The translations under genes and the position numbers were made by a program. Source: Planctomycetota bacterium (GTDB lineage Bacteria > Planctomycetota > GCA-002687715 > DRQF01). From it: a DNA stretch of 48,010 nucleotides. Below, one piece after another: positions 1 through 48,010 of this stretch. Under the pieces are notes generated by a model. The model made no database searches and had not been told where the DNA came from. It saw nothing but the letters and a program-made list of their open reading frames with translations. The first letter of the stretch is position 1, and each line of letters opens with the position of its first letter. The stretch lies in the NCBI GenBank assembly GCA_036479435.1, contig JAZGFI010000268.1, positions 1 to 48,010 of the forward strand. Direction: 5' to 3'.

Positions 1-55
1 TCGGAAGCCTTCGGGCAAAGAGGCTCACGACGAGGGAACTCGGCGTGGGCCTCAC

Positions 56-1582
56 TTACTTGAAGGCCAACAGCGGCCTCAAATAGCGCGATGCTGGGAG
101 CCTCAAGATGCGTGGGTGCTTACACCGGGCCAACCAAACCGAAGAGAGGACGGAACTAGATATTTCAACCGTGCGATCAATTCCTCCGTAGTCCGGAGCG
201 AATGCACCAACGGCCGTCACTCCCAAGACATCAAGACCTGGAATGCCGAGAACATCTCGCACCGTGCCGTCACGGTAACTCGCATCGAAGGCCGGGCGGC
301 CAAGGTGCCGTTGAAGGTAAGCCGGAAAAAGGCCCGGTCCGACCCCCATAGAGGTAATCACGTCAGCGAAGCCGTCGCCATCGGCGTCAGCCACCGAAAT
401 GAACTCCCCGAGCCGAGCTCCATTGCCAATGCCGTAGTCCACGCCTATAAAGGACAAGTCTGCGCCCGAATAAAACAGGATCGCTCCAGTACTAGCGGCG
501 AAACCCAGATTAGCTGCACGGTCGCCCACAATGAGGTCCGTGACCCCGTCCCCATCCCAGTCCGCGTCGCTGCAAAAGTCTGTTGCAAATGCCGTCGTAA
601 AGTTGACTCCCAAACAAACTGGGGCCGACAATACGGCAAGGGGCTGCGCCGTCACCGAAGATCGAACGACGATGGTATTGTTGACTTCGTTGTGTACAAA
701 GTCCTTCGCGCCGTCGCCATCAAAGTCATTAAACTGTCCGAATGTGGACCCCATCGCGCCCCCACCTATGGGGAGGACGTCGACGGAAAAATGATAGCCT
801 CCGTTGGAGCCCCATATCTCTGCTGTTCCGGCAACGGGGCCGACATGACCGATTTCGTAGGCAGCGCGCGCCACGAAGTCCTTGAGCCCGTCGCCGTCGA
901 AATCCTCAATGCTGAGTACCGTAGCGCCAAGGCCCCTACCTCCACCTCCGCCGAACCAATGGCCAAACACAAAACTAGTAACGGGCGACATGATGACCAA
1001 GGCCCCCTGGCCCCCTCCCGTCGCGGCCGATCCGATCAGCAACTCACGCCTCCCGTCACCGTCAAGGTCATCGAGTTCATCGAAAACTGTCAAGAGAATC
1101 GTGGCACCGCTAACATCGGCGGGAGCGGGAATTGCGACCGACTGAATAATAGTCCCGGTGACCAGATCGACCACGTCGATGCTGATGTCCGGAAGGATTG
1201 AGAACACCGACAATGGATCAAAGCGTTGCACCAGCAGTTCGCGAATGCCATCGCCCGTCCAGTCGTCCGTCAATTGAATCTTGAACGTATTCGTGTGGAC
1301 ACCCGCACTCGAAACGGGTGACGGGGTGCTGATATAGCTACCATCAGCACCGCTGAAGGTCACAACCTCTTCGAACATGGCGCCACAAAAATCAGCGCAG
1401 CCATCCCCATCGATGTCATCGACCCACAAAATTCCTCTGACGATGGCATAGGGCTCGCTCGCGGGGTAGGAGTTCACCCAGTCCGGGTTGATGAGGGTAA
1501 ATTGCGCACCGGCGATCGAAGAAAAGAGCAGCCAAGCGCACACAAAGCCAGCGCAACGGCTTGGATTAAGAGTTCGTGTCAT
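56..1582 (-). CDS. Secreted FG-GAP (integrin-alpha-like beta-propeller) repeat protein
   Basis: Signal-peptide-like N-terminus (AGFVCAWLLFSSIAGA-Q) after the ATG at 1582; repeated DxDGDG Ca-binding motifs (DIDGDGCAD, DWTGDGIRE, DLDGDGRRE, DFDGDGLKD, DFDGDGAKD, DWDGDGVTD, DADGDGFAD). ORF track start 1627 is probably too long. Confidence 0.8.
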   Translation of the reverse strand: MTRTLNPSRCAGFVCAWLLFSSIAGAQFTLINPDWVNSYPASEPYAIVRGILWVDDIDGDGCADFCGAMFEEVVTFSGADGSYISTPSPVSSAGVHTNTFKIQLTDDWTGDGIRELLVQRFDPLSVFSILPDISIDVVDLVTGTIIQSVAIPAPADVSGATILLTVFDELDDLDGDGRRELLIGSAATGGGQGALVIMSPVTSFVFGHWFGGGGGRGLGATVLSIEDFDGDGLKDFVARAAYEIGHVGPVAGTAEIWGSNGGYHFSVDVLPIGGGAMGSTFGQFNDFDGDGAKDFVHNEVNNTIVVRSSVTAQPLAVLSAPVCLGVNFTTAFATDFCSDADWDGDGVTDLIVGDRAANLGFAASTGAILFYSGADLSFIGVDYGIGNGARLGEFISVADADGDGFADVITSMGVGPGLFPAYLQRHLGRPAFDASYRDGTVRDVLGIPGLDVLGVTAVGAFAPDYGGIDRTVEISSSVLSSVWLARCKHPRILRLPASRYLRPLLAFK

Positions 1583-1885
1583 CTTCGCAGAGATCCTTTG
1601 TTTCGGTTTCCCTTCGTTTCTGCGCAAGAATCACTGGCTTCATGTAGGGGGGAGATGCCTGCCCGTGGAACTTAGATCCCGGGCCGGGCGGCTGTCAAGC
1701 AAATTGACCGGAATCATGGGGAGGTGCGGTGGGTACGAGACGATACCATGATGGGGATTGCTCCGGTCTTTGTGGCTGGTGCCGCCAAGTTGACAATCAT
1801 GCGCTCTGGCGAGTTGGGCTTGGAGTTCAATAGGCCGCGACGTCATCTTGCGGCCAGTGTGCAATTCGGAGCAGGGGGGAAGAAA

Positions 1886-2500
1886 GTGTCTACGACGAAG
1901 CGGCAACAGGCGCTCGAGCGATGGTCGGGGGGTGACTATTTGGGTCGCTTGGCGAGTGACCTTTTGCGACCGGTGGATCATGGGCGACGGACGTTTCCGG
2001 CCTATACTTTTGTGCCGGGGCATCAGCCGCATCCTTGGCGGGATCCTGCGGGGCATTCTTTTGGCCGAGAGAGGGTGGAGGCGGGCGAGGTCGATTCTAA
2101 GAACTGGGGCCAGCATCCGCTTTGGAATGAAGGACTCGACCTTTTTAATCACGGTTACTTTTGGGAAGCGCACGAGGCCTTGGAGGCTCTTTGGCATGGG
2201 CTGGGGAGAGAGGGGCCGGTGGCGGACCTGTTGCGGGCGTTGATCAAGGCTTGTGCGGCGCACTTAAAGGCCTTTGATGATCAGAATATTGGCCCGCGCA
2301 CTTTGGCGCGCCGGGCGGCCGAGGAAATTGAAGGTTTGCTCGATCGAGATGGGGCCTTGGTTGGTGTGGTTTGGTCCCAGCGCTTTGAGACCGAGTTGCG
2401 CCACTTTTTGTCCGAGCACCGAAATTGGTTTGAGACTTTGTTGGCCGAAGGTCCGGTGTTACCGGCATTTCCGTTCTTGCGATTTCACGAGCCGACTTAG
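1886..2500 (+). CDS. DUF309 domain protein
   Basis: GLDLFNHGYFWEAHEALEALW signature, preceded by PAYTFVPGHQPHP. GTG at 1886 after a purine-rich RBS-like tract chosen as start (ORF open from 1724). Confidence 0.8.
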   Translation: MSTTKRQQALERWSGGDYLGRLASDLLRPVDHGRRTFPAYTFVPGHQPHPWRDPAGHSFGRERVEAGEVDSKNWGQHPLWNEGLDLFNHGYFWEAHEALEALWHGLGREGPVADLLRALIKACAAHLKAFDDQNIGPRTLARRAAEEIEGLLDRDGALVGVVWSQRFETELRHFLSEHRNWFETLLAEGPVLPAFPFLRFHEPT

Positions 2501-2533
2501 CACGAGTTTGAATCCAAAAGAGTAGGGGACCTG

Positions 2534-3943
2534 GTGCCGCAGCAGCGCGAACAAGACGCCGAAGAGTATGACGCCGACGCGAAGATTGCGACGGCGCATT
2601 ATGAGTTTGCGGGTTCGGAGTCTGAGGGTTGGACGGTTCTTCGGAACCGGCTTCCTTGGCTGGATCTTGGACCTGGCTATCGCTTTTTGGATGTTGCCAG
2701 TTGCGGCGTTTGCTCCACGGATTTGGCGCGGCGCTTTTTGCCTTTTCCCCTGCCTCAAGTAATTGGTCATGAAGTGGTGGTCAAAGACGACGCCGGTGAA
2801 CGCTATGTGGTGGAGATCAATGCCTCTTGTGTGGCGCGAGGACTGAAGACGTGGTGTTCGTTTTGCGAGCGGGGATTGCCCACTCATTGCCCGCAACGTT
2901 TGACCATCGGGATTGATCGCCTTCCTGGCGGGTTTGGCGCGGGGATCTTAGCTCCTTGTAATGCTCTGTTGCCGGTTCCGATGAGCCTTCCCACCGAAAC
3001 CGCGGTTATGGTCGAACCCTTTGCGGCCGCCCTTCATGCGGTTGAAGGTGTCGCACCGAAGGCTGGCGAAGTGATTGCGGTTTTGGGGCCGCGGCGACTG
3101 GGGATGTTGGCTTTGGCGGCGTTGGCGGCCTGGCGAAAGGACCGCGGCGTTGACTTTAAGATACTGGCCCTTCCGCGCCGCGATGGCTTGAGCGCGTTGG
3201 CCCTGGCGATGGGAGCCGACGAGGTCAAGGTCTTGCGAGGCACTGAGGAAGGCCTGGCCGACGTCGTCATTGACACCACGGGGCATCCCCTGGGGCTTGA
3301 AGCTGCTTTGCTGTTGGCGAAGCGCGAAGTGCATTTGAAATCAACTCACGGTCAAGCGGCGGCCGGGTTGAGTAAGTTGACGGAACTCGTGGTTGATGAG
3401 ATTGGCATTGCGCGGGCGGATCTTGACGGCGAGCTTCCGGGTGGGTTTGCCCTATCTTCGGGTGAAAGGCCTTTGGTGGTGTGGTGCTCCGAGGAGAAGC
3501 CTCCCGAATCCTGGCGGTCGGCGGCGCAGATCTTGCTGGCGGCGACTGCCGCTGAGGCGGCCGCAATACTGAAGGCGAATCCAGCCTTGCATCCCTTGGG
3601 GCGGGCCGATGCGGTGGTCGTGGACACTTCAGCCCAGATCGACGAAGCCCTGCGCTACGATGCGGCGCTTGAATTGAGTTTGTTGCGCCCTCGGGGGTTG
3701 GTCTTGTTGACGGCGAAGTCAAAGCCCAAGGGAGCCTTGGCGCAGGCCGTGGTGGAACGGGGGCTAAGGCTTAGCTCTAGTCGCTGCGGAGATTTCCACT
3801 TGGCCTTGAGGCTGCTCGATTCCAGTGACGAATTTCGCAAGCTCGGTCAGACCTTCGTGACGCATCGATTCAGGCGGGGGGAGTTGGCCGAGGCCTTGCG
3901 CGTTGCGGCGACACCAGCTTGCATCAAAGCGGTGGTGAATTAG
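2534..3943 (+). CDS. Zinc-binding medium-chain dehydrogenase/reductase (alcohol dehydrogenase-like), atypically long
   Basis: CGVCSTD, GHE, structural-Zn cluster C..CSFC..THC, VEPFAAALHAV, degenerate Rossmann loop LGPRRLG; RBS-like GGGG upstream of GTG. Confidence 0.8.
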   Translation: MPQQREQDAEEYDADAKIATAHYEFAGSESEGWTVLRNRLPWLDLGPGYRFLDVASCGVCSTDLARRFLPFPLPQVIGHEVVVKDDAGERYVVEINASCVARGLKTWCSFCERGLPTHCPQRLTIGIDRLPGGFGAGILAPCNALLPVPMSLPTETAVMVEPFAAALHAVEGVAPKAGEVIAVLGPRRLGMLALAALAAWRKDRGVDFKILALPRRDGLSALALAMGADEVKVLRGTEEGLADVVIDTTGHPLGLEAALLLAKREVHLKSTHGQAAAGLSKLTELVVDEIGIARADLDGELPGGFALSSGERPLVVWCSEEKPPESWRSAAQILLAATAAEAAAILKANPALHPLGRADAVVVDTSAQIDEALRYDAALELSLLRPRGLVLLTAKSKPKGALAQAVVERGLRLSSSRCGDFHLALRLLDSSDEFRKLGQTFVTHRFRRGELAEALRVAATPACIKAVVN

Positions 3944-3964
3944 GCCTTCGCTTTGTGCTTGGCT

Positions 3965-4285
3965 TTAACGCGGCCCGGCCCAGCGTAGACGCTCGACGGG
4001 TTCCCCCGCGATGAGGTGGCGATCCACGATCTCATCGACATCGCTGAGCTGGACGCCCTCGTACCAGATGGCTTCGGGATAAACGACGACGGTAACGCCT
4101 CGCTCGCAGGCGTCGAGGCAACCGGCCGCGTTGGCCCGGACCTTGAGGCTGAGTCCGCGCGAGGTAACGGCATCTTTAAAGGCGAGCCGGATTTCGAGGG
4201 AACCCTTGGAGTGGCAGCAGCCCCGAGGGTGGCCGTCCGGGCGATCATTCGTGCAAACGAAAAGATGTTGCTCGAAGGGGGGCAC
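3965..4285 (-). CDS. Thioredoxin-like [2Fe-2S] ferredoxin
   Basis: HLFVCTN..HPRGCC, AGCLDACERG, VVVYPEAIWY: Cys pattern of the Aquifex/Clostridium-type 2Fe-2S ferredoxins. Confidence 0.9.
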   Translation of the reverse strand: MPPFEQHLFVCTNDRPDGHPRGCCHSKGSLEIRLAFKDAVTSRGLSLKVRANAAGCLDACERGVTVVVYPEAIWYEGVQLSDVDEIVDRHLIAGEPVERLRWAGPR

Positions 4286-4290
4286 CCTGG

Positions 4291-4806
4291 CTAGTCTTGC
4301 GCCGATGAAGCTTGCGCGGGCACCGGAATGGTGACGCCGATGACGCGAGCTTCGCAGACCAGCTTTTGATCGACCCAGGCCTGCATGTCAAAGACGGCGC
4401 GTTGGCGACGCAGAGCCTTGGCCTTGACCATCAGCAACAAATCGTCACCCGGCCGCACCGAGCCGCGAAAGCGCACGCTCTCAAGACCACCGAAGCCAAA
4501 GATCACCCCGTCGAGTTTGCCGTACTTTTTGTGGAAGCAGAAAGAGGCCACTTGCGCGCCCGCTTCCACCATCAAAACCCCAGGGAACAGGGGGTTGCCC
4601 GGGAAGTGTCCGCGCGTCCAAAACTCTGCAGGCTCAACGTGGCGCAGAGCGCAGGCTTGCAGCGGCTCATCCCAAAGTTTGACGATTCCACTGATCTGCT
4701 CCATTTCGTGGCGGTGAGGATTGAAGGCACGGATGTCCTCAATCCCGTATTCCACCTGGGTCAAATCAAGGCCATCGATATCGAAAAGGGGCTCGGCTGC
4801 GGGCAT
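4291..4806 (-). CDS. fabZ: 3-hydroxyacyl-ACP dehydratase (FabZ/FabA hotdog family)
   Basis: NPHRHEM, GHFPGNPLFPGVLMVEAGAQ, VRFRGSVRPGD motifs. Confidence 0.85.
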   Translation of the reverse strand: MPAAEPLFDIDGLDLTQVEYGIEDIRAFNPHRHEMEQISGIVKLWDEPLQACALRHVEPAEFWTRGHFPGNPLFPGVLMVEAGAQVASFCFHKKYGKLDGVIFGFGGLESVRFRGSVRPGDDLLLMVKAKALRRQRAVFDMQAWVDQKLVCEARVIGVTIPVPAQASSAQD

Positions 4807-4986
4807 GTTGAGTCTCTGGGATTTGCGCTGAGGGGCTGATCAAATGGGGTTGGAGTGAACGAATGAGCCTACGACGCACCATCCCTGGGTGCAAGAAAAT
4901 CGACGGGAAGCCAAGGCAGAACCGAAGCAGTGCCTGCTTGGAGGTCCTTCAGCGCCAGGGCGGTAGGAACTGATAGGCGATGCGCC

Positions 4987-5448
4987 CTAAGTTGGCGTCC
5001 CTGATCCAGCCCGGTAAAGCAATTCCCAAATCCTTGCGACGTTGCCGCGCTTGATAGCTTCCAGCGGAGTAAGGCCATCAAGCGGCTCAAGGGCTTGGTC
5101 CAACCAGGTAGCGATGTAGTCGCTCCTCACGATTTCAGCGAGGGTTTCCAGAAGATGAATAGCCTCAATGACGTTGCGGTAAGACGGAGAATTCTTCTTG
5201 AGCGCTGCATTCGCGTTCTCAAACCCACTTAGGCGCCGTATCGAAATACCGATGAGATCGGCCATTGTTTGTTGAGATAGACCAAATTCGAGTCGAAATC
5301 CTCTGAGGTTTCGCAGTGCGTCAGTGTTGTTCCACTTCGACGATGTTTTCTCGAAAAGATCTCCGTGGTCGAGGCTCAACTTCGGGGATGGTGAACGTGC
5401 TGCTCGTTTCCGGGTCGTTTCAGACGCGCGATTTGTCTTTGAAGTCAT
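4987..5448 (-). CDS. Xre/MbcA/ParS-type antitoxin (XRE HTH + C-terminal toxin-binding domain)
   Basis: HTH (FRLEFGLSQQTMADLIGISIRRLSGFEN) plus C-terminal WL..ALEPLDGLTPLEAIKRG typical of DUF2384/MbcA-like domains; adjacent to RES gene. Confidence 0.8.
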   Translation of the reverse strand: MTSKTNRASETTRKRAARSPSPKLSLDHGDLFEKTSSKWNNTDALRNLRGFRLEFGLSQQTMADLIGISIRRLSGFENANAALKKNSPSYRNVIEAIHLLETLAEIVRSDYIATWLDQALEPLDGLTPLEAIKRGNVARIWELLYRAGSGTPT

Positions 5449-5483
5449 CTAAATAGTATCGGCGATAACCAGCAAGAAGTCAA
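5449..5483 (-). promoter_or_regulatory. Sigma70-type promoter for the antitoxin, probably leaderless mRNA
   Basis: Minus strand reads TTGACT (5483-5478), 17-bp spacer, GATACT (5460-5455), ATTTAG, then ATG (5448); no Shine-Dalgarno. Confidence 0.6.
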
Positions 5484-5496
5484 GCAAAAATGCCGG

Positions 5497-6072
5497 TTAC
5501 CTGAGAGGCGCCAAGTAGCTTTTTGTTTCCAGGTTGTCCGGAAAGACCACCAAGTTGACGCCACCGGGCCATGCGGCAGATGGGGTCAGAATTCCCTCCA
5601 AACCACACTCGAAAGCGGCGCGGCCAAGCGCTTGCGTGATGGCCTCGCCACCGTGTTTTGAAATGCCATCCCAGTCAGTGTCTTGGATGGTTCCTTCGGA
5701 AAGCCGCAGTCGTTGCCGGATTCTGCCTTGAGTCAAGTCGAGAACGCTTGTGAGTTTCACTCGGATGGCGACGACGAGTTTAGGCATGGCTTTCCAATCC
5801 GGAAAGCCGAGGCGGCGTGTGCCAGCTAACGACTCTTCCAAGGCAGTCGATGCTTCCGTGCTCGCGAATACTGCATTGGCGACGTACGGCAATAACCAAC
5901 GGCTAGCGTACTTGTAGCCGCCACCGCCGTTGATGAGATCTTTCGGCGACGCCCAATCAGGAGATGAGAACCGGTACAAAACACCATGCCAACGACTTAG
6001 TCTTCGTTCGTTGCACAGCTTATTCAAGGTGCTCTTGAGCGTATTGAATCGTGGGTGGGGAATGAATGCCAT
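5497..6072 (-). CDS. RES-domain toxin (NAD+ phosphorylase/ADP-ribosyltransferase-like)
   Basis: LYR (R), SRW, FAS..TALEE (E), VLDLT, TQALGRAAFECGLEGILTPSA (S), GVNLVVFPDN. Confidence 0.85.
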   Translation of the reverse strand: MAFIPHPRFNTLKSTLNKLCNERRLSRWHGVLYRFSSPDWASPKDLINGGGGYKYASRWLLPYVANAVFASTEASTALEESLAGTRRLGFPDWKAMPKLVVAIRVKLTSVLDLTQGRIRQRLRLSEGTIQDTDWDGISKHGGEAITQALGRAAFECGLEGILTPSAAWPGGVNLVVFPDNLETKSYLAPLR

Positions 6073-6191
6073 CGCGCTTGTCCGATTTAGGTTCGAACAG
6101 CATGACCTTAGTGGCAGACATTGCCGAGACTTGTGGTATTAAGTCGGCCCCCCAATTCAGCAACCTGAAAACCGCGAGGTATCGGTCCGTT

Positions 6192-8006
6192 CTACCGGAG
6201 TTCCGTGAACTGAGTTTCGCCGCGTTTAAGGCGGTACCAGGCGTTTGGATTGGGGGCGGGGAGGGTGATCTTGCTGCCGTTGGGCCAGCGGATCTCGAAG
6301 CTCTTTGGCGCGTCGGAGCCGAAGCCGAAGTGGAGAGCGGGATCGCTGCTGCCGAGGTAGCCGCTGCCGCCGAGGACGTCTCGGCGGATACGGCGTCCGC
6401 TTTCGGTGACGGCGATGACCGTGGCTCCGTTCGCGTGGCGGTTGGCGGGATTGTTGTTGTCGAGTTCGAGACCCAACCAAGGGCCTTGAGCCGTGGATTG
6501 GTTGTGGAGAAGCGTGGGCCAGGAATCAACGTTGGTGATGAGAATATCGACGCGGCCATCGCGGTCGAGGTCTGAGAAGATAGCGCCGCGGGAGACCCGA
6601 GCCATCTTCATGGCCGCCCCGGCCTCGGGCGCGCGGTCGCGGTATTTTAGGGTGCCGCCAACTTCACGCATGAAGAGCTGGTTGGGCTGTGGGTAGCTGG
6701 TGCCCAAATTCGCGATGCCCTCAGCTTGCGGGTAGACGTGACCGCTGGCGACGAAGATGTCTTGGTAACCGTTGAGGTCGAAGTCGTAGGCCCCGGTGCC
6801 CCAAGACAAAAAGGGATAGCTCGCCGATCCGCCGAGACCGATCAAGCTGGTGCGGTCGTCGAAGTACATGTTGCCGGGTTCGCCCGAGTTGATGTACATC
6901 GTGTTGGTGTCGTGCGAGAAGTTGGTGACGAAGAGATCCATGCGGCCGTCGTCGTTGAGGTCGGCCGCGGTGACACCCATGCCGGCTTGTTCGACGGCGT
7001 CGGCGTTGACGGCGATCTGCCACTCGTGGGCGCGTTCGTGGAACTTCCCTCCGCCGGCGTTTTCGAAGAATAAGTTGGGGCGGGAATCCACGGCGACGTA
7101 GACATCTGTGTCGCCATCGTCGTCAAAATCCGCCGTCACCACGCCGAGTGAATAACCACCCTTGATGCGGCCGCGTTTGTCTTTGATAGCGAAGCCGAAG
7201 GTCTCGGTTGCCTCGACGAACTTGCCGTCTTGGTTTTCGTAGAAAGAGTCGGGGGAGGGCTCGAGGCCGCGGGGACCACAACAAACTTTCAGGTTGCGCC
7301 ACTCGCAGGGCACACCGTCGTTCGGTGGGTTTTGGGGGTCGAACTCGAGGTAGTTGCAGACATAAAGGTCGAGGTCGCCATCGCCGTCGGCGTCGAAAAA
7401 GGCAGCACTCGTGCTCCAACCTTTATCGGCACCGCCGACTTCGGCCGTGACGTCCTTGAATTTTCCACTGCCGCCAAGATTGCGAAAAAAGCGATTGCTG
7501 CCGAGCTGAGTGACGTAGACGTCATCCCAACCATCTTCGTCGAAGTCGACGGTGTAGGCGCCGCAACTCCAGTCCAAACACTCGAGCCCTGAAGCGCTCA
7601 CCAAGGTGAATTTCAGGCCGCCGTCGTTTCTAAAGAGCGCGTTGGGGAATCTCTTGTCGCCGGGAGCGCGGAGGTCGCCGCCGTTGCAAAAGTAGATGTC
7701 TTGGTCGCCGTCGTTGTCGAAGTCGAAGAACATCGCTCCTTGGCCGATGTTTTCCGGGATCATCATCTTCTGAGCCGTGCCGGAGCGGCCGCGGAAAGTG
7801 ATGCCGGCGGCCCTAGTGATGTCTGAAAACCACACCGACCCCGGTGAATCTGCGTCTTTGGTTTCGGGCGCGGGTCCGAAGGGCGAGTCCATAACGCGGT
7901 TCTCGACTTTTTCCGCGCGAGTTTGATTCTCAGCGTTGTCCGAGCAGGAACTGAAGCTGAACATGCTGATGAGCAGGATCGACAAGGCGCAATATCGAGC
8001 GGTCAT
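6192..8006 (-). CDS. CRTAC1/ASPIC-UnbV family FG-GAP protein, probable lipoprotein
   Basis: Lipobox-like FSSC after a hydrophobic stretch from ATG 8006; repeated DxDxDG motifs; C-terminal GGSGYLGSSDPALHFGFG..IRWPNG (ASPIC/UnbV). Confidence 0.85.
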   Translation of the reverse strand: MTARYCALSILLISMFSFSSCSDNAENQTRAEKVENRVMDSPFGPAPETKDADSPGSVWFSDITRAAGITFRGRSGTAQKMMIPENIGQGAMFFDFDNDGDQDIYFCNGGDLRAPGDKRFPNALFRNDGGLKFTLVSASGLECLDWSCGAYTVDFDEDGWDDVYVTQLGSNRFFRNLGGSGKFKDVTAEVGGADKGWSTSAAFFDADGDGDLDLYVCNYLEFDPQNPPNDGVPCEWRNLKVCCGPRGLEPSPDSFYENQDGKFVEATETFGFAIKDKRGRIKGGYSLGVVTADFDDDGDTDVYVAVDSRPNLFFENAGGGKFHERAHEWQIAVNADAVEQAGMGVTAADLNDDGRMDLFVTNFSHDTNTMYINSGEPGNMYFDDRTSLIGLGGSASYPFLSWGTGAYDFDLNGYQDIFVASGHVYPQAEGIANLGTSYPQPNQLFMREVGGTLKYRDRAPEAGAAMKMARVSRGAIFSDLDRDGRVDILITNVDSWPTLLHNQSTAQGPWLGLELDNNNPANRHANGATVIAVTESGRRIRRDVLGGSGYLGSSDPALHFGFGSDAPKSFEIRWPNGSKITLPAPNPNAWYRLKRGETQFTELR

Positions 8007-8200
8007 GATCAATGAATCCGGGAGTGTTTCGGCATGTTTCAACTGGGCGAAGCGTACGAGAAATGTGCGCTGAGACCCTGCGAAACGACGGAAATTGCCC
8101 GCTTTTTGCCGGGGCGCGGTTTGTGCTTGGTGTTCGCGCCAGGCTCGCCAGAGATTTGCTAATCTCGGCGTATCGCTGTCGATCGCATCGGAGAAGCTGA

Positions 8201-9661
8201 ATGTCGTCTTGCGAAGTAGTCTTTTGTTCCTTTGAAGCACACCCCTTCGCGAAAGTGGGGGGGCTCGCGGACGTCGCCGGTGCCCTGCCGGATGCGCTGG
8301 CGGAGGTGGGCGTCAATTGCAAACTGATCATGCCGCGCTTCGCCCAAATCGACGCCGCCAAGTTCGATTTGGAACCAGTGGAGATTCCGAACGACTGGTA
8401 CGTCAGCATTCGGAACGAGCGCTATCCCTTTCAATGCTGGAAGACCAAGACGGCAAAGGGGGCCGAGGTCTATTTTCTTGGGGATGAGCACTTTTTTGGG
8501 CGGCCGGGAATCTACGCCGACGCCGATGGCAAGGCCTTTCCTCAGGAACTCGATCGCTACGTCTTCTTCGCGAAAGGCTGTTTGGAACTTGTGAAGTGCC
8601 TGGGCTGGCGCCCGGACGTTATTCACAGCAATGACTATCAAACCGGTGCGATCGCTGCCTGGGTGCGTCGCACCTATGCCGATGAGCAGGCCTTCGCGAG
8701 GACCCGATTGGTTTACTCGATTCACAACCTCGCTTACCAAGGGGTCTACGAGGCTGAAGCGATGGCGTCCATGGGGTTTGGATCGGATGAGTTTGAGCCC
8801 ATGGGCCCTTTCGAGTTTCACGGGGCGGTGAATCTGATGAAAATCGGGATCAACTTCGCCGACGCCGTGAACACCGTGAGCCCGAGCTACGCGCGTGAGA
8901 TCTTGACGGAGGCTCACGGCGCCGGTTTAGAGGGCGTGCTGCAAGCCGCGTCGCACAAACTCTCAGGGATTTTGAATGGCATCGATACGGCGGTCTGGAA
9001 TCCAGAAACAGATCCCCTGGTTGGCTCGACTTACTCCCTTGACGACCTAAGTGGCAAAAAAGAAGCCAAGCGTGCCCTCATGGCCGAGTGCGACTTAGAC
9101 CCATCGAAGATCGATCGCCCCTTGGTGGGCATGATCGGTCGCCTTGTCGAACAAAAGGGCGGCGACCTCGTCTTGCCCCTTGTCGACGACATCATCGGAC
9201 ACGATGTCAGCTTGGTTTTATTGGGATCGGGTGCCGCGGATTTGGAGCAAGGTTGGAAGGATGCCGCCGCCAGGCACCCGGGGCGACTTCATGCCAAAAT
9301 TGGATTTGACGAAGGGTTGGCCCACCGCATTACCGCGGGCGCCGACATCTTTTTGATGCCTTCGCGTTATGAACCCTGTGGTCTGAATCAAATGTACGCG
9401 ATGCGCTACGGCACCATTCCTGTCGTCCACCGAACCGGCGGCCTGGCCGATACGGTGGAGGAATGGAACGGCGAGGCAAAAAGCGGCACGGGCTTTTTGT
9501 TCGATGAGCCCCGCGAAGATCTGTTGGCTAGCGCCTTAGGTCGCGCCTTTGAGGTCTTTGACCAAGGAGAAAACTGGACTCGCTTGCAGAATAACGCGAT
9601 GAGCAAAGACTTCTCATGGACCCGAAGTGCCAGGGAATACCAGCAGCTCTATTTGGGCTGA
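8201..9661 (+). CDS. glgA: Glycogen synthase (GT5)
   Basis: EAHPFAKVGGLADV, HSNDYQT, IHNLAYQG, RLVEQKG, MPSRYEPCGLNQMYAMRYGT; GGAG RBS. Confidence 0.95.
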   Translation: MSSCEVVFCSFEAHPFAKVGGLADVAGALPDALAEVGVNCKLIMPRFAQIDAAKFDLEPVEIPNDWYVSIRNERYPFQCWKTKTAKGAEVYFLGDEHFFGRPGIYADADGKAFPQELDRYVFFAKGCLELVKCLGWRPDVIHSNDYQTGAIAAWVRRTYADEQAFARTRLVYSIHNLAYQGVYEAEAMASMGFGSDEFEPMGPFEFHGAVNLMKIGINFADAVNTVSPSYAREILTEAHGAGLEGVLQAASHKLSGILNGIDTAVWNPETDPLVGSTYSLDDLSGKKEAKRALMAECDLDPSKIDRPLVGMIGRLVEQKGGDLVLPLVDDIIGHDVSLVLLGSGAADLEQGWKDAAARHPGRLHAKIGFDEGLAHRITAGADIFLMPSRYEPCGLNQMYAMRYGTIPVVHRTGGLADTVEEWNGEAKSGTGFLFDEPREDLLASALGRAFEVFDQGENWTRLQNNAMSKDFSWTRSAREYQQLYLG

Positions 9662-10662
9662 TGGAGTCGCTTCCAGGTGGTCAAGGCGCGAACCGGAAGG
9701 TCCCAGGCGGATCTCTTGCCTTTTTTGAAATGGAACCAACCTAGCCCCGCGATCATCGCGGCGTTGTCGGTACACAAAGCCAACGAAGGGTAGACCATTT
9801 GTTTGCCCGAATTCTCAGCGAGTTGGTCGCAAGCCTCACGGATCTGAAGATTGGCGGCGACGCCACCGCAAACCACGATGGTGTCATGACCCAACATCTC
9901 GGCGGCGCGCAGGGTCTTTTTGGAGAGGACTTCCGCGGCGGCAGCCAAAAGGGCGGCGGCGACATCGGGCGGCGGTAACTCCGGGTTGTCGCGCAGCGCG
10001 TAGGCCACGGCGGTCTTAAGACCGCTGAAGGAAAAATCGAAGTTGTCTTTGTTCAGCATTGGTCGGGGCAGTCTTAGCGCGCGCGGATTGCCCTTCAGAG
10101 CGAGCTCTTGAAGCGCAGGACCCGCGGGCATTGAAAGCCCTAGCGCCCGACCGCATTTGTCGAGGCATTCGCCGACCGCGTCATCCAAAGTACCACCGAC
10201 CAAACGAAAATCATCGAAGTCGCGGCAGTCGAGCAAGATTGTGTTGGCACCGGATATCAGGAGCGTCAAGAACGGCGGCTTTAGAGTTTCATCGTCCATC
10301 CAGGCGGCGAAAACGTGAGCTTCGAGGTGATTGACACCGATGAGTGGTTTTTGCAAGGCCATTGCCACGGCCTTACCCACGGCGGCCCCTACGAGCAATG
10401 AACCCATGAGGCCGGGTTCGTGGGTGACGGCGACGTAGTCGAGCGCTGTAGGAACCCGGCCCGCCTTTTGGAACGCGGCATCGAGCAAGGGAAAGATCTG
10501 TTGGATGTGTAGACGCGAAGCGCGTTCGGGAAGGACGCCGCCGAACTCTTCGTGCTCCGCAAACTGGCTGACGGTGAGATTGGCCAAAATCGTTCGCCCG
10601 TCCTCAACCAAAGACACGGCGGTGTCGTCAAAGGAGGTATCGATGCCGAGCCCGAGCGTCAT
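9649..10662 (-). CDS. tsaD: tRNA t6A synthesis protein TsaD
   Basis: GIDTSFDDT, HLEAH, LISGANT, TLDDAVGE, FSFSGLKT, CTDNAAMI. Confidence 0.95.
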   Translation of the reverse strand: MTLGLGIDTSFDDTAVSLVEDGRTILANLTVSQFAEHEEFGGVLPERASRLHIQQIFPLLDAAFQKAGRVPTALDYVAVTHEPGLMGSLLVGAAVGKAVAMALQKPLIGVNHLEAHVFAAWMDDETLKPPFLTLLISGANTILLDCRDFDDFRLVGGTLDDAVGECLDKCGRALGLSMPAGPALQELALKGNPRALRLPRPMLNKDNFDFSFSGLKTAVAYALRDNPELPPPDVAAALLAAAAEVLSKKTLRAAEMLGHDTIVVCGGVAANLQIREACDQLAENSGKQMVYPSLALCTDNAAMIAGLGWFHFKKGKRSAWDLPVRALTTWKRLHQPK

Positions 10663-11393
10663 TTGAGATCTCCGGGCTTTTTGGCGCGGCGGCCGACGCT
10701 GAAGGGCTTCAGATACTGGGGTTGCACCGCGTCGAAATCGGACGTTTCACCAGACTTCAAATCTTTTGCCGCGGCCGCAGCCAAGGCTTCGGCGGGGCTT
10801 GGAGCATTGCCAAGGAGCGAGAGTCTTTCGGGGGCAAGCAACTCGGACAATGGCTGGCTTACTTTGCGAGTTTCGTTTTTGGCCGCAGATTGATCGAGGA
10901 AAAACGAGGAGTCGGCACCCCAACGTGCGCAAAGGCCCGCGGCATCGTCGTCGTAGTGAAGGTCGCCGGATCGCATGAGGCCCTTTTCTACGACCTGGTA
11001 GCGGGCACTAAAGTGAGTGCCGCGCAATCCCAAAACGACGGCCACAAAAGGCTGGTCCACAGATGGCGGCTCAACTTGATCGAGCGCTCGCAAGGCGGCG
11101 ATCTCGACGGCGTCATAGCCAAAGACTGGCTTTGACAGTGCCCAAGCGAAGGTCTTGACCATGCCCAGTCCAACCCGCAAACCCGTGAAGGAGCCGGGGC
11201 CGACGCTGACGGCAAAGGCGTCGAGGTCGGCGGGGCTCCACCCGGTTTCATTAAAGAGATCTTGCAGATACAAAAACGCCGCATCGCTGGGTGGGTGGCG
11301 GTGCTCCTCGCGGAGGGACGCGGCAAAAACTCCGTCTTCCCACAGGGCGATGCTGGTTGCGGGCGCGCTGGTATCGACGGCCAAGATCCTCAT
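10659..11393 (-). CDS. tsaB: tRNA t6A synthesis protein TsaB
   Basis: MRILAVDTS start overlapping the tsaE stop; GPGSFTGLRVG motif. Confidence 0.92.
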   Translation of the reverse strand: MRILAVDTSAPATSIALWEDGVFAASLREEHRHPPSDAAFLYLQDLFNETGWSPADLDAFAVSVGPGSFTGLRVGLGMVKTFAWALSKPVFGYDAVEIAALRALDQVEPPSVDQPFVAVVLGLRGTHFSARYQVVEKGLMRSGDLHYDDDAAGLCARWGADSSFFLDQSAAKNETRKVSQPLSELLAPERLSLLGNAPSPAEALAAAAAKDLKSGETSDFDAVQPQYLKPFSVGRRAKKPGDLK

Positions 11394-11869
11394 GCAACTT
11401 CCACGCAAGAAAAAGCCTTCAGATAGCGGTCGCCGCTGATCTTTATCTCGATGATGCGGTCGGTCTGAGATTCGCCGGGGCGGATGCGGACATCGAGGTA
11501 GTCTTCTGGCGCCATGAGCTCGCGCAAAGACCGTGGCCACTCGACCACCGTCAATCCAGTTTGCAGGTAGAGGAAATCCTCGTACTCGAGTCCCAAGACA
11601 TGATCGGGATTCTCCAAACGATAAAGGTCGACGTGGTAAAAGGACCTTCCGCCGGCATCGTGGTGGTGCACTAAGGTGTAGGACGGGCTCACCACAGAGT
11701 CGACGTCATTGCCGCCGAAGCCCTCGTAGATCCCCTTGGTCAAGAGGGTCTTACCGGCACCGAGATCGCCTTCCAACAAGATGATACCCGGAGCTGAGAT
11801 GGCGGCGCCGAGTCGGCAACCTAGCTTACGCGTGGTTTCCGGCGAGTCGCTGACGAATTCGCAGTGCAT
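11390..11869 (-). CDS. tsaE: tRNA t6A ATPase TsaE
   Basis: GDLGAGKT Walker A, SPSY, HVDLYRL, VVEW. Confidence 0.95.
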   Translation of the reverse strand: MHCEFVSDSPETTRKLGCRLGAAISAPGIILLEGDLGAGKTLLTKGIYEGFGGNDVDSVVSPSYTLVHHHDAGGRSFYHVDLYRLENPDHVLGLEYEDFLYLQTGLTVVEWPRSLRELMAPEDYLDVRIRPGESQTDRIIEIKISGDRYLKAFSCVEVA

Positions 11870-11878
11870 GGGGACGAC

Positions 11879-12892
<1,014 letters not shown>

Positions 12893-12899
12893 TTGGGGA

Positions 12900-14315
12900 C
12901 TATACGACCGCGAGCAGGGCCCGAAAACCCCCGCTGAGGTAGACCGAGCCGGTAACCACAAGGAGGGCCGGCTTCCGCGTCGAGATGGCCGCCGCGAGCC
13001 CTTTAGGCCCTCCGCTGATGTTGCGGATCTTAACGTCGCCGAGGACGGTGATGACGGCTTCGGCCAATGTCTCGTGATCGAGCGCGCGGGGGGAATTGGG
13101 CCTCACGGTCCACACCGCGGCGACTTTTCCTTGCAAGGGCAACAAGCAAGCGGAAAGGTCTTTGTCTCTGAGCATTCCGAGGGCCAGAGTGATGCTTTTT
13201 TCTGGGGCCCGAAGTTCGATCCAGCGCGCCAAGGCCCTCATGCTAGCGGGCGTGTGCGCCGAGTCGATCAAGACCTTGAATTTGTGATCGGGGTCGATGC
13301 CGACTTCGACGGGTTGGGGTAAAAAACTTGCCTCCTCAATGAACTCGAGCCGACCCGGCAGTCTTAGGGAGGCATAAACCGAGCGTAGGGCCTTCTCGTC
13401 GAAAGCCGTGGGCAACAAAGAGTCAGCGCTAGCGCGATGAAAAGCGGCCGCGGCCAGCGCCAAGTTCTCGGCCTGGTGGACGCCGTCTAAAGAAAGGACG
13501 AGGTCTTCGATCTTCAAGTCGGGTTTCCGCAGGACCAAATCAAAGACCTGGCCGCCGTCCCTAAGATCCCGTCGGTTCTCGATTCGAAAGCCGCGTCCGA
13601 GAAACTCCGCGGGAGCATCGAGCGCGGAAGCTCTTGCGGCGACGGCGCGGCCCGAAGGCGACTGCGGGTCCAGGCTGGAGATGACGGGGACTTGGGGTTT
13701 GATGATCCCGGCTTTTTCGCGGGCAATTTCTTCGAGAGTGGAGCCGAGGATTCGGGTGTGCTCAAGATCAATGGCCGTGATAAGCGAGACGGCGGGTGTG
13801 ATGATATTGGTCGCGTCGAGCCTCCCCCCCAAACCAACTTCCATCACGGCAAGATCACAGGCTTTGTCGCGGAACTCGAGGAAGGCCATGGCGACCATCG
13901 ATTCGAAGAACGAGGGGAGCTCCAAGGCTTCGGCCTGGCGACGGGGCTCAACCACTTGGGCCAGATTTTGGACTTGGCGGCAAAAATCGGCATCGAGGAT
14001 GTCTTGACCGTCGATCGAGATGCGCTCGTTGACCCGCATGAGATGTGGCGACAAAAACAAGCCAGTTTTCAGGCCGCTGGCGCTGGCGAGCGCGCGAAGG
14101 GCTAAGGCCGTCGATCCCTTGCCCTTTGACCCGGCGATGTGGAAGTAGGGGCGGCCGGCCTCTGGCTGCCCCAGGTCCCGTAAGAGCGCGCGCATACGCT
14201 CGAGATCTAGCGAGTCACGGCCCATGCGAGCCGCGTCTTTTTGCTCGTAGTCGGTGAAACTCGCCAAATAGTCGAGGGCATCTGACAGCGATGATAATGA
14301 AACAGGGGCAGCCAT
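12900..14315 (-). CDS. folC: Folylpolyglutamate synthase/dihydrofolate synthase
   Basis: HIAGSKGKGST, SPHL..VNERI, EVGLGGRLDATN, IAREKAGIIK, DSAHT, VTGSVYL. Confidence 0.93.
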   Translation of the reverse strand: MAAPVSLSSLSDALDYLASFTDYEQKDAARMGRDSLDLERMRALLRDLGQPEAGRPYFHIAGSKGKGSTALALRALASASGLKTGLFLSPHLMRVNERISIDGQDILDADFCRQVQNLAQVVEPRRQAEALELPSFFESMVAMAFLEFRDKACDLAVMEVGLGGRLDATNIITPAVSLITAIDLEHTRILGSTLEEIAREKAGIIKPQVPVISSLDPQSPSGRAVAARASALDAPAEFLGRGFRIENRRDLRDGGQVFDLVLRKPDLKIEDLVLSLDGVHQAENLALAAAAFHRASADSLLPTAFDEKALRSVYASLRLPGRLEFIEEASFLPQPVEVGIDPDHKFKVLIDSAHTPASMRALARWIELRAPEKSITLALGMLRDKDLSACLLPLQGKVAAVWTVRPNSPRALDHETLAEAVITVLGDVKIRNISGGPKGLAAAISTRKPALLVVTGSVYLSGGFRALLAVV

Positions 14316-14402
14316 GATCGAGTCCGTTTGTAAGGGGCAGCCCAGCGCTGCCGTTTGTGAGCTTTTGGGCCCTGACCGAGGTTGTGGTCTCGATCTGTGA
14401 GC

Positions 14403-14418
14403 TGGCCCTGGAATTGCT
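14403..14418 (+). promoter_or_regulatory. Putative sigma54 (-24/-12) promoter
   Basis: TGGCCCTGGAATTGCT matches TGGCACG-N4-TTGCW with exact spacing, about 125 bp upstream of ATG 14545. Confidence 0.55.
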
Positions 14419-14544
14419 TAGAGTGATAGCACCCCGTCGAGAGCCGAATGGATGCGGATAAGGACCAGATCCTTGTGAACCCCCGCGGCCAATTTGCGTT
14501 TCGCACATCATGGTGACCGAAATCTTGAGTTCAAGGCAGATCTG

Positions 14545-15969
14545 ATGGCAAGAGTACCCGGTGTTGTGAGCGTTGGCGGGCGGAACCCGAGTGGCTCGAA
14601 TCCCATTATTTTCGTGGTGGTGGTGGGCCTCGTGATGGGGGGTGCACTCCTTTGGCTCTTCAATCTCGACACCCGCGAACGAAAACAGATCGAGGTCTCT
14701 CTGCCGCAGCGAAAGATCACGATCAGCGACGACGCTCCGCTTTGGAATCCGCAGACTGAAACCTGGGGGGCGGTCAATGACACCAACCGCGACGGTCAAA
14801 GTGAAGTCCCCACGAAAGCCTTGGGAGTGGCCTGCAATCGTGTGGCGAGCCATTCTTGGAATGCCTTTGCTCTGCGAGGTACGATCCTAGAGCCGGATCG
14901 CATCGGTTTTCAGCGATTGGACATCCCGAGTTACTTTCAGGCCCCGCGAGCCCTGCGAGGGCAGCCGGTAGAAGTCGTGGGCGAGTTAATCTCGCTAGAG
15001 AAAGTCGATGTCTTTGAAAAATATGAGGGACTGAAAGTAGGTAAGCGTTTTGAGCTTTACGAAGGCGTCATCAAACCGCGCGAGAATCTCCACGGTAGTG
15101 GCGTGCCGGTGTTTTTCACGCTGGTAGATGATCCCAAAAACGCGCTGCCAACGCTGGGCGAGCCGGTGAAACTTCAGGGCGTCTTTTTCAAGCTGCAGGA
15201 AATCTTGCAGGGGCAACCCGAAGTTGGGCTGTGGTTGCTGGGCAAAACGCTCCACCGAAACTTCAGGGTTCCCGAGCTCGATGCGATTGATCTGGACTTG
15301 CTGACAGATGTCAAAGACGTCAAGCAGGCGATGAACCGCAGTTTGCCCTTCGGCGAGGAGGCCTTTTGGCATCTAGCTGCGGACGTGGTGAGGCGCGGAG
15401 ATCGTGACCGCGGGGAACCCATCGAGCTTTCGAAAAAGAAATCCCAAGAGCTTTTGAGCGACCCCGAAAAGTACCGCGGCAAGTACGTCGAAATGCGGGC
15501 GCGCATCTTGAAAGTCGACCAGTTCGGCATGAACGCATTTTTTCCCACGAATGCGGCCGGCGACAACGCCGTTGACGGAATCTGGAACACCTACCTGACG
15601 ACCAACGGCGATAGCACGGTTACCGTGATGTGGCTGAAGAAGCCCAATCTTGACTTAGACGTAGCTGACGAGGTCATCATCCGGGGTGTGTTCTATAGGG
15701 TCTGGGGTTTTAAATCCCGCGAGGGATTCAGCCGCAGCCCGTTGGTGATCGGTGTCGGCGACATCGAGGTCTACAAGAGGCCCAGCAACGCATTTTCAGG
15801 GATCATCCTGGGCTTCGCTGTCTTTTGTCTGCTTTGCGTTGTTTTGGTGGCTTTGGTTCTACGGCGAGACCGCAGGCGTTCGGAGCTCTTCCGTAAGAGC
15901 CTTAATGCCAAGAAGAAGCTGCAACGCGGTCGCGTTGATCTGAACGAAGTCGCCCGCCATTCCGAGTGA
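14545..15969 (+). CDS. Hypothetical membrane protein (N- and C-terminal TM helices, two internal repeats)
   Basis: Hydrophobic IIFVVVVGLVMGGALLWLF and IILGFAVFCLLCVVLVALVL; repeats RGQPVEVVGEL..VKLQGVFFK and RGKYVEMRARI..VIIRGVFYR. Confidence 0.75.
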   Translation: MARVPGVVSVGGRNPSGSNPIIFVVVVGLVMGGALLWLFNLDTRERKQIEVSLPQRKITISDDAPLWNPQTETWGAVNDTNRDGQSEVPTKALGVACNRVASHSWNAFALRGTILEPDRIGFQRLDIPSYFQAPRALRGQPVEVVGELISLEKVDVFEKYEGLKVGKRFELYEGVIKPRENLHGSGVPVFFTLVDDPKNALPTLGEPVKLQGVFFKLQEILQGQPEVGLWLLGKTLHRNFRVPELDAIDLDLLTDVKDVKQAMNRSLPFGEEAFWHLAADVVRRGDRDRGEPIELSKKKSQELLSDPEKYRGKYVEMRARILKVDQFGMNAFFPTNAAGDNAVDGIWNTYLTTNGDSTVTVMWLKKPNLDLDVADEVIIRGVFYRVWGFKSREGFSRSPLVIGVGDIEVYKRPSNAFSGIILGFAVFCLLCVVLVALVLRRDRRRSELFRKSLNAKKKLQRGRVDLNEVARHSE

Positions 15970-16040
15970 ATTTACGTCCGTCTTGCCCGATCTTCACCGC
16001 TCCCCGCAGTAGTGAATATTCTTTAAGTATACAAAAGATG

Positions 16041-16067
16041 TAAATTTCGTCGGCCGTGCTCCGAAAA
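16041..16067 (+). promoter_or_regulatory. Sigma28 (FliA)-type promoter of flagellin
   Basis: TAAA (16041-44), 15 bp, TCCGAAAA (16060-67) versus consensus TAAA-N15-GCCGATAA; AT-rich tract immediately upstream. Confidence 0.75.
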
Positions 16068-16185
16068 GGGAGCGTGGAGTTCATCAGTGGAACCAGCCCT
16101 TCGGGGAGGTGAAGCCTGGGAGGGACCGCGCGACGAGGCGCGATCTTCGAAGAGCTCATTTTTCAAATTGATCAAGGGGAGACCG

Positions 16186-17007
16186 ATGGGACTCAGAATT
16201 AACACCAACATCTTTTCGCTGAACGCGCAGCGCAACCTGGCGTCGGCGAGCAACAAGTTGGGAACGTCTTTTGCGCGTTTGTCGACGGGCCTTCGCATTA
16301 ACACCGCGGCCGACGATGCCGCGGGTTTGGCGATTTCCGAACGCCTTCGTTCACAGGTGACCAGCCTCGAGCAGGCCGGTCGCAACGCCAATGATGGCAT
16401 TTCGCTGATTCAGACCGCTGAAGGTGCGCTCGATGAGAGCAGCAGTATCTTGAATCGTTTGCGCGAGCTCTCGGTACAGTCGTCAAACGGCACGCTTTCC
16501 GGCTCGGACCGCGACACGCTGCAAGAAGAGTTCTCGGCTCTGGTTAGCGAAGTCGACCGTATTGCCAATTCCGCGACCTTTAACGGTACCGATCTTTTGA
16601 GTGGCAGTTCGACCGTATCGCTGCAAATCGGCTCGGGAACGACTGCCGGCACCGACACCATCGACGTGACCTTGTCCGCGGCCGGTTCGTCCGATCTCGG
16701 TTTGGCTTCGCTCGACATCGGCTCGGGTGGTGATTCCTCGGCCGCGATCACGGCGATCGATTCTGCGATCGACAGTGTCGCCTCGATTCGCGGTGGCCTC
16801 GGCGCCGCGCAAAACCGCCTGGAATCGACGATCAACAACCTCGGCGTTCAAATCGAAAACCTCACCGCCGCCGAGTCGCGTATCCGCGACGTTGATGTCG
16901 CCAAAGAGTCGGCCGAACTCACCAAGAACTCGATCCTCCAGCAGGCGGCCTTGAGCATCTTGGCGCAGGCCAACGTGCAGCCGCAGTCCGCGCTCTCGCT
17001 GTTATAG
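16186..17007 (+). CDS. fliC: Flagellin (273 aa, minimal D0/D1 type)
   Basis: [85 protein letters not shown]. Confidence 0.97.
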
Positions 17008-17024
17008 GTCGAGAACTAAAAAAT

Positions 17025-17064
17025 CGCTCGCGCTTGAACGAACTCGGTTAGTTCAAGCGGAGCG
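17025..17064 (+). terminator. Stem-loop immediately downstream of fliC
   Basis: CGCTTGAAC (17031-39) / GTTCAAGCG (17051-59) inverted repeat, extendable by CGCTC/GAGCG; no U-tract. Confidence 0.45.
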
Positions 17065-17128
17065 CGCAATCCAAAATCAAGTCGAATGACGATTGCGAAC
17101 ACGCCAAACAACGATCTCCGTGTTGTGC

Positions 17129-17170
17129 AGAGAGCCGGTTCGAATTGACGAACCGGCTCTCTCTATTTTC
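17129..17170 (+). terminator. Probable intrinsic terminator of fliC
   Basis: Perfect 14-bp inverted repeat AGAGAGCCGGTTCG / CGAACCGGCTCTCT with 6-nt loop, followed by CTATTTTC. Confidence 0.65.
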
Positions 17171-17248
17171 ATGTGCGGCGTCACTTTCTGTGTCTGCTGA
17201 CGTCTGGAGAGATGACTCGACTCTTGGCCAGGGACCAAGGGAGCACGC

Positions 17249-18661
17249 ATGTACCAAGCCTTTAGCCGGGTAATGATGATCGGACTTTGCATGGCCTTTG
17301 TTCTGTCCGCAAACTGCCCCGCGCAGATTCTCGTTGTCGGCAATCCGATACTGGATCGCGTCGATCTCGTCGGCCCCAACGGCGTCCTGTTGGCGTCATT
17401 GTCGAATCTCGGGAACGTTCGGTTTTCTTGCACCGATGGCACGACGGTGGCATGGCTTAGTGATGCGTCGGCGGGCAGGATTCGGCGCATCGAATTAGAG
17501 AGTCTCATCGTCACGTCTTTTGAAGTACCAGGTATTCCCCGCGCGTTGTCGCAGTTGCCTAATGGTGGCTGTGCCGTGGTCAGCGATTTGGGCACCCAGG
17601 GTTTGCTGCTTTTCGTCGACGCCGATGGGGTGATCACCAACTCCTACGGGCTCGGCATCGGAGCCCAGCAGTTAGCCCGAGGTGCAGATGGCGAATTCTT
17701 GGTGGCGGAGTTTGTGGGAGTCAACCCGGGTCTTCTGCGTCGCTTCGACGCCGAAGGGGATTCGATCGGATTGCATCCGATTGGAAGCCTGGCGACGCGC
17801 ATTCTTGTAGCGAATGACAAGACGGTCTGGGTGCTCTGCGGTTTTGTGCAAGAGCTTTGGCACTACGGCCCGCAAGGGGATTTGCTCCAAGTGGTCGCTT
17901 TGCCTCCAGGCGCTCGAGACATCAATCAAGACCGCGCGGGTCAACTTGTCGTTTCCTATCCGACGATCGGGATGTTGGAGTATCGCGATCTCCAAGGCCT
18001 GCTGATCTGGACGGTGCCCGGGCCGGGAGCGTTTCGGCTGCTACGCGACGGAAATGGGAGGCTTTGGGCCGCCGACGCGATGAACGGCAAACTGGTGGCT
18101 GAGGATGATTGGGACACGGTGGGAGCTGGCGTGACCTTGAGCGCGGGGGTGGGAGTGTCGGGGTCAGAATCGGCGTATGCATACGCAAGCAGTGGCGGTG
18201 GCAACGCGGATACCGACGGCGATGGCGTCGTCAACGCCTATGAAGTCCAGGTGACGACAGACCCCTTCGATTCGCAATCCACGCCCTTCGCTTCTGAACT
18301 CACGGCGCCGCTGCAACCAGGGCTTACGACCACGATCCACTTTCGTTCCTCAGGCACACCGAACTTGATTTATCAAACGGGTATCTCGCACGGCCCGGCC
18401 GCTGAGAATGCGGGCGCGCTTGGCATGCGTTTGCAGCCGGGACCGTTGTTTGACTGGTACCAAAGTTCGGCGACCGGCGTCATTGTGTTCGGGGTGCTGG
18501 GCTTTTTTGACGCCCTTGGAGACTCCTATTTTCCGATCTTCATTCCAGATCTGCCGACCTTGTCCGGGCTTCGGTTTTGGGTCGGGTTTCGCGTGCTAAC
18601 GGAATTTCCGGATTTCACGGTGGGTCTGTCGGCCCCAGCGGTGGAACTCGAAATCGAGTGA
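17249..18661 (+). CDS. Secreted beta-propeller (NHL/Vgb-like) protein with DTDGDG motif and C-terminal beta-rich domain
   Basis: Signal peptide (MIGLCMAFVLSANCPA-Q), periodic DG/NG..W/V blades, ADTDGDGVVNAYEVQVTTDPFD; RBS GGGAG. Confidence 0.7.
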   Translation: MYQAFSRVMMIGLCMAFVLSANCPAQILVVGNPILDRVDLVGPNGVLLASLSNLGNVRFSCTDGTTVAWLSDASAGRIRRIELESLIVTSFEVPGIPRALSQLPNGGCAVVSDLGTQGLLLFVDADGVITNSYGLGIGAQQLARGADGEFLVAEFVGVNPGLLRRFDAEGDSIGLHPIGSLATRILVANDKTVWVLCGFVQELWHYGPQGDLLQVVALPPGARDINQDRAGQLVVSYPTIGMLEYRDLQGLLIWTVPGPGAFRLLRDGNGRLWAADAMNGKLVAEDDWDTVGAGVTLSAGVGVSGSESAYAYASSGGGNADTDGDGVVNAYEVQVTTDPFDSQSTPFASELTAPLQPGLTTTIHFRSSGTPNLIYQTGISHGPAAENAGALGMRLQPGPLFDWYQSSATGVIVFGVLGFFDALGDSYFPIFIPDLPTLSGLRFWVGFRVLTEFPDFTVGLSAPAVELEIE

Positions 18662-19770
18662 ACGTGACCGACCGCCAAGCTGCCATTCTCGGACTCAACG
18701 CGACCGGTGTCGCGGGGCAGCGCGAACTGAGGATCATCGAGGAAAAGCTCGGCCCTCTCGAAACTCCTGGCCTCGCCGCGCCCCGAGAACTCCGTCTCCC
18801 CAGACGTATTCGCTCGGCGATGGAGCATCCTGGTTTAGTGGCGATTGGCCAGCTTGAGGCCAAAGACGCCGAAAGCTACGGCTTGTCGGTTGCGATTTTT
18901 GAAGACGAGTGTTTTCCTCGGCGCTTGCTTTGCCTCGCGAATCCACCGCTCGCTCTGTATTGGCGCGGGACTCTTCCTCCAGATGAACAGCCCGCCGTCG
19001 GCGTCGTGGGCTCGCGGCGCTGTAGTCGCTATGCCTTGAGGGTCGCTGATTCCATCGCGCGCGATCTCGCGTCGTTGGGAATCGTCGTGGTCAGCGGACT
19101 GGCACGCGGCGTCGACGCCAGCGCCCATCGTGGGTCCTTAGGGGACAAGCGCTGCGCGCTGGCGATTCTCGGCTGCGGCATGGCCTCAATCTACCCCCCG
19201 GAACACACGCAACTCGCGCTCGATATTGAATCAAGTGGTGCGGTTCTCAGTGAGTTCGGTCCGGAAGTAGCGCCCTTGGCACGGAACTTCCCACGACGAA
19301 ATCGACTCATCGCGGGCTTTTCAGATGCGTTGTTGGTGATCGAAGCGAGACAAAAAAGCGGAGCCTTGATCACCGCGCGCTGGGCTGCCGATCTTGGTAA
19401 GGACGTCTTTGTCGTCCCTAATCAAGTTGATAACGCCGCCGCCGAGGGCAGTCTCGCGTTGCTTCGGGACGGCGCGCGCCCGATACGGGACGCGAAAGAT
19501 CTCATTCAAGATATGGGCTGGGAGGACGATGAAGTTCAGCTGGATCTGGCCGCCGTTGCTCAGGAGCCTAGGTCGCCGGCAAGCGATTTGGAACAGGCAG
19601 ACTTGCGACTGCTGACCTTGCTAGATCACGAAGCAGCACCCCTCGACGCTATCTTGGGTGGCCTAGGGATGTCGGCGGGGGAGGCACTGACTCGTCTGAT
19701 GGCACTTGAATTAAAAGGAGAGGTTGAGCAGCTGCCGGGGATGTGCTTTCGCCGAGCCAACAACAAGTGA
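18658..19770 (+). CDS. dprA: DNA-processing protein DprA/Smf
   Basis: PPLALYWRG, VGVVGSR, VVSGLARGVD, FPRRNRLIAG, SGALITA, C-terminal winged helix LMALELKG; GTG overlaps the upstream stop. Confidence 0.95.
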   Translation: MNVTDRQAAILGLNATGVAGQRELRIIEEKLGPLETPGLAAPRELRLPRRIRSAMEHPGLVAIGQLEAKDAESYGLSVAIFEDECFPRRLLCLANPPLALYWRGTLPPDEQPAVGVVGSRRCSRYALRVADSIARDLASLGIVVVSGLARGVDASAHRGSLGDKRCALAILGCGMASIYPPEHTQLALDIESSGAVLSEFGPEVAPLARNFPRRNRLIAGFSDALLVIEARQKSGALITARWAADLGKDVFVVPNQVDNAAAEGSLALLRDGARPIRDAKDLIQDMGWEDDEVQLDLAAVAQEPRSPASDLEQADLRLLTLLDHEAAPLDAILGGLGMSAGEALTRLMALELKGEVEQLPGMCFRRANNK

Positions 19771-19780
19771 TGATGACCGA

Positions 19781-19975
19781 CTAGTTGGCGAGCAAGAATT
19801 CCATCGTGAAATGCAAGACAGCACAAATTGCCAAGATCGTTCCACTCATGTAAAGGAACATCTTGCCGGCGGCCTTGAACACATCATCCATGGCGGGCCG
19901 CCTCAACAGCGAACAGAAAAAACAGATCACGGCCGCGAGCGGCAAAAAAAGCAGGATGCTCTGAGTGATGCTCAT
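19781..19975 (-). CDS. Small two-TM membrane protein
   Basis: 64 aa, two hydrophobic segments, start overlapping upstream stop, GGAG RBS. Confidence 0.65.
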   Translation of the reverse strand: MSITQSILLFLPLAAVICFFCSLLRRPAMDDVFKAAGKMFLYMSGTILAICAVLHFTMEFLLAN

Positions 19976-20466
19976 GATCCGACTCCTTCGCGAGTCGGGG
20001 CGGGAGGGGCATCGTCCGTTTTTGCAACCTCGAGTGTTTCTTTGCGGTCCTTCGCGGTGGCGAGATCCCAGGCGTCAATCATGGCGAGGATGTTCAACAG
20101 AGCGGCGACGCCCGAATAGAGGCAACCGACGTGATAGGCGGCGTTGTCGCGATAGATGTTGAGCGAGCCCGTCGCCAAGGCTGCGATGCCTGCCATCAAG
20201 CCGCCAAAGAGATGGGCCAAGCCCCAGATGGAGTGGCGATCGAAGGGCGAGATATTGCGAAAGTCTGCGATGGCCATGCCCGCGACGAAGGTCAGCAGGA
20301 TGAGGCCTCCTACCCAAAGGCCGCGCTTTTTTTCACCGAGATGAAAGTGGCCCAGACCGGGGACCAACCAGGCGAGCAGGACCGCATTTCGCTGCCGCGC
20401 CGATGACGTGGTGACGAAACGGACCAGCAGCAGAACCGCGACCAAAGGAAGGATGATTTTGGCCAT
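19972..20466 (-). CDS. Membrane protein, DUF6677-like
   Basis: LAWLVPGLGHFHLG..RG and YSGVAALLNILAMIDAWD motifs. Confidence 0.7.
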   Translation of the reverse strand: MAKIILPLVAVLLLVRFVTTSSARQRNAVLLAWLVPGLGHFHLGEKKRGLWVGGLILLTFVAGMAIADFRNISPFDRHSIWGLAHLFGGLMAGIAALATGSLNIYRDNAAYHVGCLYSGVAALLNILAMIDAWDLATAKDRKETLEVAKTDDAPPAPTREGVGS

Positions 20467-20688
20467 GGGGAGGAGGGCCTTAACGCGAATTCCAGCCCAG
20501 CTGGCTTTGGGGGGCTCCAGGACCTCCGCAAAGGGGCTGAAACCGCGTGAATTCTGAGTCTCGACCCAGGCGAGGAACCATAAGTGAAGGTCTGCTTTGA
20601 GGCAAGAGTCGTGGAAGCTCGCTTTTCTTGGGGGGACTCGAGTTCTATAGTGTCGGCGGGTTCACAAACCGAGAACGGAACGCAGGCC

Positions 20689-21102
20689 TTGCGCACTCAT
20701 AAAACCGAAGTTCGAGTACGCTACGCCGACACCGATCAGGGGGGAGTGGTCTATAACGCCAACTACCTCGTGTTCTTGGAGATTGGGCGCACTGAGCTGA
20801 TGCGTTCCATTGGCTGTCCCTATGCGGAACTCGAAGCCCGCGGCTTGGTCATGCCGGTTTTCGAAACCCAGCTCAAGTTCAGGAGCCCTGCGGTCTACGA
20901 CGATTTACTGGTCGTAGCGACCGAGCTGACGGAACTTGGGCGGGTGCGGATGCGCTTTGACTCGAAAGTGATGCGGGCGTCAGATCGATGCCTGTTGGCG
21001 GAGGGATACGTTCGTCTCGCTTGCACGAACGGAAAGGGTAAGCCGGTTGCTATTCCGGCGGACGCCTTGGCCTTGATGAAACAACATTTGCTGCGTGGAT
21101 GA
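20689..21102 (+). CDS. Acyl-CoA thioesterase (YbgC/FadM, 4HBT family)
   Basis: VRVRYADTDQGGVVYNANYLVFLEIGRTE, PAVYDD; TTG start inferred. Confidence 0.88.
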   Translation: MRTHKTEVRVRYADTDQGGVVYNANYLVFLEIGRTELMRSIGCPYAELEARGLVMPVFETQLKFRSPAVYDDLLVVATELTELGRVRMRFDSKVMRASDRCLLAEGYVRLACTNGKGKPVAIPADALALMKQHLLRG

Positions 21103-21212
21103 CCCAATGGGCGTCGCCGTGCCAAAAGACCTCAAAAGGGTGACGAAGAGCAGATTTTCGGGAAGTCGCGGAGATCGCTGTCGTCCATCCGACAGATTCG
21201 AAGGGGGACCTT

Positions 21213-22169
21213 ATGTCCAGATTGCTCAGTTTGCCCGCATCTAATGCCCTATTGGGACTTAGCCTTGCTTGTTGCCTCATCCTGACCTCTTGCGCAACGC
21301 CCAAGGATTCTGATTCCGGCGGCGCCATGAATGATGAAGGCGGAGCAGGGATGAGCAACACGACTCAGCCGGTTAGCTCGAACGCCACGCAGTTTATGGG
21401 AGGCGTCACTCACGCGCATACCGAAAGGCGTCTCCAGCTTGAGCGATCTTTGGATCAATGGTGGCTCGCCTTTGAAAAGCAGGAGTACTCGAAGTCGGAC
21501 GGTCTAGCGACCGCCCTTGAGCAGTTCGTCAACAAACACTACGACGAAGTCGTCTCCGACCTCAAAGCCTCAAGCCCGCGCTTTCGCCGCGTCGCGGCCG
21601 CGGGTCTTGGTTTTAGCGGCAAAAAAGAAGCCGTTGAGCCCTTAATTGTGACCTTGCGGGATAACGATGTTGGCGTGCTGCCGGCAGCCCTATTGTCTCT
21701 GCGCCAACTCGCGATCAATGGCGTCGACGTGCCGTCGGCCCCAGTCATCGGCCTCTTGTCGCAGAGAAACCCCGATGTACGAAACAACGCCTCGATGGTC
21801 TTGGCCCATGCCGTCAAAAAGGGCGAAGGTGAGCTCTACCTGCCTTTGACTTCCGCCATGGAAGACAAAGAACCCGGTGTTCGCCTCCACATTGCGGCTG
21901 CTCTAGGACGTCTTGGCGACCCTGCCGCAATCCCATTCTTGACCAAAGCCCTCAACGATGAGTTCGCCTTGGTGCGGGTTCGTTCGGCCTTGGCCTTGGC
22001 TCGCATTGGTGACAAGCGCGCCGTCCCGAGTCTCATCGAAGCCGTCGATGACCCGCAACCCGACGTTTCCCGGGCCGCCCACAAGGCCCTGCAAAGTTTG
22101 ACGGGCCGCAAGCTGGACCGTCGCAAGGAAGCCTGGGACGAGTACCTATCCAACAAGAGCCAAGAGTAA
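21213..22169 (+). CDS. HEAT-repeat lipoprotein
   Basis: Lipobox LTSC; repeats VR..AA.ALG..GD..A.P.L..AL.D. Confidence 0.85.
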   Translation: MSRLLSLPASNALLGLSLACCLILTSCATPKDSDSGGAMNDEGGAGMSNTTQPVSSNATQFMGGVTHAHTERRLQLERSLDQWWLAFEKQEYSKSDGLATALEQFVNKHYDEVVSDLKASSPRFRRVAAAGLGFSGKKEAVEPLIVTLRDNDVGVLPAALLSLRQLAINGVDVPSAPVIGLLSQRNPDVRNNASMVLAHAVKKGEGELYLPLTSAMEDKEPGVRLHIAAALGRLGDPAAIPFLTKALNDEFALVRVRSALALARIGDKRAVPSLIEAVDDPQPDVSRAAHKALQSLTGRKLDRRKEAWDEYLSNKSQE

Positions 22170-22182
22170 CCTGAAGCCGTCG

Positions 22183-24417
22183 CTACATCATGCTCGTGGG
22201 ATCGCGATCAATAAGGACCTGTACTTTTTTATCGGATCGTAGGTCACGCTCGGCCAGTTCGAACAAGGCCTCCAGGTGGTGGTCTTCTTCGGCGCGGACG
22301 ACGAGGTGATAGCGGTAGAGGTTTTTGAGAAACGAGATGGGGGCCGGGGCCGGGCCCCTAATTTCGTAGGCGCCAAATAGCGAACCCTCGTGGAGTTTGG
22401 CGGCTATTTTTTCGGCCTTTTTTTGTACCTGCGATTCATCGAGTGCTTGAACGATGATGCGCAGTAGTTTTCCGAATGGCGGATACATCATCTCGCGGCG
22501 ATGTCGCAGCTCTTCCGCCGCGAAGGCCGGGAAATCGTGACGTGCTGCGGTCACAAAACTGTAGTGGTCTGGCGTCCAGGTCTGGATGATGACCCGACCT
22601 GATTTGCGTCCACGACCGGCACGTCCGCTAACTTGAGTCATCAGCTGAAAAGTACGTTCGGCGGCACGGAAGTCGGGGAGTAGCAAGGACGAGTCACCCG
22701 CGACGACGCCAATGAGGGTGATCCCCGGAAAATCCAGGCCCTTTGCCACCATTTGAGTGCCGATCAAGATGTCGATCTCTTCGGCCTTTAGCCGCCGGTA
22801 CATTTCCTCATGGGCGTTTCGCTGCCGCATTGATTCGCTATCCATGCGGGCAATGCGTGCCCCGGCAAACAACGTTCGTGCGGCGTCTTCGACGAGCTCG
22901 GTCCCAAAACCCTGAAACTTGATATCTCCGTGACCACAGTCCGGGCAGCGGCTGGGGGGATTCTCAACGGCGCCGCAGTGGTGACACAAAAGACGGCCGC
23001 TGCTCTTATAGAAAGTCATGGGCACGTCGCAGTGACGACAGACTTTCGAGAAACCGCACTCCCGGCACTTGATTGCGGTGCGAAATCCACGGCGATTCAA
23101 AAACAACAGGGTTTGCTCCCCGCGGTCTAAGTTCCTGCGCACAAGGCTGATGAGGAGCGGTGAAAACACCCCTCCGGGCCCAGTCGTCTTGTTCGAGCGT
23201 AAATCAATGCAAGAGACTTGAGGCATGGGAGTCTTGGAGATGCGATTCGGCATCTCCAAACGAACGAGTCGACCCCGTTCAGACGCTTCCCAGCTCTCCA
23301 AACTAGGAGTTGCAGAGCCTAATACGACCACTGCGTCCTCCATGGCGGCTCGCATCATGGCCACATCGCGGGTGTGGTAACGCGGGACGTTTTGTTGTTT
23401 GAAAGTGCCCTCGTGTTCCTCGTCGAGGATGATCAGACCGAGCTTGTCCAGTGGCGCGAAAACTGCGCTGCGGGGGCCGATGGCGATGCGCTTGCGACCC
23501 TCATTCAGATCATTCCACTGGCGGGCCCGTGCGGCGTCGGTGAGATGAGAATGCAAGACCGCGACGGTCCCAAAGCGCGACTCAAAACGCTCGAGAGTCT
23601 GTGGCGTTAATGATATTTCGGGGACGAGGACAATGGCGGATTTTCCTCGGGCCAAACAGTGCTGAATCGCGTCGAGGTAAACCTCGGTCTTGCCGCTTCC
23701 GGTGACCCCAAAGAGCAAAAACCCGACATGCTTTTCGGCGGCAACAGCCTCGCGGATAGCCTGGGCAGCTGCGGCCTGGTCGGGTTCTAAAGCTGGTGCG
23801 GTTGTGGGGCTGATCTCAAGCCCCGAAAACACCGCTTCCTGAAGATCCTCCCAGCGCAGCTCTATGAGCCCCTTTTTGACGAGGGTTGAGACCGGAGAAA
23901 CGCTCGCTTGTGTCAGTCGAAGCACGGTCTGGCGGGGGAGGCCGTCCTCCTCTTTGGCGACGAGCTCCAAGATTTCTTTTTGTTTGAGGGTCTTTTGTCC
24001 CTTGGGCCAGGCGGCGAGTGCCTCGCTTGCCGCCGGCTGGATCGCGTGCAACACGGCAGTCCGACGGCTCCCCGCGCCCCGTTTGACTCCGGCGGGAACA
24101 AAGGCCGTAAGGGCCTCACCGGGTCCGCAGAACCAGCGCTTGGCGATGTCTTGCGCGAGCTGAAGCGCGTGAGGGCTCAACAGGGGAACGGCGTCGAGAA
24201 CTTCCTGCACATCTTTAAGCGCGTATTTGCCTTCGGCCGGCGCCTTCGATTCGCTCTTTAGCTCGAGGACAAACCCCACCAGCGATCTGGGGCCAAAAGG
24301 TACGCGCACTCGACAGCCAGGTCTAATCCCATCGCAAAGTGCCTCAGGAACCCGATAGCTAAAAGCATGACGAATGGGTAAATCGAGTGCGACCTGCGCA
24401 ACAACTCCATCAGTCAT
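22183..24417 (-). CDS. priA: Primosomal protein N' (replication-restart helicase)
   Basis: GVTGSGKTEVY, DEEHE, SATPS, NRRG, four CxxC pairs, GTQMVAKGLDFP, QVSGRAGR. Confidence 0.97.
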   Translation of the reverse strand: MTDGVVAQVALDLPIRHAFSYRVPEALCDGIRPGCRVRVPFGPRSLVGFVLELKSESKAPAEGKYALKDVQEVLDAVPLLSPHALQLAQDIAKRWFCGPGEALTAFVPAGVKRGAGSRRTAVLHAIQPAASEALAAWPKGQKTLKQKEILELVAKEEDGLPRQTVLRLTQASVSPVSTLVKKGLIELRWEDLQEAVFSGLEISPTTAPALEPDQAAAAQAIREAVAAEKHVGFLLFGVTGSGKTEVYLDAIQHCLARGKSAIVLVPEISLTPQTLERFESRFGTVAVLHSHLTDAARARQWNDLNEGRKRIAIGPRSAVFAPLDKLGLIILDEEHEGTFKQQNVPRYHTRDVAMMRAAMEDAVVVLGSATPSLESWEASERGRLVRLEMPNRISKTPMPQVSCIDLRSNKTTGPGGVFSPLLISLVRRNLDRGEQTLLFLNRRGFRTAIKCRECGFSKVCRHCDVPMTFYKSSGRLLCHHCGAVENPPSRCPDCGHGDIKFQGFGTELVEDAARTLFAGARIARMDSESMRQRNAHEEMYRRLKAEEIDILIGTQMVAKGLDFPGITLIGVVAGDSSLLLPDFRAAERTFQLMTQVSGRAGRGRKSGRVIIQTWTPDHYSFVTAARHDFPAFAAEELRHRREMMYPPFGKLLRIIVQALDESQVQKKAEKIAAKLHEGSLFGAYEIRGPAPAPISFLKNLYRYHLVVRAEEDHHLEALFELAERDLRSDKKVQVLIDRDPTSMM

Positions 24418-24546
24418 GGGCTTGAGGTCGCAACAATGTCATGTGGTATGTGCGTTCTTTTTTTTCGGATTTTGAGGCCATCAAGAAACACCTACCGACT
24501 AAGCCACAGTAAATGTCATGGGTAAGGCAGGGCCTTGATGTGGTGA

Positions 24547-24828
24547 TTAGGCGCACGAGCAGGGAATGTCATGGCACTTTGGGCAGCCTTCGGCGTAGCG
24601 GGCCGCGACTTCCTCCATCTTGATGCCCTTGATGCTGGCGAGGCTCGATAGCCAAGCCAAAACGTCTGAGAACTCTTCAATGAGGTTGTCCCGGTCGTCC
24701 CCTTTGAGGGCCCGGGCCAACTCTCCGACCTCCTCTACGAACCACATGAAGGTGCCGTCGAGGCCACGGGAGGAGTCTTTTTCGAAGTAGGTGCGCTCGA
24801 TGAGATCTTGGAATTCACGAATCTGCAC
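24547..24828 (-). CDS. Small MazG-like nucleotide pyrophosphohydrolase
   Basis: EEVGELA..EEFSDV and C-terminal CPKC..PCSC. Confidence 0.85.
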   Translation of the reverse strand: MQIREFQDLIERTYFEKDSSRGLDGTFMWFVEEVGELARALKGDDRDNLIEEFSDVLAWLSSLASIKGIKMEEVAARYAEGCPKCHDIPCSCA

Positions 24829-24858
24829 GGGGTGAAACTCCGGCGCGGGGATAAAGAG

Positions 24859-26424
24859 TCAGCTGAGACGACGCAGGCTGACGAGAGTGATGTCGTGCTC
24901 GCCGGGCTCTTCGGCGAGATGAGCTTCGATGCGCTGGTGTAGCTTTTGGGCGACTCTGTCGTCTTTTTTCCCCATGACGCTTTTCGCCGCTTTGTAAAAG
25001 CGCTGTTCGCCGAGGGCCTCTCCAGAGTTCAGATCCAAAGACAAGATGCCACTGGTTCCAATTAATAGGGTATCGCCCTTTTCGAGGATGACATGGGCCT
25101 CTTCGATGCTGGAGTCGAAGACGGGTCCTTTGTCGAGTCCCATCGCGATCCCGGGCGGGTGGGTCATGTTGAGTTGATCCCTTGTCGCCACCAAGCTCAA
25201 CGCGGGTAAGCGATGACCGGCGCTCGCGATCGTCACACTGCCATCCCGAGCGTCGTAGATCGCATACATCGCGGTGACGTACATGCCGCGCCGCAAGTCT
25301 GGCGAAATATTGGCATTGATCTGTTTGAGCACTTCGGCGGGGGCAAGTTTGTGGGCTGGCAATGAACGCAGCGCACTTCTGGCCATGGCCAACACGAGTG
25401 CCGCGGGTATGCCCTGTCCACTCGCGGTCAACAGCAACAAGCCGGTGCGTTGCTGGTCGAGCGGCATGAAGTCAAAAAGATCACTCGAGATTTCGCTCGC
25501 AGGCTGACAGCTCGCGTCCACGATGGCACCCGGAATCTCGGGCATGGTTTTGGGAAACAGGCGAGCTTGAATCTCTTGGATGATCTGTTCTTGGTGTTCT
25601 TTGGAAACGAGTTCTTCTTTGAGCTGAGCCCCCTCCGCGAGCCCGTGCGTCATCTCATTGATGGCGTCCGCAAGGGTGCCGATCTCGTCGCTGGAGGTGG
25701 CGCGGGTGCGGTGCGTAAAATCGCCGCGGGCGACGATTTGAATGTCTTTTACCAAGGTATGAAGCGGACGCGTGATGACGCGTGCGACCCAAAAGCAAGT
25801 GAGGACGCCCAAGATTGTGCCCAGGGTGCTAAACACGATGATTCGGTTCAATAGTGAACTGAGTTCGTCTTCGATGACGGTTTCGGACAAGAAAACTTGG
25901 ACGTTTCCGATCTTCTGCATGCCCCCGCCCGGGCGACTAATGCTTCGCTTGAAGGATCGGTAGCTGAAGGTCCCGTGGGAGCCGACGGACATGCGCCCGC
26001 GGTGAATGGTCGTTTCTCCTACGATCCGTTCCTCGCCGGAATCGGAAATGCTGAGTTCGTCAGCGCCGGTGGCGGTCGCGATCAAAGACAGCTTGCCGTC
26101 GGTACCCGACTCGAAAATTGCAACTTCTCTTACCGGTACATCGCCTTTGAGCATGTCGCTCAAGCGCGCTTGGTTGTCCGCGTTGTGCCAATCTGGCGCG
26201 GCCAAAGAGGAGGCGGCAAAAACGCCCGCCGAGTCAATTGATTCGTTGAGCGCGCGTTTGGTTTGGGAGTAGTCGTTCCAACCCTGTATGCCGACGATCA
26301 GAACCATCACTAGGCTTACGGGTAAAGCGAACTTGAGACCGATGCCCGATCCCTTTTTTCGGGGCCGACCGCCCTTCGAAGATGTGATCGTGCTGCTTCG
26401 CGATCGGGTGGTCGTTCTGGGCAT
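24859..26424 (-). CDS. Membrane sensor with HAMP and SpoIIE/PP2C-like domain (degenerate active site)
   Basis: Two TM helices, HAMP (ITRPL..DEIGTLADAINEM), QEIQARLFP, MYVTAMYAIYD, SAGH.P, GIAMG; metal-binding Asp motifs altered. Confidence 0.85.
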   Translation of the reverse strand: MPRTTTRSRSSTITSSKGGRPRKKGSGIGLKFALPVSLVMVLIVGIQGWNDYSQTKRALNESIDSAGVFAASSLAAPDWHNADNQARLSDMLKGDVPVREVAIFESGTDGKLSLIATATGADELSISDSGEERIVGETTIHRGRMSVGSHGTFSYRSFKRSISRPGGGMQKIGNVQVFLSETVIEDELSSLLNRIIVFSTLGTILGVLTCFWVARVITRPLHTLVKDIQIVARGDFTHRTRATSSDEIGTLADAINEMTHGLAEGAQLKEELVSKEHQEQIIQEIQARLFPKTMPEIPGAIVDASCQPASEISSDLFDFMPLDQQRTGLLLLTASGQGIPAALVLAMARSALRSLPAHKLAPAEVLKQINANISPDLRRGMYVTAMYAIYDARDGSVTIASAGHRLPALSLVATRDQLNMTHPPGIAMGLDKGPVFDSSIEEAHVILEKGDTLLIGTSGILSLDLNSGEALGEQRFYKAAKSVMGKKDDRVAQKLHQRIEAHLAEEPGEHDITLVSLRRLS

Positions 26425-26432
26425 GAGTTCCT

Positions 26433-26888
26433 CTATTTGGCCAGGTACTGAACCAAGATCGAAAGGGGCAGCGCAATCAATCCTGCCGCCACATCATCAT
26501 AGACCACGCCGCGTCCGCCCGGCAACTGCTCGAGCTTTCGAACCGGGCCCGGTTTGGTCATGTCGAAGAGCCGAAAGAAAAAAAATGCGGCCAAAAGGCC
26601 CACCCAGCCGGGGTTTTCAAAGCGGAGGCAAGCGATCCAAATCCCTGCTCCTTCGTCCAGGACGAATTTTTGAGGATCTTTGAGGCCGCTCGACGAGATC
26701 ATGCGATCGGCGAGGCCGGGTCCAAATAGAGTAGCGGCGACCGCCAGAGCTAGGGTGGTCGGGGCGTACCAGGGATCGGGCAAAAAAGCGATGACCATAA
26801 GGGCCACGAAGGTGCCGCAAGTGCCGGGCATGATCGGTGAGAGGCCAGAGCCGAATAGGGTTCCTAAGACGGTGGAAAGCTTGGCCAC
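26433..26888 (-). CDS. pgpA: Phosphatidylglycerophosphatase A
   Basis: GSGLSPIMPGTCGT, KDPQKFVLDE, FRLFDMTKP, GGRGVVYDD; GTG overlapping the pgsA stop. Confidence 0.92.
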   Translation of the reverse strand: MAKLSTVLGTLFGSGLSPIMPGTCGTFVALMVIAFLPDPWYAPTTLALAVAATLFGPGLADRMISSSGLKDPQKFVLDEGAGIWIACLRFENPGWVGLLAAFFFFRLFDMTKPGPVRKLEQLPGGRGVVYDDVAAGLIALPLSILVQYLAK

Positions 26889-27493
26889 TAGATGTCCTGA
26901 GCGCTGAAGCTCTTGGACGCTTGCGCCACGTACAGGGCGCCTGAATAGAGGGTGAGGCCCACCGTGGCCCAAATACAGATGTGAGTGCAGATGTTGACCC
27001 AGGATGGGATGTCGGGCGCAAACGCCACCACGCCAAAGAGAAAGCCGACCAAGATACTCTGGACGACCATCTTGATCTTACCCGGCATCTCCGCCCCGAA
27101 TTCGATTCCCTTGCTCTCCATATAGCCTCGAATTCCCGTCACCAAGAATTCGCGGAAGAGCACTAAGGCAACCATCCATGGGTGAAGGTAGTAGGTCGTT
27201 TCTGCAAATCCCAAAAACAAGACGAGACTACCGCAGACAATAATCTTGTCGACGAAGGGGTCGGCGATGCGGCCAAATGCCGTCACGGTGTTGTCGCGGC
27301 GAGCGATGTAGCCGTCTAACGCGTCCGTTACCGTCGCGAGGGTGAAGAAGCCGAGGCCAATCCAGGCGGCGAGAGTGCGGTGGTTGTCTAGGCAGCTGCC
27401 CTCGGCGATCAACACTAAGATTAGCGAGGAAACGAAAGCAATGACGAGTCGGCCCAGGGTCACGCGATTGGCAAGATTGAAAGACGGTAGCAT
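26888..27493 (-). CDS. pgsA: CDP-diacylglycerol--glycerol-3-phosphate 3-phosphatidyltransferase
   Basis: NLANRVTLGR, TDALDGYIARR..VTAFGRIADPFVDK, REFLVTGIR, GKIKM. Confidence 0.93.
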   Translation of the reverse strand: MLPSFNLANRVTLGRLVIAFVSSLILVLIAEGSCLDNHRTLAAWIGLGFFTLATVTDALDGYIARRDNTVTAFGRIADPFVDKIIVCGSLVLFLGFAETTYYLHPWMVALVLFREFLVTGIRGYMESKGIEFGAEMPGKIKMVVQSILVGFLFGVVAFAPDIPSWVNICTHICIWATVGLTLYSGALYVAQASKSFSAQDI

Positions 27494-27511
27494 GGCTAGA
27501 CTCAGTTTGGC

Positions 27512-28828
27512 TTAGATGATGGTAGCTTCAAGGTCGTAGGCGGATGTTTCGGTGACGCGGGCTTGGACGAGCTCTCCCGGCGCGACGGCACGACCAGTAA
27601 GGTGTACGGAACCGTCAATCTCGGGTGCATCTGCAAAAGAGCGGCCGCGAGCTTTTCCGTCGTCGATTCCGGGGTCTTCGACCAAGATTTCCAAGTCGCG
27701 GCCCAAAAAGCGTGCGTTGTTTTCCTCGGCGATTCCGCGCTGCAAGGTCATGAGGCGATCGAGGCGTTCTTGCTTTAATTCCTCCGGCACGGCGTCTTCA
27801 AGATCGAAGGCAGGACTACCTGGCTCGGGTGAGTAGGGGAACGCGCCTAGGCGATCGATGCGGTGCCTATCGACGAAACGCATGAGATGCTCGAAGTCGG
27901 CATCGGTCTCGCCGGGGAAGCCGACAATGAAGGTCGTTCGAATGACCAGGTCTGGCGCCCGGCTGCGGAGCTTCAGCAGCAAGTCTTCGACCTGTTTCTC
28001 GCTGCTCTGACGGCGCATGCGTTCAAGGACGCGGCCCGAACTGTGTTGTAGGGGCACATCGAGGTAGGGCAGGACCTTGTTGTCGGCGGCCAAGATTTCG
28101 ATCAAGTCGTCATCCACTTCTGTGGGATAGGCGTAAAGCAAACGCGTCCAATGCAGGCCATCCGTTTCTGAGACGGATTGCATCAATTCGGCGATGCGGC
28201 GCTTCCCGTAGAGGTCGATGCCATACTGCGTCGAGTCTTGAGCTACGACGTTGATTTCTTTCGCCCCAACTTGGACCAGCCGCCGCGCTTTGTCCAAGAC
28301 GTCGTCAAAAGCCAGGCTTCGCATTCGGCCGCGGATACTCGGGATGACGCAGAAGGTGCAGTTGTGATTGCAGCCCTCCGAAATCTTGAGATAGGCGAAG
28401 TGCGCCGGGGTGAGGCGCGCTTGCACATAGTTGCCGGGGCGGACGAAACCGGTCTTTGACTTGTTGACGTCCGGAATGATCTCGTCGATCATCTCGGGAA
28501 GACGAGCGTAGTCTTTGAAGTCGATGAGGCGGTCGATGTCGGGAACGGCGGCGTGGATTTCTTTGGCGTAGTTGCCGACCATGCATCCCGTTACAAAGAC
28601 GGCTTTTAAGCCGTCAGCTTTTAGTGCGCAGGCACTGCGGATGGCATTGAGTGATTCTTCGCGGGCTGAACCCAGAAACCCGCAAGTGTTCACCACGACC
28701 AAGTCCGCGTCGGCGGGGTCCACGACAACTTCGATGCCGTGCGAAAGGAAATCGGAGACGATCCCCTCGGAGTCCACTAAGTTCTTGGGGCAACCCAAGC
28801 TAATCATCGAAACGCGTCTGTTAGCCAA
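27512..28828 (-). CDS. rimO: Ribosomal protein S12 methylthiotransferase
   Basis: SLGCPKNLVDSE, VNTCGF, AYLKISEGCNHNCTFC radical-SAM motif, DAPEIDG, TRAM-like C-terminus. Confidence 0.96.
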   Translation of the reverse strand: MANRRVSMISLGCPKNLVDSEGIVSDFLSHGIEVVVDPADADLVVVNTCGFLGSAREESLNAIRSACALKADGLKAVFVTGCMVGNYAKEIHAAVPDIDRLIDFKDYARLPEMIDEIIPDVNKSKTGFVRPGNYVQARLTPAHFAYLKISEGCNHNCTFCVIPSIRGRMRSLAFDDVLDKARRLVQVGAKEINVVAQDSTQYGIDLYGKRRIAELMQSVSETDGLHWTRLLYAYPTEVDDDLIEILAADNKVLPYLDVPLQHSSGRVLERMRRQSSEKQVEDLLLKLRSRAPDLVIRTTFIVGFPGETDADFEHLMRFVDRHRIDRLGAFPYSPEPGSPAFDLEDAVPEELKQERLDRLMTLQRGIAEENNARFLGRDLEILVEDPGIDDGKARGRSFADAPEIDGSVHLTGRAVAPGELVQARVTETSAYDLEATII

Positions 28829-28852
28829 AGTGGACTCCTGGGCCTCTCAATC

Positions 28853-31060
28853 TTAGTCTTGCGTGGTCTCCCATTCGGGGAGTGTCACGCGAATTTCTCG
28901 GGTGCCAGTTCCCCGGTAGGGGCCCACCACGCCTTCTGCTTCCATGCGATCAATCGATGCCGCGGCCGTCCGGAAAGTTAGCCCGAGCTGGCGTTGAAGC
29001 AAGGAGACGCTGCAATTGTCGGCCTCCAAGCAGGTTCGAACCGCAATTTCGTAGGTGTCTTCATCCACGACCGACTCTGAAGCCAAGGCACCCGCAGGGG
29101 TCTTGAGGCCGGGGCCCGCGGCGGGCGCCGCGTCTAACCACGCTCCCCAGCCGTCCTCGGCCACCGTGCCGCTAACTGCGGCTTCGGTGGTGGATTCGCC
29201 CGCATTTTGTGCGTCTGCAGGGGCCTTATCAAGCGATTCGCGGTCAAGGCCTAAGGGATTGTCCTCAATTTGCGCTTCGGAGTGGAGAGTCTTGGTGCCT
29301 CCATCAGCCGAAACCTGATCCGGCCTGTCGCCCAAGTAGTCGCCAAAGTCGGACTGAACCCATTCCGAGTTCACGCCCTCGTCACGTTCCTCGGTTTCGG
29401 ATGCACTCTCTTCGAAATCGAAGTCCGAATTAATGGTGTCGAGTTCCTCTTCGTCGTCAAGGTCGACGGCTTCCGCTGCCGACGCCGAGATTTCGATTTC
29501 ATCGAGACCGTCGTCTTCTTCGCCTTCGTCTTCGATCTCCTCGTCTTCTTCTAAACCGAGGACTTCTTCGAACTCGTCATCCTCTTCAAACTCTTCACCA
29601 CCATCTTCGAGCTCGTCCTCCTCCTCCTCCTCCTCTTCTTCCTCGTCGTCGTCAAGCTCCTCGTCTTCGAGGGCTTCGTCTTGCTCCTCGAATTCTTCGT
29701 CGTCCTCTTCGAGGACTTTGTCTGCTTCGAGTTCTTCGAGTTCTTCGAGTTCTTCGAGTTCTTCGAGTTCTTCGAGTTCTTCGGCGTCCTCAAGGGCGTC
29801 CACCGACGGCGCCGCCTCCTGCGTGGTCTCGGCTAAAGCCGCAGACTCTGACGTGGCTTGGGCATCGGCTACGAAGCTGAAATCGACGTCGGGTGTCTCG
29901 AAGATGTCTTCCATCGAGGCCCCGAAGTCAAATCCTGAGGCTGCTCCGGTTACGACGGGTTCGGCTGCTTTTTCTTGCTCGGCGGCCCGTTCTGCGGCCT
30001 CGGAAAGGCGGCCCAACTCGACAGCATCCGCTGGAAGTTCCCCATAAAACTCGGGGATGTGGTCACGCTCGAGTTCTGCATCTGACTCCTCAAACAAAAA
30101 GTTCGAAAGACCGGAGTCTTCATTCAATGGGGTCGCATGCGGCAGTTCTTCCGCAACCCGCTGGATGGCGATTTCGGCGGTGTCGACGTCGCTGATCGCA
30201 GCTTCTGGCTCGACCTTCGGAGTGGGGGCAACGACGACCTCTTCGGATTCGGCCTTGGCTGCAGAGTCAGCAGCAGCATCAGGGGAGGAGGAGGAGACCG
30301 GGGTCACGGGGCGAATGTCGTCCGCGATATCGTCGTCCATATCCAGGTCAAGGTCGGGAAAGCTATCACGCCCCTCAATGTCTCTTTCGTCGACAACCTG
30401 CTTCAAGTCGTAACTAGTCAGTGGTGCGGTCCGATTCGACTTGGCGGGGGCTTCAGTGACCGCGCTCTGATGGAATACGGGAGTTTCGGCTTGGCTGTCG
30501 CCCGGCGAGCCCATTCCCAGTGCAAAGGCCTGTTCGGCCGATCCCGACCCGAGCCAGCTTTTCATTCGGGCAAAGAAGAACCAGTCGCGCGCCATGAAAA
30601 ACCCGAAGATCACCAGGACAATGGCGACGAGGACGGCCAAGGGGTGTGGGAGCACGGCAAAAGCCTGAGCGATGTTGGCCCCAAAGCGGCCTCCCCAAGT
30701 CTCTGCGCCACGACTCATCACGGCGAACAAAGATGAGAGGCTCAAAAGCAACAAACACAAACCGACCGCGCGGCGAGGCCCGTGGTCGAGATGTTTGCCA
30801 ATCCAGCGCAGAATGCTCAGCTGCATGAGACCCGAGAACAACAAAATGGCCGAGACCAATCCTAATGACCGCACGGGTAGCGCGGTCAGAAAGTCCAAGA
30901 ATCCGGCCGAAGGTCGAAAGAAGACCTCGCCGCCGTCTTGCACTTGCCGGAGAATTAGGGCGACCGTCCAAGCCAGCAGCAAGCCAAAAACAACAACGGG
31001 CCAGTGGGCGATCAGACCCTCTGCTTCGGGCTGCTTCTTCGATTCTGATTTTCGACTCAT
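28853..31060 (-). CDS. Motor-less FtsK-like protein: N-terminal TM domain, long acidic linker, C-terminal FtsK gamma domain
   Basis: About four hydrophobic segments in the first 165 aa; about 500 aa D/E-rich region; C-terminus SVSLLQRQLGL..AA..IDRMEAEGVVGPYRG..REI aligns with the gamma domain of the adjacent FtsK; no Walker motifs; RBS AGGAGGAG. Confidence 0.85.
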   Translation of the reverse strand: MSRKSESKKQPEAEGLIAHWPVVVFGLLLAWTVALILRQVQDGGEVFFRPSAGFLDFLTALPVRSLGLVSAILLFSGLMQLSILRWIGKHLDHGPRRAVGLCLLLLSLSSLFAVMSRGAETWGGRFGANIAQAFAVLPHPLAVLVAIVLVIFGFFMARDWFFFARMKSWLGSGSAEQAFALGMGSPGDSQAETPVFHQSAVTEAPAKSNRTAPLTSYDLKQVVDERDIEGRDSFPDLDLDMDDDIADDIRPVTPVSSSSPDAAADSAAKAESEEVVVAPTPKVEPEAAISDVDTAEIAIQRVAEELPHATPLNEDSGLSNFLFEESDAELERDHIPEFYGELPADAVELGRLSEAAERAAEQEKAAEPVVTGAASGFDFGASMEDIFETPDVDFSFVADAQATSESAALAETTQEAAPSVDALEDAEELEELEELEELEELEELEADKVLEEDDEEFEEQDEALEDEELDDDEEEEEEEEEDELEDGGEEFEEDDEFEEVLGLEEDEEIEDEGEEDDGLDEIEISASAAEAVDLDDEEELDTINSDFDFEESASETEERDEGVNSEWVQSDFGDYLGDRPDQVSADGGTKTLHSEAQIEDNPLGLDRESLDKAPADAQNAGESTTEAAVSGTVAEDGWGAWLDAAPAAGPGLKTPAGALASESVVDEDTYEIAVRTCLEADNCSVSLLQRQLGLTFRTAAASIDRMEAEGVVGPYRGTGTREIRVTLPEWETTQD
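29725..29783. repeat. 9-bp tandem repeat (CTTCGAGTT) x6.5 encoding (EEL)6
   Basis: Six perfect copies 29725-29778 plus CTTCG. Confidence 0.95.
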
Positions 31061-31131
31061 GGCGTCTCCTCCTGATTCGACGCTGACCTATTGCATTGCA
31101 CTTTCGCCGCTTGGCGGCTCTAGCGTGTCCG

Positions 31132-33843
31132 CTAAGAGGCTTCCTCTTGTTGTTCCCAATCCTCGAGAGTCATGGTGACCTCACGAGCTTTGCTCCCCTT
31201 GAAGGAGCCGACGATGCCGTCTTCCGCCATGAAATCGACGAGACGAGCGGCACGGGTGTATCCGATTTCCAGTTTTCGTTGCAGCATCGACACTGAGCCC
31301 CGCTGGCTTTGCAAGACCGCGCGAATGGCGTCTTGGTACAGCGGGTCGCGGTCTTTTCCGCTTGCTTTCGCGTTGCTCTCAGTTGAGCTTGAGACTTGCG
31401 TGAGCACAGGGCTGTAGGCCGGCTTGGCGACGTTTTTGATGTGATTGACGATGTCGCGAATTTCCTCGTCGGTAACGAGGGCGGCTTGGCAGCGCACTGG
31501 TGAACTCGACCGCGCGTCGGTCATGAGCATGTCACCCCGGCCCAACAAACGCTCCGCTCCTTTTTGATCGAGAATCGTGCGCGAGTCGATCGCACTCGAA
31601 ACTCGAAACGAAATCCGCGAAGGCATGTTGGACTTGATCAAGCCGGTGATGACGTCGACGCTCGGACGTTGGGTGGCCAAAACGACGTGGATGCCCACGG
31701 CACGCGATTTTTGCGCCAACCGGCAGATGCTGTTTTCGACTTCCTTGGCGGAAGTCATCATCAAATCGGCGAGCTCGTCAACGACTAAGACGATGTAGGG
31801 CAAAGAAAGCTCTTTGCCCACGAGTTCTTCTTCGCTGTAGTGTTCGAGCAAGCGCTCGCGCACCGTTTCTTCGCCGAGCTTGTTGTAGCCCTTGATGTTG
31901 CGCGCACTCACCGCCGCAAGCAGCTCGTATCGTTCGTCCATCGCGTTGACGGCCCACTCCAAAATCTTGGGAGCCTTCTTCATGTCGGTGACGACCGGAG
32001 TCATGAGGTGGGGCAAGTTTCGAAAGGACTGCAGCTCGACCATCTTGGGGTCGATGAGAATTAGCCGAACTTCTTCGGGATACTTCGTCAGCAGCAATGA
32101 GATAATGATGGAGTTTAAGCACACCGACTTTCCCGAGCCAGTTTGACCTGCAACGAGCAAGTGAGGCAATTCGGTAAGGTCGACGATGAGCGATTTTCCA
32201 GAGGCATCTTTGCCCAAAAGCAAGGGGATGGCGAAGTGCTTTTTTTGCAACTGGTCCGACATCGCGAGTTCGCGCAAGGACACTCGCTCTTGGACATCGT
32301 TAGGCACTTCGATCCCGACGGTTGCCTTGCCGGGAATGGGAGCGACAATGCGAATCGTCCTGGCCTTCAGTGCCATGGAGATGTCGTCGCCCAACGAGGT
32401 GATTCGGCTTACCTTCGTGCCCGCCGCCAATGACATCTCATAGACGGTAATCGTTGGGCCTCGGGTTATCTCAACGACTTTGGCTTCGATCTTAAAGGTG
32501 CGAAGGGCGTCTTCTAAAGTGCGTGCCTTGCGCGCGATTTCAGCGTCGCGCTCGTCGTCGTCAGGTGCGTCGGATTCGCCCAGCAGCGTTAGAGGCGGTA
32601 GAGGATAGGGCTCTTTGCCAATAAGGTGCTTTTCGCGCGAAAAGGAGATGATCTCGATTTGGTCATCGGACGCCGCCTTACGCCGGGCTCTGATGATCGG
32701 TGGGGCAGATGGTTCTACCTCGTCTTCGTCAACCTCTTCTTCTAGCTCTTCGTCCTCGTCGAGGTCGCCCCAATCCTCTTCCTCCTCCTCGTCCTCCTCC
32801 TCAGCTTCCTCCGACTCTTCTTCTTCTTCTTCTTCTTCGTCGGCAGCGCCGAGGATCGGGATTTCTTCTTCGTCTATTTCAAGATTGCCCAACAGACGAT
32901 CGATTTCTGCGTCTTCGTCCCATTCTTCCTCTTCTTCTTCGGTGTCTTCATCGAGCTCCGCAGTGGCTTCGCCGCTAAGGGCCTCAAGCGCCTCGGCGGC
33001 CGAAGCTCCACGTAGTCGTCGGGGTTTGATATCAACATCTGCTGGTGCCAAGCCTGCGGTACTTGCGCCCGCGAGGGCTACGCCTACTCCGTCGGCCGCG
33101 GCCGAAAGAGGGGGCCGCCGCAGCCGGGCGACCAAGGCGTTGCCGCTGTTCCAGATTTCCAGTCCGAGATCGCGAAACAGAGTATCGGTGGTGATGACCG
33201 CACTGGCGATTAACAACAAGGTGAGAATTAAGGTTGAGCCTAAACCGCCAAACCACACGAGCATGCGTGCGGCTCCCCAGTCTCCGAGGACTCCGCCCAA
33301 AGGGTAGGCGCTACGCGCATAGCCGTCGCTTGGAGCTATCGCTTGCAAGGTGACGGCTAAGGTCGCAGCGCACAACACCGAACCCAAAATTTTGATCGCA
33401 AGATTCTCAAGAGGCCGCCGCGTCAAAAACGCGTAACCGAGGTACATCAAAAAGAACGACAAGGCGAAGGCGCCTGCGCCGAAAGTCGCGAGCAACTGGT
33501 CGGCCACATAGAATCCGACCTTGCCGCCAAGATTGGCGAAGGGGCTCAGGTGTGACGCGTCGCTCAAGCCGTCATAGGAGACAAAAGACAGCGATAGATA
33601 AAGAGCTGCGCCAAAGAATGCGCAAGCCGCAAACAGACGCCGGTTGGCATCGGAGCGTTCTTTGCTCTCGTCAGGATCCAGTTGATCCACCGTCATTCCC
33701 TCCGGGCCCTCCACAAGGTGTGGTTTGGGCTTTGACCGCCTTCGAGATGGTGAATCTCGTAAGGCCAGCTCGTTCTCCAAAACCCTTCGTCCAACCGCCG
33801 AAGTTCGCAGGGTTTCGTGTTTTTTGACGACCCGTCTTTTCAT
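31132..33843 (-). CDS. ftsK: DNA translocase FtsK
   Basis: TM domain with NLGGKVG, acidic linker, IRIVAPIPGK.TVGIEVPN, PHLLVAGQTGSGKS, LIDPKMVEL, VVDELADLM, LATQRPSVDV, gamma SVSMLQRKLEIGYTRAARL. ATG 33843 with GGGGAGG RBS preferred over ORF start 34134, which lies inside dut. Confidence 0.96.
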   Translation of the reverse strand: MKRRVVKKHETLRTSAVGRRVLENELALRDSPSRRRSKPKPHLVEGPEGMTVDQLDPDESKERSDANRRLFAACAFFGAALYLSLSFVSYDGLSDASHLSPFANLGGKVGFYVADQLLATFGAGAFALSFFLMYLGYAFLTRRPLENLAIKILGSVLCAATLAVTLQAIAPSDGYARSAYPLGGVLGDWGAARMLVWFGGLGSTLILTLLLIASAVITTDTLFRDLGLEIWNSGNALVARLRRPPLSAAADGVGVALAGASTAGLAPADVDIKPRRLRGASAAEALEALSGEATAELDEDTEEEEEEWDEDAEIDRLLGNLEIDEEEIPILGAADEEEEEEEESEEAEEEDEEEEEDWGDLDEDEELEEEVDEDEVEPSAPPIIRARRKAASDDQIEIISFSREKHLIGKEPYPLPPLTLLGESDAPDDDERDAEIARKARTLEDALRTFKIEAKVVEITRGPTITVYEMSLAAGTKVSRITSLGDDISMALKARTIRIVAPIPGKATVGIEVPNDVQERVSLRELAMSDQLQKKHFAIPLLLGKDASGKSLIVDLTELPHLLVAGQTGSGKSVCLNSIIISLLLTKYPEEVRLILIDPKMVELQSFRNLPHLMTPVVTDMKKAPKILEWAVNAMDERYELLAAVSARNIKGYNKLGEETVRERLLEHYSEEELVGKELSLPYIVLVVDELADLMMTSAKEVENSICRLAQKSRAVGIHVVLATQRPSVDVITGLIKSNMPSRISFRVSSAIDSRTILDQKGAERLLGRGDMLMTDARSSSPVRCQAALVTDEEIRDIVNHIKNVAKPAYSPVLTQVSSSTESNAKASGKDRDPLYQDAIRAVLQSQRGSVSMLQRKLEIGYTRAARLVDFMAEDGIVGSFKGSKAREVTMTLEDWEQQEEAS

Positions 33844-33922
33844 CCCTCCCCAGGAACTCAAAGTCGAGCTGCTCTCAAAGTTTTCCTTCGAGGGCGTGTC
33901 TTGTTGTGTTTGCGCCTGGCTC

Positions 33923-34435
33923 TCAGCCCGGCGCTTTGTGTTGAGCCTCTGCTTCGCTTTGTTGAGCCTCTGCTTCGTTAAGGCCCGTGTGTCCAAATCC
34001 TCCGGCTCCCCGAAGGGTGTCGTCGAGGCTTTTTGTCTCGCATAACTCAACATGACTGACGGGGGCCACGACGAGTTGCGCGATGCGCATGCCGCGTTCG
34101 ACGATGAAGGGTTCTGACGACAAGATTGTCGCAATCACCCCAATCTCACCCCGGTAGTCCGAATCAATAGTACCCGGAGCGTTGACCAAAGTCAGCCCAT
34201 GTTTTAGCGCTAATCCACTCCTGGCCCGCACTTGGGCTTCGTAACCCGCCGGCAAGGCCAGGGATATTCCGGTCGGAATGAGGCTAATCTTGCCGGGCTC
34301 TAGGCGAATGGGATCTCGATTGCAGGCACAAAGGTCTAGCCCACTCGACCCCGCCGTGGCGTAGGCCGGATAGGGAAGCCCCTTGGCATCCTCGCTGCGT
34401 CGCAGCTGAATCTTCATCCTCACTGCTGAACTCAT
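33923..34435 (-). CDS. dut: dUTP diphosphatase
   Basis: SSGLDL, RSGLA, PGTIDSDYRGEI, RIAQL, RGAGGFGHTG; start 34435 overlaps the coaB stop. Confidence 0.95.
   Translation of the reverse strand: MSSAVRMKIQLRRSEDAKGLPYPAYATAGSSGLDLCACNRDPIRLEPGKISLIPTGISLALPAGYEAQVRARSGLALKHGLTLVNAPGTIDSDYRGEIGVIATILSSEPFIVERGMRIAQLVVAPVSHVELCETKSLDDTLRGAGGFGHTGLNEAEAQQSEAEAQHKAPG
33939..33977. repeat. 18-bp direct repeat (period 21) in the dut 3' tail
   Basis: TGTTGAGCCTCTGCTTCG at 33939-33956 and 33960-33977 (EAEAQ twice). Confidence 0.9.
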
Positions 34436-35058
34436 TTCGCAGCTCCCCAAAAATCCTCAGCTCGCTTGACGAGTATTTCGCCCAATTCTCGCTTATCGCA
34501 CTCCATCACCGGCTCCAGACCATCTTTGGTCAAAAAGCGAAAGCGACTTTTGCCCCTCGCGAAATTCTCCGGTTGGTTGACGACAATCAGATCCAAGTTC
34601 TTTTTCTCAAGCTTCCCCCGCGCGTATTCCACCGCGCGATCAACTTCCAAGGCAAATCCGATCAGGACGCGCCGGCCCTTTTCATTGCCCACCGTGGCGA
34701 GGATGTCCGGGTTGCGGACCAAGTCCAGCGCCCAGTTCCCCTCGGCCTTTTTGACCTTTCCCTCACGTCGCATCGCCGGGCGATAATCGCAGACCGCGGC
34801 CGTCATGATGAGAGCATCATGGGACTCGAAAAGCGCCGACACGGTTGCCAGCATATCGCGGGCGGACACGACTTGGTGCGTATTCAAGCCTATAGGAGGG
34901 GACAGTGCTACCGGACCAGAGACCAAGTTGACCTCGTGCCCCGCATCGTGAGCGGCTTCTGCGATGGCATATCCGGTCCTTCCGGAGGACATGTTGGACA
35001 AAAATCGAACCTCGTCGATCATTTCGCGCGTGGGACCGGCGGTGACGAGGATCTTCAT
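34432..35058 (-). CDS. coaB: Phosphopantothenate--cysteine ligase (stand-alone CoaB)
   Basis: ILVTAGPTRE.ID.VRFLSN.SSG, AAVCDY, NPDIL, GFALE. Confidence 0.93.
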   Translation of the reverse strand: MKILVTAGPTREMIDEVRFLSNMSSGRTGYAIAEAAHDAGHEVNLVSGPVALSPPIGLNTHQVVSARDMLATVSALFESHDALIMTAAVCDYRPAMRREGKVKKAEGNWALDLVRNPDILATVGNEKGRRVLIGFALEVDRAVEYARGKLEKKNLDLIVVNQPENFARGKSRFRFLTKDGLEPVMECDKRELGEILVKRAEDFWGAAK

Positions 35059-35060
35059 CC

Positions 35061-35618
35061 TTAGGCCTTTTTTGGGCGACTCCAGGCCGCCTCAATTCGA
35101 TCGAGGATGAAACTGACTTCAGCCAGTCGGCCCGGTCCCGTCTCGCCGCAGGCAAGATCGCCGTCGGCCGGCGAAATGAGCTCCCAGGCCCGATTCTGAA
35201 GCAATTGCGTGTTGGCTTGAACGGCCTCATTGGCCCACATTCGCCAATTCATGGCCGGGGCAAAAAGTCGCGGGCCATCGAAGGTCATCGCGGTGGTTGT
35301 GAGGATGTTGTCAGCAATTCCGTTGGCGATCTTGCCGATCGTGCCCGCCGTAGCCGGGGCCAAGACCATCAAATCGGCATCTTGAGCGAGCCGGATGTGA
35401 TCGTGGTCGAGATCGCTCACCGTCTCCCACATTTGGTGGTAGACCTTTGAGAGCGTCATGGCTTGGAAGGCGAGGGGGCTGATGAGCTGCTTGGCATTCG
35501 GAGACATCAGCACCGACACTTTGTGCCCGCCTTTGCGGAGTTCGGAGCCAATATCCAAAGCCCGGTGCAGCGCGATGGAGGCACTCACGCCGAGGATGAT
35601 GTGCTTAGAAGAGCTCAT
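35061..35618 (-). CDS. coaC: Phosphopantothenoylcysteine decarboxylase (stand-alone CoaC, HFCD flavoprotein)
   Basis: HIRLA, APATA, ANGIADN, PAMN..MW, LACGETGPGRL. Confidence 0.92.
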   Translation of the reverse strand: MSSSKHIILGVSASIALHRALDIGSELRKGGHKVSVLMSPNAKQLISPLAFQAMTLSKVYHQMWETVSDLDHDHIRLAQDADLMVLAPATAGTIGKIANGIADNILTTTAMTFDGPRLFAPAMNWRMWANEAVQANTQLLQNRAWELISPADGDLACGETGPGRLAEVSFILDRIEAAWSRPKKA

Positions 35619-35649
35619 AGGTCAGCTCGCTTGGCTGGTGTGTGGGGGT

Positions 35650-35685
35650 AAAAAAGCCCAGCCTCTCAGGTGAGAAAGGCTGGGC
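35650..35685 (-). terminator. Intrinsic terminator after rpoZ
   Basis: GCCCAGCCT / AGGCTGGGC stem with an A-run on + (U-tract on -). Confidence 0.8.
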
Positions 35686-35700
35686 CAACAATCCAAGTCT

Positions 35701-36045
35701 CTAACTGTTTCGCTCTTTGGCGAGCGCCGACATGATGCGGCGTTCGAGCTCGTCTTCGCTGGTTTCGAAGGCCGGAACTTCTGCCTGGGGACGCGTTGTT
35801 CCCGGGCTCATCTTCTCGATCTCCTTGCGGATGACCTCGCGGTTGTCGTCACTGTCTTCGATGAGTTCGATTTTGCCAGTCTCGATTTCGGTGATGGCGA
35901 TTTCGATGGGGTCTTTGAAGTCACCTTCGACGAGGCGACGCGCGCCACGGTTGAGTTCTTTAATTCGCTTTTGAATTAGCACGGTTGCGCGGAACACGCC
36001 CCCGCACTGAGCGTAGAGGCGTTCGAGTCGATCCTGGTCGATCAT
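35701..36045 (-). CDS. rpoZ: RNA polymerase omega subunit
   Basis: GGVFRATVLIQKRIKELNRG..IEIAITEIETGKI; follows gmk. Confidence 0.85.
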   Translation of the reverse strand: MIDQDRLERLYAQCGGVFRATVLIQKRIKELNRGARRLVEGDFKDPIEIAITEIETGKIELIEDSDDNREVIRKEIEKMSPGTTRPQAEVPAFETSEDELERRIMSALAKERNS

Positions 36046-36620
36046 CGCAGGTTCTCCTTGGCTTTCAGGAGGACGCTCTTTAGGGCGTCCACAGTCTTTT
36101 CGACCTCGTCGTTGACAACAACGTGGTCGTATTCGTCTTGCAAAGTCAGCTCGTGGCGCGCGGTCACCAGGCGCGTCTCGATTGACGATTCGGTTTCCGA
36201 GGCGCGGCTGCGGAGGCGGACTTCGAGATCTTCGAAGCGAGGTGGAGCGATAAACACGCGCACCAAATCTTCGCGTTCTTCGAGTTTCAACGCACCCTGC
36301 ACGTCAATGTCGAGAATCACAATCTTGCCCGCTTCAACGAGGCGATTTACCTCAGATTTCAGTGTGCCGTAGCGGTGATGGCCGTGAACAATGGCCCACT
36401 CCAAAAACTCATTCGCGTCAATGAGAGTTTGAAACTCGCACAAGGTGTGAAAGTGGTACTCGCGCCCATTGAGTTCGCCTTCGCGGGGCTCCCGCGTCGT
36501 CGCCGACGTCGAAAGGGCGAAACGATCGTCTTCCAAAAGACGCTTAATCAGCGTGCTCTTGCCGACTCCCGAAGGACCGGACAATACCGCCAATTTCCCC
36601 TTGGTCGCTTCGGCCATCAT
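36042..36620 (-). CDS. gmk: Guanylate kinase
   Basis: SGPSGVGKST, SATTREPREGE, YGT, LDIDVQG. Confidence 0.96.
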   Translation of the reverse strand: MMAEATKGKLAVLSGPSGVGKSTLIKRLLEDDRFALSTSATTREPREGELNGREYHFHTLCEFQTLIDANEFLEWAIVHGHHRYGTLKSEVNRLVEAGKIVILDIDVQGALKLEEREDLVRVFIAPPRFEDLEVRLRSRASETESSIETRLVTARHELTLQDEYDHVVVNDEVEKTVDALKSVLLKAKENLR

Positions 36621-37501
36621 TCGACGTTCTGCGCCTGTTCGCGAATCTTTTCGAGTTCACTTTTCATCGTCACCACCGAGCGCGCGATCGTCGAATCCGC
36701 AGCCTTCGATGCGATCGTATTGGCTTCGCGCAGCATCTCCTGCAACAAGAAGTCGAGCTTTCGACCGACGCGTTCTTCACCCAACAACTCGTGAAACTGC
36801 TCAAGGTGGCTGTTCAGGCGCTGTAGCTCCTCGGCGATATCCGCGCGGTCGGCGAGGATGGCGATTTCGCGGTGCAGCGTCTCTTCGGTGATTCCGTTGG
36901 CCGAGCCAAGGTCTTCGAGGATCTTGTTGACGCGCTTGCGCAATTTCTCGCGCTGTTCCTCAACGACTTCTAGAGCACGGCTCGCGATGCTTGTGACCTC
37001 AGTTTCGATGTTCTGAGCGATCTTTAGCAGTTCGGTCTTGAGTTTGCTGCCCTCGTGGCGGCGCATGTCAACGAGCTCGCTAATGGCCTCGCGAACGCCG
37101 TCCTTCAGAGCCTTCAGCGCTTCGGCACTAAACTCCTCGCTGTGCTCGTTCTGGCCGATGACGCCGGTGATACCTAAGTAGGCGTCGAGCGAAGTCGGAG
37201 CCTGTAACCCGAGCGAATTGGCGAGGGCCTGGGCTTGCGCATGCAGCCGCCTGACTTCGCCTTCGTTCAAGCTAAGGCTAGCCGGTGTCTCGACGGCGTC
37301 CATGCGTACTGACAAGTTGACCGTGCCGCGTTCGATCTGCTCTTTGACCAGAGACTCAATCTCGGCTTCGAAAGCCTGGAGAGAGCGACTCGTGCGAAGC
37401 TGCAGCTTCAAAAAGCGGTTGTTGACCGAGCGCGCTTCCACCTCAATGCGGCAACCGGCTTCCTCGCGGACGCTTTTGCCGAATCCGGTCATGCTCAGCA
37501 T
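36617..37501 (-). CDS. yicC: YicC/YloC family endoribonuclease
   Basis: MLSMTGFG, RSVNNRFL, DIAEELQRL.SH, GRKLDFLLQEM.REANT, EKIREQAQNVE. Confidence 0.95.
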   Translation of the reverse strand: MLSMTGFGKSVREEAGCRIEVEARSVNNRFLKLQLRTSRSLQAFEAEIESLVKEQIERGTVNLSVRMDAVETPASLSLNEGEVRRLHAQAQALANSLGLQAPTSLDAYLGITGVIGQNEHSEEFSAEALKALKDGVREAISELVDMRRHEGSKLKTELLKIAQNIETEVTSIASRALEVVEEQREKLRKRVNKILEDLGSANGITEETLHREIAILADRADIAEELQRLNSHLEQFHELLGEERVGRKLDFLLQEMLREANTIASKAADSTIARSVVTMKSELEKIREQAQNVE

Positions 37502-37535
37502 GCCGTGGACCTCGCACTGTCTCTTAGGCGCGGAA

Positions 37536-37763
37536 TTAGTAGGTGCCTCGACCGGCGATGGCGATCACCAAAGCAGCGACCATAAAGATACCCGCCAAGA
37601 CTCCCGTGAAGCGGTTGATGCCGCCGGCACCGTGCCCGAAGGCCTCACCGCCGACGCCGCCAAAGGCAGCACCCATGCCGCCGCCTTTGCCCTCTTGGAG
37701 CAAGATGACGGCCACCAACAAGACGGTGACGAAGGAGAATACAATGTAGAGAAACCAGAGCAT
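37536..37763 (-). CDS. secG: Preprotein translocase subunit SecG
   Basis: ILLQEGKGGGMGAAFGG, two TM helices, position after tpiA. Confidence 0.92.
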   Translation of the reverse strand: MLWFLYIVFSFVTVLLVAVILLQEGKGGGMGAAFGGVGGEAFGHGAGGINRFTGVLAGIFMVAALVIAIAGRGTY

Positions 37764-37796
37764 GCTTATTGCCTCAGATGCTGTTTTGAAACTGGT

Positions 37797-38576
37797 TCAG
37801 GTCGCGCTTTTGTTGAAGCCGACGATGCGAGCAAAGGACTCAACATCCAAGCTCGCGCCTCCGACGAGAGCTCCGTCGATGTCGGGCATCGCCATGAGTT
37901 CGTCGACGTTGTTTGCTTTGACGCTGCCGCCGTATTGAATGCGAGTTGCTGACGCCACGTCTTCGCTGTAGAGCTCCCGCAAAAGATCGCGGATGGCGGC
38001 GTGGATTTCTTGTGCGGTATCTGGGGTGGCAGTCTTGCCGGTGCCGATCGCCCAGACCGGTTCGTAGGCGACGGTGACGCGCTTCATTTCATCGTCCGAG
38101 ATGCCGGCAAGGCCAGCTTGGAGCTGCGTTTCCACGACGGCCTGGCTTTGGTGGTTCTCGCGCTCTTCGAGCACTTCGCCGACGCAAAGGATAACGTCCA
38201 AATCGTGGCGTAACGCGGCCTTCACTTTGAGGTTCACCACAGAGTTCGATTCGCCCAAGACTTGACGTCGCTCGCTATGCCCGACGATGACGGTCGTGGC
38301 TCCGGCGCTCCTGAGAATGTCTCCGGAAATCTCACCGGTGAAGGCGCCTTGGTCTTGGTGGAAGAGGTTTTGCCCGCCCATCCGAATGGGCGAATTTGCG
38401 AGGGTCTTGGCCAGCTCAGAAATCGAGGTAAAAGTCGGAAAAATGGCGACATCGCGGTCCTCCAGGCTACCCACTTGCGCGGATAGCGACTCTGCGAGGG
38501 CGCGGGCCTCGTCGCAAAGGAGGTTCATTTTCCAGTTTCCAGCGAGATAAGGGCGTCGCATCTTCTTTTTCTTCAA
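37797..38576 (-). CDS. tpiA: Triosephosphate isomerase
   Basis: AGNWKMN, GAFTGEIS, GHSERR, AYEPVWAIGTG, YGGSV, DGALVGGASL; start 38576 (TTG) or 38561 (ATG). Confidence 0.97.
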   Translation of the reverse strand: MKKKKMRRPYLAGNWKMNLLCDEARALAESLSAQVGSLEDRDVAIFPTFTSISELAKTLANSPIRMGGQNLFHQDQGAFTGEISGDILRSAGATTVIVGHSERRQVLGESNSVVNLKVKAALRHDLDVILCVGEVLEERENHQSQAVVETQLQAGLAGISDDEMKRVTVAYEPVWAIGTGKTATPDTAQEIHAAIRDLLRELYSEDVASATRIQYGGSVKANNVDELMAMPDIDGALVGGASLDVESFARIVGFNKSAT

Positions 38577-38742
38577 TGACTTAGGACAAGCAGTGCTTGC
38601 TTATAGAGTTCGATGGGCTCACCTTTAGTACGGACCCCATCCCCGGAAGCGAGGGCATCATCCCAAGCCACTAACGCACCATCAAGATGGCCGGAAAGGC
38701 AGTGGTCGCTGAGGGTTGGCGACATGGGTGAACCCAGAATGG

Positions 38743-38778
38743 AAAACAAAACGGGACGCCCTGGAGGACGTCCCGTTT
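38743..38778 (-). terminator. Intrinsic terminator after groEL
   Basis: AAACGGGACG / CGTCCCGTTT stem, A-rich on + side (U-tract on -). Confidence 0.8.
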
Positions 38779-38802
38779 ATTGCTGAGGCAAATAGCGCCG
38801 AG

Positions 38803-40428
<1,626 letters not shown>

Positions 40429-40504
40429 CTATTTTCTGTCTTTTTTCTTGTTCCACCGCGCCCGTGATGGGCGGGGCGGGGCGCGTGTTGAGCGTTGCTC
40501 TGGG

Positions 40505-40801
40505 CTACTTCGCGACGACGGCGAGGATGTCGTCTTCGCCCATGATGATGAGCTCGTTACCGTCGACTTTGATTTCGGTGCCGGCGTAGGAGCTAAAGAT
40601 GACGCGGTCTTTCGCTTTGACCTGAAGGGGAGTGCGCGTGCCGTCTTTGCCGACGCGACCGTCACCAACCGCGACGATCACGCCCTCTTTGGGCTTTTCT
40701 TGGGCGCTATCGGGAAGGATGATGCCGCCAGCCGATTTGGCTTCGGCTTCGAGCCGCTTCACGATGACGCGGTCATTCAAGGGCTGTAGTTTGGTAGCCA
40801 T
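40505..40801 (-). CDS. groES: Co-chaperonin GroES
   Basis: [38 protein letters not shown]. Confidence 0.97.
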
Positions 40802-40906
40802 TGGTTTCAATCTCCTGTTGGGCCGCGTTCCGCGGCTCACGACAAATCTGTTGTCTCGACGGCGCGTTGAGCGGATGGGCCGAACGCGTGCGATGCGTCC
40901 ATCGAT

Positions 40907-40922
40907 CGCAAGTTTCGGGCCT
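40907..40922 (-). promoter_or_regulatory. Putative sigma54 (-24/-12) promoter of groESL
   Basis: Minus strand AGGCCCGAAACTTGCG, with invariant GG and TTGC at consensus spacing, about 105 bp upstream of groES. Confidence 0.5.
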
Positions 40923-40999
40923 TTGATCTCCGCTTGGTGTGGATTACCTAATATGGCATCCTGTCACGGGTTGAGTACTTTTCGCTTGACGAGATCGCG

Positions 41000-42253
41000 G
41001 TGACAGATTGGCAGCAAGAGCAGGGGCCTCCAAGGCCCGCTGTCATCTTGGCAGGACAGAGGAGAAAGATCTTGAAGATAGTCGGCCCTCTCATTGTGAC
41101 CCTTCTCGTCGCGGTCGCCGCGGTCGTGGCCTGGTTGGTTTTTCGTTCGGATGGCCTCGAGAGTCGTAATCTGGACCCGGAGCCCGACGACAACGAGGCT
41201 TTTTCCGAAGTGATTGAAGATGGCCGGCCCCAAGTCGATTGGGCCGCCGTCGCCCGCGAGGCCGGGATGTTGGCCACGGGTCCTCGAGCCCCCGGCGTTG
41301 CCAAGACCTACCCGGGGGGAGTGCCCCGCGTCGTTTCGGAAATGGAAGCCCTGACGGTGGGGCGCACCCCGGATAGTGCCAATACCCTCGCGCTCAAAGA
41401 AAAGATCCTGAAGCTCGTAGCCTCGATCCAGCAGATGAGCGACAAGGAGAAAAAGGACCTTGCCGAGTACTTTCGCCGCAGCGAAAACGTCGCCCTAAAG
41501 TACCACCTCATGATCGCGTTTCGCATGAAGTTTGGTGACCCCTTTGTGGACCCGGTCGCGGAATACTACGACGCCGAACCGATTTTGGTTGGCGACACTC
41601 TCCAGTACATGGCGGGCCGCACTCACACGGCGCTCAGGGCCCTCGAGGGGATTTTGGAGCGCACGGTTGATCCTCTTGAGCGCGAAGTTCTGCTCGGACG
41701 CCTCGCTTGGGTTGGCAATCCCAAAGCTGAGGGAACTCTGCTCAAGGCTTTTGAGGGCGGCAAGAATGTCGAAGGCCTCGCCCGAAACGATCGCCGCGCC
41801 GCCGTGGCCGGACTCGCCAGAATGCAAAGCGATTCCGCCCAAGCGGTTCTCGAAGCGCTCATCGATGGCCCCTTTGAAGAGGCTTACTACACCCCGACGT
41901 CCAAAGGGCCCGCCGGTGAGGAGCTAAAAGACCTCCGCGCCCACGCGGTGATGGGCGTCTTGGCCGCTGGCACTAAAGATCGAGTTCGCAAACTGCTCGA
42001 CAGCAGTCGCAATCGCAAAGATGAGATTCGGGACTACGTCGATACTTTTTTTGCTGGAGTCCAAGATGCCAGCTTTTTGCCCGACATCGTCGAACGCATG
42101 ATGACCCGCGGCAAGATCTCAACCGGGCTTCTCGGTTACATCGGGCAGCACGCAAAGTTGAAAGACAAGGCGATGTTGCAAGGCCTGATGAACCTTGAGG
42201 CTAGTGACGCGCAGAAGACGGGCCTCGGCTGGATGATCGAGCGCCTTCACTAA
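41000..42253 (+). CDS. Hypothetical membrane-anchored alpha-helical (HEAT-like) protein
   Basis: 417-aa ORF, single N-terminal TM (IVGPLIVTLLVAVAAVVAWLVF), helical repeats such as RRAAVAGLARM; start uncertain. Confidence 0.7.
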   Translation: MTDWQQEQGPPRPAVILAGQRRKILKIVGPLIVTLLVAVAAVVAWLVFRSDGLESRNLDPEPDDNEAFSEVIEDGRPQVDWAAVAREAGMLATGPRAPGVAKTYPGGVPRVVSEMEALTVGRTPDSANTLALKEKILKLVASIQQMSDKEKKDLAEYFRRSENVALKYHLMIAFRMKFGDPFVDPVAEYYDAEPILVGDTLQYMAGRTHTALRALEGILERTVDPLEREVLLGRLAWVGNPKAEGTLLKAFEGGKNVEGLARNDRRAAVAGLARMQSDSAQAVLEALIDGPFEEAYYTPTSKGPAGEELKDLRAHAVMGVLAAGTKDRVRKLLDSSRNRKDEIRDYVDTFFAGVQDASFLPDIVERMMTRGKISTGLLGYIGQHAKLKDKAMLQGLMNLEASDAQKTGLGWMIERLH

Positions 42254-42290
42254 ATGGCATCGCTCTTCACTAACCAAGTGGTACACGCCT

Positions 42291-43676
42291 CTATTCGCCG
42301 ATTTCGGCTGGCGTTGCGCAGGGATACTCACCGTTGAAACAAGCCAAGCAATAGCTGTCTCGCTCGCCATCAACGCACTTCAGCATGCCCGCTTCGGACA
42401 AGTAGCCCAGCGAGTCGACATTCAAAAACTTGGCGATCTCCGCCACGCTGTACTTTCCGGCGATGAGTTCGGTCTGAGTTGGAAAGTCGATCCCGAAATA
42501 ACAGGGATGTCGCGTCGGCGGGCAAGAGATCCTCAGGTGAACTTCTTTGGCTCCGGCCTTTTTCAAGGCCGCCATGCGCGACAGCGAAGTGGTGCCGCGA
42601 ATGATGCTGTCGTCGATGACGACGACGCGCTTGCCTTCGACAACTTCGCGTACGGCGTTCAGCTTGACTTTCACCTTCATGCTGCGGGTTTTTGGATCCG
42701 GCGTGATAAAGGTCCGGCCGATGTAGTGATTTTTGATAAACGAACGGTCGAGAGGGATGCCACTTTCTAGGGAGTAGCCCATTGACGCCGAGTTGCCGGA
42801 ATCAGGCACGGCGCTCACGATGTCGGCATCAACCGGATGCTCGCGCGCGAGCTGGCGGCCAAACTCCATGCGCACCCTGTGCACGTTGCGTCCAAATATC
42901 TTGCTGTCGGGGCGGGCGAAGTAAACCTGTTCGAAGATGCAGCGCGACAGCCTTTTGGTGTGGGGATCGCCAAAGCGCAGGCTCCGCGTGCCCGACTGGC
43001 TCACCGAGACGATTTCACCGGGTTCGATTTCCCTGACATCCTCGATCTCGTCGTAAAGGTCAAAAGCGCAGCTCTCCGACGAAAATACCGTGGCGTCGCC
43101 CATGCGTCCCATCATCAGCGGTCGAAAACCGCGGGGGTCGCGTACCGCGATCAGGCGATCGGGGGTCAGCAAGAGCAGGGTATAGGCACCTTGCAGCTCC
43201 GCCAGCACAGACTGCAAACGCAGCTCCAAGTCCGGCCCTTCGGCCTTCGCCAGCAGATGCAGAATCGTCTCCGAATCCATCGTGGTTTGGAAAAGCGCCC
43301 CTTCATTCTCCAAGCGCTTTCGTAGTTGCACTTTGTTCGTGAGGTCGCCGTTGTGAGCCAAGGCCACCGGGATGCCGCCGCAGTGAGCGTACAAGGGCTG
43401 GACGTTGCAGCTTGAACTCGACCCACCGCTGGTGCTGTAGCGCACATGTCCGATCGCAATCGGGTTCGTCAGCAACTCGAGCGTACGTTTTTCCCGAAAC
43501 ACGTCGGATACTAATCCTTGATCGGCATGCACGCGGATCGGCCCGCCATCAGTAGTCGCGATGCCAGCCCCTTCTTGTCCGCGGTGCTGGAGCGCCTGCA
43601 AACCGAAGTAAGTTATTGAGGCGGCGTCCGCGTTCCCGTGTACTCCGAACAATCCGCAATAGTGTCCGAGTTTCAC
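42291..43676 (-). CDS. purF: Amidophosphoribosyltransferase
   Basis: CGLFG N-terminal nucleophile, LQHRGQE, GHVRYST, CIFEQVYFARPDS, VVVIDDSIIRGTT, Fe-S ligands including YCLACF. Confidence 0.97.
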   Translation of the reverse strand: MKLGHYCGLFGVHGNADAASITYFGLQALQHRGQEGAGIATTDGGPIRVHADQGLVSDVFREKRTLELLTNPIAIGHVRYSTSGGSSSSCNVQPLYAHCGGIPVALAHNGDLTNKVQLRKRLENEGALFQTTMDSETILHLLAKAEGPDLELRLQSVLAELQGAYTLLLLTPDRLIAVRDPRGFRPLMMGRMGDATVFSSESCAFDLYDEIEDVREIEPGEIVSVSQSGTRSLRFGDPHTKRLSRCIFEQVYFARPDSKIFGRNVHRVRMEFGRQLAREHPVDADIVSAVPDSGNSASMGYSLESGIPLDRSFIKNHYIGRTFITPDPKTRSMKVKVKLNAVREVVEGKRVVVIDDSIIRGTTSLSRMAALKKAGAKEVHLRISCPPTRHPCYFGIDFPTQTELIAGKYSVAEIAKFLNVDSLGYLSEAGMLKCVDGERDSYCLACFNGEYPCATPAEIGE

Positions 43677-44242
43677 GATTTGCCTCGGCGCTTCAAAAGG
43701 GCGATCTGTCGGGCGATGTCATCTTGCCAGCGGCCGTTCGCATCGACCACCTTCGCGCGCTTCCAAGTCTCGAGGGCTACTTTTTTGCGTCCCGCCCCTT
43801 CTTGCACCATCGCCAAGTAGACCAGCGCCGTGGTGTCGATCGGGTTCATCCTCAGCATGCGCGTCGCCGCTTCTTCGGCACGGCCGTGTTCATCTCGTAA
43901 GTAATGCCTGACCGTTCGGCGCAAATACCGTCGCCGCCGCCTCTTTGTGCCCGGCATCTTGGACCAGATTGTGGCGCGAAAAGTGTCATAAATCGAGAAC
44001 ACCAAGGTCGCCGCGGCGGTCGCCCAGGCCACCTGAACCACCCAGATTCCGTGTTTCCAATCGCTTAGGAACCTAAATAGCAGCGCTAAATTCAGCGCCG
44101 CCACAAACAACATGAACAACCCCAGCCCAAGTTGTTTGCGATGAAGCCAAATATGCCCCCATCCCGGCACAAAGGACAAAGTCATCGGCAGCAGCACACC
44201 GCCAAAAGTAGATCGCATTCCCATGGTGAGGGAGGTTATCAT
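43673..44242 (-). CDS. Membrane protein with C-terminal TPR-like region
   Basis: SFVPGWGH, three TM segments, helical TPR-like tail; stop overlaps purF start; start may be 44224 or 44218. Confidence 0.7.
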   Translation of the reverse strand: MITSLTMGMRSTFGGVLLPMTLSFVPGWGHIWLHRKQLGLGLFMLFVAALNLALLFRFLSDWKHGIWVVQVAWATAAATLVFSIYDTFRATIWSKMPGTKRRRRRYLRRTVRHYLRDEHGRAEEAATRMLRMNPIDTTALVYLAMVQEGAGRKKVALETWKRAKVVDANGRWQDDIARQIALLKRRGKS

Positions 44243-44277
44243 CCCCCCCGGTACGTTTCAGTCCGAGGCCCTCAAAA

Positions 44278-44937
44278 GTGACCAACTCACGCCAGCATTT
44301 CAGCGCTTCTCCCGCCATCTACCTCATTGCCACTTGTGCTCCAGGTCGCAAATGGGCCGATCATCTCAATCGCGTCGAGGCCTGTTTGCGCGCTGGCATC
44401 AAGATCGTGCAGTTTCGTGAAAAGGACCTGGAACCCAGCGAAATACTGATCCGCTCCCGGCAAACTCAGTCCCTCGCTCAACGCTTCAATGCGGCCTTCG
44501 TGATCAACGACGATCCGCATCTCGCGCACGCTCTCAGCGCTTGCGCGCTCCACCTCGGCCAAGACGACAGCGATCTCGCTGAAGCTCGCGACATCGTCGG
44601 TCCCGAGATGGTTATCGGTCTCTCCACGCACTCCCTTTCGCAAGTCGAATCGGCCGCTTCCAACCCTCACCTCAATTACGTCGCCATCGGTCCCGTCTTC
44701 AAAACCACCACGAAGCTCGCCGGCCCGCCCATCGGTCCCGAACTCGCCGCCCGAGCTCAAGACATCCTCCCCCCAAACCGCCCCCTATTTCCCATCGGCG
44801 GCATCTCCCTCCAAAACATCCAGCAACTCCGAAGGCTCGGCGTCCACAATGCCGCCATTTCCTCAGCCCTTTTGGATGCTCCCGATCCCGAACAAGCCGC
44901 CGCCGACCTCTGTCGAAGCCGAGGCGTGGGCTCATGA
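44278..44937 (+). CDS. thiE: Thiamine-phosphate synthase
   Basis: VQFREK, INDD, LHLGQDD, IGLSTHS, GPVFKTTTK, IGGI. Confidence 0.92.
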   Translation: MTNSRQHFSASPAIYLIATCAPGRKWADHLNRVEACLRAGIKIVQFREKDLEPSEILIRSRQTQSLAQRFNAAFVINDDPHLAHALSACALHLGQDDSDLAEARDIVGPEMVIGLSTHSLSQVESAASNPHLNYVAIGPVFKTTTKLAGPPIGPELAARAQDILPPNRPLFPIGGISLQNIQQLRRLGVHNAAISSALLDAPDPEQAAADLCRSRGVGS

Positions 44938-47279
44938 GAAGGCTCTTCATTACTTTGGCCGGCTTGGTCTTTCTTGTCGGTTTCCTTGGCTGGATTCTGC
45001 AGGTATCCAACGTTGAGCCCGACCTGATATTTGATGGTGGCGGCAGGGTTGAGAGTGTTCTCGACGAGGCGCCCGGCGCCCGGCGGAAACCGGTCGAGCC
45101 GGTTGCCGCAGAGGCCAAAGAAGACTTCGCGCCATCCGCAATCATTGAGCCTCCCTCCCTCGACCTAGACGCGGAGCCGGTGTTCTTTTGCGCGCAGGTC
45201 TTGTCCGATGGTGGACGCCCTCAGGACAACATTGGCGCCCAGTTGTTTCTGAAAAATGATCTCTCCGAGGAGCCATTGGGCAACCATGTCATCTCGGATT
45301 CGGATGGACGTTTGATGTTGAGCCTACATCGGCGGGATCTAGAAAGAGGATCTGCGAAGTTCAGCCCTTTTTGGCGCATTGATGGGATTTTCAAGGATGT
45401 ACTTTGGGTCAAAGTCGACCCGGCATCCTCCCCTGACGCTCCTCAGGCCATCGTGCTGCCTCTTTTTGGATGGGTCTCTTTCGAGTTTCGGGGGCCCGGT
45501 GGACGTCTGGAAGGCGAGTCCATCGACCTTCACATTAGCTTGAATGCAGACCCTCCTTCGAGCTTGGCAATTCGGGGAAAGTACTATCGAACCCCACGGT
45601 CAGACTTCATCTACCTGCGAGGAATCAGCAAGACGGGGCGACTGACATTGGGGCCCGTGGCGGTTGGCTTACGTATTCGCGGCGAAGCCATCGCCGGTCG
45701 TGGCGAAGCCAACACTGGCTCCAAGGGAAGGCTTGCCGACAAAGGACTTTCCTTCGACGGACCGTCTTTTGGTGGTCAGACCCTAGAGCGAGTTCTCGAG
45801 TGGACTCGATTCGCCCCGAGATTCGTCGCCCGGATCCTTGATGTCAGCCAACGTCCATGGGCCAACGGAGAATTTAAATTCCAGTTTGAAAGGCGAATCG
45901 GCAAACGAGTGATTCGGGAGCTGGGGCAAACAAGAAGCGATGCTGAAGGGAGCCTCTACATCCTTCGAACCACGGAATCTGTGTTTCGAGACGGGCAAAG
46001 AGATTTCCTTCGAATCGAGGAGTTGCTCCCGCGCCGGGCTCAAGAGCCGCCACGTCAGGCTAACGTTGAGTTGACCGAAAGGCTTAAGACCGAAGACCAT
46101 GAGTTGGGCGACATTGAACTCAAAGCCCCGGGCAGCTTGGTCGCGGGCCGCGTCGTGGACGCCACGGGAAAAGCGCTCGAAGGGGTCAATTTCAAGGTTG
46201 AGATTCAGAAGGGTTCGACGACTCAAACCATCGGTCGAAGGGATAAGGTGTGGCTTTTTCCCTCATCGGCTGCTGGCGAGTTTCGGATTTTTGGCGCGAT
46301 GGACAACGATCGGGATTCTCAGTTCTTCGTCTCGGCCCACAAAGGCGGCTACGCGAGATCTTCGAGGAAAAAGTTTAGGCCTGGGGAAGAGGGCATCGAG
46401 ATCGTTCTTTTAGAAGGAGCAAGCATCGAGTTTAAGTTGGTCGATGAAGGCGAGATCAAGGCAAGTCAATTTCGTTATCGCGTCACTCAATCACGACACC
46501 CGCGACAGCGCATCCATGTCACACGGCAATTCGACGGGACTCATAGAACCGAGAGCTTGGCCTCTGGGCCTTACGAATTGGAGTTTTTTGCGAATCAAGG
46601 ACAGGTTTCCGTGCTGAAGTTGGAGGACATTGCGGTTCAAGCCGGGAAGAACCACGACTTGGGAATCCTTCATCCCGGCCGAGGTTTGAAAAAGTACGAC
46701 CTTGAGTTTGCAGACGAGCAGGCGCAGGCCCTCAAAGGCGTCTTCATTACTTGGAATAAAGACCAAGATCATGGCGCGAAGGCCTACGTCTACGCCTCCG
46801 AATCGAAGGTCAGCCTTCTTGATTCAAGGGCGGCTTTGACCCTAAACCTGTGGCTCGGTGGGTTCGCGTCTCAAGCGGTTTCTGTTTCACCAGGCGCCAA
46901 CATGATCACCTTGCATCCGGGCCCAGAAGTTCGAATCGCCTCGGTCGTTGATTGGCCCCAGCTCAACAAAGTTGAGTCCTTGCGTTACTTCTTCATTCCC
47001 AAAGCTGATGGTCTTGACGCCGTTGGTTGCCCGGCCGGCAAAGATGGCAGCGCCAGCCTTCGATTTTCGAGCCTAGGTCTTCACGACCTCGGTATCCAGT
47101 ACATCATGAAGGATGGCGCACTCATGAGCATGAAGAACTTTGAGGGCGAAGGGGAGCCCATCACCATTGACGTCAAGGCGGACAAAAACCCCGTTTTCGA
47201 TTTTGTCTTGCCCAAAGGCTTCATCGAGTTCTTGAATGATCGTCGCAAAGAGCTCGGAATCTCGGGCCCTGGCGACTAG
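44934..47279 (+). CDS. Membrane-anchored protein with carboxypeptidase-regulatory-like beta-sandwich repeats
   Basis: N-terminal TM; repeats such as VAGRVVDATGKALEGV, SDSDGRL, SDAEG. Confidence 0.7.
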   Translation: MRRLFITLAGLVFLVGFLGWILQVSNVEPDLIFDGGGRVESVLDEAPGARRKPVEPVAAEAKEDFAPSAIIEPPSLDLDAEPVFFCAQVLSDGGRPQDNIGAQLFLKNDLSEEPLGNHVISDSDGRLMLSLHRRDLERGSAKFSPFWRIDGIFKDVLWVKVDPASSPDAPQAIVLPLFGWVSFEFRGPGGRLEGESIDLHISLNADPPSSLAIRGKYYRTPRSDFIYLRGISKTGRLTLGPVAVGLRIRGEAIAGRGEANTGSKGRLADKGLSFDGPSFGGQTLERVLEWTRFAPRFVARILDVSQRPWANGEFKFQFERRIGKRVIRELGQTRSDAEGSLYILRTTESVFRDGQRDFLRIEELLPRRAQEPPRQANVELTERLKTEDHELGDIELKAPGSLVAGRVVDATGKALEGVNFKVEIQKGSTTQTIGRRDKVWLFPSSAAGEFRIFGAMDNDRDSQFFVSAHKGGYARSSRKKFRPGEEGIEIVLLEGASIEFKLVDEGEIKASQFRYRVTQSRHPRQRIHVTRQFDGTHRTESLASGPYELEFFANQGQVSVLKLEDIAVQAGKNHDLGILHPGRGLKKYDLEFADEQAQALKGVFITWNKDQDHGAKAYVYASESKVSLLDSRAALTLNLWLGGFASQAVSVSPGANMITLHPGPEVRIASVVDWPQLNKVESLRYFFIPKADGLDAVGCPAGKDGSASLRFSSLGLHDLGIQYIMKDGALMSMKNFEGEGEPITIDVKADKNPVFDFVLPKGFIEFLNDRRKELGISGPGD

Positions 47280-47505
47280 GCTCTTCGAGTATCCAAGACG
47301 ATCCGGCCTTTTGGCGACTAATGGTCTCGGCCCCCAAAAGTTTTTTTTTGGCTCTGGCGGCTTCACCATCCTCGAGTTGCCGACCGTCGGTGTTTTTTCG
47401 GCAAGCGTGCGTCACGGCGAAGTTTTTGAAACCAATTGATGCACGAGATGTAGGCCCCGTGCTGGCAAAAGCAGCGCGGGGGTTCGCAATTGTGACGTTG
47501 GTGAA

Positions 47506-47847
47506 TTACTTTTTGATGAGGTTCGCGGCGCTACCGGCTTCGATCGTGTCGAGAAAGTTCCAAGGCATCCAGTCTCCTGGCTCTCTTGCCACCGCTTCAG
47601 CGTTTCGTTGCAGCGCAACGAGGTACTCGAAGGTGTTGACGCGACCGAGCTCTGCGGTGTGAATGAGGCTCATGTATAGGTCACCGGTTCGCGCGCCCCT
47701 TCGGTTGCGAAATACGAAAAGGGCGCCGCAAAAAGGGTCACAGTCGAGTTCCTCACGAGTAAGCTTTGCCAAGCCGTCGATGCCCCGGCGAAAATCGGCG
47801 GGTGCTATCGCGACGAAGATGCGGGTTTGCGCTGTAAGCTGGATCAT
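47506..47847 (-). pseudogene. IS66 TnpB N-terminus fused in frame to TnpC C-terminus
   Basis: MIQLTAQTRIFVAIAPADFRRGIDGL..DPFCGALFVFRNRR (IS66 Orf2/TnpB) joined to GARTGDLYMSLIHTAEL..NTFEYLVAL..WMPWN (TnpC C-terminal domain). Confidence 0.85.
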
Positions 47848-48010
47848 CGAGACGAGGCCCAGATCTGTTGGACCAAAGCCGTGAGGTCGGCGAGCGGCGT
47901 ATTCCCGATCTCCAACTTCATCCTCACGTGACTCGTGGATCCGATCCCGCTCTCCATTTCGATGGAGCAGGTGGCGGGCGAAGAAAGCGACGAGCCTGAA
48001 ATTTCCACGA
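47844..48010 (-). CDS. IS66 TnpA-like accessory protein, 3' part
   Basis: Hand translation VEISGSS..CSIEMESG..MKLEIG..DLTALVQQIWASSR*, with the stop overlapping the TnpB ATG (ATGA). Confidence 0.65.
   Translation of the reverse strand, partial: VEISGSSLSSPATCSIEMESGIGSTSHVRMKLEIGNTPLADLTALVQQIWASSR

Follow-up and report, generated by a model that had tools for sequence, protein, structure and literature searches.

Directly downstream of a complete ftsK in a planctomycete genome we find a gene, here called X, whose product begins with a four-helix membrane domain and ends in a gamma winged helix, both homologous to those of FtsK, and carries no trace of the motor. The gene is maintained by purifying selection. 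We give about an even chance to the reading that X is a conserved FtsK paralogue, produced by an old tandem duplication and stripped of its motor, that assists or regulates the FtsK machine as one of its subunits. Most likely, X works with FtsK at the membrane.

Planctomycetes divide without FtsZ, and X offers a concrete gene for the study of their poorly understood division machine. As a tandem neighbour of ftsK whose product retains just the two ends of FtsK that lie outside the motor, X is an obvious candidate partner in FtsZ-less division, and probably a partner of FtsK there that has so far gone unstudied. It further provides a natural experiment on the roles of the membrane and gamma domains of FtsK in the absence of the pump. 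Two reports describe ftsK as the sole essential dcw gene of P. limnophila (PMC12283558, PMC10632474), and FtsK has been reported as a divisome organiser in FtsZ-less Chlamydia (as cited in PMC12283558).

Locus and architecture

The window is the whole stretch analysed, 48,010 nucleotides of a Planctomycetota contig, and all the genes discussed lie on its reverse strand. ftsK occupies an open frame at 31132..34134, with a likely ATG start at 33843, and encodes a complete DNA translocase. Its product matches all four Pfam FtsK models (FtsK_4TM 69 bits, FtsK_alpha 114, FtsK_SpoIIIE 212, FtsK_gamma 87) as well as the NCBIfam FtsK model, with the membrane domain at 33181..33627 (residues 170-318 of the 1,000-aa frame) and the gamma winged helix at 31168..31353. 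A 71-bp spacer (31061..31131) separates ftsK from X (28853..31060, 735 aa), as an earlier sequence-only reading of this DNA had described. No terminator-like site was found in the spacer; the strong ribosome-binding site claimed for X is the AGGAGG at 31068-31073, 7 nt ahead of the ATG. The conserved downstream neighbour rimO (27512..28828) follows 24 bp past X, and pgsA (26888-27493) and pgpA (26433-26972) end the cluster. The whole genome encodes exactly two gamma domains, those of FtsK and X. A search of the genome (92% complete) for FtsZ found none, although the control search recovered it in 13 of 14 genomes, in keeping with the earlier expectation that FtsZ is absent and FtsK kept.

The outer architecture proposed in the sequence-only reading (multi-TM N-terminus, acidic linker, gamma domain, no motor) stands. 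The N-terminal four-helix domain (30566..31018, residues ~15-165) contains four hydrophobic segments, all inside residues 15-164, and a G-G-x-x-G motif at 30659-30697. It is followed by a low-complexity acidic linker of ~490 residues (29081..30550, residues 171-660; D+E 33%, net charge -143) with an EEL repeat at 29726-29782. An acidic short motif, D-x-W-x-x-W (29132..29155), lies ~30 residues ahead of the gamma domain and is present in 11 of 14 aligned X proteins from the window's own order. The gamma winged helix (28886..29062, residues 667-725) leads into a C-terminal helix with a TLPEWE tail. The motif pairs quoted earlier for FtsK and X, including the tails REVTMTLEDWE and REIRVTLPEWE, are both present.

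At E<=1 X has a single Pfam match, to FtsK_gamma over residues 667-725 (57.7 bits with the cut-off at 30.6; E 9.3e-16). At the same threshold there is no match to the alpha domain (PF17854), to the RecA-like beta motor with its Walker A and B motifs (PF01580) or to any RodZ-type domain. Comparison of FtsK residues 1-925 with all six frames of 28700-31140 by tblastn gave a best hit of 19 aa at E 0.81, and thus no motor remnants. Lacking the alpha domain, beta motor and Walker motifs, X cannot pump DNA.

The N-terminus as a divergent FtsK_4TM domain

By profile comparison, the N-terminus of X is a divergent FtsK_4TM domain. Alignment of 18 X with 15 FtsK N-domains by hhalign scored 93.5% (E 2.3e-7, 121 columns), placing TM2-TM4 in register and pairing the motifs WGGRFG and LGGVLG with each other; a local hhalign run gave 77% (E 2e-5), and controls against pgsA (E 0.12) and a reversed FtsK alignment (E 0.43) were negative. 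Counting against our preferred explanation, the N-domain of the window's X scores only 8.3 bits (E 2.3) on Pfam FtsK_4TM (PF13491), below the threshold of 23.1 bits. FtsK_4TM is the only Pfam family that recurs in X N-domains, in 12 of 18 from the own order, all below the cut-off (best E 0.0012).

A profile of the X N-domain retrieved 191 matches at E<=1e-3 from 1.84 billion proteins. Among the best 150 cluster representatives, 111 have a gamma domain without a motor by local HMMs (110 by hand count of the Pfam table), and full motor-bearing FtsKs appear from rank 114 on. The profile also retrieves strong 4TM fragments, and FtsK_4TM exceeds the Pfam cut-off in 14 of the first 75 matches, these 14 being more distant members of the family. 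In the ESM Atlas, 28 of 30 feature matches among the neighbours of the X N-domain fall in the FtsK_4TM set. A word-index homology search with X residues 1-200 gave no match, a limit of sensitivity since the later profile search found matches.

The gamma domain of X

The gamma domain keeps the FtsK fold. It matches PDB FtsK-gamma chains at E 6e-8, and an AF2 model of the last 139 residues of X has pLDDT 89-97 across gamma, with FtsK gamma domains as all ten best PDB matches (TM 0.78-0.91 by target, rmsd 1.3-2.0 A). In this model the W-x-x-W motif is undocked from gamma, in a region of pLDDT 52-62.

The recognition helix has changed. R1297 is found in 1 of 17 and R1300 in 2 of 17 own-order X gammas, against 32/33 and 31/33 in FtsK gammas; across the 111 family representatives R1300 occurs in 12, and arginine is not among the five commonest residues at 1297. 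G1294-Y1295 is mostly lost as well. Without the recognition-helix arginines, which the local FtsKs all keep, the X gamma is probably no reader of the guide motif of FtsK. Net charge in the window's own family is -4 to 0, against +1 to +4 in the matching FtsKs, and from these residues DNA binding by own-order X gammas appears doubtful. X gammas from families beyond the window's order are basic (net +2 to +7), and many of these domains keep G-Y and R/K at 1294/1295/1300. Q1288 and R1289 are widely kept, in 16/17 and 14/17 own-order X proteins and in 94/111 and 104/111 representatives; the XerD-contact residues R1292, G1294 and N1296 are missing. The more likely target of the X gamma is a protein, either FtsK itself or a Xer recombinase, or else DNA without guide-motif specificity.

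Conservation, selection and age

X is a selected gene family, neither decay nor artefact. Each of the 19 own-order loci examined has an X ORF or fragment adjoining ftsK, rimO or both; ftsK, X and rimO stand together at 11 of them, and the other 8 are truncated where the contig stops. Of 46 multi-gamma genomes checked, 29 carry a further gamma on the ftsK strand, 1.4-3.1 kb downstream of that gene (families f3, f6, f8, f25, f28, f36, f37, f46, f56 and f67). The gap between ftsK and X is at most 120 bp at 29 of 32 loci (median 32 bp), and the adjacency, with short or overlapping gaps, recurs in at least 13 family-level groups. Four N-terminal TM helices and a C-terminal gamma without a motor, in one ORF, describe the X of the window, and dozens of genomes have intact single ORFs built in the same way.

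The related-locus search with the eight closest X sequences turned up nothing beyond MAGs of the family itself, entered as Planctomycetota or uncultured Planctomycetia. Database entries label the family 'hypothetical protein' or 'FtsK/SpoIIIE-like', and full-text searching turned up no paper on it.

The dN/dS ratio is low in both end domains and higher in between. The pair G009/G018 has dN/dS of 0.06 in the X N-domain, 0.27 in the linker and 0.05 in gamma, and the pair G005/G001 has 0.12 in the N-domain and 0.02 in gamma, whereas the linker evolves fast (omega 0.14-0.6). More distant pairs were left out as unreliable because dS is saturated. Motor remnants, absence of the architecture from relatives and neutral evolution were the signs of decay named in the sequence-only reading; remnants are missing from every frame, relatives carry the architecture, and selection is purifying.

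On a tree of gamma domains the X and FtsK labels take 2 changes, where shuffling gives a mean of 22. No X gamma pairs with the FtsK gamma of its own genome, which points to an old duplication. Of the earlier proposal of tandem duplication with motor loss, the origin as an FtsK duplicate holds, the duplication being old and not recent.

The family is not general in the phylum. At most one gamma was found in 147 of 201 sampled genomes, and five complete single-contig genomes (families f7, f35, f42 and f44) yielded no match to the X N-profile and no second gamma. In G053, a complete genome of the phylum, ftsK directly abuts rimO-pgsA with nothing in between. Given these genomes, planctomycete division cannot everywhere require X.

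Proposed function and alternatives

We propose that X arose when ftsK was duplicated in tandem, long ago, in a large planctomycete group and one copy then lost the alpha/beta motor, leaving the four-helix membrane domain, an acidic and disordered linker and the gamma winged helix. X and FtsK would be made from a single transcript. Under the positive-inside rule, the K-rich N-terminus, the basic TM2-TM3 loop and the basic residues after TM4 predict that both termini of X stay in the cytoplasm. Through its FtsK-type membrane domain X would join or adjoin the oligomers formed by FtsK N-domains at the division or segregation site, and would there hold its gamma out on the ~490-residue polyanionic tether. 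The N-domain of E. coli FtsK is reported to hexamerise alone (PMC3870252). A complex prediction for the FtsK and X N-domains scored 0.00 in a single run without controls, which counts neither for nor against contact.

A bolder form of this proposal, which we regard as speculative and rather unlikely, would make X a core structural part of an FtsZ-independent division and segregation apparatus in a large planctomycete clade. The FtsK-type membrane domain of X would form mixed rings with the essential FtsK at the division site, and its tether and re-purposed gamma would link these rings to another protein, Xer or some further component of the divisome, in place of the guide motif. If true, the roles of FtsK would have been divided between a 'pump' subunit and, in X, a 'scaffold/adaptor' subunit.

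Other functions can be drawn from the same parts; the sequence-only reading named a membrane-DNA tether, a loading factor and a dominant-negative regulator as candidates. X may act independently of FtsK, as a membrane-anchored winged helix that tethers the nucleoid to the membrane or regulates by binding DNA, with the adjacency a relic of duplication. The basic gammas beyond the window's order, many with residues compatible with DNA binding, fit this idea, as do the generic DNA-binding winged helices among the lower-ranked structure matches of the X gamma. However, adjacency to ftsK has been kept across family-level groups beyond the expected lifetime of a relic, the own-order gamma is acidic or neutral without recognition arginines, and the membrane domain is selected as strongly as gamma; we consider an independent role unlikely. 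A stand-alone, membrane-tethered Xer activator, whose gamma would switch on XerD at dif without translocation while the FtsK gamma reads the guide motif, seems improbable to us. It has precedent in that isolated gamma, and even the 9-residue peptide FtsK 1289-1297, is reported to activate E. coli XerD (PMC5052618, PMC3130261), and non-FtsK activators of Xer such as XafT of TLCphi have been reported as well. The genome encodes two XerC/D-like recombinases (303 and 293 bits), and most X sequences keep Q1288 and most keep the salt-bridge residue R1289. But at the positions of the gamma-binding E183/E184 of E. coli XerD the two Xer-like proteins carry R-Y and A-L, which weakens the Q-R pair as a pointer to XerD binding; the pair lies where a helix ends, so that its retention may be structural, other contact residues are gone, and an FtsK-type 4TM domain on an activator is left unexplained.

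X may also be a poisoning or titrating regulator that mixes into hexamers of the FtsK N-domain and lowers the number of motors per ring, a dominant-negative control of translocation. Membrane domains of one family, the hexamerisation of the E. coli domain noted above and the lack of a motor are all compatible with this, but it is a special case of the accessory-subunit reading with nothing of its own in support, and it leaves the strong purifying selection on gamma unexplained, so that we regard it as very improbable. We give a close to negligible chance to the reading of X as a duplicate in decay or an artefact of assembly. That reading could appeal to the repetitive linker, as independent assemblies break inside the EEL repeat at 29745-29783, and to two irregular relatives, one with an 805-aa ORF without gamma (G008) and one with X split and a run of N (G013). 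Against it stand the low dN/dS of 0.02-0.12 on both end domains, the intact ORFs elsewhere and the absence of motor remnants. Additionally, in two further studies single contigs span the 3' end of ftsK, the spacer and the 5' half of X with 0 differences, and contigs from these studies are also identical across the 3' half of X and rimO. Decay or artefact is thereby refuted for practical purposes, and the copy number of the acidic repeat alone is uncertain.

Comparison with known systems

Among known systems the closest is the FtsK translocase itself (E. coli and P. aeruginosa; PF13491 + PF17854 + PF01580 + PF09397), which, like X, has G-G-x-x-G ahead of TM4 in a four-helix N-terminal domain and ends, past a variable acidic linker, in a gamma winged helix; the two gammas share one fold. 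X is encoded beside, and descended from, the organism's own ftsK. It differs in having no motor, in a gamma altered at 1294-1295, 1297 and 1300, and in a membrane domain that in the window's organism has diverged below the Pfam threshold. Isolated FtsK gamma and XafT-type activation factors resemble X as small winged-helix or HTH modules that could act on XerD motor-free, and X shares the Q1288-R1289 pair with the XerD-activating gamma. Unlike them, X adds a 4TM anchor and a long polyanionic tether, and it has lost the other contact residues, with the partner glutamates missing from the local Xer proteins.

RodZ likewise joins a membrane anchor and a helix-turn-helix in one protein, and the sequence-only reading placed it in a similar setting, often between ftsK and rimO-pgsA. 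It has an N-terminal cytoplasmic HTH of the HTH_25 type, a single TM helix and a C-terminal RodZ_C/DUF4115 domain, whereas X has four TM helices and a C-terminal winged HTH, in the reverse order, and its domains derive from FtsK. In Firmicutes, paralogues of the SftA and SpoIIIE type supply a further member of the FtsK family, which takes on part of the main translocase's work. These keep the motor, and SftA is without a membrane domain; X is the reverse of SftA, with the membrane domain kept and the motor lost.

Gene order and assembly

The minus strand encodes all genes of the region, which run yicC, gmk, rpoZ, coaC, coaB, dut, ftsK, X, rimO, pgsA, pgpA, a HAMP-SpoIIE phosphatase gene and priA, where X denotes the 735-aa gene at 28853-31060. 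The ftsK frame (31132-34134, likely start 33843) carries all four FtsK Pfam domains. A 71-bp spacer with no terminator-like site separates the ftsK stop from X, which starts with an ATG at 31060 preceded 7 nt upstream by AGGAGG, and X ends 24 bp before rimO. We rechecked frames, Pfam domains, transmembrane segments, linker, spacer and AGGAGG, and the sequence-only reading had described all of them correctly.

Contigs from two other studies' runs cover 29754-32767 (X 5' half, spacer and ftsK 3' part) in one piece with 0 differences to the window, and a second such piece, 28600-29754, takes in the end of rimO and the 3' half of X. These independent assemblies break solely in the EEL-coding repeat of X (29745-29783) and in one repeat of the ftsK linker. 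X is not an assembly artefact, and uncertainty in its assembly is limited to repeat copy number.

Domain homology

At its C-terminus X has a genuine FtsK gamma domain, as had been proposed: the Pfam match reaches 57.7 bits (cut-off 30.6; E 9.3e-16), and phmmer matched the solved Pseudomonas aeruginosa and Escherichia coli gamma domains at E 6e-8 to 1e-3. For the last 139 residues, AlphaFold2 with a 14-row alignment gave a model with block-mean pLDDT of 89-97 from model residue 71 onward, and FtsK gamma accounts for all ten of its best PDB matches (TM 0.78-0.91 by target, rmsd 1.3-2.0 Å). The window genome holds exactly two gamma domains, those of ftsK and X.

Four lines besides Pfam recurrence show that the N-terminus is homologous to FtsK_4TM. 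The Pfam family itself scores below threshold on the window protein (8.3 bits), and is the sole one recurring among own-order (families f1-f4) X N-domains (12/18, best E 0.0012). Aligning a profile of 18 X N-domains with one of 15 FtsK N-domains, all drawn from a shared set of genomes, gave 93.5% and E 2.3e-7 over 121 columns with TM2-TM4 in register, and a second, local run gave 77% and E 2e-5; controls with pgsA (E 0.12) and a reversed FtsK alignment (E 0.43) were negative. Searched against 1.84 billion representative proteins, the X N-profile found 191 matches at E<=1e-3, with true FtsKs and strong FtsK_4TM fragments appearing from about rank 93 and motor-bearing proteins from rank 114. Remoter X-family members exceed the Pfam FtsK_4TM cut-off (14 among the first 75 profile matches). 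In the ESM Atlas, 28/30 feature neighbours of X residues 1-200 fall in the FtsK_4TM set (score 0.91), and structural neighbours align over FtsK N-termini. Every X orthologue has four hydrophobic N-terminal helices, and a G-G-x-x-G loop before TM4 is conserved among them. The FtsK-like membrane N-terminus of the sequence-only reading thus holds.

Between these ends, Pfam detects no alpha or motor domain, in agreement with that reading, and no motor remnant was found in any frame of the X region (best tblastn E 0.81). D and E make up 33% of the middle 490 residues, which carry a net charge of -143, and the FtsK linker is likewise acidic (-51 across 180 residues). In X and FtsK alike, GAA/GAG-rich repeats (29726-29782 and 32768-32852) code for the acidic linker; independent assemblies break or skip at them, and the opposite strand there carries long spurious Ser-rich ORFs (29433-30047 and 32615-33307). 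About 30 residues before gamma, in a region disordered in the AlphaFold2 model, lies an acidic D-x-W-x-x-W-(D/E) motif (29132-29155, X residues 636-643). It recurs in 11/14 aligned own-order X proteins (besides the window, at loci L023, L026, L029-L032, L035, L040, L042 and L065), is absent in genus g3 and genome G016, and none was seen in X of other families. A role in docking is possible.

Distribution across Planctomycetota

In 7/8 genomes of the window's own family, the X N-domain has a match (E 1e-22 to 5e-50) immediately after the ftsK gamma; the eighth (G004, 88% complete) has no gamma whatever. Among own-order loci from 19 relatives, an X ORF or fragment adjoins ftsK, rimO or both at 19/19, and all three genes are in sequence at 11, the others ending at contig ends. 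Fragmentary copies result from contig ends, one N-run and one gamma-less ORF. The last two, an X gene split around the N-run in G013 (L032, 3962-5690) and an 805-aa X ORF terminating without gamma in G008 (L027, 5529-7946), are in draft MAGs and thus are probably assembly problems.

Across a phylum sample of 201 genomes, gamma was found in 195, with at least two in 54 and at most one in 147. Of 46 re-searched multi-gamma genomes, 29 carry a second gamma on the contig and strand of the first, 1.4-3.1 kb downstream (families f3, f6, f8, f25, f28, f36, f37, f46, f56 and f67), and most of the remainder were split across contigs. At 16 tandem-gamma loci the downstream ORF mostly matches the X N-profile, and the ORFs inspected have four hydrophobic helices at the N-terminus; the motor-less architecture sought beside ftsK is therefore found in relatives. 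Gaps between ftsK and X, approximate because starts are first-start calls, are <=120 bp at 29/32 loci (median 32 bp), and several genes overlap.

Among the best 150 of the 191 N-profile representatives, 111 have gamma without a motor by local HMMs (110 by a hand count of the Pfam tables) and 6 have a motor. The closest loci to X belong to Planctomycetota or uncultured Planctomycetia MAGs. Atlas clusters nearest one X-family member, in which Planctomycetota is the commonest phylum, are called 'hypothetical protein' and carry FtsK_gamma in 74-95% of members; database names for the family are 'hypothetical protein' or 'FtsK/SpoIIIE-like'.

X is not universal in Planctomycetota. Five complete single-contig genomes (f7, f35, f42 and f44) have neither a second gamma nor an X N-profile match, and in G053 ftsK is directly followed by rimO-pgsA; therefore the ftsK-rimO-pgsA linkage is older, with X apparently either inserted by tandem duplication or lost later from X-less lineages. 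At L066 (G035:C69, family f17), ftsK (1745-4033) is followed not by a long X gene but by two short frames of 144 and 143 aa, each with a weak gamma-like match (about 4236-4385, 32 bits, and 4770-4913, 28 bits). Gamma duplication may have taken another course here.

Selection and age

The N-domain and gamma have dN/dS of 0.02-0.12 in the two closest pairs whose dS is not saturated: N-domain 0.06, linker 0.27 and gamma 0.05 for G009/G018, and 0.12, 0.14-0.39 and 0.02 for G005/G001. Whole-FtsK values in comparable pairs are 0.06-0.23. X as a decaying duplicate or artefact is ruled out by independent contigs, purifying dN/dS and the lack of motor remnants.

On a tree of 32 X and 34 FtsK gammas (a short alignment of 64 columns; row K_G065 excluded as too short), the X/FtsK labels can be placed with 2 changes, where shuffled labels need 22 on average and 0/500 shuffles reach as few. 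The starred branches are compatible with a single X origin, X branches are longer than FtsK branches, and the exceptions on the other side are three X from f6 and f46 and the divergent FtsK of G035. The proposal of tandem duplication followed by motor loss stands in that both ends derive from FtsK and the motor is gone; the duplication is old, as no X gamma groups with its own genome's FtsK, and the X copy has been maintained.

Gamma residues and predicted function

E. coli numbering was anchored on peptide 1289-1297, as quoted in PMC5052618, plus HMMER alignments. Planctomycete FtsKs (n=33) keep Q1288 in 33, R1289 in 30, G1294 in 33, Y1295 in 32, R1297 in 32 and R1300 in 31, the last of which we take to be among the residues mutated in KOPS-blind FtsK. 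Of 17 own-order X proteins, 16 keep Q1288 and 14 keep R1289; G1294 and R1297 survive in one each, R1300 in two and Y1295 in none, F or W taking its place. Among 111 X-family representatives, R1289 is kept in 104, G1294 in 15 and R1300 in 12, and E, D, Q and A predominate at 1297 and 1300. Own-family X gammas have net charges of -4 to 0 versus +1 to +4 in their own FtsKs. X gammas from a number of other families are basic and closer to FtsK in character. Thus, at least in its own order, the X gamma looks re-purposed away from FtsK-type DNA reading. An invariant Cys just before gamma helix 2 (residue ~683, the C of 'NCS') occurs in 14/14 aligned own-order X proteins, where FtsK has glycine or alanine.

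Given that selection on its N-domain is strong and that only a few bases part its gene from ftsK, X would most simply act in the same membrane assembly as FtsK, contributing a tethered, altered gamma domain in place of a motor. The E. coli FtsK N-domain hexamerises by itself at midcell (PMC3870252). Alternatively, X may be an autonomous Xer activator, as it keeps Q1288 and R1289, and R1289 of E. coli FtsK makes the key salt bridge to XerD E184 (PMC5052618). The window genome does encode two XerC/D-like recombinases (L070 and L071, contigs C87 and C289) whose scores, 303 and 293 bits, fall slightly short of the XerD model cut-off, but both have other residues at E183/E184, the pair binding FtsK gamma in E. 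coli. A link between X and Xer is thus no more than a possibility, and any gamma-Xer interface here must differ from that of E. coli. X may also be an independent membrane-DNA tether or regulator, or a titrating inhibitor of FtsK rings; all three alternatives partly overlap with action in a shared FtsK assembly.

The FtsZ-less premise is borne out for the window genome (92% complete), in which no FtsZ was found, while the control search found it in 13/14 genomes. The full-text literature searched, with most subscription journals outside it, holds no description of a motor-less 4TM-gamma FtsK paralogue. X is a real, conserved and testable gene, with a function that is predicted only.

Flanking genes

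CoaBC is usually a fusion; its functions are split here over two adjoining genes (34432-35618), Flavoprotein/CoaC at 35061-35618 and DFP/CoaB at 34432-35058, both on the minus strand, and a separate pair is also present in relatives' loci. The membrane HAMP-SpoIIE (PP2C) phosphatase gene after pgpA (24859-26424, minus strand) may belong to a conserved extended neighbourhood: a SpoIIE-like ORF comes after X-pgpA in family f56 (L054/L055) too, at loci without rimO.
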